A program made the position numbers and the translations under genes. 64,000 bases of DNA, from positions 326,975-390,974 of the forward strand of contig CBFDEM010000022.1 in NCBI GenBank assembly GCA_965603825.1. Direction: 5' to 3'. Numbering within the stretch: the stretch's first letter is position 1; every line of letters begins with the position of its first letter. Positions 1-64,000 of the stretch are shown here, one piece after another. This DNA is from Blepharisma stoltei ATCC 30299. Lineage: Eukaryota; Protista; Ciliophora. The notes below the pieces were generated by a model that had not been told where the DNA came from, did no database searches, and saw only the letters and a list, made by a program, of their open reading frames with translations.

Positions 1-790
1 CTTCAAAGCTCTCAATTCCAGTGGCTTCTGTTATTTGATGGAAATGAAATTGAAGTGTTTTTATATGTTTTTTGTAGTCTTCATAGGCTTTTGTCTGAGT
101 TTTTATAGCTTTTCTTCATTTGGATAATAAAACTGATAGAATTTTGGTTAAATTAATGACTTCTAAAGGTTTTAAAGCTTGATATTTAAAAAAAGAATCC
201 AGCTCTTGAAATGACTTATTTTGAGATTGTTGGCTATCTTTAATAAAACTCATAAGACTACTTACTCTATCACTATAAGCATTTCTTTGGTGAGCGCTTT
301 TACTTCGTAAAACTCCTAATTGTCTGTGATGTTTTTGCACTTGTTCCGCACTTTTCTCATATTCACTGAACAGTTTTTCTGATTCATCTGCATATTTTTT
401 TATTTCTTCTGACATGCTCTCAATATTTTTTTGACAAGCTTGAAGATCCATTCTATAAAATTCAATTTTGTCTCTGACTTCTTTATTTGAAATACATTCA
501 TTGTTTAATTTGTCAATTTCTAAGTTTAATTGTTTTTCATAAAAGTTTAATTGCCGCTCAAGTGACTTATCATTGCTTATTTGTGGCAACTTTATACGAT
601 TTTTGGTTTGTGTAAGCTCTGATTCAATAGCTTTTATTTGCTCATCTAGATATGCAGATTCACGCTTTTCTGCTTCAAATTTTCTGATAGTTAAATCGAC
701 TTCTCTTTGAATACGTTCAACTTCTGGTTCTCGAAGTGAGGTGCTGCTTCTAGAAACGTTGGTTGGGACTTTGGATCGATTAGAAAGCAT
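1..790 (-). CDS. Coiled-coil protein, probably outer dynein arm docking complex subunit (ODAD1/CCDC114/CCDC63-like); 3' end runs off the window
   Basis: ORF 116..790 continues through TGA (116-118, read as Trp) as WRKAIKTQTKAYEDYKKHIKTLQFHFHQITEATGIESFE to base 1. Long heptad pattern, and ITEATGI resembles the ODA-DC2 family motif. Confidence 0.6.
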
Positions 791-1746
791 TTAATTTTAA
801 TTATGGAATCCATATACGAATTTTCTATTAGAAACAAATTTTATCCCTGGGAATAAGGTTAAATAATTTGTGGACTGGTCAAAATTTGAGTTTAGTTGAA
901 ATAAAGCAAGATCAATTAGCAAAGATTATTTATATGATAAAATTTAGTTATAATACTTCTCTTTTTGATAGTCGATTTATTTAAAGAATCAAAAATGCTA
1001 CGTGCGTCGATTGTGGATATAAAAAGATGACATTTTAATAATTGCCTTATTTAAAAATACTTGCTAAATAGCTTTTAAGAAAAAATTATTATTGCAAAGT
1101 ATTCATTCAAATCCTAAATTATTTATCAAAGTAATTTGAATGCCTGAACTAATTTTCTCAAACTGCAGACTTAAATTGTAAAAGAAAATATTATAGAAAA
1201 AATAGATTAAATTAATTTTAAACACACTAATTATTACTATCTTGACCGTAATATTAGTTTAGTTAGTTAAGAATAATTATTGCATAAAAACTTTCTATGG
1301 TTAAAATACAATTATAAGGTCTGAGCTTAAAATATATTTAACAAATATCACTCAAGTAAATTAATATTTCAAAAATACTGTAATTTTTGCTTAGCCTGTT
1401 CCATGCTTAAAATAGGGTAATTCCTAATGCAGGATATTGTAAAATGGAAATGTATGCCAAAAAAGTTTCATCTAAAATTAAGATTAAATGTGGTTTTTTA
1501 ATAATTCTCTTCTGTTTCTATAATAGATATAAGAAATAAAAATCCCTGCTGACTAATTAGCCAATATTCTATTTTTATAGTCACAGAATAACTTCTAAAC
1601 ATTACTGAAATAGACTATAAAATAGATGCTTATAATACTTTGATAGAATAATTTTTCAATTATTCTTTATTTTTTAAGTTTTATATCAAATTTAAAAGCA
1701 TGTTATTAAATTAGAAACTGCTATATAAATAATTATGCAATTTTTT

Positions 1747-2136
1747 CTAATGCTTATTTGATAGGCAATTAAGAGCATCCTCAATATTGCAAAATCTTTT
1801 TGCTGCTTGCTGAGCTATAATTGGGGAATAGCCCATACTCACTAATTGTTCTTTAAGATTAGCTTTATCAATGCTATTGATTGATCTTTGCTGAGAATTT
1901 GCTTTAGTATATATTGGCCCTCTTGGAGCTTGATTTTGGGCTGGCTTTTGATTATAATTAGGGGTAGATGGAATAACAGAGATAGGTGGAGGGGAAGTTA
2001 AATCTAGAGCGACTTGAATTTTAGCATCATATTGCATTAATTGTGAAGCCATATAATTTGCTGTTTCTACGTTTCCCTGGTTTAAAGCATCTTCGAATGC
2101 TTGGCAAGCCTCATTTACCCATTCTACATATTCCAT
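1747..2136 (-). CDS. Small protein with C-terminal UBA-like domain
   Basis: Start at MEYVEW (2136) after an AT-rich leader. C-terminal LKEQLVSMGYS...AAKRFCNIEDALNCL fits the UBA pattern (MGF/Y loop, terminal A-L-x-x-L). TAG stop. Confidence 0.65.
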   Translation of the reverse strand: MEYVEWVNEACQAFEDALNQGNVETANYMASQLMQYDAKIQVALDLTSPPPISVIPSTPNYNQKPAQNQAPRGPIYTKANSQQRSINSIDKANLKEQLVSMGYSPIIAQQAAKRFCNIEDALNCLSNKH

Positions 2137-2635
2137 TTTAATTATTACTAAAAACATGCAATTAATATTTGACTTTATAAAAGTCTTCCTGATCCTCTGA
2201 TCTCCAATTACCCTATTTTCATCATTCCTTTCAGTATCTATTATATATAATTAATAATTTAGGCCTCAAAAGTAAGCCCATTACTTTCATAGAGTGAAAA
2301 CAATTGTTGTTGTAACTTAAGAAATTATCTTACTTCTTAATTTCTATAAAAAATTTCCTGTGATTTATAAATATTAGCACATCAATTTAAGGGAGCATAA
2401 ATTATTTATTAATCTGAAACTAGATATAATTATCTTCATTGCTGATTTTCACTATTAGCAGGCTTTATATTCTACCTCTTTTTAATTTCGAGATTCATAT
2501 GAGTATGGTGTTGTCAGTATAGCTTATTGTTTTGTCAATTTATTTCTGATCATAAAATAAGTTTTTGAACAATTTACCTATAGAGATTATCCTTTTTACC
2601 AGCTGCTATATAATAAAATAAAATAATCATTAAAT

Positions 2636-4321
2636 ATGAATGTTTCGCCCATAAGAGCTGTACAACTAACATTAAGAGAGTCTGAAACAATTATTTTTGT
2701 AATCAATAATTAGCTTGAACAAGTTAGTGCATGGACTTTCGGTGAAGGCAAAGTAAGAGACTGCTTTCTTACACTCATTTCTAATATTGAAGCTCAGCAT
2801 GAAATAGCGTAATTTTAATTCAGAATTTTTCTCTACAAGAGACATAGATTATTTTCAATAAATTCTAAAGTCACACTTATGGTGGTTTTGCCTTTAACAA
2901 AAGAGTTTAAAATCGAGCCAAGAGAAGGAGGCTTTGCTTTTTGCTGGCTTGGAGATATGGACACAAAGTCTGAAATTAAAGGAAATGAATTAGAAATTTT
3001 AGAGCTGATTAATAAGCATATAGAAAATGTAAGCAGATATCAACGAGCTCCGTTTTCGTCAGACTCAAACTCATTTAAATGAATTTGGTATTACCAAGAA
3101 GCTATCCCAATGAAAGTAAAAACATGTGACGTTAACATCCAGCGAGATTTTAAACACCGAAATACTGTGATGCTATTGCCTGAGCATCATGGAGGAAGAG
3201 CTATGGAAACCTATATTAGTGAACAGCTCGTCAAAAGGGAAAGTGAGTTTACTGAAAAAAGAGAAATAAAGCTTATGGTAGGAACATGAAATACTTGTGG
3301 AACAGGTCCAGCTGAAGAACTTAGCTTATGGTACAGATGCCAAAATGATGAATATGATATGTCTATTGAAGCTCCTGATTTAATTTTATTGTCTTTACAA
3401 GAAATGTGTAAATTAAATGCGAAAAATATTTCTGGGGATGAAAATCGGAAAAGAGAATGATGCATTCATTTGTGTGAGCAAGCAAATGTAGCTTTCCCTG
3501 GAAATGAGTATATATTAGCAGCTGAACAAGATTTAGTAGGACTACTGACCTTGGTTTTAGTTAAGCGCAGTTTATTTGAAAATTTGAAAAATATTGTTTG
3601 CTCAGTTGTGAAGCTTGGGTTCAAAGGATATTTAGGAAACAAAGGCGGCGTTTCTTTTAGATTTGATATTTTTGACTCTTCAGTTTGCTATGTGAATTGC
3701 CATCTAGCCCCCCATAAAGGAGAAACGAGATTGAGAAATAAACACGTGAAATTGTTGACGAAATTAACGAAGTTTTTAGTTACGGCGAAAAAAACAAAAA
3801 ATATGTATGAGCACGATTTTATTTTTTGGAGTGGGGATTTGAATTATAGAATAAATACTCTTGATTTTAATCAAATTGTTGAAAAAGTGACAGGGAAGGA
3901 ATATCAATTTTTATTGGAAAGATTTGATCAGCTTAAAATTGAATCGAGAAAAAACCATATTCTAGAGGACTTCAATGAAGCTGAAATAAGGTTTCCTCCT
4001 ACTTATAAATATGTAAAGAATTCGATTGAGCTGAGCTATAAGTAAGATTTATTTAGCCAAAAGCGAGATCCTGGGTGATGTGATAGAATTCTGTGAAAGG
4101 GGAACGCCATTTGCCATCGGTATGGTTCTTGCCCTTACCAGCTGCAAAGTGATCACAAGCCTGTATTTGGGTCCTTCACTCTGCCAGTCAAAATATCTAA
4201 TGCTCATTTAAAAGAAAAAATTGAAAAAGAAATAAGAATTACAATAAATGAAACATTTTTGTCAAATAAACCAACACTACGAAAAATCGACCAAGAACCC
4301 TTATTTGACCACGCAGAATAA
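2636..4321 (+). CDS. Inositol polyphosphate 5-phosphatase (OCRL/INPP5B-like), three introns
   Basis: join(2636..2698,2714..2808,2824..4041,4057..4321). Motifs VGTWN, LQEM, GNKGGV, NCHLA, WSGDLNYRI, FPPTYKY, RDPGWCDRILW, SDHKPV. Three motif Trp residues are TGA (3287, 4076, 4094). Confidence 0.93.
2699..2713 (+). other. 15-nt spliceosomal intron GTAATCAATAATTAG
   Basis: GT..AG with A at -6. Removal eliminates an in-frame TAG and joins the reading frame. Confidence 0.85.
2809..2823 (+). other. 15-nt spliceosomal intron GTAATTTTAATTCAG
   Basis: GT..AG with A at -6. Removal eliminates an in-frame TAA. Confidence 0.85.
4042..4056 (+). other. 15-nt spliceosomal intron GTAAGATTTATTTAG
   Basis: Removal joins FPPTYKY...ELSYN to the catalytic KRDPGWCDRILW motif. 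Confidence 0.92.
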
Positions 4322-4872
4322 TTGGTAATAGAATACCAAAATTAGGCTAGATTGAGCGTATTAGAGCTTGATTTATTAAATCAAGCTCACAATAAATTAG
4401 CTAGAAATATGAAATAATGTTTTTATTTGATATATATTTTATAAATATCTGTAGAAAAGCTTTCTCTTATTGGCTTCCAATATAAATATATTTTAGTTCT
4501 TATTCATCGATTATATCAAATAAAATATTAAAAAGCTTTCCAAAGTAGCAATATAAGATGCCTTGTCGCTCTATTTGTATTTTTGTAATAAAGTTCCATT
4601 TGCAATGGAGAAAAAATTATAAAAAAATATATTAACAAAAGATAAAATTTTGCTGAAGGTAAACAAAACAAATAAGCTCCTAGCTTTAAAATCCATAATA
4701 AATTTTTCCTTTCATTTTTTTTTTAATTTTTATTTGTCCACTTTTTAAACGTTAAATTAGTTATTATGCTATATAAAATCTTGTTAATCCTCTTTAATCT
4801 CCCAATTATTTCATTAATTTCATCAGTACCCCAGCCACTATTTATGTATCGTAAATTCATATTCAATGTAAA

Positions 4873-5826
4873 ATGAGAGGAACTCGTAGGTGGTCAGTAA
4901 CCCAAGATCTAAATTCTGCTCAATTCATATTCAACTTGATGCAGAATTTCCCCAAAACAACAATGGTAATGGACGTGCGATCTCCAGCAGAATTCAATCA
5001 CATGAGACTTCACAATTCCCTCAATATCCCTTACTGTGATCAATACAGTGATTCTCCATCAATGCAAGATCTGAGACAGCACGCAATAGGAGATTTAAAA
5101 TTATTTGATAATAGAAGACGGCTTCTTATTATTATCGTATTCAGCCCTCCTGGTATTGTATTCGCGAGAGAAGTCGCTTATATCTTATGAAAAGATAAAT
5201 GCAAAGAAGTCCATGTACTTGAAGAGGAATTCGGCCATTTTGCTCAAAAGTACCCGTTTTTGTGCTTAGGGGACGGATTCCCAACATATAAATTGCCAGC
5301 CTTTGGATACCCTAGTGAAATTATTCCTTTTCAGTTATATTTAGGTGATTATCACCATGCAGAAGACCCATTGGTCGTGGAATGCTTAAAAATCACACAC
5401 ATTCTAAATGCAACGAACTGCTTTGAAGCAAGATTTATGTCAAAAGGGGTTGTTTACCTCAGACTAGGAGTTGAAGATTTAGCAACTGAGGATATTTCTA
5501 AGCATTTTCAGCTGGCTTACAATTTTATAAAAAATGCCTTAAAAGAGCCTAGAGGAAGAGTCCTAGTGCATTGTGCACAAGGGGTTAGCAGGTCATCTAC
5601 ATATGTAATAATGTATTTGATGAGATCAAGGAAAATTAATTATGAAGCAGCATTAAATATTGTTAAACTGTATAGAGAAGTTGCATGCCCTAATGAAGGA
5701 TTTGCAAAACAGTTGCAAAATTTGATTTTTACTGATTATGATAGTGATAGCAGTAGTGAAAGCGATAGAAGCATTGCAAATGAGTATGAGAATGAGACTA
5801 ATCAAGACAAAGTTATGATAGATTAA
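4873..5826 (+). CDS. Dual-specificity (MAPK-type) phosphatase with N-terminal rhodanese domain
   Basis: ORFs 4873..5190 and 5260..5826 are in one frame joined through TGA=Trp. Rhodanese DVRSPAEFNHMRLHNSLNIP and catalytic VHCAQGVSRS. Confidence 0.92.
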
Positions 5827-6069
5827 GAAATCAGTATATATAATCGATAAGTTTTAAACTTGAACTAGAATTAAGGGTTTATTTAACAAAATTAATCAGC
5901 ATAAGTTAATTAATTAAGAATTAATTGTAAATATTTTTAAAATTATGCTGTGTTCATTTATTTAAAATATCAATTAGAGAAATAGATGGCTATATTTTAG
6001 TAGAATGTCGTAAATTATTATATAGATTTAAATACTTTAAGATGGGACTTAATTAGCATTTTGATTCTC

Positions 6070-6624
6070 TTAGGTGAGAGTCTCCGAAACCTCATTAATT
6101 TGTTTTCCAGCACACATTTTGCATACCCTTACTCTTGTATCATATCCAAATTCAGGAATTGTTTCTCTTAGTTTTGAGTCTTTCTTACAAACTGCTTGCC
6201 CACATTTTCTGCAATGATGCTGCCTAGTCATAGCTGAGAATTTTCCATTGCAAACTTTACAGTTCAAAGCTCCCCTAGGGTCATCTCAGTTAGGCCTCTG
6301 TGCATGCTTAATTATCAGGCTTCAAGCTCTGAATTCCTGGACTGTCTCGCATTTTATTGTTCATTGTTGAGTTTTTCCTTTTTTATTTACCAAATAGCAC
6401 TCAATTGAATTCGGTGAGCTATTTTCAGAAATAACTCTAAATTTATTGTTAAGGATGGTCGAGTTCTTTGGAGGAGTTCCTAACGATAACGAATAACATA
6501 ATTTTCTATCAGAAAGTACCAGTCATCTTCTTTTTTCTTTATTATGTGAAATGATCGTGACATATCCTTCTTTCTTTAAGCGATCTCGGTGAAATTCAGG
6601 ATGTTTTGACTGTTTATGACCCAT
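6070..6624 (-). CDS. PH + FYVE domain protein (phafin-like), possible N-myristoylation (MGHKQSK)
   Basis: Frame is open from ATG 6624 with four TGA=Trp. PH-like KKEGYV...KRRWLVL...EFRAW; FYVE WxxD-like NWDD, RQHHCRKCG, RVC. Confidence 0.88.
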
Positions 6625-6712
6625 TTTTATTTTCAACTATAAGTCGAAATTAAAGTGATTATATTATTATGTGAGTGTTTAATTTAAAAACACCAATATG
6701 TGTAGGAAAATC

Positions 6713-7327
6713 CTAAAATTTTGGCTTAAATTTTTTCTGCTGATGCTGCATATTGAAACTTTTCACAGACTTTGGCAAAGAAGTCACAAGTCTTTTGTGT
6801 AATTCTTCTTTATTTTTTAAATAGTCTTCTTTGAGTCGGCTCATTAGCTCATCAGTCCTTTTCCCAATCGGGCTTTTAGGAATGTGATGAGAAAGCATGA
6901 GTTTTTTGTGTAATTGTTTTATGGAAACATCTGGTGTTGTGGGTGTTGTGTCTTTTTCTTCGTCTTGAAACAGTAAGTTATATGATTTTAGTCTGTCAAC
7001 GATAGAATTGTGCTTTCTTCGCTTGAAGACATTGCTGCTGCAGTTCCTTTCGTTTTGAAAAGTTTTTCTGAAGTAATCTAAATTAAGCAATAAAGATTTT
7101 CTGTGAGGACTTTCAAATTCTCCGCTAATTTGCATGGATGGTGAATGTGACTTTCTCTTAATTCTTGAGGTTATTTGTTTTATATTGGCGTTTTCCACTC
7201 TAGGAGACGGGGTGCTTGTTCGGAATTCACGTTTAATTTTATAGTGTTTATTTGGAGAATGGGCATTGTCAGGTGACAAATGTCCAAATTCCATTTTATC
7301 ATAATCATTATACCAGCCCAAGGGCAT
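6713..7327 (-). CDS. Hypothetical basic Ser/Pro-rich protein
   Basis: 204-aa ORF with ATG and TAG; no recognisable domain. Confidence 0.7.
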   Translation of the reverse strand: MPLGWYNDYDKMEFGHLSPDNAHSPNKHYKIKREFRTSTPSPRVENANIKQITSRIKRKSHSPSMQISGEFESPHRKSLLLNLDYFRKTFQNERNCSSNVFKRRKHNSIVDRLKSYNLLFQDEEKDTTPTTPDVSIKQLHKKLMLSHHIPKSPIGKRTDELMSRLKEDYLKNKEELHKRLVTSLPKSVKSFNMQHQQKKFKPKF

Positions 7328-7360
7328 ATTATGACAATTTTAAGAAATTTCTAAAACTTA

Positions 7361-9175
7361 TTAAATTCTTTCTCCTTGGATATTGTCCCATTTTGAAATA
7401 AGCTGGCTTATAGTATCATTTACTTGGATGTTTGACTTCGCAAGAGCTCTTAATTCTTCTAGATCAATATTCTTCAACATCTCGTTCATATCCAGTTTCT
7501 TAGTCAAAAATTCGATTTTAGCTTTCAATTCTTGATTTTCCTGGGCTAAATGTTTGCTGTCCCTTACATCTTTTTCTATATCATTTATAAGGACCTTATT
7601 TCTATCTTCGAAAACTCTGATTTTGAATTGTGTATCCTTTAAGTCACTTTCTAAATTCATTCCTTTTTGCTTCAATATTTTTACATCTTCTTCTAAGACT
7701 TCTGATTTTCCTTTAATTTCTGCTGTGTCATAAGTCAGTTGATTTTTTATTTCAATGAGTTCGTTATTTTCATTGATTTTTATTTTTAGGTTATCCATAT
7801 GGTATTGAGAGTCTCTCCTTGCATCTTCTACATTTTGATTGGCTATACTTAGCTCTTTTTTTTCTCTTTCCTTTAATCTTTTAGTTAGCAATGCTTCTTG
7901 CTGAGTTTTTTCTCTTTCCATATCCATTTTCATGTCTTCTACTTGATTCTGAAGATCTCGTTTATCAGCAGCAGCTTGTCTACAAGCTTTTTCTATCATT
8001 TGTTTGGTATGTTTAAGGGCTTTGATTTTGTTAAGTAAATTATCTCTTTCTAATTCAACTTCTTGCTTCTGGTAATTCAAATACCCCAACCTATCTGACA
8101 AAAATGTCATTGTTGATTGATTTTTTAAGTCTTCTTCCAGTTTAAACTAAATATTTCTTACCAATCTGTCTTGAAGCTCTATAAGCTGCTTGTTTTTTTC
8201 TTCTATTAATTTATTATTAAAAATTTCAGCTTGAGCTACTTTATCTTCTAAAGCCTGGATTTGTGTAGCCTGCCTATCAAGCTTTATACGAGTTTCTGAA
8301 GCATAAGTTTTAGCTAAATCTCTCTCTTTTGTTGACTCACCGAGTTTTTTCGCGCTTTCTTCTTTTTGGAAGATTGTAGCTGTAATAGCTTTTCTATATT
8401 TTTCTCCATCAATATCAAAATGTTCTGTGTCTTCTCTAAGCTTAGCCTGTAATTCGCTTTTATCGTCAATTGCTCTATTTAAATTCGTTTGGAAAGCTTG
8501 ATTTCGGCCCATGAGTTCACGGTTTTCATTTTGCAAAGAATCTATTTTAGCTTCTAAATCTTTTTGAATTTTTTGATACTTGCTTTTGAGCACGACCATA
8601 TTTTCCGTCAAAGGGCCGGCTTCTAGCCCACCCATAAATTTCCCAGCCCTTTCTTTGCTTTGCTCCTTAGTAAGCTTGATCTCCATTTCCAAGTAATAGA
8701 GCTGCTGTTGAAGATTTTTTATGTATTCTTCTTCAATAGGTTTCCCCGTTTCTTGAGGTTTATCGATAAATGTAGTTTTTTTGGTTTTTGTTGCTGAAAA
8801 GCCTTCAAGCTTCGGATCATTTGGAGGTGCTTTACGAACTGAAGGCTGAAGAGGAGGATTTTGCGGGGGTTTTATTTCTTTTGAAGAGCCTGTACGATTA
8901 TAAGCATCAGGATAGCCTATTTGTTGAGACTGTAAATTTGGGTCATTTCTTGGCTGTCGGTCGTAGTTTTGGAAAGTTGATTGAGGATTATAGCGATCTT
9001 GAGATCTTGGGTTAAATAATTCTTTGGTAGATGTAGGGCGAGCATAAGGATCTGAAGGAGGAATTTGTTGGCCTTGAAGAGAGAGATCAGGGCCACGCTG
9101 TCTTTCGAAGCCTTGGAGAGTAGATTGAGAAGGGTTATAGCGATCTTGCCCTCGGTTACTATATCGGCTATCCAT
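7361..9175 (-). CDS. Coiled-coil protein with Q/P-rich N-terminus containing a duplicated ~45-aa repeat; one intron
   Basis: ORFs 8147..9175 and 7361..8110 are joined in frame by removing intron 8147..8161 (DRL|FKLEEDLKNQSTMTF). QDRYNP(S)QST..Q..QQI occurs twice. Confidence 0.85.
8147..8161 (-). other. 15-nt spliceosomal intron GTAAGAAATATTTAG
   Basis: GT..AG with A at -6. Contains an in-frame TAG. Confidence 0.88.
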
Positions 9176-9533
9176 AATTTAAATTGAGTAGAAGAAATAA
9201 TAATTCTTTAAACTTAAAGAAAGTTTATTAATATAGACTGAAAATTAACTACTGCTAGATCGATTTATTGTTTATGATTTTAATTAAACGGTAAAAAAAT
9301 AGTTTTAAATAATCTCAGTTTGTTTTGCGTTTTGATTATTTTCAATTGAATGCTTCATATATTTTATGCTGAATTTTTCAGAATTTAGCCTGATCTTAAT
9401 TTTTTAAAAAGCATAGTAGTTGCATAAGAGCTAATTAGTAAAAATAAATGGAAAATTTTATTGAAAACCATTCATATTTTTATAGTTATATAATGAATTT
9501 GCTGATGATCTAAATGTATGAATTTAATTAAAA

Positions 9534-10856
9534 TTACCCACTAAAAGGCTCGACATATGACTTGCTTTTTTCATAAACCTCATCATATACTTTGATTAAA
9601 TTTCTCCTAATTGTGTTATTGACATAATTAATTTCGAACTCATTTTTTTCTTCATTGTAATCCTTAATCGCCATAAACCCATGATTGAATAAATGCAATT
9701 CCAAATTATTTGCATCAGTCAAAAAAAAATCTTTTTTTTGAAATACATGGTTTTTCCCCCATTTTTTATTCAAAGCTTCTTTAAAATATTCTTGGCTTAA
9801 AATCTCGAAATTCCCTGCAAATTCTTTAATAGGCATCCCATACACGAAATTCTGCTGTAGATAATCTTTCATATATTTAGGAAAACTAAGATTAATTTCA
9901 AAATCGTCAGGATTCCCTTTGCTTAAGTAATTTAAAAATCCTTGAGGATTATATAGTTCTTTATTTTCGCTAGTGAATCTATAACCTCCAAATGCACTTT
10001 TTATGAGACTTTTTATTTGATGTGGTAATAAAGTACTTTGAGACTCATAAAAATTAAGATAATCTCCGAAATTATTCTTTAATTCTTCGTCAGAAAACCC
10101 TAGAATTTGGCTGAAATTTGAATCTAAAGTGATGTCTTTAATTTGGATTTTTTCATGCAAATAAGTTCGAAATCCTATTAGAGAGGTGTTAGTTTTTACA
10201 AAAAATTTTATATTTTCCTCTTTTTCTTTTAAACTTGCTAAAATTTTAGTCAAAATTTCAATTAAATCATTCCTCTTTTTTTGATATTGAATTGTTTCTA
10301 AAGTAATTTTGTCAAAATTATCAATTAAGATAACGACAGGTCCTAGCTTGTCTTTTATGCCTTCTATAAGATTTCCAAACATTTCGTGCACAGGTAAATT
10401 TTTATTTAATTTTATTTGATAAGTTTCAGCTGATTTTTGAAGCAAATTTTTAATCATTTCTGTAAATATTGATACTGTTGCTGGCCGAAACGTGATCCCA
10501 AAGTCATAAAACAGTACTGGAGTTTTTTGGAATAATTCTGGTTTATTAAATATATAAGTTCCATTGAATAAGCTTTGATTTCCTTCAAAAATTTCTTTAA
10601 TTGTTTTCAGTAATAAAGTTTTTCCAAAAGAATCAGGCCGGGAAATTGAATAGAATTTGCCACTTTGTATCATGCTAGCAATTAATGGAGTTTTATCAAC
10701 ATAGATATAGTTGCTTTGACTGAATCTAGAAAATTCATTGCAATTTATTGATATTCTTTTGATTGTCTTAAAATCTGTGCTAAATATTCTTGAATTTGTA
10801 GATGGAATGAGAAGGCTTGGATTTCTTGTGAATTTTTCAAAGGAATGCTTTAGCAT
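9534..10856 (-). CDS. AAA-ATPase-like protein of the bacterial YVDKT/RPRRFGK family (PF09820-like) with a putative mitochondrial presequence
   Basis: NYIYVDKT, SRPDSFGKTLLL, VVILIDNFD, DITLD...ILGFS..EL, GGYRFT...LYNP, LF..GFMAIK. Confidence 0.8.
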   Translation of the reverse strand: MLKHSFEKFTRNPSLLIPSTNSRIFSTDFKTIKRISINCNEFSRFSQSNYIYVDKTPLIASMIQSGKFYSISRPDSFGKTLLLKTIKEIFEGNQSLFNGTYIFNKPELFQKTPVLFYDFGITFRPATVSIFTEMIKNLLQKSAETYQIKLNKNLPVHEMFGNLIEGIKDKLGPVVILIDNFDKITLETIQYQKKRNDLIEILTKILASLKEKEENIKFFVKTNTSLIGFRTYLHEKIQIKDITLDSNFSQILGFSDEELKNNFGDYLNFYESQSTLLPHQIKSLIKSAFGGYRFTSENKELYNPQGFLNYLSKGNPDDFEINLSFPKYMKDYLQQNFVYGMPIKEFAGNFEILSQEYFKEALNKKWGKNHVFQKKDFFLTDANNLELHLFNHGFMAIKDYNEEKNEFEINYVNNTIRRNLIKVYDEVYEKSKSYVEPFSG

Positions 10857-11417
10857 ATTGAAAGAATGTAAGTATTTTATAATTATAAAACATGACAGAT
10901 GATTTAAATATGTCGAAACTTATTTATAGCCAAAACAGACATTTAAAAACATATATTCCGTTGTCTGTGAATGAAAAAAAAGTTCAAAAATCTTATATTT
11001 TAGGCTAGCAAATAAATATTAAGCTACTTCAAATAAATTTTTGATCGCTTGCTAGGTTTTATAAATTAGATTAAAACTTGCTTCAAATTATTGCAAAATA
11101 GAAAAAAATTGCGCGCTCGTTCACAGAGGAGTGGAGTTTAGTTTCCTCAATATATTTATGAAATTAAAGTCGTTTTATTTAATAATTTTATTAAAATATT
11201 TAGGCTGGGTCCAATAAGCAATAAATTGCGCTGGCAAGTATTCATAAAAGGCTTGATGAATTTCTTCTTGTTGAATCTTTTATAAGCAACTATATAAATA
11301 TATTAATTTATATTATTAATAAAAATTTAGACAATTATTTTGATGATAAGTAAGCTAAGCATGCTCATTATTTTACAAAAAATAGCTCCTAATAATTTCA
11401 TATTGCTAAGATATATT

Positions 11418-13163
11418 ATGGGAGCCAATAATTCAGCAACATCAAAAGGAAGCAACAATAGCTCAGCAGATGTAAATATATTTAATCGTCCTCTCGCAAA
11501 ATTCCAATCCGATATCATAGAAAAATCCAAAACGAAAATAGTTATTCATAGCATAATCAGGGCGTTTTTAGTTAGAAAAAAAATCCAACCTTACTTAATC
11601 AAGATTAGAGCACGAAGAAATAGATTCCAGCAAATTATCCTTCAATCCCAAGTCAGAGGTTTTTTAACTAGAAAAATAACTACTCCAGGATTGATGAAAA
11701 TGAAAAGAAGGAATAAATATACACAAGCTATTATCCAGTCACAAGTGCGAGGCTATTTAAAGAGAAAAGAAATTTTAAGGAAAATTAGGAGATTAAGGAA
11801 GAAAAAATTTAAAGCATTAGGATTCAGCTTACAAGGAATAGCAAAAAGTTATTTAATTCGCAAAAAAAATAATCAAGCAATAATGTGCTTAGCAAATGAG
11901 AAATTTAGGTTTTCTTTAGATATAATAAAAGCAATTTGCAAAGCTCACTTGTTTAGAGAGTCCATAGAAGAAGCTATATATATATTTAGAGAAAAAAAGC
12001 ACAATGCAATTGGAATTAGCTTGCAAATACTGGGAAGAGGATTTTTAATAAGGAAAAAAGAAAAAAGGCATCTGCGAAAGATCACTAAAAAGAAGCTTTT
12101 TCATACATTAGCTGTCATAAAATCTACTTGCAAAGCGCACTTAATAAGAAAATTTTTAGAGCCTTATATCCACCAACTCAAAAATAAAAAAAATAATGAC
12201 CTTGGAATCATGCTTCAATCATTAGCAAAAGGATTTTTAATAAGAAAAAATACCAAAGCTCCGATTCAGCAATTAATTGAAGACAAACAAATTCATCCAA
12301 GACCATCCTATGATTTTTATAAAGGAAAAATCAAGGATCTAAAATCAAAAAAAATCAAAGAAATTGAAAAAAAGATAGGGAGACATAAAAAACTAGAATA
12401 TTGTGGAAAGATTAAAGTTAATTTCAGAAAAGCTTTGGCTCTAGATGATTCTGTATATGAAGGACTTTGGGATCCCATAACCAACCAAAAGCATGGAATG
12501 GGCAAAGAATTTTTCAAAAATGGCACATTTTATTATGGATCATATAAGCATGGGCTATATAATGGAGAAGGAAGAATAATCTATAATAATGGAGATTATT
12601 ATGAAGGAAAATTTAAACGGGGATTATATAATGGCTATGGAATTCTAACGAAAATTAATGGAAGTGTTTATACTGGGGAATTTAAAGATGGGATAAAAAA
12701 TGGCAAAGGCAATGAAATAATGCCAGATGGTACAAGCTATGATGCTACTTATGAAAATGGTATAAGAAATGGTCCAGGCTCTTATAAATCCTATGATGGA
12801 AAATCATATCAAGGGGATTTTCTAAACGATTTATTTCACGGTAAAGGAACATTTATATGGCCAGATGGGAAAGAGTATAGAGGAGATTGGCGTAAAGGAA
12901 AAATGCACGGAAAAGGAGAATTTATATGAAGTGACGGAAGAAAATATGTAGGAGACTATTTTAATGATAAAAAACATGGCCTAGGTATTTTTGATTGGCC
13001 TGATGGCAAGAAATATGATGGAGAATGAGTTAATGGCTTACAGCATGGAAATGGATATTATACCTTTTGGGATCCCAAAAGAAATATTTTCAAAACTCTT
13101 CAAGGTACTTGGGAAGAAGGAAAGCGAATTTCGTGGGCAGACTCTGCCAATACCAATAATTAA
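11418..13163 (+). CDS. IQ-motif + MORN-repeat protein, possible N-myristoylation (MGANNS)
   Basis: Repeated IQ-like [12 protein letters not shown] units, then about 10 MORN repeats (YxGxF/WxxGxxxGxG) continuing through TGA 12927 and a second TGA to TAA 13161. Confidence 0.88.
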
Positions 13164-13170
13164 TAATAAA

Positions 13171-13926
13171 ATGGAGGAAAGCACACTCTTTTGGTGAATA
13201 TGAACTATTTTCGGATTAACAGGGCTTTTGGTGGTCCCAATCTTATTCGTCATTCCAGCTCCATACGGAAAGTTCACCAGAGAAGGCTGGGGACTTGCCC
13301 TGAGAAGCGATCTTAGTTGGTTTATTCAAGAATCTCCCTCGTTTTACGTCTTTCTTATTACAGCTATTTATTCACCGATAAGAGATACAACAACACTTAT
13401 TTTAGGCCTATTATTTTTAATCCACTATCTAAACCGAGTCTTTTTTTACCCTCTCCAAATGCGCGGCAAAGCCAAAACCACTGTGCTAACTGTAGTAATT
13501 TCCTCCTTATTTTTCACAGTCACAAATGGATATCTTCAAGCAAGAGGACTATTTAAATTTGACCCAACCACAAATTCAATAGATAGCATTAGCTTTTGGG
13601 TAGGAGTTGTTGTATGGGAATTCGGCTTTATTATGAATTTACAAAGTGATCAAATTTTGAGAGATTTAAGAAAGCCTGGGGATATTGGATATAAAATTCC
13701 TTATGGAGGACTATTTGGATATGTGAGTGCTGCAAATTATTTTTCAGAAACAATCGAACACTTAGGATGGGCTATTGCGTGTGGCAATAAAACTGCATGG
13801 ATTTTTGTGATGTGGACTATCGCTAATTTAGGGCCAAGAGCGATGTCCCAGCACAAGTATTATTTGCAGAACTTCAAAGAATACGCAAGACTTAATAGAA
13901 AAGCCTACATACCCTTTATATTTTAA
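13171..13926 (+). CDS. 3-oxo-5-alpha-steroid 4-dehydrogenase (steroid 5-alpha reductase/DET2 family)
   Basis: ATG 13171 (MEESTLFWWIW with TGA=Trp). APYGKF, WFIQESPS, HYLNR, NGYLQ, SDQILRDLRKPG, YKIPYGGLFGYVSAANYFSE, NLGPRA, RKAYIPFIF. Confidence 0.93.
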
Positions 13927-14030
13927 CATTAATCAGGGTAAACATAACTATTTCTTTCTAATTCACTATATAAAACTCCTACTACCCATATATTAAGCTT
14001 AATGATTTGCTCAACCTAAAGTTAAATATC

Positions 14031-14516
14031 TTAATCGATATAGTCTCCCCATTTTTCTCCATCGATTTCTTCATCAACTTTAAAGCAGATATATTCCCAG
14101 AACTCATTTGATTTCTTGTTGAGTGAAATTAAATCAATCATGGAGTTAAACCCATAGTTTGAGCTGAGTAGATAAGCAATGTCCTTTGCAGAGACCACTG
14201 GATTTCCAAGGACTGGGTCGAGTGGGATGTTATTCTTGACATATTCATCAGCTTCTGCCATAATTTTATCCTGGTTGATTTTCTTTTGAGGGTCCTCTGG
14301 GCGAGATTTGTACCACTTGTAGATTGGGTAGAGCAAGAAAATACCGAAATAGCGAGCGTTCCCTGTATGTCTGCAGAGTCTCAAATAGAATTCTTTAAGT
14401 GGGTTGTACCTGCCTAGGGACTCAAGGCCGTATTTCCTTTCGTTGAAATCTAGATTAAGTCTGCGTCTGATTCTCCAACGATCTGCTGGCTTAGGAGCGT
14501 AGGTCCAAAAAGTCAT
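14031..14516 (-). CDS. Hypothetical single-pass membrane protein
   Basis: ORF from MTFWTY with one hydrophobic segment (YFGIFLLYPIYKWY). More G/C-ending codons than its neighbours. Confidence 0.7.
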   Translation of the reverse strand: MTFWTYAPKPADRWRIRRRLNLDFNERKYGLESLGRYNPLKEFYLRLCRHTGNARYFGIFLLYPIYKWYKSRPEDPQKKINQDKIMAEADEYVKNNIPLDPVLGNPVVSAKDIAYLLSSNYGFNSMIDLISLNKKSNEFWEYICFKVDEEIDGEKWGDYID

Positions 14517-14648
14517 ATTTATTATAATCAATGGATTTCTTTGAAAGGGTCGAGGTGAAAGCAAATAAATGGATAAATGTATTTAAAAATCAAAATTTAT
14601 TTATAAGAAATGGAAACTATAAGGTTATTAGTTATTAGAATACATTTT

Positions 14649-17168
14649 TTATTTAATTATTTCGAATTTATTATATATTTGATTAAGAAGATCTTTTGTT
14701 TTGCCTTTGTCTAGCAGTTCTTTTAATTTTTTATGTGCCCAGGAGAAAAGATTGAGGACTTCTTGAATATTGTAAGAAGTCCTTGTGACATTTGTGTTTG
14801 TAGCTGGATCTCTTGTAACGACAGCTTCAAAATTGTCATGTGGGAGTTCAAAAAATGGGTTTGGGTTGTCTATATAAATTCCCATAGTTTTGGGATTAAA
14901 TTCAGTACCATAAAATTTCAGAAAACTTATTAGAAGCTCTCCAAGATTTTCTGGATACTCATTCAAACTAATAACTCTGGCTACAATTCATAACAAAAGC
15001 GCATATGATCCTAACCCTCCTAAATAAGCTGAATTTAAATTGTGGACTTGCAGGAGATTTTTTAAAACGAGTGCTAAATATTGCAAATTTTTATATTTTT
15101 GTAGTAATTCTTTAGTAAGTGCCAAAGTTTTCAAACCTAAATGTCGGCCTGGTCTCAGGTCATCTGAATCATCTATAGTGATATCAACTTTTAAAGGCTC
15201 AATATTTGAGTCTATTTCTAACTTAACTACAGGAACTGTCGCTGAGTCAATTACTTGGCAGCTCCTTACCCATTTGCAATTCTCTAAGAATCCGCCAATT
15301 TCTTGGCAGATCACTCTCATACCCTCTCGGTCTGCAATGCCGCTCCTCATAATTGCGATATCGAGGTCGCTGTTTTCTAATGCTAAGCCACTAGCATGGG
15401 ATCCATATATTTCTATATAAGCTCCTGGGTGTAAAACTTTGACGAGCTCTTCTAATTTATCAATGGTGATTTTTATTTCGGGGAATCTGGAGCTTGCTTT
15501 TCTAACCATTTCACTTCCAAATTGTAGGATTTCGTGATGCAAAAAATAGCTTGGATCACTTGCATGAAGAGATTGAACGGACAAAGGAGGAAATTCATCT
15601 ATATGTGGTGGCTGAGTTTTTATATTGGCTGTCACAGTCTGTCATTGAATTTGCACTTTATTTTGCTCTTTATTTATCCCTTTTGCATCTTTATTGTGAT
15701 TGTTTGCCCTTGGCTTTTTTGGGTCGATTCTTTTATTGCTTCTTATTTTTCTTTTATTTTTGACAGGTGTTTTTGGAGCCCTTTTTTGTACTTCTACAGT
15801 AGTAAAATCTCCATTTTCATCATTTTCATGTGTTTCAACAACAGTTTTATCCTCTTCTACATCTAAATTCTTATAAACTCCAGTCATAATATTTCCCATT
15901 AACTCATTAACAAAAGCTTCTTCTTCAACTTTTTGTTCTGTTTCATTTTTTTCTTCAACTTTTTGAATTTTTGGCTTTTTTTTCTTCTTCTTTTTCTTTT
16001 TGTCTTGATTTTTTTGATTTTTTTTGGAAAGTTCATCTGAGAGCAAGTCTTCGATTTTTCTCTCAGCATAAGCTTCACTGATTTTTGTCAGGATTTTTCT
16101 AGTCACATAGTCAAAAGCTGTTGTTACTCGATCCAGAGGGGATAATGATAAAAAATCGATAAGCTTTTCAGGAGGAGAGGTTTGAAAAACATCAAAGATT
16201 GATTCTACACTTTGATTATTCATTTGGTAAAACTGAATTCTCTCTGATGAGAGCTGTTTTCCTGGACCTAAATGCTGACCATAAAATATCATTGGTCTAG
16301 CTGCTGGCTGCTTAAGATCATTAAAAGAAATTTTGTTCAAATTAGACCTTTCTTGCTTTTCTTGCTGAAATATCCTTGTAACTTCTTCAATGCTTCCTAT
16401 AATATTGAATCTCTGCAAATCTGAAAGGCTAGTCCAAAACTGCCTAAGTCCATTGCCTATTGCTCCTGACTCGCTTTCTTCTACTTGATAATGCATAATC
16501 TCTCCATGCCTCCTTGGATCAATTTTATTATACAGCCAATATTTTGACCAGAGTGCCCTTTCAATCCCTGCAATTGCCCAAGCAGAAAGTGGCTTGAATT
16601 TTGAGTCTTGTCCTAATCATGCTGGATATTCCCAGTATCACTTTTTAAACTGTTGGTCTCACAAAACTCGACAAGGAGCCTTAAATACTTTTTCATTTGT
16701 AATTTTAAGGATAGATTCTAAGAAATTAGAATAATCATCATTAACTTCAGTATCAATGGCGATTGTATCCCAATTCTCTTCTGTGTCAGCTAATCGGATT
16801 ATTTTTTCAATGTATTTTTCTGCAATGAAATTTTGGTTATCTGGTGAGATGTCTTTGAGATTTTTTTTACGCCAATAGAAATTTTCATCCAAAGCATCAT
16901 CTGGTAAGCGATTTTCTTGGTTTGCCTTTATTAATAGGCCGAATTCCATTTCGCCAGAATAAATCTTCTTGATGAACATTTGCCTTATGAAAGATGCAAG
17001 GTTGGGGTTATGAGCGTAAAGCACCTTCTTCTTCATTGATGGGGTCAATGATTGAAATCATGGAAGTATTGCATTTGAGTGGCTTTCATCATCAATTTCA
17101 GGCTTTGAATATAAGCTGAGTTCATAAATTGGGCTTCGCTTGAGCTTTTTCTTCTTAGTGGGATTCAT
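14649..17168 (-). CDS. Non-canonical poly(A) polymerase / terminal nucleotidyltransferase (Trf4/TENT4-like) with long N-terminal extension
   Basis: Four track ORFs share one frame joined by TGA=Trp (about 839 aa). IYGSHASGLALENSDLDI, ATVPVVKL, VDITI, GGLGSYALLLW, and a PAP-associated domain NLGELLISFLKFYGTEFN...DP. Confidence 0.9.
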
Positions 17169-17361
17169 TGAAATAAATATTGAAATTATTGAAAATTCTA
17201 TTAATATTTATTATTGTTAAAGATTCTATTGTCATATTTGAATTATTTTCTTGCTGTCTATATTTATATCTCTATGCTTCTTAATTTATAAAATTAATTG
17301 AGTTACTTGATTAATTAATAAGGTCCTATATTTTTTGGAAGTTTCTCACAAAATTGGTTTC

Positions 17362-17371
17362 AGCCAATAAG
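17362..17371 (+). promoter_or_regulatory. Candidate CCAAT box AGCCAATAAG
   Basis: The identical 10-mer occurs at 4466-4475 (minus strand) and CCAATAAGC at 11211-11219. All are intergenic and 200-400 bp from a start codon. Confidence 0.35.
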
Positions 17372-17534
17372 CGTTAATGAATTAATTTTATATGCAAGAA
17401 TAATTACTTTTTGTATATTTATTATTTATTTTAAAATTAATTATAAGAATAAATTTATTTTATATATAATTTAAATATATTGAGCTTAGCATTATATTAA
17501 AAGACTGAAACATAATTATAGTATTTAGCATAAA

Positions 17535-18572
17535 CTATGCGAAACTGTTTAGTCTTGGTTTTTTCGTAGACACAAGCACCTTATCAACATCAAAGCTATT
17601 TTCTTCTCTTGGTAACGGAGATACGTCAAAAATATCACAAACCCATTTATCGGGACTTGAAGGACTCATCAGTTCCTCAACATGCTCAGCTGGAACTTCT
17701 ACTTGATCTTGGCATGGGGATGCTAAATATCTTCAAGTATTAACAACATCAGGCAAGACAGGTGCATCTTCTTCAGTTTCTTCCACAAAATTATAGCGAC
17801 TTCCTTCTTGCTCTACATCTCCTCTTGAGTAAATTCTTTGTCTAGTTAATTTAACTGGTGTCAAGTTTATCGATTCACTTGCAGCCCTTTCTCTAATAAC
17901 TCTGGCTATCGGTAATTTATAATTTCCATCAGGTGGGAAAATTCTTACACCAAGGCTATCAAATTTTGCGTCTTTGGGCTGGATATGCCTATTCTGAGGC
18001 ATGCTATCTCTAGCTAATGTATCATAGTCCGGGGCTAATTTATGTAAATATAAACAATCTGGCTTGGAACACACTCTACCTCTAAGAAAATAGGTGCAAT
18101 ATTTTGTTGTCCCATAAGTAGCGCTTAATTTTTTGCCATCTAGCTCATAGCCATTGCAGGCTTTAATGCAGGTTGCAGCTTCTTCATCTAAGTTATACGT
18201 GATGTGGACTCCAAAACTAGGACCGTTAGGAGAATTTGTGTAAGCAGTCCCTTTGTTAATTACGCATTTCTTAATTGCTCCATACTGACCAAAATATTCT
18301 TGACTCCTAAGCAACTCTTCATCAGCTGTTGCAACTGGAAGGTTGATAATATATACTAGGTTGCTTTGTATAACACGTGCTTTTGCCATCTCCTCTATAT
18401 CTTGAAGAGGAATTTTTGGAGGAATTCTTGCCCTGCATAAGACTTACAATTTATCTGGTGTAAGAGTGATAGGAATCTTATGTGGAGAAGAACTTGGAGG
18501 GTTCTCAGTCTTTTTGGGCGATATTGTGATAGGCGTGATGTTGAGATTTCGAGTTTTTCTTAGTGGTTCCAT
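17535..18572 (-). CDS. Not4/CNOT4-like RRM + CCCH zinc finger protein lacking the N-terminal RING; one intron
   Basis: join with intron 18433..18447. RVIQSNLVYIINLP, EYFGQYG, GTTKYCTYFLRGRVCSKPDCLYLH. Reads through TGA 17733 to TAG 17535. Confidence 0.85.
18433..18447 (-). other. 15-nt spliceosomal intron GTAAGTCTTATGCAG
   Basis: GT..AG with A at -6. Removes an in-frame TAA and links ATG 18572 to the RRM. Confidence 0.85.
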
Positions 18573-18749
18573 CAAATATTTTTAACTAATAGACAATAAA
18601 GCTTATTCATTAAAATTTTTCCCACAATTTTAATAAGAAAATATCCTAAAGCTTGAAGATTGTTTTGATAATAGTTTTGGCGAACATTTACTGAGGTTTG
18701 CATTTCAAAATGGAAATAGAAAGACTAAAATAACTAGCTTATTAGAAAA

Positions 18750-20153
18750 ATGGGAAATTCTCCTCATCGGAGTATTTCAGATCCATCTGGGTCTTCCTCG
18801 CAGTCCTTAATAGGTTATGATTCTCCTTCATCAAATAGCTTTACTATAAAATCAGCTCCTTTAAGTGATACTCACTCAAACAAAGACCCAGGCGAAATAA
18901 ATGATATTGATGAATTGACTATTCAAGAGGCAAAAACTCATTTAAAAAGTCTAGGGTTTTCATCAACCATGATAAAGCAGGCTTATCTCAGAGGTGCTAC
19001 ATCGATAGAAGGAGCCTTAGATTTATTAACAAACGGGAAGCTGGAAGAACAAAATTTTATGTTTTCCTTTACAAATTCATATTGTCCTATCTGCAATGAA
19101 AACTTAAATGAAGTTAACCAAGTAGTCATCCCTTCATGCTTTGATAAATTTTGCAAAAGGTGCGTGACATACTATCTTCAATTGAGAATTGAAGAAGGAC
19201 AAATTCTATCTATGCCCTGCCCAAGGCATGATTGCGCAAGTGAAATCCCAATAGAAATTATAAAGAGCTTGCTTCCTCAAAATTTGATGGAAAAGTATGA
19301 AAGATTTAAAATTAATGAGGCTTTAGGGAGAGATCCAAATTTAAAGTGATGCCCAAAACCTGATTGTCAAGGATATGATATCGGGAATATGAATAAAAGC
19401 AACCTGACTTGCAACACATGCGGGCACCAATTTTGCTACTATTGCCTAGAGCCATGGCACGGGATGAGAAAATGCAAGTCAAAAACTGATTATGAGCTTG
19501 ACAAATGATCCAAAAAAAAAGGTGTAAAATTTTGTCCTAATTGTAAAAGACGAATAGAAAAGCGTGAAGGATGCGACCACATGACATGCCCTAAGTGCCG
19601 CTATGAGTGATGCTGGGTTTGTGGAATGAAATATAATGCAGGCCATTTTGATTCTTGCGAAGTAAAAATCATTAGGAAAAAAAATCCCCCACTATGGGTA
19701 GTTTTAGGACTCTATTTTTCACCTATTTGTTTTATTTTTTGTGTCATAATTCTTGAAATTATTGCAATAGAAAAAATAATTGAAGATGCAGATAGCCGTT
19801 CTAACCATTTGAAAAAAATATTAAAAATCAGAGTTTTATCTTATCCAATGGCAATTATATTAGGGATTATTTTTACGCCTTTAGCGTTTGCTTTGGCTCC
19901 ATTCGTAATTGGAATTGTTGTTATGATTGAATGCATGAGAAATTCTAAAATATGCAGTTCTTCTATGGCTGTGGTCTGGGGATGAGTTTTAGGGATTATT
20001 TTATCACCAGTTGTAGTGGTATCGATTTTTCTTGGGATTGTTATAGGCCATATTGTAGGGCTTGCTTTTATTCTCTTCAAAGCTTATATTGCTGTAAATA
20101 GGCTAAAAGATCCAACATATATGAAGCCCACAGCGAATTATGGAAAATTCTAG
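18750..20153 (+). CDS. RBR (RING-IBR-RING) E3 ubiquitin ligase with UBA-like domain and C-terminal transmembrane segments
   Basis: RING1 CPIC...FCKRC...CPRHDC; IBR KWCPKPDC...FCYYCLEPWH; RING2 [30 protein letters not shown]; hydrophobic C-terminus. One frame through TGA=Trp to TAG 20151. Confidence 0.92.
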
Positions 20154-20250
20154 ATACAAAATAATTTCGGATACAGCAGTGATATAACGATTATATTTTA
20201 TATTAAAAATTTGCAGTATAAATAATAAGTATTAATAAGCTCGACATTTT

Positions 20251-21033
20251 TTATGGACTTTCTTTCACCTGACGCTTTTTTCTAGGCTGAGTGTCGACTC
20301 CGACTTTTCTTGCTTTGACCACCAAGTCCTCAATGATTAAAGGCTTTATATAGTCTGCATGCATAGGGACAATAGCCATAAAAAAGCGGCCTTGCCGATA
20401 ATGAGAAGTTACCTCTTTAATTACAACTTTTTGATAATTAACAACTTCGTCTGCTTCTACCTCAACCATACCTCTCATGATCTTATCTCCATTTGCAGTC
20501 TTTTCCATTAGTCTTGGTGGATTTTCGTTCGTGAATAATAAGATTTTGAAATGGACTGGAGTTGATAGTTTGACTTTATTGCCTTCCATATCGGTTACTT
20601 GGGCAAGAATATGAAAAGATTTTTCCTTAAACACTGGGTATGGAATATGGCTAAGCAGCTTAAGGGAATATTCCCAACTTGACGTGCCATTGCATAATTT
20701 GTCAAGTAAAAAATCGCTTGATATAGATTCATCGTCAGAGATAATTACTGTACAATTCTTTTGAGCTGATTTAAGGAGAGCCAATTCTGAAGTCACCCAA
20801 TCAAGTTTCTTCATGTTGGATTTGGATTGCTCTGAGATCATTTTAAGTATTTCTATCTGATCTTGGTGGCCTCTTATCAGGCATGCTGCAGCACAATTGC
20901 TCATCAGGCCACCAGTGAAATTTAGAGGCTGATATTCTTGGCTGATCGAATTCAAAAATGCAAGCTGGGCCATATCTGCGTTAAACTGGGCGACTTGATC
21001 GATATTTTTTTGATCAGTATTAGGTAGACTCAT
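20251..21033 (-). CDS. Hypothetical protein, possible beta-sandwich DNA-binding protein with C-terminal NLS
   Basis: 260-aa ORF with a beta-strand-like C-terminal half ending VVKARK...PRKKRQVK. Confidence 0.7.
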   Translation of the reverse strand: MSLPNTDQKNIDQVAQFNADMAQLAFLNSISQEYQPLNFTGGLMSNCAAACLIRGHQDQIEILKMISEQSKSNMKKLDWVTSELALLKSAQKNCTVIISDDESISSDFLLDKLCNGTSSWEYSLKLLSHIPYPVFKEKSFHILAQVTDMEGNKVKLSTPVHFKILLFTNENPPRLMEKTANGDKIMRGMVEVEADEVVNYQKVVIKEVTSHYRQGRFFMAIVPMHADYIKPLIIEDLVVKARKVGVDTQPRKKRQVKESP

Positions 21034-22294
21034 ATTTTTATTAATTTATCCAATTAGTGTAAGAAAAGAAATAGCACAATTGACTATTGTGATAAAAAAA
21101 AAGTTAACAAATTTGTATTGCTATACCAGATTTTTTTATGTTAATTGTCCAATTAACAACAAACCAAAACAAAAGTCTAGTTTTAGTTGCTTTAATATCA
21201 TGAATTAGAGGCCAACTTATTTTCTTCGAATTTATTATAAGAAAACATTTTATTAATATTGTTAAAATTCATTTACTAATAAACTCAAGTGTATTATTAA
21301 CTGTATTACAGAAGACAATTTTATTTGAATTGCAGCCATTTCGATAATAGAAATTCTGGAAATCATGTCCAAAATTTAGTAAATTTTCTAAAATAGATTG
21401 ATGCCTTACCAAATCAAAGCCTAGACCGTCCATAGCTATGATAAAGATTGATAGGCAGGAAAAATACCAGATAATACTTTGAAAATCTATCATAGATCGA
21501 ATTTAAAAAAAGATGACAGAGTCTTCAAAACAATAGCCTAATGATTTTTATGAAGTGAAATTGGAGACTAGGCTGCTCATATGTTGAGCGCAAAGTTGCA
21601 AGAGTCTGGAAAGGATAACTTTATTACAGTTTTAAGAATTAGCGATAGAAACTTTCATAATGACAAAGAAGATTTGCAATATATGATTAGACGCATCTTG
21701 AAATTTTCCATTCCTGTCTTTAAGATATCCAATAGGGAAAAAAAGTTTATTTTTGCTCCAAAGAAGATTTTAGGATAAAGCATAGCTAAATCATTTATTC
21801 ATTAAAACTCTTTTTAAATCTTTAAAGAATTTCGTCTAACTAAAAAAATGGTTCTGAAGATAGCAAAACATGTGAGAGAATAAAATTAAAAAATAAATCA
21901 TCAATAAAATAATAAAGTTTTACCTCAAATCAGAAAGCATGATTATTAAACTAAACTAATTGACTGAGTATTTGCATATATGCATTATTATTTTTTAGCT
22001 TTTTTTTATGCTTAGCCACATCACAACAATAAACCTTTAAACATGCAGCAAAAATTAATTACTTTCTATGATAAAATTAGAAAAATAAGTAAAACTTTCA
22101 TGAATATTATATTATTTCGCAATGTGATTTTTTAAATTTTTTATTAGGTAATTTATTGAAAAAAATAAAATAGACAATATTATGAAAAAAATTTGCTGAC
22201 GTTTGAGATAGTCAAATTATTTATACCATTTTTAATCAGATTATTTATAAATATAAATGGCATCTTATAAGCATTATGGATTTTTTATTTTATC

Positions 22295-22981
22295 CTATGG
22301 CCAAGCTTGATATAAGGAAATTCCTGCAGAAACCAAACCTCCTATTCCAATTCATAAGTCTGAAAAATTTTTCCCAAATAAAAGTGTAGGGATATTAGTC
22401 CCAAATGCAGAGGCTGGAATTAAGTCACCTAGAATTCTTAATAGATTTATGTATAATTGCTTTCTTTCTTTCCTTATTTTCTCAATAACTGCATTATGAG
22501 ATTCAATTTTAGGTGATCCAAGAGTTGGATTTTTGCTTTTATAATCATTGACATAATTATGACACAGACTTCTCAAAATGTTTAAAAAAGCAAAAAATAA
22601 CCCAAAAAACCAGCTTTTCATCGCAGATTTTGAATAAAATGGCGTATTGAGATTAATTACTTTGAGTGATGAAAAAGTTGCCAGATTGTCAAAAAAGAAA
22701 TAAAAGAAGAAGCCAAGCCTCGTAAAAATTTGCAAAAATTTTGCTGTTCTGTTTAAAGAACTGTCTTGAAAAATTTTATTTATGGCATCAATGTCGTGGA
22801 TTCCTTTAAAAAGACGAAACATTTTTCTGGAAAAAGTTGAAGCTGAAAAGAGACCCTGAAATCTTTCTTTTAAGTCTTGATTCTTTAAAAGAGCTTTCAA
22901 AAACAAGCTTCCATATTGTAAAATTTTAAGAAATTTGTCTCTTTCATCTGTTTTATTGCTCTGAATCAAAATCTTATCCAT
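22295..22981 (-). CDS. PEX11: Peroxisomal biogenesis factor 11
   Basis: ERDKFLKILQY, SRKMFRLFK, YFFFDNL, WFFGL, LLRILGDL, then through TGA to WIGIGGLVSAGISLYQAWP-TAG. Confidence 0.9.
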
Positions 22982-23461
22982 TTAATAATTGGATTTTTTC
23001 TAGCTGAGATTAGCTGAATTTTTTCGTTATATGGTATAAAATACGAATAGAATAAATATCTTAAGGAAAAAATCTTCATTATAATTTTATTAGATTTAGT
23101 ATGGATTATAAAAACGATAATTTTGCTATTAAAATAATCTTATTAAAAATAATTGAATTTTTGAGAGATCAATGTATCTTGTAATTTTTTATTATAAAGC
23201 TATCTGATTTATTTATCTGAGCAGGATTAAGTTAATATTTCATTGCCCAAATGAAATTATTTATAGAAATAGAGCTCTATAAAATTTCTCATTTTCTAGA
23301 TGATAGTTATATTTTATTTAGATCTTTCAGAAGTTAAATAAGCAAATAAAAACTAAATTTGATTTAATTTTTATAATCATATTAATATTAAGCCAAAAAA
23401 ACAATATCTCTCAATAAGTGTTGAAAATTATAACCAGATTAGATATCAGTATAAGAAATAA

Positions 23462-24085
23462 ATGGAAATTGTATCCACATGCCCTCATACTTCATGTGTG
23501 CTTTCTTCACTAAAAGGTCTTTCCAACGGCCTTTCATACGGCGCTAAAGTCCGATTTACTCACTCCCTCGTAATTGCTTTGCTTTTTGGCAGGCAACCAT
23601 GAATAAAAAGAGTCCAGCAAATAATTTCAAACACTATTGAGCACTCCACACGCCTAGGCTTATATGTTTTTCTCTATAAAACGATACTATGCATAGTAAC
23701 AAGAATTAGAAAAGTTAGAACTCCTATAAATTCAGCTATTGCTGGTGCTATAGCTGGCTACTGTATGTTTTCAAAAGAAACCAATGTAAATGTGCAGATT
23801 ATTTTATATTTGTTTTCAAGAGTTCTGACCTCTGGTGTAGGGCTTTTATATAAGAAAGGATTAATACCAAAATCACTATTTTTAGAAAATACAAATTTTG
23901 CGATTTTGACTACTATATGCTGGTCTATTGTTATGTATTTATTTGAAGAAAGAAAAGAGTCATTGCAAACGTCATTAGTGCATTCGATGACATTTTTGTA
24001 TAAGGACTCAGAAGTATGGAAAGATTGGTATGATGCACTGCCTTTTCCAGATTTTTTTAGGAATTTATTAACTAAACATAAATAA
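23462..24085 (+). CDS. PXMP4: Peroxisomal membrane protein 4 (PMP24, Tim17/22/23 superfamily)
   Basis: LKGLSNGLSYGAKVRFTHSLVIALLF, HSTRLGLYVFLYK, AGAIAGYCMF, VNVQIILYLFSRVL, VMYLFE...SLQTSL..SMTFLY.DS. ATG 23462, one TGA=Trp. Confidence 0.9.
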
Positions 24086-24260
24086 TCTTTTACAGTATTT
24101 TATAATTCTTTACAGAAATATAAAAAGCAACTATTTATTATCCTTATAATATATTAAGTTATATGACTTAAATTATCTAATAATTAAAATTATTCTTTTT
24201 CTTTCTCTGTAAATATCCTTTTATTTTTTAACAAATTCAAATTTTTCTAAATATAAATTA

Positions 24261-25979
24261 ATGGCTTCACTAAGACTTGGCACTGAAAAGAAACTTGCTG
24301 AATTTTTTTCAGTCACTGCACAAGGTGAGCGTGATGCTGAAAATGCCCGTATTGCCCTCTCAGAAAATCGCGAATTTGATCCTTATGCAGCCTTCAAAGC
24401 TCTTGATCGCTTCAATAATGGCTATCTCAATTACCTAGACATCAAATCGTTTCTTGAAAAAAATCGAATTTTTGCGTCTACCCAAGAAGTTGATTTATTA
24501 ATCAAACAATACGACTCAGATTCAGACAGCCGCCTTATACTTAGCGATTTTCAGCAACTTACATGCCCGTCTACAAGTGTAGCTATCCGCGATCTAGCCA
24601 TTAGCCGTTCAGGACCACTACGGCTCTCTTTAGACGTTGAATTTTTGCTTTCTAGATTATTAGAAAAAGAAATAAGCCTACAACGCCGTCTAGAAACAAT
24701 AAGAAAAGAATTAGAAGCCTCTCCAGATTTTTCTATATTTAAAGCTTTTGAGACGATAGATTATCCACCTACAAGTTTTGTAACTCGTAACAAAATTTTC
24801 GACTTTTTAAGGAAAAATCTAGTTAGTGCTTTTAATGATGATATTGATGGGATTTTAAGAAGACTTGACATAGATGGCGATGAAAGATTGTCATACGGGG
24901 AATTTTCAGATGCAATTAAATGTGCAAGTCCAAGTATTGTTGTGCATTCACCTGCAAGGGAAAGCCAAACTGTGAGGCATTCATCACCATTACGAAGATC
25001 TCCAAGTCCGAATAGGACAGCTGATAGAGAATTTAGGACAAGTGGATATTTGGACTCTTCGAGATCTTTAACAAAATCATCATTTTTAGAAACCTCTGGG
25101 CTTAAAAGCCCGAGAAGATCACCTACAAGATCGCAGTTCTTATCAAGTTCTAATGGCTTTAATAAATCTCTAGAAACTTCTGGGCTTAAAAGTCCACGAA
25201 GATCAGGAAATTTAGAAAAATCTTTATCAAGATCTCCTACGAGGTCTCAACTTTTATCAAGCTCTAATGGATTCAATAAAACTGCGAGGTCTCAGCCTGA
25301 GGAATCTGAAATTGTCAATGTATTTATCAAGCAAATCGGCTTAGACCGCGACTTGGAAGCTTCAAGAAGAGACCTTGCTTTATGCTCAGATTTCACACTA
25401 ATTGATGCTTTCAATATTTTCGATATAAATAACTATGGATTTGTCACCCAAGTTGAGTTCGAGGAAGGCCTAAGATCACTCGGAATTTTGCCTATAAAAG
25501 ATGAAGTCTCATTATTATTTAAACATTTTGCCCTTGTTGACAGAAGATTGACTTTTAGTGATTTTTGTAAAATTGTGACAACGAAAGATTTGGAATATTC
25601 AAGATTAATTAATGGAAGAATTCCGCAGAACTTGCCAAGATATGAAAGGAGAAGGACATTCAGATTGAATACAGAAGGCTTGTTTGTGAAAGTAATGAAA
25701 CTGCTTCTAGAGAACGAAAGTGTAGCAGAAAGCTTAAGGCAGCAATTAGAGAGAAGGCCATATTTCAGCATTTCTGAAGCTTTTCAATGTGTGGATAAAG
25801 ATAGAAATGGCTTTATTACATTCGATGAATTCCAAGTGTTGCTAGGCGATTATGGTATTTATGTCACAAGAAAAGATGTTGAAAATTTAATGGAAAGATA
25901 TGACAAAGATAGGGATGGGAGAGTTTCTTATTCAGAATTTTTAAATGAAGTAACACCTAAATCTCCAAGGAGATACTAA
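24261..25979 (+). CDS. Multi-EF-hand Ca2+-binding protein, two homologous halves joined by an SP/SPRR-rich linker
   Basis: EF loops DSDSDSRLILSDF, DIDGDERLSYGEF, DKDRNGFITFDEF, DKDRDGRVSYSEF. Confidence 0.9.
   Translation: MASLRLGTEKKLAEFFSVTAQGERDAENARIALSENREFDPYAAFKALDRFNNGYLNYLDIKSFLEKNRIFASTQEVDLLIKQYDSDSDSRLILSDFQQLTCPSTSVAIRDLAISRSGPLRLSLDVEFLLSRLLEKEISLQRRLETIRKELEASPDFSIFKAFETIDYPPTSFVTRNKIFDFLRKNLVSAFNDDIDGILRRLDIDGDERLSYGEFSDAIKCASPSIVVHSPARESQTVRHSSPLRRSPSPNRTADREFRTSGYLDSSRSLTKSSFLETSGLKSPRRSPTRSQFLSSSNGFNKSLETSGLKSPRRSGNLEKSLSRSPTRSQLLSSSNGFNKTARSQPEESEIVNVFIKQIGLDRDLEASRRDLALCSDFTLIDAFNIFDINNYGFVTQVEFEEGLRSLGILPIKDEVSLLFKHFALVDRRLTFSDFCKIVTTKDLEYSRLINGRIPQNLPRYERRRTFRLNTEGLFVKVMKLLLENESVAESLRQQLERRPYFSISEAFQCVDKDRNGFITFDEFQVLLGDYGIYVTRKDVENLMERYDKDRDGRVSYSEFLNEVTPKSPRRY
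25088..25280 (+). repeat. Imperfect intragenic tandem repeats (LETSGLKSPRRS x2; SPTRSQ(F/L)LSSSNGFNK x2)
   Basis: Visible at both DNA and protein level. Confidence 0.85.
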
Positions 25980-25990
25980 GTTAAACCCTC

Positions 25991-27355
25991 TTAATTATTT
26001 GATTTATTTTTCTTCTTTTTCTTTTTCTTTTTTTTCGCATCAGGTCCAAGCCCTGGGATAAAATTATCATTTTTTTCTGTATCTTTTGTTTTCCTTTCTT
26101 CTTCAAGCCCCATTATCTCTATCTTCCCTTCTCTTGGTGTCAAAGGCTCCATTTCTATATTTTCTGGCTTTCACTGTATTTCCCAGAGTTCTCCAATCTC
26201 AAAATTTGCTAGAATTTCTCCAGTATATTTATATAAGATATACCCATTATTATTCCTGATTCTTGGGCTTAAAATTCCAACAAAAAACATTTTTCCATCC
26301 GGTCCCCATTCACAAGAAATTATGTTGGGAACTCTGCATCTTCCAATAATATTAAAATTTTCTCTTTCGCAAATATCTATATATCCTTGAAGGTTTCCTA
26401 ATCCTCCTATTAAAAATAAATTTCCATATGGATTTCACCTTATCATATTTCTATTATTTTTACCCAAATCTCTAAATTTCCCACCTATTCCTTTGTATAA
26501 ATTTATCCCGGCAGGAAAAAATCCTGCAATTGAAATAAATTCATCATTATTTGGAGATCATTTTATATCATGGATAGGGCCTTCATCTAAATTGATTTTC
26601 CTAGGAGATTTTCCTTGTGTCATCACATATAAAGCATTTTCTCCAGGATAAACTCGGCCTGTGTTATCAATTTCTGTTTGACAAATTGCTAAGACTCTTG
26701 ATGCATCACAATTTCATTGAAACGTGACAATTTGAGGTTTGGTTATTTGTGATGAGCTGTCTAATTGAAAATTTAGATTTTCATCAGAAATTCAATATGA
26801 AATTGAAGGGGATGAGCCTTTAATATCCACTGAATAAATCGCAAGTCTATTAGGTAGCTTTGGCGACAATGAATAATTAGCAATCCTAATTTCGTTGAAG
26901 CTTCTCAATAAATTTCTTTCTGAAATTTGATATATCTGTATTTCATCATTATTTTTGTATAACAAATTTCTATTATCATAAGTAAATACCACTGAAGGCC
27001 ATAATTCTTTATTATAATTTACTTGGATAAAAGAATAAAAAACTTGGCCTGTAGAAATTTCCCACACAAAAAGATTAGGATTTTCTTCAATTTGTTTTTC
27101 CCAGGTAACCAAGTAATTTTCGCAATGAGAAAAACTGAGTAATTTTATCCCATCATTCCGAGCCCTCATAATTTCACTGAAATTTTTAGTATCAATTACT
27201 CTAAGTCCATATAAATCGGCATATGCAATTTTCTGTCCAGTTGGTGAGCAAGCTGTAGCAAAGCAAGGAGCAGCAAATAAAATTTCATGGGTTCTTGCAT
27301 TTAAAATCATTAGAGAATCCCTGGTGCGACATATGATTTCATTTTGATTAATCAT
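25991..27355 (-). CDS. EIF2A: Eukaryotic translation initiation factor 2A-like WD40 protein
   Basis: Through TGA: QTEIDNTGRVYPGENALY, EGPIHDIKWSP, GFFPA, RNMIRWNPYG, GGLGNLQG, EWGPDG, SPRIRNNNGY, FIPGLGP followed by a poly-K tail. Confidence 0.88.
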
Positions 27356-27398
27356 TAAAATATTATTAATTATGCTGAAAGAAAAGCCTTCAACATTT

Positions 27399-28226
27399 TT
27401 AATTTAAAAATCCATGAGCGCCTTTCCATGTATATTCCACATGGGTTCTTTTCTTTTTTCTTGTTTTAACAAGATGCTCTTTAGATTTTTTATCAAAATC
27501 ATTTTTTGGTCCGCGGATTTTTATGACGAAGTCATTTCTTGAACCTACTGTTTGAAAAATTGGACTTTTTATTACTGTGTCTGGTGTTTTATCAATTTTA
27601 TGAGAAAACCATGATTTTATAGCAGTTTTTTGGTTCGAATAAATTTGGTCTACGGATGAAACCCTTCTATGAGTAGAGGATGGGATCTCTGTAGCTGAGG
27701 TTTCGGTGGCTTTTTCTGATGCTTCTTCATTTTCAATAATTTCTCTTTTTATGCTACTTGGCTTGATTAACTTCATTGTGAGGGTTTTTACTTTTTTTCT
27801 AATCACAGTACTTGTTTTGTATATATTTTTAGGTGTCTCTTCGTTATCGTGTACCTCTTCATCTCGGACTGGTGCCACTGTAGTTTTTCTTGAAGAAGTA
27901 GGAGATGAATAGAGAGGTGAATAAATTGGGACAGGCTCATGGGTTGGATGCCTTTTCACACGTCTTTCAAGCTCATTTATGTTGAATTTTGCAACGGTTT
28001 GCTGGGGAAATTGTTTAAAGACTGGAGAATTATATTTCATTGTTTGTGTTCGCACCAAGTTCCTAATCTTCAAAGGTTTAGCAATAGGAGTGCTTGTTTT
28101 TGTAAGAAAATGGGAGTCGGGAGAGTCTGAAGGGCTTCTAGAGTCCAAATTTGTAAGAGGGATTTTGGGGATTTGTTTTAAGGAATTAGCATAGAAATCT
28201 TTTTTTGAAGGTTTTAAGGAGTCCAT
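27399..28226 (-). CDS. Hypothetical basic S/T/P-rich protein
   Basis: 275-aa ORF; no recognisable domain. Confidence 0.7.
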   Translation of the reverse strand: MDSLKPSKKDFYANSLKQIPKIPLTNLDSRSPSDSPDSHFLTKTSTPIAKPLKIRNLVRTQTMKYNSPVFKQFPQQTVAKFNINELERRVKRHPTHEPVPIYSPLYSSPTSSRKTTVAPVRDEEVHDNEETPKNIYKTSTVIRKKVKTLTMKLIKPSSIKREIIENEEASEKATETSATEIPSSTHRRVSSVDQIYSNQKTAIKSWFSHKIDKTPDTVIKSPIFQTVGSRNDFVIKIRGPKNDFDKKSKEHLVKTRKKKRTHVEYTWKGAHGFLN

Positions 28227-28618
28227 TAGCTGAGATAATCAGTAATTTAGTAAATTATAATCATTTTTATTTAACATATAATTATCGATTGTATGGTTTT
28301 TCACCATAATAAAAAACTTGATGATATTTTATGTTTAATACTTATGATTTACTTGACTATAATTAAATAATGAAATTGGATTAAAAGTTTTCAAACATGA
28401 AGTATTATAAGCAAATTATATTGGAGATTTAAACCTACTAACATTTTAATTAGCTAATGCATTATTTAACACTTTGAATTTTATCAAGCCAAGAACGTAT
28501 TTATAAATATTTTCTTAAAATTTATCATATTTCCTTTAAGTTTATTTATTTCTTAAAGTTTTATGGGGGATTTAATTATTCAAATTAAGCCTGATTCAAT
28601 TTTATTTATTAAACTAAT

Positions 28619-29053
28619 ATGAAGGATTCTGTTTTAAGTTTATTCACCCTAACTCTAGAAAGCCTTATAATCGCAGAAATCTATAACTATCGGATGAGAA
28701 TCCAGTCCGAAATTCCAAAAGAAAAAATTGAAGACAGCCCTATTTCTTTAATTCCTACAAATATCCTGTCTATCAATTCATCATTAAGTCTACAAACCCC
28801 GGCTAAGGAAGAATTCAAATCAAGTAAAAAATCAGATAAAACCAAAGAAAACTCGTTGGTTGAAAGTCATGACGGCAAGAATGAGGACGATTTTATATAC
28901 ATTACGCCAAACATGAAGAAATTTAATCCTCATAAGAAGCATAAAAAAATTGAGCATCTTCACGATGATGAAAAAATGAAAAAAAGAAGGGAAATGGTGG
29001 AGATACTTAACCATCTTGAGTCAGGTACAAAAAGAAGAAAAAAACACATTTAA
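28619..29053 (+). CDS. Hypothetical protein
   Basis: 144-aa ORF with ATG after an AT-rich leader and a basic C-terminus. Confidence 0.6.
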   Translation: MKDSVLSLFTLTLESLIIAEIYNYRMRIQSEIPKEKIEDSPISLIPTNILSINSSLSLQTPAKEEFKSSKKSDKTKENSLVESHDGKNEDDFIYITPNMKKFNPHKKHKKIEHLHDDEKMKKRREMVEILNHLESGTKRRKKHI

Positions 29054-29084
29054 ATCATTTTTGGTAATAATAAATAATGAAAAG

Positions 29085-31677
29085 TTAGTTATCTTGTTTA
29101 AAACCTCTGATTTTAGGTTTATACCCTTCAGAATTATTTGCAATTTTCATAATTTTATCATGAATCGCTGATAAATTATTTTTTGTCTTTATTTCATTAT
29201 TCCTGCCAGTTGATACAACACTATTTCATAATTTTTCATTATCCCTCTGCAATTTTTCATGCAATCCAACAATTTTCCTGTCAAAAATTTCTTGTATATA
29301 ATCTCTTACCTCTTGTGAATTTTGATCAAATTTATACTGCAGATCATTCACCTTATTCTTTATATCCTCAATAAACTCAGCAGTTTCCCTTTCTTTATCA
29401 TTTGTCCCCTGCTTTAACTTTTCTACCTCATTTTGAATATTTTCGAATTCTGCTTTGGCGACTGGATCTTTTATCAAGTTTAAAACTTCTTCCTGATTTT
29501 TGGCCCGGATTTCTTCAATTTTTCCTAATTCCATACCCAAGCTATCAAGAGAGTTTACAATGTTTCCCATCTCTTCGCCAATTTCGGCAAATTTTTCTAG
29601 GTTTCGGTCGTCGTTTCCTTGTTGAACTTTTTCTTCTTCTTCCAGCCTTTCTTCGATCTTTTCTAAGCTTTCATCTATGTCTCTGTGCTTATCTTCAATT
29701 TCTTCAGAAAATTTATTTATCATGTGCTCACGCATTAATTTTTCTGTAGATAATTGGACAGTTGTTTGGGACTCTATTAAAGCTGTTTGCTTGGCAACGT
29801 TTTGGAGTTTTTCATTGAGGTCATCAGCGATAGAGTCAATTTCTGACTGCAAAGTTTCTAATCCTCCGAGTAATTTTTCAAGATCTTCACAAACACATTG
29901 ATGCTGCTCTGAAATTTCATCGTTTAATTTGTTGATGATATCAGAAAATGTTTCTCGATTATAATATAAAGCTTTTTCGAAATTTCCTAAGCTAACATCG
30001 ACCATCGAAGCCAAATTTTCTATTCTGTCTTCTAGTATTTTAGTATTGACTCCTAGGTGGCTTTCAAGGCTTGCTTGCAGCTCCCTCATCTTTTCAACTA
30101 TTTGTGAGTCTCCCATATGAGAAATTTTAGTTAGCTCATTTTTTAAGATTTGCAAAGATTGATCATGCTTAATAAACTTTTTTGTTGCATCTGACTTGAA
30201 TTTTTCATTCGATATAATAGTCTGTTTCAAGCTTTCTGTAATAGTTGTGATCATTTCTTTTGTCTGCTGATGCTGACTTTTAACTACTTCTACATTCCTT
30301 TGTGTTTCTTCTTCTATATACCTACTTAAAATATCAGCTTTTTCTGAAAAAGATTTTGAAGCTTCTTTAGTGTCATATTCTGCTTTAATTCTATTCTTTT
30401 CAATAGCATCTTTATAATTCGACAGTTCTTGGAAAATCCCTTTAGTTGTATTCTGTATCATCTGCTTTAAATCTTTTTCTGCCTTTAGTCTACAATCGAT
30501 TTCGGTTTTGACCATTTCTGTCATTTTCTCTGTAATTGAAGCTTGATAGCTCTTGAACTGTTCAATTGCGTCTCTAGCAGCATCTCCCACCTGTGATAAA
30601 TCATCCCTCATATTAGCTTCTCCTTGAAATCTTGCTCCTTCTTCCTGTTTCAAGCCTTCAAAAATGCTTCTAATCTGCATGTCTAAATTTGCATTTAAAT
30701 GATTAATCATTTCTTCTTTTCTTTGAAACTCTGTCCTCATTAGGGTTTCTAAGTTTGCGAGCCTATCTCGGAATTCTTCTCTATCGAACTGCATTTTTTC
30801 ATGTGTCATTTTTTCTTTGACATCAAAAGTGTATTTTAGGTCTTGATGGGTTCTCAGCCTTTCTTCTTGTTCTTGGATTAGCCGGTTTAATAAATCTCCA
30901 GTTTTAAGCTCAACTCGGTGCTGTATATCTCCTTGCAACTGACGTAAAAACAGTTTTAAGTCTTCTTGGAGCCTTTGTGACCCAATTTCAACTTTATCAA
31001 TTATTTTATGGTCTTGCTCTTGCTCATTACCAAGAGCTAAAAGGGCAGTTTCTACCATTTGGACTCTCCTTTCCACCTTTTCTGCTAGTTCAATCAATAA
31101 ATTTACATTAGTATCAGCCTTTGTATCTAAAGTCACTACTTGTCGTTCTCCATGATTTAATCGTGATTCTAGCTGAGACACACGACTTTCTACAGTAATC
31201 GACAAATTTTGCAAAAATTCGTTCATTTTTTCTTGAGATTCACCCAGTCTTACAACTTCCCCAAACAAAACTTGTGATTTTTCTTTATTTTTCAACTGCA
31301 CTTTTTGGTCTTCAGTTAATTTGTCTTGAAGAATGCTTCTCATTTGGATTAGTTCTGAGTCTGCTTGGACTGAGTTGCCTTTTTCAAATTTGCTCATTTG
31401 GTCTAAAATAAAAGAATTTAGCCTTTCTTGCTCTTTTATTTTTAAATCCAACGCTGATACCTTTGACGCGAGGTCTTCTGGGATTCGGTTACGGCCTCTT
31501 GATTGGGGAGTTCCAATTCCTGACGGTGGGCCACCTCTTAGCTTTATATCAGTGCTTCTTGACCTTACAGGAACTTGCTGAAAAGATTTATCTAAATCTT
31601 GATGCGCCTGGAGCACTGCTGCAATCGAAGACGAGTCATATCGTTGAGGCTACATAAACTTTTACGAATTTTGCCAT
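29085..31677 (-). CDS. Long coiled-coil (probably cytoskeletal/cortical) protein; one 16-nt intron
   Basis: MAKF|PQRYDSSSIAAVLQ after removing 31650..31665. Reads through TGA 29226 to TAA 29085. Heptad-rich E/K/Q/L composition. Confidence 0.85.
31650..31665 (-). other. 16-nt spliceosomal intron GTAAAAGTTTATGTAG
   Basis: GT..AG with A at -6. Removal puts ATG 31677 in frame with the long ORF. Confidence 0.8.
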
Positions 31678-31749
31678 AATTTAAATACTTTAAGAATAAA
31701 AACTGTATATCGCCCAGCTAAAATATCAATAATATAAAAAACAAAAGAA

Positions 31750-33294
31750 ATGGCAGTAGTTATAAGGCAAGCGCTTTTCAGAGGGCGTGGCATGAATATG
31801 TCAGAATTAGAAGAGCATGCGATGGATAATCGTGAAGCCTTAATGAGACAAGAAGATCTCTCACGCATCCGAGACGAAGCAGTTGACGAAGATATGATGG
31901 ATTCAAATTCTTTTAATGAACAAGAAGAAAAACGCAAAGAACAGTCCAGAGCAGTTAAAAACCAGCTCATGAAAAAAAAGCTTGAAAAAATAGCGAGATA
32001 CAAAGCAAAATTAAAAATTTTTGACACAGTTTCTGTAATTCTGTCAGCTGGTGGCGTGTTTTTAGCGTTTCTTGAGGTTGAAAATAATTTTAGCACAAAC
32101 GGTGGGAAAAAAAGAAATGAGTCTAATAGCTATGATTTCATTTTGAGATCCATAATTACTATTTCCACTGTGGCTTTGCTTTTATTTATATATTTGCATC
32201 ATCTATTTGTATATCAAATAGCACGTGAGCACCAAACCACCTCTGAAGGTGTCGGCTCCAGTTTTTATGGAAGCATACAGTTTAAATGGATGTGGGTTGA
32301 AATATTATTTAATGCAGTCCATTGTCCACCCGGACTAGATGTAGAATTTCATTTCGAGCAGCTGCATGGGACTTTGGTATTGTCAGTGGACCAAATGCTT
32401 AGTTGCATTATGCTTGTTAGAGCTTATATTTTAGTAAGAGTGGTTAAGCATTATACAAAATGAGGGACAAGCCACGCAGACCAAGTCTGTGACTATTTTG
32501 GGTGTGATGCAAATAATTTATTTGTTTTAAAATCAGTATTTAAGGACAAGCCTTATTTGGTATTAGGCTGCTGCATGATATTGAGCATTTGCATTTTTGG
32601 GTTTGCAGTAAGAACTTTTGAAAGGCCTTATAATGCAGAAATTGAAGGGCAGGCTAAACAAAATTATAATTATGTGTGGAATGCATTTTGGCTAGTTATT
32701 ATTACCATGTGTACTGTTGGGTATGGTGATTTTTACCCTCAAACTCATATGGGGAGATTTGTTATTGTTATAGCTTGCTTTTGGGGTGTATTTTTAGTAT
32801 CAATGACTGTCGTCACGTTGACGGAGAGTTCTGAGTTCAGCAAGGGAGAAGCCAGAGCTTATGATATTTTATATAGGCTAAAGGCGAAGGAAAGAGCTAG
32901 CCATATTGCTAAAAAAGTTGTAGCAAAGGCTATACAGGTGAATTTTTTGAAAAGAAAAAAGAAAAAGGATCATGCTCTTCATCACCATTGTTTGATGAAG
33001 TACAATGAACTAATGAGAGTTTTGCAGACTTTTGCTGTACAAAGGAAAATATGGAAAGATTGGGAGCCGCCAGTCGAAGAAATGCTTAAGCAGCTTGCAG
33101 AAAGGATTGACGTTGATTTAGAGACTCTTAAAAGCCAAGTCGCTAGTGTATTCGAAATTGAACAGCAGCTCAAAAGAGTCGAAGTTTTCCAAGAGCAAGG
33201 AATTAATGCAACAAAGCTGTCTATTACTTATTTAGAGGAGCTTGATGGTCAGCTTGATACAGTTATTCAGAAAATGATGAAAAAAGCAAGTTAA
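31750..33294 (+). CDS. Small-conductance Ca2+-activated K+ channel-like protein (SK/KCNN family)
   Basis: Two ORFs joined by TGA 32461. VHCPPG, S4-like MLVRAYILVRVV, VRTFERP, pore NAFWLVIITMCTVGYGDFYPQTHMGR. Confidence 0.92.
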
Positions 33295-33312
33295 ATTGTG
33301 ATAATTTAATAA

Positions 33313-34593
33313 ATGTCAAATAGAGTCTTAACAATAAAAGCATTATTTTCAGATAATTCATTACAAAAGGAAAAGCGGAAAAAAGAGAGATATGAAAAAG
33401 CAATAAAAGAGCTAGAAGCAAATAAGAAGCTATTAGAAGAAAAGGAGCAAATAAGGAGAGAAAAATGAGAAAGATTTCGTGCAAAGGAAGCTATGAAAAA
33501 ACAAATCAGAGAATACCTCAGAATGCATAATGAAAAGAATGCTAAATTGCATAATTATGCAAAAACCATTCAAAATTGATATAGGAATGTGAAGATTAGC
33601 CAAAAGCATGAAGAAGTCAAGCTAGAAAATCTTAGATTTTCTGTATGTGAAAATATTGAAAATCTTCAATCTACCTCTAAATACATTTTTTGAAATTTTG
33701 GCCCTGGGCTTGAAAAAAGTGTAATAAAAATCCAGCAAGCTTATAAAAGGCATAAACTTATAAGAAAAATAAATGAAACAGTTAAAGCGCTGAATTTAAT
33801 AAAAAAACGTAAAAAGAAGGACGCGAAGAAAATTATTCAAAAAGGGATAGTGGTGCTGGCCAACAGAATTAAGGTAAAAAATGAAAAATGACGTATTTTT
33901 AAAGAAAAAGAGCTGAAGAGAATTCAAAGAAATTTAGCCTTGCTCAAAATCAGCCAATATTGGAAAAAATTAAATTTGTCAGGAAAAATCATTGTAAGAA
34001 GGTATCAAAAATATTATAGAAAACTATTCGCACAAGGCACAATTCAAAGATTGGCTGGCAGATATGTGATAGGAGTTCCAGAAACTACTACAAATCAAAG
34101 AAGAAACTCTTCATGCTCAATAGCTTCATCACATTCCACCCCATTTAGACATTTGACTCATACTCCTGCTAGTTCTGGCCATGAGCCCGAGCCGATTCAA
34201 AATAATCTTATGGATGATATTTTGGCTCAAAATATGATAATTGCTGAAAGAAGGAAAAGAATAAGGAAAGGAAAAATTTCTTATGCCATCAAACCGTTAA
34301 GACTTAAACCGATTGAGCCTGTTCTTATGACTGATGAAGAAGATGATGATATATTTACTAAATCATTTGAAATATCAAAAAATCAAATAAAGCCTGTAGA
34401 TGCATCTTCTAGAACCTCCAGAAACCAAACATTAAATATCAGTTTTACCAATTTAAGCGGCATAAGCACCCAAAATTCTATTGTTTTTAATAAAAGCAGG
34501 GAAAGCACTGCGGAAGGCCGTAAAAGGATATTAAAAGATCATATTTTGTTGAAGCCCAGCATAAATCAAAGATTTTTAAAAAAGTTAGCTTAA
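33313..34593 (+). CDS. Basic IQ-motif-containing protein
   Basis: Frame is open from ATG 33313 with four TGA=Trp. IQ-like TIQNWYRNV and KIQQAYKRHKLIR. Confidence 0.8.
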
Positions 34594-35228
34594 CTCTCAA
34601 TTATTTGGAAATTATTTTGTTTTAATCGAAACCAAAAATTGCCGATTTCTTCTTTTACGTAGCTTTGCCTTTGAAATATTTTTATTCTTCCTGAGTATTC
34701 TGTTGAATATCCACTTTCTAATTCTTTAATTTCTATATAAGTATCTGAGCTTTCTTCTAATTGCCAAAAATGTGATAAAATTGCTTCAGGTATTTTTACT
34801 ATCATAAATGGGTAAATAAGCTTCAAGGAATAGATCAATTGCAAGCAGAAATTCACACCTTTGATGCAATATAGAGGAAATAAATTGTCTATTACGAGGA
34901 TCTGTGCTCTGGTACTAAATTTTTCGATTTTTTTAAGAAGTGAATCTATTTTTGTGGAATTTTTAGGACTTTGCCATGCAGAAGGCGGTTCTTCTAATAG
35001 TGGAAAATCTTCAGAGTTTCATGCAGTTTCATATTCTAAATATATTGGATCAATCATGTATTTTTTAAATAGTGCCGAATAATGGGCACTATTTCCAGAA
35101 GAAGACAAGAATAGAGATGGATGAGACAATCGATTGATTAATTGTAAAATAAATCCAGTGCTGTCGTTTTCAAGAGTGTCTGTAATTATATAGAGTCCTG
35201 GAATATTTAATGTTTCTATCACAGACAT
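34590..35228 (-). CDS. Elongator complex protein 6-like (RecA-like fold)
   Basis: Two ORFs joined in frame through TGA. YIITDT..DSTGFILQLI, SAHYSALFKK, LVIDNL, IEIKELESGYSTEYSGRIKI resemble Elp6 motifs. Confidence 0.65.
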
Positions 35229-35364
35229 TATTTTTTATTAAAATTTTCAATTTCATATATACCGCAAGATCGGTTGCAATTTCAGAATATATTAAAGAAA
35301 GGAGAAAATTTAAAAAAAATCGATTCTCATAGTTGTTATTCCATATATAATTTGCTTTGAAAAA

Positions 35365-36543
35365 ATGCAATATTCAGTCATAGGTGATCGGAAATCTGCT
35401 CTTCTCCACCTTCTCCATATTCCTCCACAAGAGCGCTCTTATCAAGACTTATGTGATCTCTCCAACCTTATCTCTGTATTTTCTATTTAGGATATAAAAA
35501 TTTTCCAAGATTTTAAATACACCCTTAAGCTAAAAAACCTCTGCAAACACCTTTTATTGGTATCTTATGGTACAAAAGAGACAATATTCCGAGAAGGAGA
35601 TGATGGCGAAGCATTTTATTACATCATTTCTGGAAAAGTTATCCATTATGTTTCCTCGTCTAAAAACGGCAAAACCAAGCTTATTAGCGTGGCTGAATCC
35701 AAAGAAGGAGACTCTTTTGGAGAGCTTGGGCTTTTATATGGTATCAAAAGAAGCAGCTCTGCTATTACAAATACACCAGTAGAAGCTATGGTTTTAACGA
35801 AAGAAAATTATGATAAAGAAACAAAAGGAGATGATTTAGAAATTCAAACAAAGGCTATACATTTTTTCCAAAAGCATAAATTATTGCAATCAATCCCTCA
35901 ACAGCTATTAATTGATATTGCTAAAAAATGCAAAAAACCTATAGAGTTCAAAACTAGCGACTTAATAGTAAAGCAAGGATTTAAATCAGATGCAATTTTT
36001 TTTATAATTAAAGGTGCAGTAAAGCTGATGAGGAGAATTGATTTTAAAAAAATTCCGAATTTATATAGTATTTTATCGCCATCTCAGCCAAATGATGCTG
36101 ATTATCAAGAACAAAATATAGAGACGAAGTTAGTGGAAATCCAGAATTTGTCAAAAGGGGACTCAATAGCTGATTATGAAGTATTAAGAAATTTACCTTG
36201 TAGCTGTACTGCTATTGCAACGATGCCTACAAAGGTTTATAAAGTATCTATGCAGGATCTGAAATTGCTTGATTCTACTGATTTTCAAAATTTAGTGAAT
36301 TTTACAGAAAGCTTACCTGATGATAATGAAATAAGAAAAATTTATATTCATACAGAAAAATGAAATTCATATAAACATTCGTATGTGAACAGTATCAAAT
36401 TCGAAAAAAAGTATAAAAATAATTTTAACTTTAGGATGGAACCAATAAAGTCATTTAAATCCAGGAGCATAACACCGGAAAATATTTTTTCAAAACCTTT
36501 ATCACACATCAAGCTTAGTCCAATATATAAAACTATGTTTTAA
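35365..36543 (+). CDS. Protein with two cyclic-nucleotide-binding domains; one intron
   Basis: PPQERS..DL, intron 35476..35490, IFREGDDGEAFYYIISG, GDSFGELGLLYGIKRSSS, VKQGFKSDAIFFIIKG. Reads through TGA 36361 to TAA 36541. Confidence 0.88.
35476..35490 (+). other. 15-nt spliceosomal intron GTATTTTCTATTTAG
   Basis: GT..AG with A at -6. Contains an in-frame TAG. Confidence 0.85.
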
Positions 36544-37028
36544 TTCAATTTTAGGGTAAATTGTTTTATTATTGACCTATTTTTAATTTTATCTCTGTAA
36601 GTTTAGCCTGATGAAGTGTAAATGGTGGAGCTATTAAAATTTAATATCAATTTCTCAATAATTATTTAAATATTAAAGTTAACTTTGATAAATCCTTAAT
36701 AAGATTATTACATTAAAAAAATTAAACAAATTGATTTTAACTTAAAGTATCAATAAAGAAGCATAAAAATTCCAATATATAAAATTAATTGATTTAATAC
36801 ACTGATTTTTGTAGTTTTTTAGGATTTTTGTCTTTTCAGTCCAAAGTATCCATATTTAATTTTGCTATAGAGCTAAGTAAAATGGAAAATCTTAAAAGAT
36901 ATATCAAAATTCAACCTTCTTAAAATGGAATAAATTTAATATAAGAATAAATCCTATAACTATTAAATATCATATTTACACACATACACATATTTAATCA
37001 TTTTTCTCACCTTATATTATTTTTTAAA

Positions 37029-37784
37029 ATGATATCAACTACTAGTGATATAGACCTCGATTTATGTCTTGGGTCTCCACATCTATTCGAAGAGTCCAGT
37101 CTTAGCACTATGTGGAGCGAAGGCCAAGCTCCACAAATCCCTACTCAACCCTCTACAGTCAGCTCTCCATCAGCTCATTTTCCTCGGTCCAGAAATGGTT
37201 TAAAATCAATAAGTTGGAAGGTAAAGGACATCGTTGAGCGACAAGGCTCAACCTCCTATAAATCTGTTGCCGATGAGCTATTATCTGAACTTAATATTCC
37301 CACAACTGCGACTAAGGATGAAAAAAATATCAGACGACGAGTTTATGACGCATTAAACGTATTAATTGCTGCTGACGTTTTATGCAAAAACGGGAGATTT
37401 GTCGAAATTAAACACAAAAATAAAGAAAATTTCTCATGTGACAGTGAATCTGTCATAGAAAAGCGAAAAATCCTACAAGAACTTGTAGAAAAGGTGGGAT
37501 CTATGAAAGGGCTAATAAATAGGAACATGAAAAAATCGAAGCCCCAAGCGATTTTGAAGGTTCCTTTTGTAGTCTTGCTGACAGATAGCCCAATTGAGAG
37601 AGATTTGAAGCTGGAAATGAAAGTTTCTAGTAGAGGGATTGATGCAAATGTAAAATTCGATAAGCCATTTGAGGTATTAACTTCATATGAAGTAATAACA
37701 AAACTTTGTCTTCATAATCATTATGCAGATTTGCCTACTGAGGTGCTGAGAATTTGCAAAGGTACTTCGGAGGGTAAATTTTAA
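37029..37784 (+). CDS. E2F dimerisation partner (DP/TFDP family) transcription factor
   Basis: GLKSISWKVKDIVERQGSTSYKSVADEL, DEKNIRRRVYDALNVLIA, LINRN, LKVPFVVL. Confidence 0.92.
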   Translation: MISTTSDIDLDLCLGSPHLFEESSLSTMWSEGQAPQIPTQPSTVSSPSAHFPRSRNGLKSISWKVKDIVERQGSTSYKSVADELLSELNIPTTATKDEKNIRRRVYDALNVLIAADVLCKNGRFVEIKHKNKENFSCDSESVIEKRKILQELVEKVGSMKGLINRNMKKSKPQAILKVPFVVLLTDSPIERDLKLEMKVSSRGIDANVKFDKPFEVLTSYEVITKLCLHNHYADLPTEVLRICKGTSEGKF

Positions 37785-38002
37785 AATAAGATGTGAGTTG
37801 TATATATTTTAATAAAAATTGCAAAGGGTAGCATAATATAATTTATATAGGAATTATGATAATTTTAATATTTTATTACAAAAAAATTATATAGAATTTT
37901 ATAAAAATCCAAATTAATAGAAAATGTTGGATCAATTTATTCCTATTTCTTATTAAAGAAGAATTTTGCTTTATTGAAAATAGATTTTAATGACAAATAA
38001 AT

Positions 38003-38494
38003 ATGCTTAGCCAAGAAGCAGTTTGTAGCAAAATTACTGAAAATATTTATGTCGGAAACTGCAGCGCCGCAATCAACAAGGCTCTTATGAAATTCAACCA
38101 AATCACTCACATATTAGTCTGTGGTATTGGCCTACCCAACAACTACAACAGTGAGTTCACTTATAAGCATATAAAGGTGGAAGATACCCCATCATTCCGA
38201 ATCATTGAATTTTTTGATGAAAGTTCAAATTTCATCCAGGACGCCGTTTCATCAGGCGGGTCTATTTTTGTGCATTGTGCGATGGGAATTTCTAGAAGTG
38301 TCACTATTGTAGCAGCTTATTTAATTAAACAAAAGAGAATGAGCACAAATCAAGCCTTATCGTATATAAGGAGAAAGCACCCCAGGGCGAATCCTAATAA
38401 AGGATTCAAAAAGCAACTATCAGAATACAAACGAAAATTACTGGAAAGCCAAGACCATATAAATATAAAAGCTTGTAAATGCGACGTTTTTTAA
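38003..38494 (+). CDS. Atypical (small) dual-specificity phosphatase
   Basis: IYVGN, ITHIL, VHCAMGISRSVTIVAAYLI, PNKGFKKQL. Confidence 0.93.
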   Translation: MLSQEAVCSKITENIYVGNCSAAINKALMKFNQITHILVCGIGLPNNYNSEFTYKHIKVEDTPSFRIIEFFDESSNFIQDAVSSGGSIFVHCAMGISRSVTIVAAYLIKQKRMSTNQALSYIRRKHPRANPNKGFKKQLSEYKRKLLESQDHINIKACKCDVF

Positions 38495-39057
38495 TTATTT
38501 CTTGCTGTTCTTTCGAATTGAAGCTTCGCAGCCATAAAAGCCCAGACCATGAAATATACAAAAAAGCCTAAAATTGAGGCTAAAAATAAATAAAACCAAA
38601 TAATATTCCCTTTTCCTATACATTTTCCTGAAAGTGGGCAATGGTGATCATACCCTTCACAGCATAGCCCACAATCTTCACAATGTTCTGTTCCTTTTGC
38701 AGTCATAACATGACAAACTCTGCAAAAGCTTTTATTTTCAGCCTTCCCCAACTCAATTTCTTCTTGTGTGTCATTTACTACAATCCCAGGATTTTTCAGA
38801 GCGGTCATTAAATAGCTCATAAGGACTCAGGTGATTGCACTAAAGCCTATAAACTGCATAGTAGGATCTACCATAGGAGCCATAACTAAAACATTAAAAA
38901 TCATTGCAGAAATAATGATTGATAGTAGGCAAAGATTAAACATCCAGTCAGGGCCTATTGTATAGGTGATTTTGCCTTGAGAGTACCAGACAATGCATTT
39001 ACCAAGCTTGGAAATTCCTGATTTTTTTTGAAACTTAACCTCGCCGATTTCTTCCAT
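38491..39057 (-). CDS. Short DHHC-type palmitoyltransferase
   Basis: TIGPDW, TM helices, NPG, CRVC...HCEDCGLCCEGYDHHCPLSGKCIGKGN. Joined through TGA 38827. Confidence 0.9.
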
Positions 39058-39066
39058 TATTATAAG

Positions 39067-39954
39067 TTAATTACAATATTTATCAACTTTAACCTCAAAA
39101 CGGGTCCAGGTCCCAACTTTCATTAAACTAAGCTGGGAATATTCTAAACCAGCTTCTTTTTCTTCTTCTAAAACGTCTTTGTTATCATCTTCTGCAATAT
39201 ATGAATAAATACAGTTAATGAAACCGAATCGCTGGGTGTTATAGAGATTAGTCTCACACATTATGCATTTTTCTTCTTTTAAGGACGATGATTCCATCAA
39301 TAAATCAAAAGTCCCCAAGCCTTTACTTATGTAGACAACCTGCTTGTAAGCTGCACAGGAAGGATTCATGCAGAGGCCTTCTTTAGTGAGACCAGTTTTT
39401 TTAATTTTTCATGAGCTTGGTGTGCAGGACCCATGAGTTTCTGATTGAAATATTATATGAATTTGGGATTTTTTAGAATATGGAAAACTATCATCCATAG
39501 TAACTTCTGTGTCGTTTATAATAATCCGGCAGTCTGACCTCGCACAACAGCTTTTGGCTTTTAAAATTTCAGTTTTAAGGCAATCAACTGTAAAATTCTT
39601 TGGTAGCTGGATGCAAGTTGAAGAATCAGAGCAACAGTGTACAGAAAGAGTTATGGAAATTTTATCTTTATTTTTGGGAACTACAAGTGCTGTCATTTTT
39701 TCAGAATTCGCACTATTTAAATCAGCAAGTGTTACATGGTCTTTATGACCATAAACTTTCCCACGAAATTTAACAAGAACTTTGTAATTTTCTACGGTGT
39801 ATGACAAAGGTAAAAAGGACTTAAGATCCTCGCAAATGCTTTTCATCGGGTAATCGCGCCGAACCCGCAGTCGCAAATTTGTGGTTTGGAAGAACCGGGA
39901 ATCGAGCGTGAAGTCAACGCTCACACTCATTTGTCCTTCGTTGCAGACACCCAT
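39067..39954 (-). CDS. Protein with ubiquitin-like-fold N-terminal region(s) and an uncharacterised Cys-rich C-terminal domain
   Basis: Joined through TGA 39409. TVDCLKTEIL...CRIIIN pattern; C-terminal WKIKKTGLTKEGLCMNPSCAAY...GTFDL...CIMC...GFINC. Confidence 0.7.
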
Positions 39955-40250
39955 ATTTTATATCAAATTAAGAATATTGGTTTATAATAAAGCATGACAA
40001 GAGCCGTCAAATTGGTTAATAAAATTTTAACATCAATAATCGAAATTTTAAGGCAGGAAATGAAATAAATCAATTCAAAGAAGGCGAAGAATTTTCATAG
40101 AATATCACAGAAAAAATAGGGAAAACTTTTGACAAATTTGCTCAAAATCGTGAAATTTTCTATAGGAAAGTTAGAAAATTGAAAATTTAATCATTTCTTA
40201 ATACAGAATTTTAATCAACAAAATTTTCTTATAAAAATGAAGCCTTCAGA

Positions 40251-40258
40251 TGACGTCA
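40251..40258. promoter_or_regulatory. Candidate CRE-like palindrome TGACGTCA
   Basis: Perfect palindrome in an AT-rich intergenic region, ~300 bp upstream of the ATG at 39954. Confidence 0.25.
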
Positions 40259-40363
40259 AATAAAATCAAGAATAGCTATATTTAATAATCTCCAAAAACT
40301 ATCAAAAATTTCTTTATAAAGTTAATTTTTTCGACAAATTTTCTCTCCAAAATTCATTATTAT

Positions 40364-41191
40364 TTACATTATAATATTTTCGCTTTTCCTTCTGTTATGC
40401 CCTTTGCTTGGTTTCGGCTTAAAAATCACACTGTCTTCTTGCTCTTGAAAATTGATCTCAGGTATATAAGAGCAATCAGGAATATCCTGCATAAAAAAGC
40501 TTCCTGGACCGTTCTGTGTTTTACTTGACGTGATGCTTCCTAGCAGCAAATCTGATAACCTCGCCGTACTTATCATGTCTTCTTTAATGAATAAATCTGA
40601 TTCAAAACTTCCCATTTTGCTATTGATTCTTTCTAGCAATGAGTTTTTTAATTTTCTCAAATTTTCTTGTTTGCTATTTTTGGTGAATTCGTCATTTTGT
40701 TCGATAATGTCAATCATATCTTGGAATTCTTGGATTCCACGATTAGAGTTTGACTCGTCTTCGCTTTCTTGGCTTATAAGTCGAGGCTCGTCAATCTTTT
40801 CTTCTATTTCATTCAAAATTGGTAGGCTCATTTCTTCACTATATTTTGCTGCCTTTAAAATTGATTTGATTTTCTGGCTGCCGTCTACTTCTACTTCTGG
40901 AATTTTATTAGATAATGCCGAAAAATAAGCCTGTGTTCCAGAAATAGTACGCTTATGGCTTGGCTTCGGGTGGTTTGAGAGTGGTGGCTTTAATGAAAAT
41001 TCATCCATGGAATATGTGCTTCTGTGAGTAGGGCTTTTTTTCACCTCATTAAATAACAGTTTTGGGTCTCGTTTATTAGGAAGCTGCAAAAATTGAGAAT
41101 TATTTGATTGTGAAGATGTGTGTGTAGACTCTGATATTGGATTAAATAGTCTTTCTGTAGGAGTGATATTAGTTAGGTTTGAGAATTTCAT
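40364..41191 (-). CDS. Hypothetical Ser-rich protein
   Basis: 275-aa ORF; no recognisable domain. Confidence 0.7.
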   Translation of the reverse strand: MKFSNLTNITPTERLFNPISESTHTSSQSNNSQFLQLPNKRDPKLLFNEVKKSPTHRSTYSMDEFSLKPPLSNHPKPSHKRTISGTQAYFSALSNKIPEVEVDGSQKIKSILKAAKYSEEMSLPILNEIEEKIDEPRLISQESEDESNSNRGIQEFQDMIDIIEQNDEFTKNSKQENLRKLKNSLLERINSKMGSFESDLFIKEDMISTARLSDLLLGSITSSKTQNGPGSFFMQDIPDCSYIPEINFQEQEDSVIFKPKPSKGHNRRKSENIIM

Positions 41192-42220
41192 TTTATTATA
41201 AGACTGAGATTTTCTTATGAAAATGGTGGGATTAAGGGTAAAGAGGATGAGAATTGATGAGTAAATAAAAATAAAATGAGATTGGAATGCAAATTTATAT
41301 GATTTGTCTGAGGAAAATTTAATTTATAATCGTTAAGTTTATTGTGCATTACTGAATATTATTAAATATGTTGATAAAATTAAGGAATTATGGGTTTTTG
41401 AGTAAAATTTAAGATTTTTTAAATATTTTGAGGAGGTTTTACATTTAATTTTTGATTTAATCTGAGACTTTAGCATCTATTATGACTATGTTTAAAACTT
41501 TATTTATCGTAAAAGTTTCTTATGCGAGAATTCAGAGGTCAATTACATTTCAAACCGAATAAAGTAAAATCGTTCGGATTATTGATAAAATTGCTATCCC
41601 TTTATTATTCTTTGATATCTCTGGATATTCTAATTGATGCCATCAATCATATACTATTAAGCTCTCTTAAACGTATTTAGCAGTTTCTAATATTCTTCTA
41701 CGTTAAGCTTCGATTATGCTTCTATTTCTTCCATAAACTCTCTTTTTTTTCTTTAAAATTCTAAGAATTCCTTTTTTTCCATTTCTTTAATTAAGGGTTG
41801 CCCTATATTGCCATTCTATTTTATTAATTTTCAAGCTATATTCAATGCTTTTTAAAAAACTTGATCTCCAATGGCCCTTATCTTTGATGATTAATTTTTA
41901 AAATAGACTATCAACAAATAGATTCCCACGACTAAGAGGAAAGATCTCAATAAATATTCCTATAAATGCAATCCCTAGTCAATTAATCGTGCTGGTAGCA
42001 GCTAAAGAAGCTTATTTCACAATAAGCCTATAAATTATGCTAAATGATCACAATTTCAAAACTTTATAAAGTATGCATAAAGAAGAAAATTAAATCCTAT
42101 TAAAAAATCACTTAATGAATGATTTTACTTTAAAATTGATAAAAAGCCTCGCCATTAGTAATGCTGCATCTTACTTAAATAATCGGAGTTATCTTGATAG
42201 TTTAAATTAAATAAATCCTA

Positions 42221-43981
42221 TTAAACTATATGATAGACTTTTTCGACAGCATTAATAAAGATTTGTGTGCTCACAACCTTCTCCAAGAACTTTACATCCC
42301 CAGATGGTGCATTATCTATCAAAATTTTCCCCAGTTCTTCTATATCCAAATATTTGCTCTCCAATCTGGATGGCTGCCTTGGCAGCAGTTCAAGTATACT
42401 CTGCCAATATCTTCCAATTTCATCTATAATTCCATCATAAGCATTTTTCTGGTCGCTTGATGGGGTATAGCAGACTCTTCCAGTGAATTTTTTATAAGGA
42501 ACACTCAAAACATTTTTTAAATTATTCGCAAATGGCTCTTTCACTGACTTAGATATCGCATTTGTCCTTAAAATTCTTTTAGATATTTTTGGCTCATCCA
42601 AAATTACTCATATAATATGTGAATATTTTTTATTTGTGTATGACTGAGGCGCTGTTGGAAGTCCCACAAGCAAAGGAACTGGGGCTTCTAAGACATCTTT
42701 TAATGACTCAGGCAAAATTGGGGTCAATAAATGTGTCCAGTTAAATGGCCTCAATAGTGAATAAAATCCTAAGACACAACTACTGACATAGTCAAGGTTT
42801 CTGCTTACAAAGACTACAGATTTTTCTTGAATTAATGCGCATAAAAGCCAGAAAAAGTCTTTAAATTCTAATAGAGAAAATAATAAAGGGCAAAAATAAG
42901 AAGAGTCCAATAAAGATAAATCACTAGGAAGTGAATAGTATATATCATTAATCGAATGCAGATTTATCATTATTTGCAAGGTTGGTATAAGCGAATAATT
43001 TGTATAGTAATCCTGCAATAATCCAATTTCTTCATCACTAATCATCCTCTGCTTTCGAAAAACAGACTCAATAGACCCTCGATTATAAGGAGAGCGCTCT
43101 GAAATGCTGCTTAGTCTTTGAATCTGCTTTATAGCAAGAATTTTATAAAGAATCTCAAAGTGAAGCTCAAATGTAGGGCAATATGATACTAAGCAGTAGC
43201 ATTTTGGAATTATTATATGTGTGTTTTCAATTTGTTGGTCAGTGCTAAGATCTTCGATAATGACACAACAGCAATATAAAAGCTCTTTTTCAGAATTTGC
43301 CATATTCTCATAAGGGAATTTTTCTTCAGTGCTATTTGATTTTAATGTAAACACAAAGCTGTTCCCTTCTCTCTTTTGATGTGGCCTCAATACCTCATGC
43401 ACATCACTGGCAGACTCTGTGAGCCCTAAATATCTTACTGTAACCCCTGATGGAAATGAAAAATTCCCGATTGCTCTATATTGTGGGCTTGAATTTGTGA
43501 TGTTTCTGGATGGGTACTGATAAAGAACTTCTGCCTCAGCGATTGTTCCAGGCCTGACTTTTCGGTCTTCGCTGATACCTAAAATAAAAAATTCTTCGAA
43601 AAGTTTGTTGGCTTTTGGGGTGTTGCTTTCTCTAGAAAAAGGGTTAAGCTGGCCTTCGGTTTCTTTATGGAGCATTTGTTTCATACTTAGAGCCTTGCTA
43701 ATTGAGGATTGGAGTGTGTTGCTGGAGCCGCATAAAGTTTGGGCTAATTCGTCGATTTGTTGATTAGGGATAGTTAAATAATCTAACTGCTGTCTTTGCG
43801 ACAAAGCTTTGATTTGAGATTGAAGATTTTCTATCAATTCTTGGTCTTTTTTACTTCTTTCTGAGGCCTCAGTAAGAGACGCAATTAACTCAGCATTTTT
43901 TTCACGCAGCTGCTGATTTTGGTTTAAAATGCTGAAATATCGATCTCTTCAGTAGAGAATCTCATCATCTTTGCTTTGCAT
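42221..43981 (-). CDS. DENN-domain Rab GEF with N-terminal coiled coil
   Basis: LFEEFFILG, VLYQYP, FSFPSG, FVFTL, PKCYCLVS, LIQEKSVVFVS, LLRPFNWTHLLTPILP...LEAPVPLLVG, TQIFINAVE. ATG 43981, TGA=Trp. Confidence 0.92.
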
Positions 43982-44118
43982 TTTTATAGGAGATTAATAA
44001 GATATTCTAATAATTATCGTATAAAATAAAAATATAATTAAGCACGATGCTCTCTGATTTCTTGTATTTTTAGAGAAAATTTTTACTAAATTTTCTTGAA
44101 AATTACATATAAATAAAA

Positions 44119-45027
44119 ATGAGCTCGGTTCGTGAAATAGAAATCAGCGAAGCTATCTGTGGCAAGACTAGCCTTTATTCTTTCCCTTCTCAAAGCGCTA
44201 CTAACGCAAATACCATGAAGCTTCCGCAATGCTCGTTATCAGAACCAATTCTCAGGATACGAAATCTCTCAAAAATATACAAAATGCCAGGACGAGAGGA
44301 GTCTGTTATTGCACTGAAAAGTATCAATCTCGTCGAATCAACTGAATTCGGCCCAATTCGTGAAGGCGAATTCATCATAATTCGTGGACCATCTGGAGGT
44401 GGCAAAACTACTCTTCTCAACATGATTGGGACTATCGACACCCCCACTGAAGGCGAAATCGAGCTATTTGGGACGTTTATCTCTAAAAATTCCTCTGACA
44501 GCTATTTATCCAAGCTCAGACTTGAACATATAGGTTTTGTGTTCCAGTCGTTTAACTTACTCGCTACTATGACAGCGTTCGAAAACGTTGCTCTTCCTAT
44601 GAACCTACTAGGAAAACTGAATAAAAAAGAAATCAGACTGAAGGTCAGAAGCTTATTGACAAAAGTAGGGCTTCAGGACAGGATGGACCATTTACCCTCA
44701 GAACTATCTGGAGGTGAGCAGCAAAGAGTTGCTATAGCAAGAGCTCTTGCAAACAGTCCCGAATTGCTGCTGCTAGATGAGCCTACTGGAGATTTAGATA
44801 GCCGAAGCACTGTAGATGTCATGAATTTACTATTAGATATAAATATGGGGAAGACTGGAGAAAGGCCTACTACCTGCATTATGGTTACACATAATCCTGA
44901 ACTTGAGTGTTACGCTGATAGAATTTTGTACGTGAAGGATGGGGAATTCCAATTCCAAGCCTACAATAGTGAAAAAACACCTTTGGTTTATGAAGATTAT
45001 GTCGCATTTTTAGATGTTAATCCTTAA
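44119..45027 (+). CDS. Stand-alone ABC ATPase of the LolD/MacB/FtsE type
   Basis: GPSGGGKT, IGFVFQSFNLL, TAFENV, ELSGGEQQRVAIARAL, LLLDEPTGDLD, MVTHN. Confidence 0.93.
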   Translation: MSSVREIEISEAICGKTSLYSFPSQSATNANTMKLPQCSLSEPILRIRNLSKIYKMPGREESVIALKSINLVESTEFGPIREGEFIIIRGPSGGGKTTLLNMIGTIDTPTEGEIELFGTFISKNSSDSYLSKLRLEHIGFVFQSFNLLATMTAFENVALPMNLLGKLNKKEIRLKVRSLLTKVGLQDRMDHLPSELSGGEQQRVAIARALANSPELLLLDEPTGDLDSRSTVDVMNLLLDINMGKTGERPTTCIMVTHNPELECYADRILYVKDGEFQFQAYNSEKTPLVYEDYVAFLDVNP

Positions 45028-45039
45028 TTTATTAATAAA

Positions 45040-45729
45040 ATGAGAAAAACTATCATCGCTCCTTCTGTTTTGTCAGCTAATTTATCATGCTTATTAGAAG
45101 ACTCACGCAATGTGATTGACCAAGGTGCTGACTGGATACATTTGGATGTGATGGATGGACACTTTGTCCCAAATTTGTCATTTGGGCCACCAGTTATAAA
45201 GTCATTGAGGGATGGGATTTCCGATGTCTTTTTTGATTGTCATATGATGGTAAGTCATCCTTGGAATTGGGTAGAGGCTGTAAAAAAGGCTGGAGGCTCT
45301 GGCTATACTTTTCATATAGAAACAACTCCGGAGGAGTCTCAATTTTTTGGATTATTAAATGATATCAGAGCTAAAGGGATGAAAACTGGAATAGCCTTGA
45401 AACCAGGAACACAGCTTTCAGAGATGCTTTATGATGGAATTAGGAGAGGATTAATTGATATGGTATTGATTATGACGGTAGAACCAGGGTTTTCAGGGCA
45501 GAAATTTATGGCTGATATGATGGAAAAAGTAAGAAGCCTTAGGAGAGATTTTCCAGAGCTGAATGTTGAAGTAGATGGAGGGGTGAAGGTGGAAAATATT
45601 GATATAGTTGCTGATGCTGGAGCAAATGTAATTGTTTCAGCAACTGGGGTTTTTGAGCATCCAAATCCAAGAGAAGCAATTAGAGTTATGAGAGAGAGTA
45701 TAGATAGTAAACAAAATAATAGTAATTAG
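45040..45729 (+). CDS. RPE: Ribulose-phosphate 3-epimerase
   Basis: IAPSVL, HLDVMDGHFVPNLSFG, DCHMMV, MTVEPGFSGQKFM, EVDGG. Confidence 0.96.
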   Translation: MRKTIIAPSVLSANLSCLLEDSRNVIDQGADWIHLDVMDGHFVPNLSFGPPVIKSLRDGISDVFFDCHMMVSHPWNWVEAVKKAGGSGYTFHIETTPEESQFFGLLNDIRAKGMKTGIALKPGTQLSEMLYDGIRRGLIDMVLIMTVEPGFSGQKFMADMMEKVRSLRRDFPELNVEVDGGVKVENIDIVADAGANVIVSATGVFEHPNPREAIRVMRESIDSKQNNSN

Positions 45730-46436
45730 GGAATTTTTATGGGTTTACTAAAATCTCCCTTTAATGGTTGGAAGCCAACTTAGCCTTCATATTTTCTAAT
45801 CTTTAAGGCAGATAAATTATTATCTCTTCTGCAGCAATAATTCCAGCGAATACTCAACATATTGTTAAGTTTTATAGAAAAATCCCTTTAATAGTTCATA
45901 AGCAAGGAATTCGCCCACTCATCGAACTATTCATAGGAATTAAGTATAATAGATCTTGTTGACTTAATGTATAATAAACATATATTTCCTCTTCTAAACT
46001 ACAAATTTGATGATTTTTAAACTCTTTATTTATTTCAATTTAAATATATATAGCAATTGAATAGCAGTTTTGGTCTCATATTCAATTATATGAAAGATAA
46101 AGCTTAAAGCGACGGGAGATAACAGAATGCTCTCTTGATGAGGCAATTGAACTTTAAGGATAATGCGAACTGGAGTGAATATCGAGCTGAAAATTAAGTT
46201 CAGCATCAGGAGATGAGCATCGGTAGTTCAGCCGCTGAGCTTCAAAATGGAGGAGATTGAGATGCCAATATTTCTTTTAATGCTTGAGTAATTCATCAAT
46301 TGAGAAACCAGGGATTTAAACACAACCAAATTCCATCTAAATTTATAACTAAGAGTGATTATAATTTTCCTATAGATTTTTGATGTGTATTAATTACTAT
46401 TTTAATTATTCCATTGATAAGTTCACTGATATTTAA

Positions 46437-47306
46437 ATGGCCCATACGCTATTTCCACTCCCTTATTCCTATACAGCTCTTGAACCTCATATGGATGCTA
46501 GAACTCTTGAAGTCCATTATACAGCTCATCACAATTCTTATGTGACCAAGCTAAATGCAGCTCTTGCTGATTTCCCGGACAAAGCCAATCTCGATCTTAC
46601 TGCTTTGCAGCATCTTGTATCAGGCACTAACCCTGCTGTCATCAACAACGCAGGTGGACACTATAATCACACTCTTTTTTGGCAGAATATGGGCCCTGTT
46701 GGTTCTTCAAACCCAGCTCCATTTGGAGAACTTGCTGCCAAAATTGATCAAAAATTTGGCTCATTTCAAGCTTTTAAAGAGCAATTTACAGCTGCCGCTG
46801 TTAATAAATTTGCATCTGGTTGGGCATTTTTGACTGTCAAGCAGGATGGGACGCTTGAAGTCCATAACACTCCTGGACATGAAAACCCTCTCATGGACGG
46901 AATTGGAACAGTCCATGGAGTCCCAATTCTGACTTGTGATGTTTGGGAGCATGCCTATTATTTGAAATATCAACAGAGGAGGCCTGAATTTGTGGAAAAT
47001 TGGTGGAAAATTGTCAACTGGGATGCCGTGGTGAAAAATTATGAAAATTATGCAAAGAAAGGGCAGGCAGTGCCATTTGCTAGACCTGCTAAGAAAAGTG
47101 GGTGCTGTAGTATTTTTTTTACAAAAGAGATAGAATATGATTACCATTCTCTGGTTAATCTAAACTTGCTTAAAAACTTAAGCGCTATGACTGGTTTTCC
47201 ATTTTCAAAAGTAGTTGATTGTAGCATCAAGTTGGAGGAGATTGGTTATATCTTAGATGAGCTTGACCTTGAAACTATAGGGAGCTTGATGATAAGTATG
47301 GAATAA
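46437..47306 (+). CDS. Fe/Mn superoxide dismutase without transit peptide, with an atypical C-terminal extension
   Basis: LPYSYTALEPH, HHNSYV, NNAGGHYNHTLFW, FASGWAFL, DVWEHAYYLKY. The SOD core ends near 47050; the true 3' end is uncertain. Confidence 0.9.
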   Translation: MAHTLFPLPYSYTALEPHMDARTLEVHYTAHHNSYVTKLNAALADFPDKANLDLTALQHLVSGTNPAVINNAGGHYNHTLFWQNMGPVGSSNPAPFGELAAKIDQKFGSFQAFKEQFTAAAVNKFASGWAFLTVKQDGTLEVHNTPGHENPLMDGIGTVHGVPILTCDVWEHAYYLKYQQRRPEFVENWWKIVNWDAVVKNYENYAKKGQAVPFARPAKKSGCCSIFFTKEIEYDYHSLVNLNLLKNLSAMTGFPFSKVVDCSIKLEEIGYILDELDLETIGSLMISME

Positions 47307-48342
47307 GTTAAAGAAAATTTTTTAATTTTTGAAGCTATTGAAATAAATGTGCAACCCAAGTGGTCTTTTTTAGCGAAATAATTTTTAAAAAAATTTATAT
47401 TATAAAAAAATTAACAATATATAATTATTAGTATCAGCCTCTTAGGCCTATCGCAAAGGTATAGCTAAATCATTAAGATAAAGTAATTTCGCAATCGTTG
47501 TAGCAATATATGGTTTTGTTCTTTGTTTTAGAAATCTTCCATAAATATCTTCATGCTATATTTTGCGACCATTTTTTCTGCTGATTTTCTAATTTCTCTT
47601 CAACAGATTTTTATACTGTACTAGTTGGCCAACTAGATCTCTTATAAGTTACTCATAGAATTTATACTTGACCTTTGAGTAGATCATGAAATAATTTGTA
47701 ATTGCAACTTCAAGCAAAAAATAACATAAAATTTCCGTGATTTTTACTGATTTTCAATGAGTCGTACAAGTTTGAATGAGCTGATCAAAATAGTTAGCTC
47801 CATCCATTCTATATGCACATTATCAAATTAAGGCTTCCCTTTATCGGCTTCAGTTCTGCAGGAGTCCTATCAACAAAAGATAAATCCATCAAGAAGAATA
47901 GCCAATTACCCTTCGATAGATTGAAACGTGGTTTTGAATAGAAATAATGATGGATTCAAATATCTGATAATTTCACTAATAACTTCTTCATAAAAAACCC
48001 TAAATAAAAAAAGAAATGGCGTAATTTCTTCTGAACTAAAGCTGTTTAGGATGAGAGCATAATAATCTCTTCTATTAGATTCTGAGGATTCAGTTCAGTT
48101 ATCAGGGAAAATTTCACCAGTAGAGATATTTCTTCATCTTCTTCATATGAGAAAGTTGCTCCAGAAAAGCTACTAAATGATTCTTCTGCTCTAGAATCAA
48201 TCTTATATTATTCAAGCCTTATGACTATCCATATTACTATTTTAATTATTATACTAAATAAAGTATCTGCTTTAGATAGTATATTATTAGTTGATGATAG
48301 CTTTAATATAAATTAAAACTAAACTCTAATAAATTTTATTAT

Positions 48343-51300
48343 TTAATACGCTTGCTTCACAATAGAAAAATCTTTGGATGCATATTCATCAGAAGCACGA
48401 CTAGGTACGATTTTTGAAAGGGCGGTTTTTGAGAGCTTACCAAATGTAAACGCGAACCTAAATAGATGAGTTGTATCCAGACCTTTTCTTCTATACAGCA
48501 GACTTGGATATTTTTTTCTTTGCACATAAATACCGACAGCACCAATTAAAACCCATCCTATACAAACTAACAGAAATAAAATTAAATAACCTCCTTCAAC
48601 ATTAGATGAGATCGTTGAAAGCACAGAAAGCCATAATACGCCTATTAAGCTTAAGGCTTGCCATCAGCAAAATCTTGGATAATTATAAGGTTTCCATCTA
48701 AATATAAATCCAATATAAGCAGCCATTATGACAGCAAATAAAGCTCCATGAATTGCGCTATCTGCCCTTTTAACTGTTTTATTCATAGCAATAAGTATGA
48801 TTTGGACTACAGATTTAACCATTAAAAATAAAGGAGACGTATAAATGTGCAAATTCATCTGCAACTCTTGCCACAAAGGTCTACAAAATATTGCAAGAGG
48901 CTCATAGCATAAAAGAGCTATAAAAGAAAAAATTGCGTATATTAAATGATTACCCTTTCAGCAAAAATAATAGCAATCTTGAACAAGAAAACTGTCAGTA
49001 AAATCCTCTCCAATAGATTGATCGCACACAAATACATTTAAACACATCGAAATAAACGGAATAAAGCATAAATTACCTAAAATCGGCATTAAATAGTCTG
49101 CAAGTCAAGCTAAAAATCTTAAAAATGATACGCTGGGAAATTTTTCATCCAATCTGAGTAGAATAACAGCGCAAAAAATTAATCAAACGGTAATAGCTCC
49201 ATAGATCCCATCAATTACAATTCAAAATACCCCGTTTTTAAGCTTTAAAGAGTTTTCTAAGTTGAGGGAAAAAGAATTGCTGATTTTTGCTAAGAAGCTA
49301 CTGATTAGAGTTATATCTGGCCCGATCGCTACGAACTGGAAAAATTCAATGCCAATTGTTATCTGAACAATAAAATCTTGCAAAGAAATTTCTTGCCTTT
49401 CTTTAAGTTCTTTTATATTGATATTTCACCACGTTTTTCATATATATGCGGCAGAAACAAAAGAGATTAAAGCAAATCCAAAGCAAATGCCAAAAGCGAG
49501 AATTCTTCCTTTTGTAAACGTCCTTACCAGTTTATCAGAAAAAGGGCATTCGTTATCTTGATTTCTTAGATCTTCCGGCTTCATAGTGGACCCATCTCCA
49601 TAAATAATCGGTATATCAATTGTTAGCATTACGCTGCTATACGGGTGAAATTCTCCTATTTTATAAGCAGTCACATTACCAGAAGCTGCATCTATTTTAT
49701 TAACATTAATATCAAAATTTTCCATAATCCTGTCATTGCTGTCTTTATCAATCGAAAACTTTCCTGTGCATCCAATAAATTTCTGAGCTCTCATTGTCAA
49801 ATTTAGCTGATAAGGATCATAATAGTCAAGTCCTTGATTTATCATCGAATCCAACGCAACCGCTATATAATAAGCTGCATCATAATAATTGCAAGCATAT
49901 GAATAAGGGACTACATTATAAAGAGATGCTATTTTTGAGTACGCAAAGTGTCCAACTTTTCCAACCCAGTTTTGTCCAGAAATAATGATCATCGGAACTC
50001 CTGTATCTTTCACTTTATAAGTATACATAAAATCGTACTCTCCCAATGTAAGAAATAATGAACTTGAAACAAAAATTACGAGATCACCTTTTCTTAGGCC
50101 TAAATCATATAGCTCTTCAAGAACGTAATATAATTCAGGAGGCATAAAGAATAAAGCCAAAAGCCTTGCTTGAGTACTAAAAACTGCTTTCAGTGAATCA
50201 GAATATTTTTTTATGGTGGTTCTATTTAGATTATCAGGGATCTCCCTCAAGCTTTCAGGGTTTAGAATTTCTAAGCCATATTTCTTGGCATTTTCTATAA
50301 GTGTGGAATATGATACCTTGTTTGATGGGTCATCAGAATATAAGACACAGAGTTTATTTCAGCCTAAAACTTTTAAAAAAAGCGAACTCAAAGCAAGTAT
50401 GTAGTCGTTCGAAATGGCGATTCTTGTAAACATAGGATAAAGTGCGGTTGAGCTCAGTGCATGGCCTAATGCTACTGACCCAACGACTGGAATTGTTACA
50501 TTTAAGCTTGTAAAGAGCTTCATTTCTCCAGTTGCTATTACAGAAGCGCTTGATATATGAGCTAATCCAATTTTATCTATATCTTTGGTAAAGCAAGGTC
50601 TGGCAAACTTTTCATCATAATTCAATGTGCCGCAGTCATAAATGAAGTATCTAACTTGGAAATTTTTTAAAATCCCTAATGTGTTGTCATTTATCAAGCT
50701 TCATGCTGTATATGCACCGTTACAAAAAAGGGGTATAGTTGTCATTGGAGGAGTGCCAGGATTAGTCGCACCTCCAGATATTGATACGTGCAATATTTTT
50801 TTGTCTGATTTTGGCGCATTATGAGTATTTCCAGGGAAAATTAAATTTTTTACTATTTTTACTTCTCCATCAAAGACTGAGCCAATGATTTCTCTTTTCC
50901 CCTCCTGAATATTAATGATAGAAAATTGATTTTTCTGGCTATATCCTTTCATTAAATATCTTATTTCTTCAGCTGTCACTGGCTCTGCCGTGCTATTAAA
51001 TAAATATTGCAATAAATTTTCAGTTGATTTAAATAAAAATTCCTTTTGAGAGCTTGCATATTCTTGGCCTTTTACAGTGATTATAATTGCTCCATCAATT
51101 TTGCAATCGTAACCACTGTTTTGATTTAAAATTAATCCATCTCCTTCCAGTAGAAGTTTTTTGGATTTCAATGATTCTTGAATTATCGATGAGAGAACAG
51201 AATTTGTAAAAATGTAATACAAAGTAGTGCCTAAAGGCTTGATAACCCGATTTACTAAGCTTTCTATGTTTGTAAATGACTCTACAGCTAAATAATTAAA

Positions 51301-51813
51301 AGTTGCTGAATATTCTAAAAATTCGTTTTTATTGTATATATTATCTTCGTCAGCAATTACAAGTCCTTGAGTCCAGTTAAAGTAATCTAAAACTGTAAAA
51401 TATGCATTCATTTGAGCTGAATGAGAAGTGACGATGTTGTAAGTCCATTTGTCATGGTATAAAGACTCATACCTTCTCTGAGGAACCAAGTGGATTTTCT
51501 TGTTTTCTTCACATAATTGAGAAAGGCTTAATTGTATTTCAAAATCGTCTGATAAATCAAGGACGATTAAAGTATCAGGATAAATATTGAGACACTCTGA
51601 AATTGCTGAATGGTTACAGTGATGTCAGTCAATAATTAAATTGAATTGGTTTTTTATTTCCTTGATCCAATTTTCGCTGGCTATGTTTTTATTATTTTGG
51701 GCAATAATAATATCAGCTGAAGAAGATAAGTTTAGCATAGATAACAAACATAATATCTTAACGAATCCTATGCCAGAAATGCCTTGCTTTTTTTTTGCTG
51801 ATTTTTTATTCAT
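48343..51813 (-). CDS. Intact receptor-like membrane protein: signal peptide + tandem Venus-flytrap (ANF-receptor/PBP1-like) domains + ~8-9 TM helices (~1156 aa)
   Basis: Six track ORFs fall in one frame joined only by TGA=Trp. YFTVLDYFNWTQ, LINDN..ILKNFQV...DC, LSSTALYPMFTRI, LGWNKLCVLYSDD, YYDAAYYIA, FIGCTGKFSIDKDSNDR. The second Met (51813, MNKK) is the start conserved among paralogues; an alternative ATG lies at 51837. Confidence 0.85.
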
Positions 51814-52831
51814 TTTAGTATTAGAGTTGTAATTCATTTACAAAAATCTGAAAGTTTAAAATTTGTATGTATAAGAAGATGTATACCCATAAAATAAATA
51901 TATTAAAGTTAATAAGTAAACTCAAATCAATAATAGCAAACATATTTCAAATTGAATTTTCTTATTTTCAAATTTTTATATACTAATAAAATATTAAACA
52001 TAAATTATTTAAAACTTTTAATTTCCCAGAAATGATAGAGAAGCTAAACATCATTTTAAGATAATATTTTTGGTAATTAATTTATAATTAGTTATCAGAG
52101 AGCTCAGAATCTTTATCTTGACTGATTTTATATTTTAATATAATCATAAATGAAAAGCAAAGTTTATATATATGATCAGCATAATTTTAATAATAATTTC
52201 AATTTTGCACTGGTAAAATAAATTATTAAAAATATTTATTTTTAGAAAAAGCTGTTATATAAATAAATAATCGAATCAAAACTATATTTATCCCTTCAAA
52301 TTCAACAGCAACTTCTAACTATTAATTTTAAATAAGAATTACATTCTCTACAAATAGCTTATGCATATCCAACTTACTATAAGTATTTTTGCTCTAAGGA
52401 TATTATGTAAAACTGAAGATGAACTTTTAGGCTTGCTACTTATAAGGCTCTATAAATTTTTCTTAGAGTGCTGCTGAGTAGGGTCAACAGAATTTAAATC
52501 TAGAGGTTTAGATTAATTTTCAAGCTAATGAAAAAGTATGGTAAACTAATTCATGGCTTAAAAAGGTTTTTGAGGAGCTATTTAGACTTAGACACAATGT
52601 GAGCTGATGGAAACATTATGTTTCAGATGATAGGGAGATTAATGGCGTATCAGAAAATCTGAAAAGCTTTGATATTAAATTTTACTGTGCTTAATAATCT
52701 ATAAAAGCTTATCTTTATAATAATGCAAGGATGAGATTATTACTATATATGAGCATGGCTATGCATTCATTTTAGATCGCTTTATTTCGAAATTGAATTA
52801 AAAATTAATTAATAAGTATAATTTGATAAAC

Positions 52832-53998
52832 ATGCTTGAAAATCATTTGAATTGGCTAGAAAAAGGCAAAAGTTGCTTAGAAGAAAATAAACCAAACGAA
52901 GCACTAGAATGCTATGAAGAAGCAATTAAGTTAAAACCCAACGATTCTAGAGGATACAAAGGCAAAGGTAACGCTCTTAAGGCTTTAGATGAAAATGATG
53001 AGGCTTTAAAATGCTATAGCAAAGCAATTAAACTCAAACCTGATGATCCTGAAGCTTACAATGGCAAAGGTACAGCTCTTAATAATTTAAAAGACAATAT
53101 CAAAGCAATAAACTCATATAATAAAGCAATAAAACTCAAACCTGACTATGCTGAAGCTTATTATAACAAAGGGAATGCTCTTGGTGATTTAGAAAAGTTC
53201 ACTGAAGCAATAAAATCCTTTAATAAAGCAATAAAACTCAATCCTAATTATGCTGAAGCTTATAATGGTAAAGGCAACGTCCTTAGTGATTTAAACAGAA
53301 ATTCTGAGGCAATCGGATGCTTTGACGAAGCTATTAAACTCAAGCCTGGCTATGCAAATTCTTACAATAATAAAGGGAATGCTCTTTTAGAATTAGGAAA
53401 ATATGAAGAAGCCATAGAATGCTACGATGAAGCACTTAAGCTAGAACCTGATGATGCTTATACTTACTATAATAAAGGCAACGCTTTTAATGATTTAGGC
53501 AAAAAAGTTGAAGCAATAGAATGCTATGATAAAGCAATCAATATAGAGCCTGACTATGCAGAAGCCTATTTCGATAAAGGTAAAGCTCTTTATGACTTAG
53601 GTAGAGCACCCGAAGCAATTGAATGCCATGATAAAGCTATTGGCCTCAACCCTGAGCATGCGGCTGCTTACTGTAATAAAGGGGATGCTCTATTTAAGCT
53701 ATGCAGATATCCTGAAGCAGTAGAATGCTATGATGAAGCAATAAAGATCGACCCTAACTATGGTTATGCTTATTTCAATAAGGGTTCAGCTCTTTATGAA
53801 TTAGGCAGAAATGATGAAGTTATGGAATTGTTTGACAAGGCAATTGAACTCAATCCAGAAGAGCCTGATTATTACTTCAATAAAGGTACAGCTCTCTATG
53901 CATGAAAAAGATTTGATGAAGCAATCATATGCTTGAATAAAGCAATATACTTAATCTATCCTTATAAATTGCATCAGAATGCAATATCATTTGTATAA
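52832..53998 (+). CDS. Tetratricopeptide repeat protein (about 10-11 tandem TPRs, no other domain)
   Basis: 34-aa periodicity AYYNKGNAL..L.K..EAIECYDEAIKL.P. Reads through TGA 53903 to TAA 53996. Confidence 0.92.
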
Positions 53999-54074
53999 AC
54001 TACATTTGGTAGGTTCCTCAAATCAATATTATCCTAATTCATTCTCATTAAACAATTAATATTAGCTTTCTTAG

Positions 54075-54794
54075 CTAGTATTTTTTTAATTTCACATGAG
54101 AATTTTTGCTTAGCAATATTCCATCTCCTCTTGATAGGAGTTTTCTGGATTTCAATGTCTCTTGAATTTTTGATGAGAGAACAGAATTTGCAAAAATGTA
54201 ATACAATGTTGCTCCTAAAGGCTTGATAACTCTGCTTACGACCTTTTCAAGGCTTGCCGATGTTCCTATAGTTATATAATCAAAAGTCTCCGAATAGTCT
54301 AGAAATTTCTGCTTGATATATGTATGATCTCTATCAGTGATTAAAAGCCCTTGAGTTCAATTAAAGTAAGCTAAAGCCGCAAAATATGCATCAGCTTGGG
54401 CTATGTTTGATGGAAGGATATTATATGTCCATTCGTCGTCGTAAAGAGACTCTTGATTCTTCTGAGGAACCAAATGAATTTTATTATTTTCTTTACATAA
54501 TTGAGAAAGGCTCAGTTGTGTCTCAAAGCTGTTTGATAAATCAAGAACGATTATGGCATTTGGATGTGAGTTAACACACTCTGAAATTATCAAGTAGTTG
54601 CATTGATACCATTCGATAGCTGGCTCAAATTGCTTTTTTGTGTCTTCAATCCAAATTTGATTAAGCTCATCTCTATCATTTTGAGCAATAATAATTTCAA
54701 ATGAAGAGCACAAATTGAGAATTGCTAAAAAAAATAATATCTTTATAAATCCGATATCAGAAAAATTGTTAGATATTTTAGCCTTTTTGTTCAT
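54075..54794 (-). pseudogene. Truncated but open N-terminal fragment of a divergent receptor paralogue (signal peptide + part of the first VFT-like domain)
   Basis: MNKKAK...IGFIKILFF...LSQLCKENNKIHLVPQ...YFNWTQG...VIKPLGATLYYIF...GDGILL. Homology ends near 54100, followed by TAG. Confidence 0.75.
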
Positions 54795-54950
54795 TTTTTT
54801 TTACTAAGCAAAAATGAAAATTCTGATTTATTATTTTTATATGGAAATAGTTAAACTTATTTATAAGACAAACTAATTCTATCCCTACTATGTAAAAATA
54901 CAAGAAAATTTATTTGGTACCTCAAAAAAAGTTTGAGTCTTATAAATATA

Positions 54951-55121
54951 ACAAATGAGTTATAGCATCCCTTCTCATTCAGCTCAAATGAATGCATATT
55001 TTGCAGTTTTAGATTATTTCAACTGGACTCAGGACTTATAATTACTGACGAAGATAGCATATACAATAAAAAGAATTTTAAAATATTCAGCAGCTTTTTA
55101 TTATTTAGCTGTAGAGTCATT
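54951..55121 (+). pseudogene. Short inverted fragment of the receptor family
   Basis: TCTCATTCAGCTCAAATGAATGCATATTTTGCAGTTTTAGATTATTTCAACTGGACTCA matches the reverse complement of ~51280-51450, with frameshifts. Confidence 0.85.
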
Positions 55122-55209
55122 GGCAAACGCTTAGCCAGCAGCAGCGGGCCTACCTCTTCTGAAACTTGAAACAAGAAGGCCTTAATCTTTAATAATTTGA
55201 TCCTTCTTT

Positions 55210-55457
55210 ACAAACCCTATGCCAGAAATGGCTTGCTTCTTTTTTGCTAATGCTTTATTCATTTTTTTATTAGAGTTTTAATTCATTTACAAAAATCTGA
55301 AAGTTTAAAACATTTTATATATACAAGAAGAATTATGCAAACAGCTAATATAGAAATATATAGTGTTTCAAATATCTCTATGGATTAAATATCTGCTTGA
55401 TACATAAATTTCATTTTCCATTTTAGGAGAAATCGTATTAAGAAGTTCTGACATATT
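55210..55457 (-). pseudogene. Receptor-family 5' end plus upstream region (paralogous to 61750-61992)
   Basis: CAAACCCTATGCCAGAAAT...ATTTACAAAAATCTGAAAGTTTAAAA...TTTAGGAGAAATCGTATTAAGAAGTTCTGACATATT. Confidence 0.85.
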
Positions 55458-55490
55458 TTTCAATATTGATATGTCAAAACATTTCTGGTT

Positions 55491-56062
55491 CTAAGCAAAT
55501 TTGCCTAAACTTTGTATGCTTTTCGATGTGTCTACAGCTAAATAATTAAAAGTTGCTGAATATTCTAAAAAATATTTTTTATTGTATACGTTATCTTCGT
55601 CAGTAATTACAAATCCTTGAGTCCAGTTGAAATAATCTAAAACGGCAAAATATACATTTATTTCATCTGAATGAGAAGGGGCGATGCTATAAGTCCATTC
55701 GTCATAATATAAAGACTCATACCTTTTTTGAGGAACGAAATGGATTTTCTTGTTTTCTTCACATAATTGAGAAAGGCTCATTTGTATTTCAAAATCGTCT
55801 GATAAATTAAGGATGATTAAAGTGTCAGGATAAATATTGAGGTACTCTGAAATATTTGAATTATTGCAATGATGTTAGTCTATAATTAATTTGAGTTCTT
55901 TTTTTATTTACTTGACTCAATTTTTGCTGGTTATGGTTTTATCATTTTGGGCAATAATAATATCAGTTGAAGAAGATAAATTTAGCATAGATAGAAAATA
56001 TAATATCTTAACGAATCCTATGCTAGAAATGCCTTGCTTCTTTTTTGCTGAGTTTTATTCAT
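55491..56062 (-). pseudogene. N-terminal receptor-family pseudogene fragment
   Basis: Closely similar to ~51260-51813, with a TAA replacing the Trp after IID and truncation after YLAVDTSKSIQSL. Confidence 0.85.
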
Positions 56063-56609
56063 TTTTGTATAGAGTTTTAATTCATTTGCAAAAAATGAAA
56101 GTTAAATAACTTTTTTATATATAAGAAGAGATATGCTTATAAAATAAATATTAGTTGAAAGCATACTTGCAAACGCAGAAACTTATGATAGCATTTTAAA
56201 TTCTTTTGCTCAAAATAAATTTATCGAATTTCTTGAAAATATCAAAGCCTGCATTAATTAGTTCCATTTTTATCAGATTCCTTAAAGAATTAATAAATCA
56301 ACACTATAAATTTGACATATTCTACATTGAATTTATTCAAGTTTTTTATGATACTGATAGAAGATTAATTATATAATTTATTTAATTTGAGTTTAAGACT
56401 TTTTAATCTTTATCCTTTTTCCTTAATCTAGAAAATATTTTTGCGCACCAGAAAGGGATATTTTGAATTCTGACAGATGAAGTTTTCAAGGCTATTTTAT
56501 TTTAGCCAGTTTTATGCTAAGGAAGTAAGCAGGAATTTATTTTAACATATTTATTTTGAGGCATACGTTTTCATAAATATAAAAAGTTTTAAACTTTCAG
56601 ATTTTTGTG

Positions 56610-59517
56610 AATGAATTACAACTCTAATACTAAAATGGATAAAAAATCAGCAAACAAAAAAGCAAGGCATTTCTGGCATAGGATTTGTTAAGATATTATG
56701 CTTTCTAATATTGATGGAGCAATTATAATCACTATAAAAGGTCAAGAATATGCAATCTCTTAAAGGGATTATTTATTCAAATCAACTGAAAATTTATTAC
56801 AATATTTATTTAATCGCACGACGGAGCCAGTGACAGTTGAAGAAATAAGATATTTAATGCAGAAATATAGCCAAAAAAGTCAATTTTCTATCATTAATAT
56901 TCAGGAGGGTAAAAGAGAAGTCATTGGCTCAGTCTTTGATGGAGAATTAAAAATAATAAAACAATGAATTTTCCCTGGAAACACTGATAATGTGCCAAAA
57001 TCAGACCAAAAAATATTGCACGTATCAGTCTCTGGAGGCTCTACTAATCCTGGCACTCCTCCAGTGATAATAATACCCATTTTTTGCCACGGTGCATATA
57101 CAGCATGAAGGCTGGTAAATGACGGCACATTAAGGATTTTAAAAAATTTCCAAGTAAGGGACTTCACTTTTGACTGCGGGGCATTGAATTATGATGAAAG
57201 TTTGCGAGACCTTGCTTTACCAAAGATATAGATAAAATTGGATTAGCATATATATCAACCTCTTCTGCATTATCTATTGCAGAAATGAAGCTCTTTTCAA
57301 GCTTAAATTTAACGATTCCATGGTTGGGATGACACCATTAGACGATGCACTGGGCTCAACCGCACTTTATCCTATGTTTACAAGAATCCCTGTTGCGAGC
57401 AACTACGTACTTACTTTAATTTCGCTTTTAATTAAAGTTTTAGACTGGGGTAAACTCTGTGTCTTATATTCTAAAGATACATCAAATAAATCAGCATATG
57501 CCGCACTTATAGAAAATATCAAGGAATTTGGCTTAGAAATTCTAAACGCTGAAAGTTTGAGGGGCATCCCTGATAATCTAAACAGAACCACTATCAAGCA
57601 TTATACCAGCTCATTTCAAGCAGTCATTGATACACAAGCAAGGGTTTTGGTTTTATTATTTATGCTTCCTGAAATATATTACGCTCTTGAAGAGCTGTAT
57701 GATTTAGGCCTGAGAAAAGGTGATCTCGTAATTTTTGTTACAGGCCCATTGTTTCTTACAATGACACAGTACGATTTTATATATACTTGTAAGCTTGAAG
57801 AAACAGAAGTTCAGATGATCGCTATTTCTGGACAAAGCTGGGTTGGAAAAGTTGGACAATTTGCTTACTCAAAAATAGAATCTCTTTATGGTGCTGCCCC
57901 TTATCAATATGCTTGTAATTACTATGATGCAGCTTATTATATAGCAGTTGCGTTGGATTATATGATAAATCAAGGACTTGATTATTATGATCCTTATCAG
58001 CTAAATTTGACTCTGAGAGCTCAGAGATTTACTGGATGCACAGGAAAGTTTTCGGTTGATAAAGACAGCAATAATAGGATTATGGAAAATTTTGACATTA
58101 GCGTTAATAAAATAGACGTAACTTCTGGTAATGTGACTGCTTATAAAGCAGGAGAATTTCACCCTTATAGCAGCATAATGCTAACTATTGATGTGCCGAT
58201 TCTTTATGGAGATGGGTCTACTATAAAGCCGGAAGAATTAACTCGGTATGAATAAGCCATAGATTTTTTTATTTTCCTATCGTAAGCGAGAAAAATTGTC
58301 TTCCTAAGAAATAAAGATAATGAATGCCCTTTTTCTAGTAAGCTGATAAGAACGTTTACAAAAGGAAGAATTCTCGCTTTTGGCATTTGTTTCGGATTTG
58401 CTTTACTTTCTTTTATTTCTACTGCATATATGAAATATCAATATAGAAGAACTTAAAGAAAGGCAAGAAATTTCGTTGCAAGATTTTATTGTCCAGATAA
58501 CAATAGGTATTGAGTTTTTCCAGTTTATAGCGATGGGGCCAGATATAACTCCAATCAGTAGCTTCTTAGCAAAAATCAGCAATTCTTTTTCCCTCAACTT
58601 AGAAAACCATTTTAAGCTTAAAAATTGGGTATTTCGAATTGTAATTGATGGGATTTATGGAGCTATTATCGTGTGATTATTTTTTGCACTGTTATTCTAC
58701 TCAGATTAAATGAAAAAAATTCCCCTGAGTGTCATTTTTAAGATTTTTAGCTTGACTTGCTGACTATTTAATGCCGATTTTAGGTAATTTATGCTTTGTT
58801 CCGTTTATTTCGATGTGTTTGAATGTGTTTGTGTGCGATCAATCTATTGGATAGGATTTCACTGACAGTTTTCTTGTTCAAGATTGCTATTATTTTTGCT
58901 GAAAAGGTGATCATTTAATATATGCGATTTTTTCTTTTATAGCTCTTTTATGCTATGAGCCTCTTGCTATATTTTGTAGACCCTTGTGGCAAGAATTGCA
59001 GTAGAATTTGCACATTCATACGTCTCCTTTATTTTTAATGGTAAAAACTGTAGTCCAAATCATACTTATTGTCATGAATAAAACAGTCAAAAGAGCAGAA
59101 AGCACAGTCCATGGAGCTTTATTTTCTATTATAATGGCTGTGTGTATTGGATTTATATTTAGATGCAAGCCTTATAACTATCCAAGATTTTGCTGATGGC
59201 AAGCCTTAAGCTTAATAGGTGTATTATGGCTTTCTGTGCTTTCAGCAATCTCATCTAGTGTTGAAGGAGGCTATTCCATTTATTTTCTATTAGTTTGTAT
59301 AGGATGGGTTTTAATTGGTGTTATCGGTATTTATGTACAAAGAAAAAAATATCCAAGTTTGCTGTATAGAAGAAAAGGTCTGGATACAACTCATCTATTT
59401 AGATTCGCGTTTACATTTGGAAAGCACTCGAAAAACGCCCTTTCAAAAATCGCACCTCGTCGTGGATCTGAAGAGCTTTCATGCATAGATTTTTCTGATG
59501 TTAAGCAAGCTTATTAA
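56610..59517 (+). pseudogene. Inverted near-full-length pseudogene copy of the receptor gene
   Basis: Colinear with the reverse complement of 48343..51837. Lesions: ~0.6-kb deletion near 56705, TAA at 56761, frameshifts near 57200 and 58430, 66-bp insertion 58239-58304, TAG near 59002. Confidence 0.9.
58239..58306. mobile_element. 66-bp TA(A)-bounded insertion, candidate unexcised internal eliminated sequence (IES)
   Basis: Absent from the intact paralogue at 49561-49580. TAA direct repeats at 58239 and 58305. Excision leaving one TA restores the in-frame PEELRNKDNECPF. Confidence 0.5.
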
Positions 59518-59597
59518 ATAATAAAATTTATTAAAACTTACCTCTGAATTACTTTAATTTATATGAATGCTATAATTGAATAGTGATATAAAGAGTG

Positions 59598-60110
59598 TTA
59601 TTTTATGCCATCGAAGAGCTTTATGATGTGGGCTTAAGAAAAGGAGTTATTTTTGCTACAAATCAAGAAATGTTTCATACAATACCAGACGACATTATTG
59701 ACTTATTAAAGATTAAGGAAACTAGAGTTTCAATGATGGCTGTTAGTGGGCGAAATTGAGTAGGTAAGGTTGGGGAATTTGCTTACTCGCAGATAGCATC
59801 TAGATATAATGGCGTCATATTTGCCCTCACTTGCTCTAGTTATGATACAGCAATTTAATAGGCATAGCAAGGACTACATGATAAACCAAGGATTTGATTA
59901 TAATGATCCTTACCAAATAAATTCGGCAATCAGAGTTCAAAAGTTTAATGGGTGCACAGGAGTAGTTACTATTGAAAAAAATGACAGAGCTATCAGCATT
60001 TTTGATATAATGGCCAGCAAAATAGATAAAATTTCTAGAAATGTGACAGCATACAAAATGGCTGAATTTCGTGCATATGGTTGCACAATTTTGAGCATTA
60101 AACTCCTTCA
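59598..60110 (+). pseudogene. Fragment of a more diverged receptor paralogue (second VFT-like domain)
   Basis: LFYAIEELYDVGLRKG, W(TGA)VGKVGEFAYS, DYMINQGFDYNDPYQIN, QKFNGCTG, NVTAYK. Frameshifted. Confidence 0.8.
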
Positions 60111-60424
60111 TTAGAATTTCATTGCATAATTCTATGGCTTTTTTTTTTACCTAATTGATAAATTTCCAAATTATAATTATTAATTTTATAATGTTTTTAA
60201 TAGAAATTTACCTTGCTCAACCACTTGACTAAAGTAAAACCACTTGAAAATCCTATTAAAAATGATTCTGCTAATGGCACAAAAAGTTGATGCAAGCAGT
60301 GAGCCAGGCTCCTATTATCGCCTGTCGTAGAAACTAAAAACGATCCTTAAGTCACTGAAGCTACAAAGATGCCCTATTGCCCTATTATATAGCTTCTGGA
60401 TAGTATTCTAAACAAAGAGAATTA

Positions 60425-60910
60425 GCTTAATCAATGCTATTAAGAGCATGCCCTTTATTTCAGTAGTAGTCTACATTATCTGGATTAATTCTAATTGCAT
60501 CACTAAAATATTCAATTGCTTCTTCATGTTTGTTTTCTTCTGCCAGCAGTTCACCTTTCTATTCTATGCTCTATCTTCATTTTGATCTACTCTAATAAAT
60601 TCTTTAAGAATCTTATTCCTTCTCTCTTCCTCCCAAGCTACAAAGAATACGTGCTTTATTCTCAAAATAAGTAGCATATTCTGAATTAATTTTAATTGCA
60701 TCATTAAAATATTCTAGTAGTAATAAAGCTTCTCCTATTAGATCATATAATCCATCTCTGTTTGGGCCAACTTTAATGCTGATTTTCAGCACTCCATAGC
60801 CTCTTTATATTTATCTACTTTAAAAGCACGTCGCATTTATACAAGTAATAGACTGCTTTACTTGGATTAATTCTGATTGCCTCATTTCAATTCTTTATTG
60901 CTTCTTCATG
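60425..60910 (-). pseudogene. Degenerate TPR-repeat gene
   Basis: Minus strand reads HEEAIEYFSDAIRINPDNVDYYWNKGHAL and HEEAIKNWNEAIRINPSKAVYY, with stops and frameshifts. Confidence 0.75.
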
Positions 60911-60912
60911 AT

Positions 60913-61801
60913 AGAAAATTGATTGTTTTGATGATATTCCTTCATTAAGTATCTTATTTCTTCAGCTGTCTCTGGCTCTATCATGCGATTAAATAATTAC
61001 TGAAATAAATTTTAAGTTGATTTAAATAAAAATTCCTCTGTCGAGCTTGCATATTCTTGACCTTTTATAGGATTATAATTGCTCCATCAATTTTGCAACC
61101 ATAACCACTGTTTTGATTTAAAATTAACCTATCTCCTTCCAGTAGAAGTTTGTTGGACTTCAATGCTTCTTGGATTATCGACGAGAGAACAGAATTTGTA
61201 AAAATGTAATACAAAGTAATGCCTAAAGGCTTGATAGCCTTACTAAATTTTGTATGCTTGTTGATGACTCTACAGCTAAATAATTAAAAGTTGCTGAATA
61301 TTCTAAAAATTCGTTTTTATTGTATACGTTATTTTCGCCAGTAATTGCAAGTCCTTGAGACCAGTTAAAGTAATCTAAAACTGAAAAGTATGCATTCATT
61401 TGAGCTGAGTGAGAAGGAAAAATGCTGTAATCCATTCGTCATCGTATAAAGACTTATACTTTTTCTGAGGGACCAAATGGATTTTCTTGCTTTCTTCACA
61501 TAGTTGAGAAAGACTCAGTTGTATTTCAAAATCGTCTGATAAATCAAGGACGATTAAAGTATCAGAATAAATATTGAGGCGCTCTGAAATTGCTATGTAA
61601 TTGCAATAGTGCCAATCTATAACTGAGTCTAATTGTATTTTTCCTTCATTAAGCCAGTTTTGACTGCCTTTATTTTTATCACTTTAGACAATAAGAATAT
61701 CAATAGAGGAAGACAGATTTAGCATAAATATGAAATATAATATCTTTACAAACCCTATGCCAGAAAATGCCTTGCTTCTTTTTTGCTGGCTTTTTTTTCA
61801 T
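60913..61801 (-). pseudogene. Telomere-proximal N-terminal receptor-family pseudogene
   Basis: Colinear with ~50920-51813. Small indels (near 61765, 61430, 61240), truncated against the TPR remnant. Confidence 0.85.
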
Positions 61802-61990
61802 TTTTTGTATTAGAGTTTATTTACAAAATCTGTAAGTTTAATAACTTTTTTATATATAATAAGACTGATGCAGGATATGAATAATATAGAAATGCATAGT
61901 GTTTCAAATATCATTATGATTAAATATCTGTTTGATTCATAAATTTCATTTTCTATTTTAGGAGAAATCATATTAAGAAGTTCTGACATA

Positions 61991-64000
61991 TTAGGGTGTT
62001 AGGGTGTTAGGGTGTTAGGGTGTTAGGGTGTTAGGGTGTTAGGGGTGGTTAGGGTGTTAGGGTGTTAGGGTGTTAGGGTGTTAGGGTGTTAGGGTGTTAG
62101 GGTGTTAGGGTGTTAGGGTGTTAGGGTGTTAGGGTGTTAGGGTGTTAGGGTGTTAGGGTGTTAGGGTGTTAGGGTGTTAGGGTGTTAGGGTGTTAGGGTG
62201 TTAGGGTGTTAGGGTGTTAGGGTGTTAGGGTGTTAGGGTGTTAGGGTGTTAGGGTGTTAGGGTGTTAGGGTGTTAGGGTGTTAGGGTGTTAGGGTGTTAG
62301 GGTGTTAGGGTGTTAGGGTGTTAGGGTGTTAGGGTGTTAGGGTGTTAGGGTGTTAGGGTGTTAGGGTGTTAGGGTGTTAGGGTGTTAGGGTGTTAGGGTG
62401 TTAGGGTGTTAGGGTGTTAGGGTGTTAGGGTGTTAGGGTGTTAGGGTGTTAGGGTGTTAGGGTGTTAGGGTGTTAGGGTGTTAGGGTGTTAGGGTGTTAG
62501 GGTGTTAGGGTGTTAGGGTGTTAGGGTGTTAGGGTGTTAGGGTGTTAGGGTGTTAGGGTGTTAGGGTGTTAGGGTGTTAGGGTGTTAGGGTGTTAGGGTG
62601 TTAGGGTGTTAGGGTGTTAGGGTGTTAGGGTGTTAGGGTGTTAGGGTGTTAGGGTGTTAGGGTGTTAGGGTGTTAGGGTGTTAGGGTGTTAGGGTGTTAG
62701 GGTGTTAGGGTGTTAGGGTGTTAGGGTGTTAGGGTGTTAGGGTGTTAGGGTGTTAGGGTGTTAGGGTGTTAGGGTGTTAGGGTGTTAGGGTGTTAGGGTG
62801 TTAGGGTGTTAGGGTGTTAGGGTGTTAGGGTGTTAGGGTGTTAGGGTGTTAGGGTGTTAGGGTGTTAGGGTGTTAGGGTGTTAGGGTGTTAGGGTGTTAG
62901 GGTGTTAGGGTGTTAGGGTGTTAGGGTGTTAGGGTGTTAGGGTGTTAGGGTGTTAGGGTGTTAGGGTGTTAGGGTGTTAGGGTGTTAGGGTGTTAGGGTG
63001 TTAGGGTGTTAGGGTGTTAGGGTGTTAGGGTGTTAGGGTGTTAGGGTGTTAGGGTGTTAGGGTGTTAGGGTGTTAGGGTGTTAGGGTGTTAGGGTGTTAG
63101 GGTGTTAGGGTGTTAGGGTGTTAGGGTGTTAGGGTGTTAGGGTGTTAGGGTGTTAGGGTGTTAGGGTGTTAGGGTGTTAGGGTGTTAGGGTGTTAGGGTG
63201 TTAGGGTGTTAGGGTGTTAGGGTGTTAGGGTGTTAGGGTGTTAGGGTGTTAGGGTGTTAGGGTGTTAGGGTGTTAGGGTGTTAGGGTGTTAGGGTGTTAG
63301 GGTGTTAGGGTGTTAGGGTGTTAGGGTGTTAGGGTGTTAGGGTGTTAGGGTGTTAGGGTGTTAGGGTGTTAGGGGTGTTAGGGTGTTAGGGTGTTAGGGT
63401 GTTAGGGTGTTAGGGTGTTAGGGTGTTAGGGTGTTAGGGTGTTAGGGTGTTAGGGTGTTAGGGTGTTAGGGTGTTAGGGTGTTAGGGTGTTAGGGTGTTA
63501 GGGTGTTAGGGTGTTAGGGTGTTAGGGTGTTAGGGTGTTAGGGTGTTAGGGTGTTAGGGTGTTAGGGTGTTAGGGTGTTAGGGTGTTAGGGTGTTAGGGT
63601 GTTAGGGGTGTTAGGGTGTTAGGGTGTTAGGGTGTTAGGGTGTTAGGGTGTTAGGGTGTTAGGGTGTTAGGGTGTTAGGGTGTTAGGGTGTTAGGGTGTT
63701 AGGGTGTTAGGGTGTTAGGGTGTTAGGGTGTTAGGGTGTTAGGGTGTTAGGGTGTTAGGGTGTTAGGGTGTTAGGGTGTTAGGGTGTTAGGGTGTTAGGG
63801 TGTTAGGGTGTTAGGGTGTTAGGGTGTTAGGGTGTTAGGGTGTTAGGGTGTTAGGGTGTTAGGGTGTTAGGGGTGTTAGGGTGTTAGGGGTGTTAGGGTG
63901 TTAGGGTGTTAGGGGTGTTAGGGTGTTAGGGTGTTAGGGTGTTAGGGTGTTAGGGTGTTAGGGTGTTAGGGGTGTTAGGGTGTTAGGGTGTTAGGGTGTT
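61991..64000 (+). repeat. Telomere, about 250 copies of TTAGGGTG (CCCTAACA on the C-strand)
   Basis: Near-perfect 8-bp tandem array to the window end, with the G-rich strand running towards the terminus. This is the heterotrich (Blepharisma/Stentor) telomeric unit. Confidence 0.98.

Follow-up and report, generated by a model that had tools for sequence, protein, structure and literature searches.

Broken receptor paralogs at a curated contig end of the Blepharisma stoltei macronuclear genome

One end of contig C22 in the Blepharisma stoltei macronucleus (MAC) genome, in which TGA encodes tryptophan, most probably carries birth-and-death debris of a dying subfamily, made up of subtypes A and B, within a very large receptor family. 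The window, the whole stretch of 64,000 nucleotides analysed, contains one intact receptor gene (g1) and eight broken relatives (P1 to P8) near its end. The initial annotation had offered two accounts of these sequences, a recombination-driven zone of receptor diversification and simple debris. The latter is supported by the decay of the pieces and by the lack of recent conversion tracts, whereas the former is not supported, given the anatomy of the pieces, their decay, the decay of an unrelated gene in the same zone and the lack of a recent tract into g1. Receptor diversity in this organism comes from gene number rather than from an archive.

Layout of the contig end

The features discussed below are, in window coordinates:

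48343..51813, minus strand: g1, intact subtype-A receptor gene, 1156 amino acids, a single ORF with TGA read as tryptophan
51609..51714, minus strand: nt 100-206 of g1 (codons 34-69, 105 bp), an old mosaic tract common to g1 and P4
52832..53998, plus strand: intact TPR-repeat gene, unrelated to the receptors (Pfam TPR_1, E 4e-94)
54075..54812, minus strand: P1, subtype-B 5' piece, codons 1-227, 88-90% identical to the B genes on contig C59
54871..55128, plus strand: P2, subtype A, covering codons 94-183, with four frameshifts
55147..55204, minus strand: foreign DNA after the stub P3, found in the MAC assembly only here and at C59:25418-25476
55205..55494, minus strand: P3, subtype-A promoter and first 19 codons
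55505..56151, minus strand: P4, 5' part of a subtype-A gene (codons 1-187) with two stops and one frameshift
56415..56521, plus strand: P8, a 107-bp subtype-B remnant from the TM region (codons 840-876) with two stops
56535..59590, plus strand: P5, inverted near-complete subtype-A copy, 87-89% identical to g1
58239..58304, plus strand: 66-bp IES-like insertion within P5, with a TAA at either end, retained in the assembly
59598..60107, plus strand: P6, subtype B, from within the second VFT (codons 554-729), with two frameshifts
60360..60905, minus strand: TPR pseudogene with many stops (tblastn E 1e-7 to the TPR gene)
60905..61992, minus strand: P7, subtype-A promoter and codons 1-301, four frameshifts and three stops
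61993..64000, plus strand: telomeric 8-bp repeat (GGGTGTTA) at a curated contig end (PMC9942806)

The intact gene had been correctly delimited as one open frame on the minus strand, for which an alternative in-frame ATG upstream at 51837 is possible. All seven pieces originally listed, in both orientations, were recovered by tblastn/blastn (E 1e-15 to 0), but P8 (83-84% identical to the C59 B genes, E 3e-27) had been overlooked. The piece placed at 56610-59517 is present but is actually a near-complete inverted copy, P5, with a ~640-bp deletion (nt 68-712, codons 23-237), five further frameshifts, three stops and the 66-bp insertion; together with g1 it forms a 3-kb inverted repeat.

Subtype A comprises P2, P3, P4, P5 and P7, which are 83-88% identical to g1 at the nucleotide level (86% for P7), and subtype B comprises P1, P6 and P8, which are 60-71% identical to g1 and 80-88% identical to the intact B gene on C59 (82-86% to the B genes for P6). 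The promoter part of P3 is 92% identical to C59:11435-11728. The two subtypes are old, being ~72% identical to each other, and all pieces differ pairwise by more than 10%, which together rule out a single inverted duplication; the claim that divergence argues against one duplication holds, but the spread it drew on mostly reflects the two subtypes. As had been noted, the pieces are biased toward the 5' end, five of the eight lying within the first 300 codons. The 5' flank and start are kept in P1, P3, P4, P5 and P7, and only P5 and P6 cover the second VFT. The promoter of P7 is cut by the telomere, while homologous DNA runs further at 55205-55494 and on C59.

Receptor pieces make up 6.7 of the 7.9 kb of the terminal stretch before the telomere, where long-ORF cover drops from 0.79 to 0.34. 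The zone is not given over to one family alone: an intact TPR gene and a TPR pseudogene lie inside it, the latter fused directly onto the broken end of P7. The TPR gene family is itself large and likewise frequent near contig ends. The telomeric repeat does stand at the contig end, but its position has to be read with caution because ends in this assembly were hand-trimmed at repeat-like ‘cruft’ and then supplemented with a telomere read (PMC9942806 SI) and because the genome contains ~47,000 scattered alternative sites of telomere addition (PMC9942806). ‘Subtelomeric’ has little meaning in this assembly.

Receptor architecture and family size

The g1 product consists of a signal peptide, a short first Venus-flytrap (VFT)-like domain, a canonical second VFT and ~9 TM helices, with PF01094 matching both ectodomain halves (E 0.0019 and 1.5e-8). 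Family-level structure was taken from a paralog standing in for g1 (P0004, 45% identical to it; model pLDDT 89.9). The second ectodomain module has a VFT fold (VIA-align Z 35-37, rmsd 2.7-4 Å over ~380 residues), and HMM matches to taste and glutamate receptors reach E 1e-18. The family thus carries the VFT ligand-binding domain of class C GPCRs, a fold held in common with mGluR, GABA-B, CaSR and T1R and with other VFT receptors such as NPR and the ATD of iGluR/GLR. Unlike class C GPCRs, it has two tandem VFT modules and ~9 predicted TM helices that do not match the seven-helix bundle, and PF00003 (7tm_3) was absent from 8 full proteins and 40 TM regions at E<=1. Searched as part of longer models, the TM part gave no significant PDB match, and a weak lead points to TRP-like PF06011 clusters (score 0.82-0.86). 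Judging by the fold, the most likely product of g1 is a chemoreceptor at the cell surface, which would bind small solutes in its VFT cleft. The second VFT is the most divergent domain of the receptor, and dN/dS, compared between regions as earlier proposed, is higher in the ectodomain (0.25-0.33) than in the TM region (0.18).

At least 150 members belong to the family, most of them arranged in tandem clusters (~56), and its paralogs range from 25 to 90% identity, indicating many copies of graded age. Intact or broken status was read directly on C59, C55, part of C21, the left end of C22 and C53: 10 of 13 copies are intact on C55, as are 6 of 6 on C21, the left end of C22 and C53. Fragment density at the locus described here is far higher than in the other arrays examined. 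The enrichment proposed for telomeres was seen for contig ends, in that 15 of 40 clusters lie within 30 kb of a contig end, against 5.6 expected (p<1e-4), but this measure is partly circular, as contig ends were curated at repeats and telomere addition occurs genome-wide. No ciliate paper on a double-VFT, ~9-TM receptor family was found in the literature, and the family is apparently undescribed in ciliates. Its combination of a double VFT with a non-GPCR ~9-TM bundle makes it of greater interest than the C22 locus itself.

Junctions and germline order

Short-read contigs from an independent run (X2) span the P1/P2, P2/P3, P4/P8/P5 and P5/P6 junctions with 0 mismatches; the bridging ends at 60020 and does not extend to the P3/P4 joint or to the joint made by the P5 deletion. 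Because mismatch-free contigs span these four junctions, the 54.8-59.8 kb interval is not a gross mis-assembly, a possibility the initial annotation had raised. The head-to-head P1/P2 joint is also spanned by contigs of run X6 with 0 differences. Single-base deletions of P2 are reproduced, and two runs show 4 bases at 56293 that are missing from the assembly. Three further read joints (54230-55505, 55310-56113 and 57784-59712) were rejected as paralog cross-mapping, each linking homologous positions.

At the DNA level, members of the A/B subfamily occur nowhere but at the present end of C22 and at either end of C59. C59 holds ~11 more broken A/B copies, and a full-length frame is kept in 2 of the ~21 A/B copies or pieces. 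The break point of P3 and the DNA downstream of it are the same as at C59:25147-25476, and a joint resembling P1-P2 also occurs at C59:60539-60593. Adjacency of the right ends of C22 and C59 in the germline was considered and rejected, as homology ends at C59:64832. An ADP/ATP-carrier-like remnant is present at the C59 end.

The germline-like run X6 is collinear with the assembly save for IES-type insertions, seen in this run only, at 54805, 56006, 56518 and 57781. Within P4, the insertion is a 469-bp IES whose 7-bp direct repeat lies at 56006-56012, and within P5 it is a 178-bp IES at 57781-57785. Twenty-eight letters of the insertion at 56006 align to 55169-55196, and the foreign DNA at 55147-55204 is probably the stranded end of the IES that the germline version of P4 carries at gene nt 58. 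From the apparent break inside an IES and the collinearity of X6, we infer that the pieces were rearranged in the germline and not during MAC development. A break seemingly inside an IES, which strands normally eliminated DNA in the somatic genome, is a small mechanistic detail. The 66-bp insertion retained in P5 has a TA-containing terminal direct repeat and the size of a Blepharisma IES, the first IES size peak lying near 65 bp (PMC9942856). An X2 joint (58238-58305) skips exactly those 66 bases, although g1 or the C59 A copy, whose flanks are 85-92% identical, is a possible source of it.

The C59 layouts suggest descent from an ancestral unit in which an A and a B gene stood head-to-head with ~600 bp of promoter in common, which would account for the mixed orientations and promoter-proximal bias of the pieces. 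Blocks were copied between C22 and C59 after they had been broken, which is shown for P3 and suggested for P1-P2. The X6 insertions suggest that the pieces are collinear in the germline, with at least one break inside an IES. Most of the broken copies went on to collect stops, indels and excess amino-acid change. Paralogs do exchange tracts now and then, as members of tandem families generally do, and nothing indicates that the pieces have fed sequence into g1. At this rearrangement-prone contig end, the locus is a well-resolved example of how a large receptor family turns over, its head-to-head pairs breaking, being copied between loci and decaying.

Decay, exchange and alternative readings

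Most pieces carry stops or frameshifts. Their indels are deletions of 1-14 bp or 28-157 bp, or single-base insertions; tiny introns were rejected as the cause of the frameshifts, as no 15-16-nt insertion is among them. Lineage dN/dS is 0.48-0.95 for P2, P4, P5, P6 and P7 (0.51 for P5, 0.95 for P6 and 0.48 for P7) and 0.26-0.36 for g1 and the intact C59 gene B1. Pseudogenes under relaxed selection therefore stand beside genes under purifying selection, the pattern of birth and death, and selection has not kept the pieces usable as donor frames. The exception is P1, an open frame of 240 codons with 0 stops, 0 frameshifts and a lineage dN/dS of 0.33. In X8, a run whose RNA nature is guessed and whose contigs carry neither strand nor level, exact pieces of P1 and the letter pattern of g1 are present, P5 is matched at lower depth than P1, and P3, P4 and P8 are unmatched.

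Sequence comparison shows past ectopic exchange among paralogs, in the form of the junctions shared with C59, one old mosaic tract and an identical run between B1 and B2. In the mosaic tract, g1 is 84% identical to P4 but 67-71% identical to other A copies, to which it is 86-92% identical at nt 206-560 (AU p=1e-4; permutation p=2e-4 and 1e-3). The tract is no more identical than its flanks, two P4 stops inside it are missing from g1, and a g1+P4 clade outside it is compatible with the data (AU p=0.47). On C59, the intact B1 and its frameshifted neighbour B2, both near-complete, share a 187-bp identical run (p=0.003). The predicted recent conversion from fragments into g1 did not appear: the longest identical runs of the pieces with g1 are 31-63 bp (shuffle means 22-58), and no g1 fragment was significant after correction in a GENECONV-type scan of one strain assembly, where recent polymorphic conversions are invisible. 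In run X12, inferred to be a second strain, 8% of words are present and mapping reaches 92-96% in patches. A mosaic of P5 and the C59 copy in the 3' half of g1 (triplet p=4e-4) was rejected, with outgroup-informative sites giving no support and a PHI-like p=0.12; the triplet signal may stem from deletions in the C59 copy.

Several observations sit uneasily with debris. The g1/P4 tract is real and, with the B1/B2 run, indicates that DNA can pass between intact genes and copies that are broken or close to it; fragment density here exceeds that of other arrays; and P1 combines its open frame and purifying-level dN/dS with apparent transcripts. It is improbable, however, that the pieces form a conversion archive of silent donors patching the g1 ectodomain in the manner of VSG, msp2 or vls. 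Their 5' bias, a mosaic tract directly after the signal peptide, the apparent end enrichment of the family, the faster-evolving ectodomain and the stock of broken homologues (8 here and ~11 on C59) fit such an archive, but one old conversion in the common ancestor of g1 and P4 suffices for the tract without a fragment donor, as that clade is not rejected outside it. The tract is moreover only 84% identical, P4 stops are absent from g1, and long identical tracts were not found. The pieces retain their promoters and signal peptides, most of them lack the second VFT, and they are not promoterless variable cassettes; most are decaying, as is the TPR pseudogene in the same zone, and a free-living ciliate with at least 150 copies would have no evident need for single-site switching. 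Similarly improbable is a broader form in which broken end copies act as germline donors patching intact chemoreceptor genes, with the g1/P4 and B1/B2 traces as its marks, and alternative telomere addition picks copies for each somatic minichromosome. To our knowledge, archive-fed receptor diversification is known only from parasites and vertebrate immunity; were an archive present here, it would extend pseudogene-fed receptor diversification beyond them.

A function for the pieces themselves is unlikely. P1 could encode a secreted 240-aa half-domain decoy or modulator, consistent with its frame, dN/dS and exact X8 match, but a recent truncation yields the same pattern, P1 stops ~2/3 through the first domain, and the RNA status of X8 is guessed. 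Alternatively, P1/P5 transcripts or the g1/P5 inverted repeat could give rise to silencing RNA; P5 is matched in X8, and RNAi-type control of subtelomeric surface genes is known in Paramecium (PMC4235209). An artefact, through collapsed repeats or imprecise somatic rearrangement, is very improbable: hand-curated ends abut repeat-like cruft, the 4 bases at 56293 are missing and the last 2 kb before the telomere lie outside the read check, but the independent run spans four junctions without mismatch, the P2 deletions recur, X6 is collinear besides its insertions, and the pieces are too different from one another (>10%).

The birth-and-death model is familiar from olfactory-receptor and yeast subtelomeric families, with which this family shares tandem clusters, apparent end enrichment, intact members alongside pseudogenes, copying of segments from one end to another and occasional paralog conversion. 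Unlike in the subtelomeric model, the Blepharisma telomere is somatic and one of many alternative sites, and breakpoints may fall inside IESs. As in the VSG archive, Anaplasma msp2, Borrelia vls and chicken Ig pseudo-V genes, broken paralogs lie near an intact surface gene at a chromosome end; unlike in those systems, the C22 pieces show no recent tracts, are not cassettes and mostly decay, and neither a single expression site nor immune selection is evident. The SAg genes of Paramecium tetraurelia include subtelomeric members and intrachromosomal germline duplicates, their telomere position is set by MAC fragmentation, and pseudogene-donor conversion, which would lend the archive a ciliate precedent, has been put forward for them as a hypothesis (PMC4235209). 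SAg products, however, are coat proteins with periodic Cys residues whose expression is mutually exclusive, whereas the Blepharisma receptors are multi-pass VFT proteins.

Decay of a receptor subfamily

The locus at the right end of contig C22 is quite likely real and germline-encoded, the graveyard of a receptor subfamily that is dying out, formed by duplication, ectopic rearrangement and decay; this reading draws on one strain, contig-level read evidence, small substitution counts and intact or broken status from arrays read directly. The contig belongs to the 41,464,486-bp, 64-contig macronuclear (MAC) assembly of strain ATCC 30299 (PMC9942806). The window ends in the telomere repeat GGGTGTTA, and TGA read-through is needed before long frames appear in it. 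Its intact receptor gene, g1, is as follows:

48343-51813, minus strand: g1, a single 1156-aa frame encoding a signal peptide and 8-9 hydrophobic segments

PF01094 matches both ectodomain halves of g1. Structure was inferred through a model of P0004, a paralog 45% identical to g1 (90-sequence alignment; pLDDT 89.9), in place of the whole g1 protein. The model contains two alpha/beta modules and nine long membrane helices, and in structure comparison the second ectodomain module scores Z 35-37 against Venus-flytrap (VFT) domains. Because the membrane part matched neither 7tm_3 nor any other Pfam domain, and nothing significantly in the PDB, the receptor is not assigned to the class C GPCRs; TRP-like clusters provide a weak lead. 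The double-VFT family extends beyond this genome: metagenomes and an MMETSP transcriptome contain full-length relatives (25-30% identical, including P0009, P0013 and P0104). g1 is probably transcribed, since in a putative RNA run (X8) two contigs differ from the near-complete piece P5 by the same number as g1 does, and all eight listed letter changes are g1 letters.

Sequence searches confirmed all seven broken pieces of the initial annotation and added an eighth at 56415-56521. The pieces sort into two subtypes, ~72% identical to each other. Subtype A (P2, P3, P4, P5, P7) is 83-88% identical to g1, and subtype B (P1, P6, P8) is 80-88% identical to B1, the intact gene at C59:16768-20220. In a genome search at the DNA level, this A/B subfamily occurs only in the window and at both ends of C59, a 67-kb contig with one intact subfamily gene amid ~11 broken copies and stubs. 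The reported switch to one family near the telomere holds for the receptor pieces but is not exclusive, as the TPR family is interspersed with them, represented by one intact gene and one pseudogene.

dN/dS was calculated from substitutions private to each copy, whose counts are small for short pieces: 0.26-0.32 for g1, 0.36 for B1, 0.48 for P7, 0.51 for P5, 0.59 for P2, 0.70 for P4 and 0.95 for P6. In-frame stops occur in P4, P5, P7 and P8, and frameshifts in P2, P4, P5, P6 and P7. The exception is P1, with a 240-codon open frame, a dN/dS of 0.33 and an exact X8 match, a state that fits both recent truncation and a short functional product. Other receptor arrays read directly are intact in 10 of 13 cases on C55 and 6 of 6 elsewhere, and internal arrays on C38, C53 and C63 also give family matches with internal stops. 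Heavy decay is a feature of the A/B subfamily.

Three further observations concern C59. A subtype-B pseudogene at 7556-11053 (L001-L002) has gained a single base at 13 sites and lost one at 3, and when read in register it contains no in-frame stop; either its mutation spectrum is unusual or the assembly is locally in error. A B-type copy carries a 279-bp AT-rich insertion at 62806-63085 (L007), unique among the loci compared; it is possibly a retained IES (a germline insertion normally removed from the MAC), and no clear TA repeat was identified in it. A decayed ADP/ATP-carrier-like gene, spotted by eye in translation, lies at ~65000-66000 on the minus strand (L007), just before the telomere.

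Archive or debris

Of the two options first proposed, a pseudogene archive and birth-and-death debris, debris is the one supported; likeness to VSG-type archives is confined to layout, and three defining tests of such archives came out negative. Conversion analyses cover one strain. A GENECONV-type permutation scan yielded no g1 fragment significant after correction, and no piece shares more than 63 consecutive identical bases with g1, the maximum being that of P7 (shuffle mean 36; p=0.017, uncorrected for eight tests). At nt 100-206 (counted from the gene start), g1 and P4 are 84% identical, and each is 66-71% identical to the other three A copies; at nt 206-560, g1 is 86-92% identical to all the A copies compared. 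This mosaic tract is robust: a grouping of g1 with P7 and the C59 A copy is rejected within it (AU p=1e-4), and its clustering holds in a permutation with variable sites kept in place (p=1e-3). One old conversion in the g1/P4 ancestor would be enough to account for it, because g1-P4 similarity in the tract is not above that of its flanks, the P4 tract has two stops absent from g1, and a g1+P4 clade is not rejected outside it (p=0.47). On C59, the grouping of B1 changes along the gene, from another B copy, D, in the middle (bootstrap 100) to B2 in its 3' part (bootstrap 98), and B1 and B2 share a 187-base identical run:

C59, beside B1: B2, a full-length copy with one frameshift

Judged from these alignments, exchange among paralogs exists; they do not demonstrate the proposed directed flow of fragments into an expressed gene.

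Origin and germline status of the layout

The ancestral unit would have been a head-to-head A/B pair, because a ~600-bp block with B upstream back to back with A upstream occurs three times on C59:

C59:11056-11728, B/A upstream block
C59:16186-16751, B/A upstream block
C59:24840-25419, B/A upstream block

Such an ancestor would explain the mixed orientations and 5' bias of the pieces. Stub P3 and C59:25147-25476 descend from a single break, copied afterwards: both are interrupted at the same base, gene nt 58, and run on into a shared stretch of foreign DNA, found at no other place in the MAC assembly. P4 carries an IES, seen in run X6, at gene nt 52-58, where P3 breaks, and the end of this insertion aligns over 28 letters with the foreign DNA after P3. 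On the simplest reading of this one short alignment, a germline break within the ancestral IES would have left its left end stranded after P3. P1/P2 and a C59 pair at 60539-60593 have a common 5' flank and a near-identical head-to-head junction, with a subtype A partner in the window and subtype B on C59; a relationship, requiring a later partner swap, is suggestive only. Three A pieces terminate within 12 bases of nt 900, with different neighbors.

Mis-assembly had been raised as a concern. Within the region compared (up to 60020), short-read contigs of run X2 cover 54772-54997, 54973-55308, 55749-56685 (one 4-base gap) and 59544-59760 without mismatches, thereby crossing four piece junctions. 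Compared with the assembly, two of the short-read runs carry an additional four bases at 56293. We infer that X6 is MIC-rich from its size (83 million letters versus 44-55 million for other runs) and its four-run study, the germline paper describing four gradient fractions. X6 contigs are collinear with the window apart from four insertions, which appear to act like IESs:

~54805, X6 insertion
56006-56012, X6 insertion of 469 bp with a 7-bp direct repeat
~56518, X6 insertion
57781-57785, X6 insertion of 178 bp

This collinearity makes it very likely that the pieces are germline sequence and not products of MAC development. X12, which shares its study with the best DNA runs and is probably a second strain, contains only 8% of 54000-61900 words and maps in patches at 92-96% identity, which hints at fast turnover between strains.

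Position at contig ends

Genome searches place the receptor family at ≥150 members. Both ends were located for 22 contigs. Of the 40 clusters on these, 15 lie ≤30 kb from a contig end (5.6 expected, p<1e-4), and 10 of 33 when C22, C59 and C23 are left out (3.0 expected). The clusters are enriched at contig ends, but these ends are curated: assemblers cut them at repeat-like sequence and then attached a telomere read (PMC9942806), so repeats there are partly expected. Telomere addition sites are spread throughout the genome (PMC9942806), and therefore no locus is a fixed subtelomere. By inspection, a cytosolic TPR family likewise accumulates near ends. The telomere interrupts the P7 promoter, homologs of which run on elsewhere.

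The TPR family (compare 52832-53998) has many matches ≤20 kb from the ends of C12, C13, C18, C19, C24, C26, C32, C42, C63 and C64. A different 8-mer repeat, TTTATAAC / GTTATAAA, lies outside the normal telomere repeat at C59:66992-67423 (L007) and C22:7-326 (L016); no mention of it was found in the supplement of PMC9942806, and either a variant telomere or a base-calling artefact in the attached read could account for it. C1:1-35000 and C23:1-35000 are seemingly one block, with identical match scores offset by ~15 bp.
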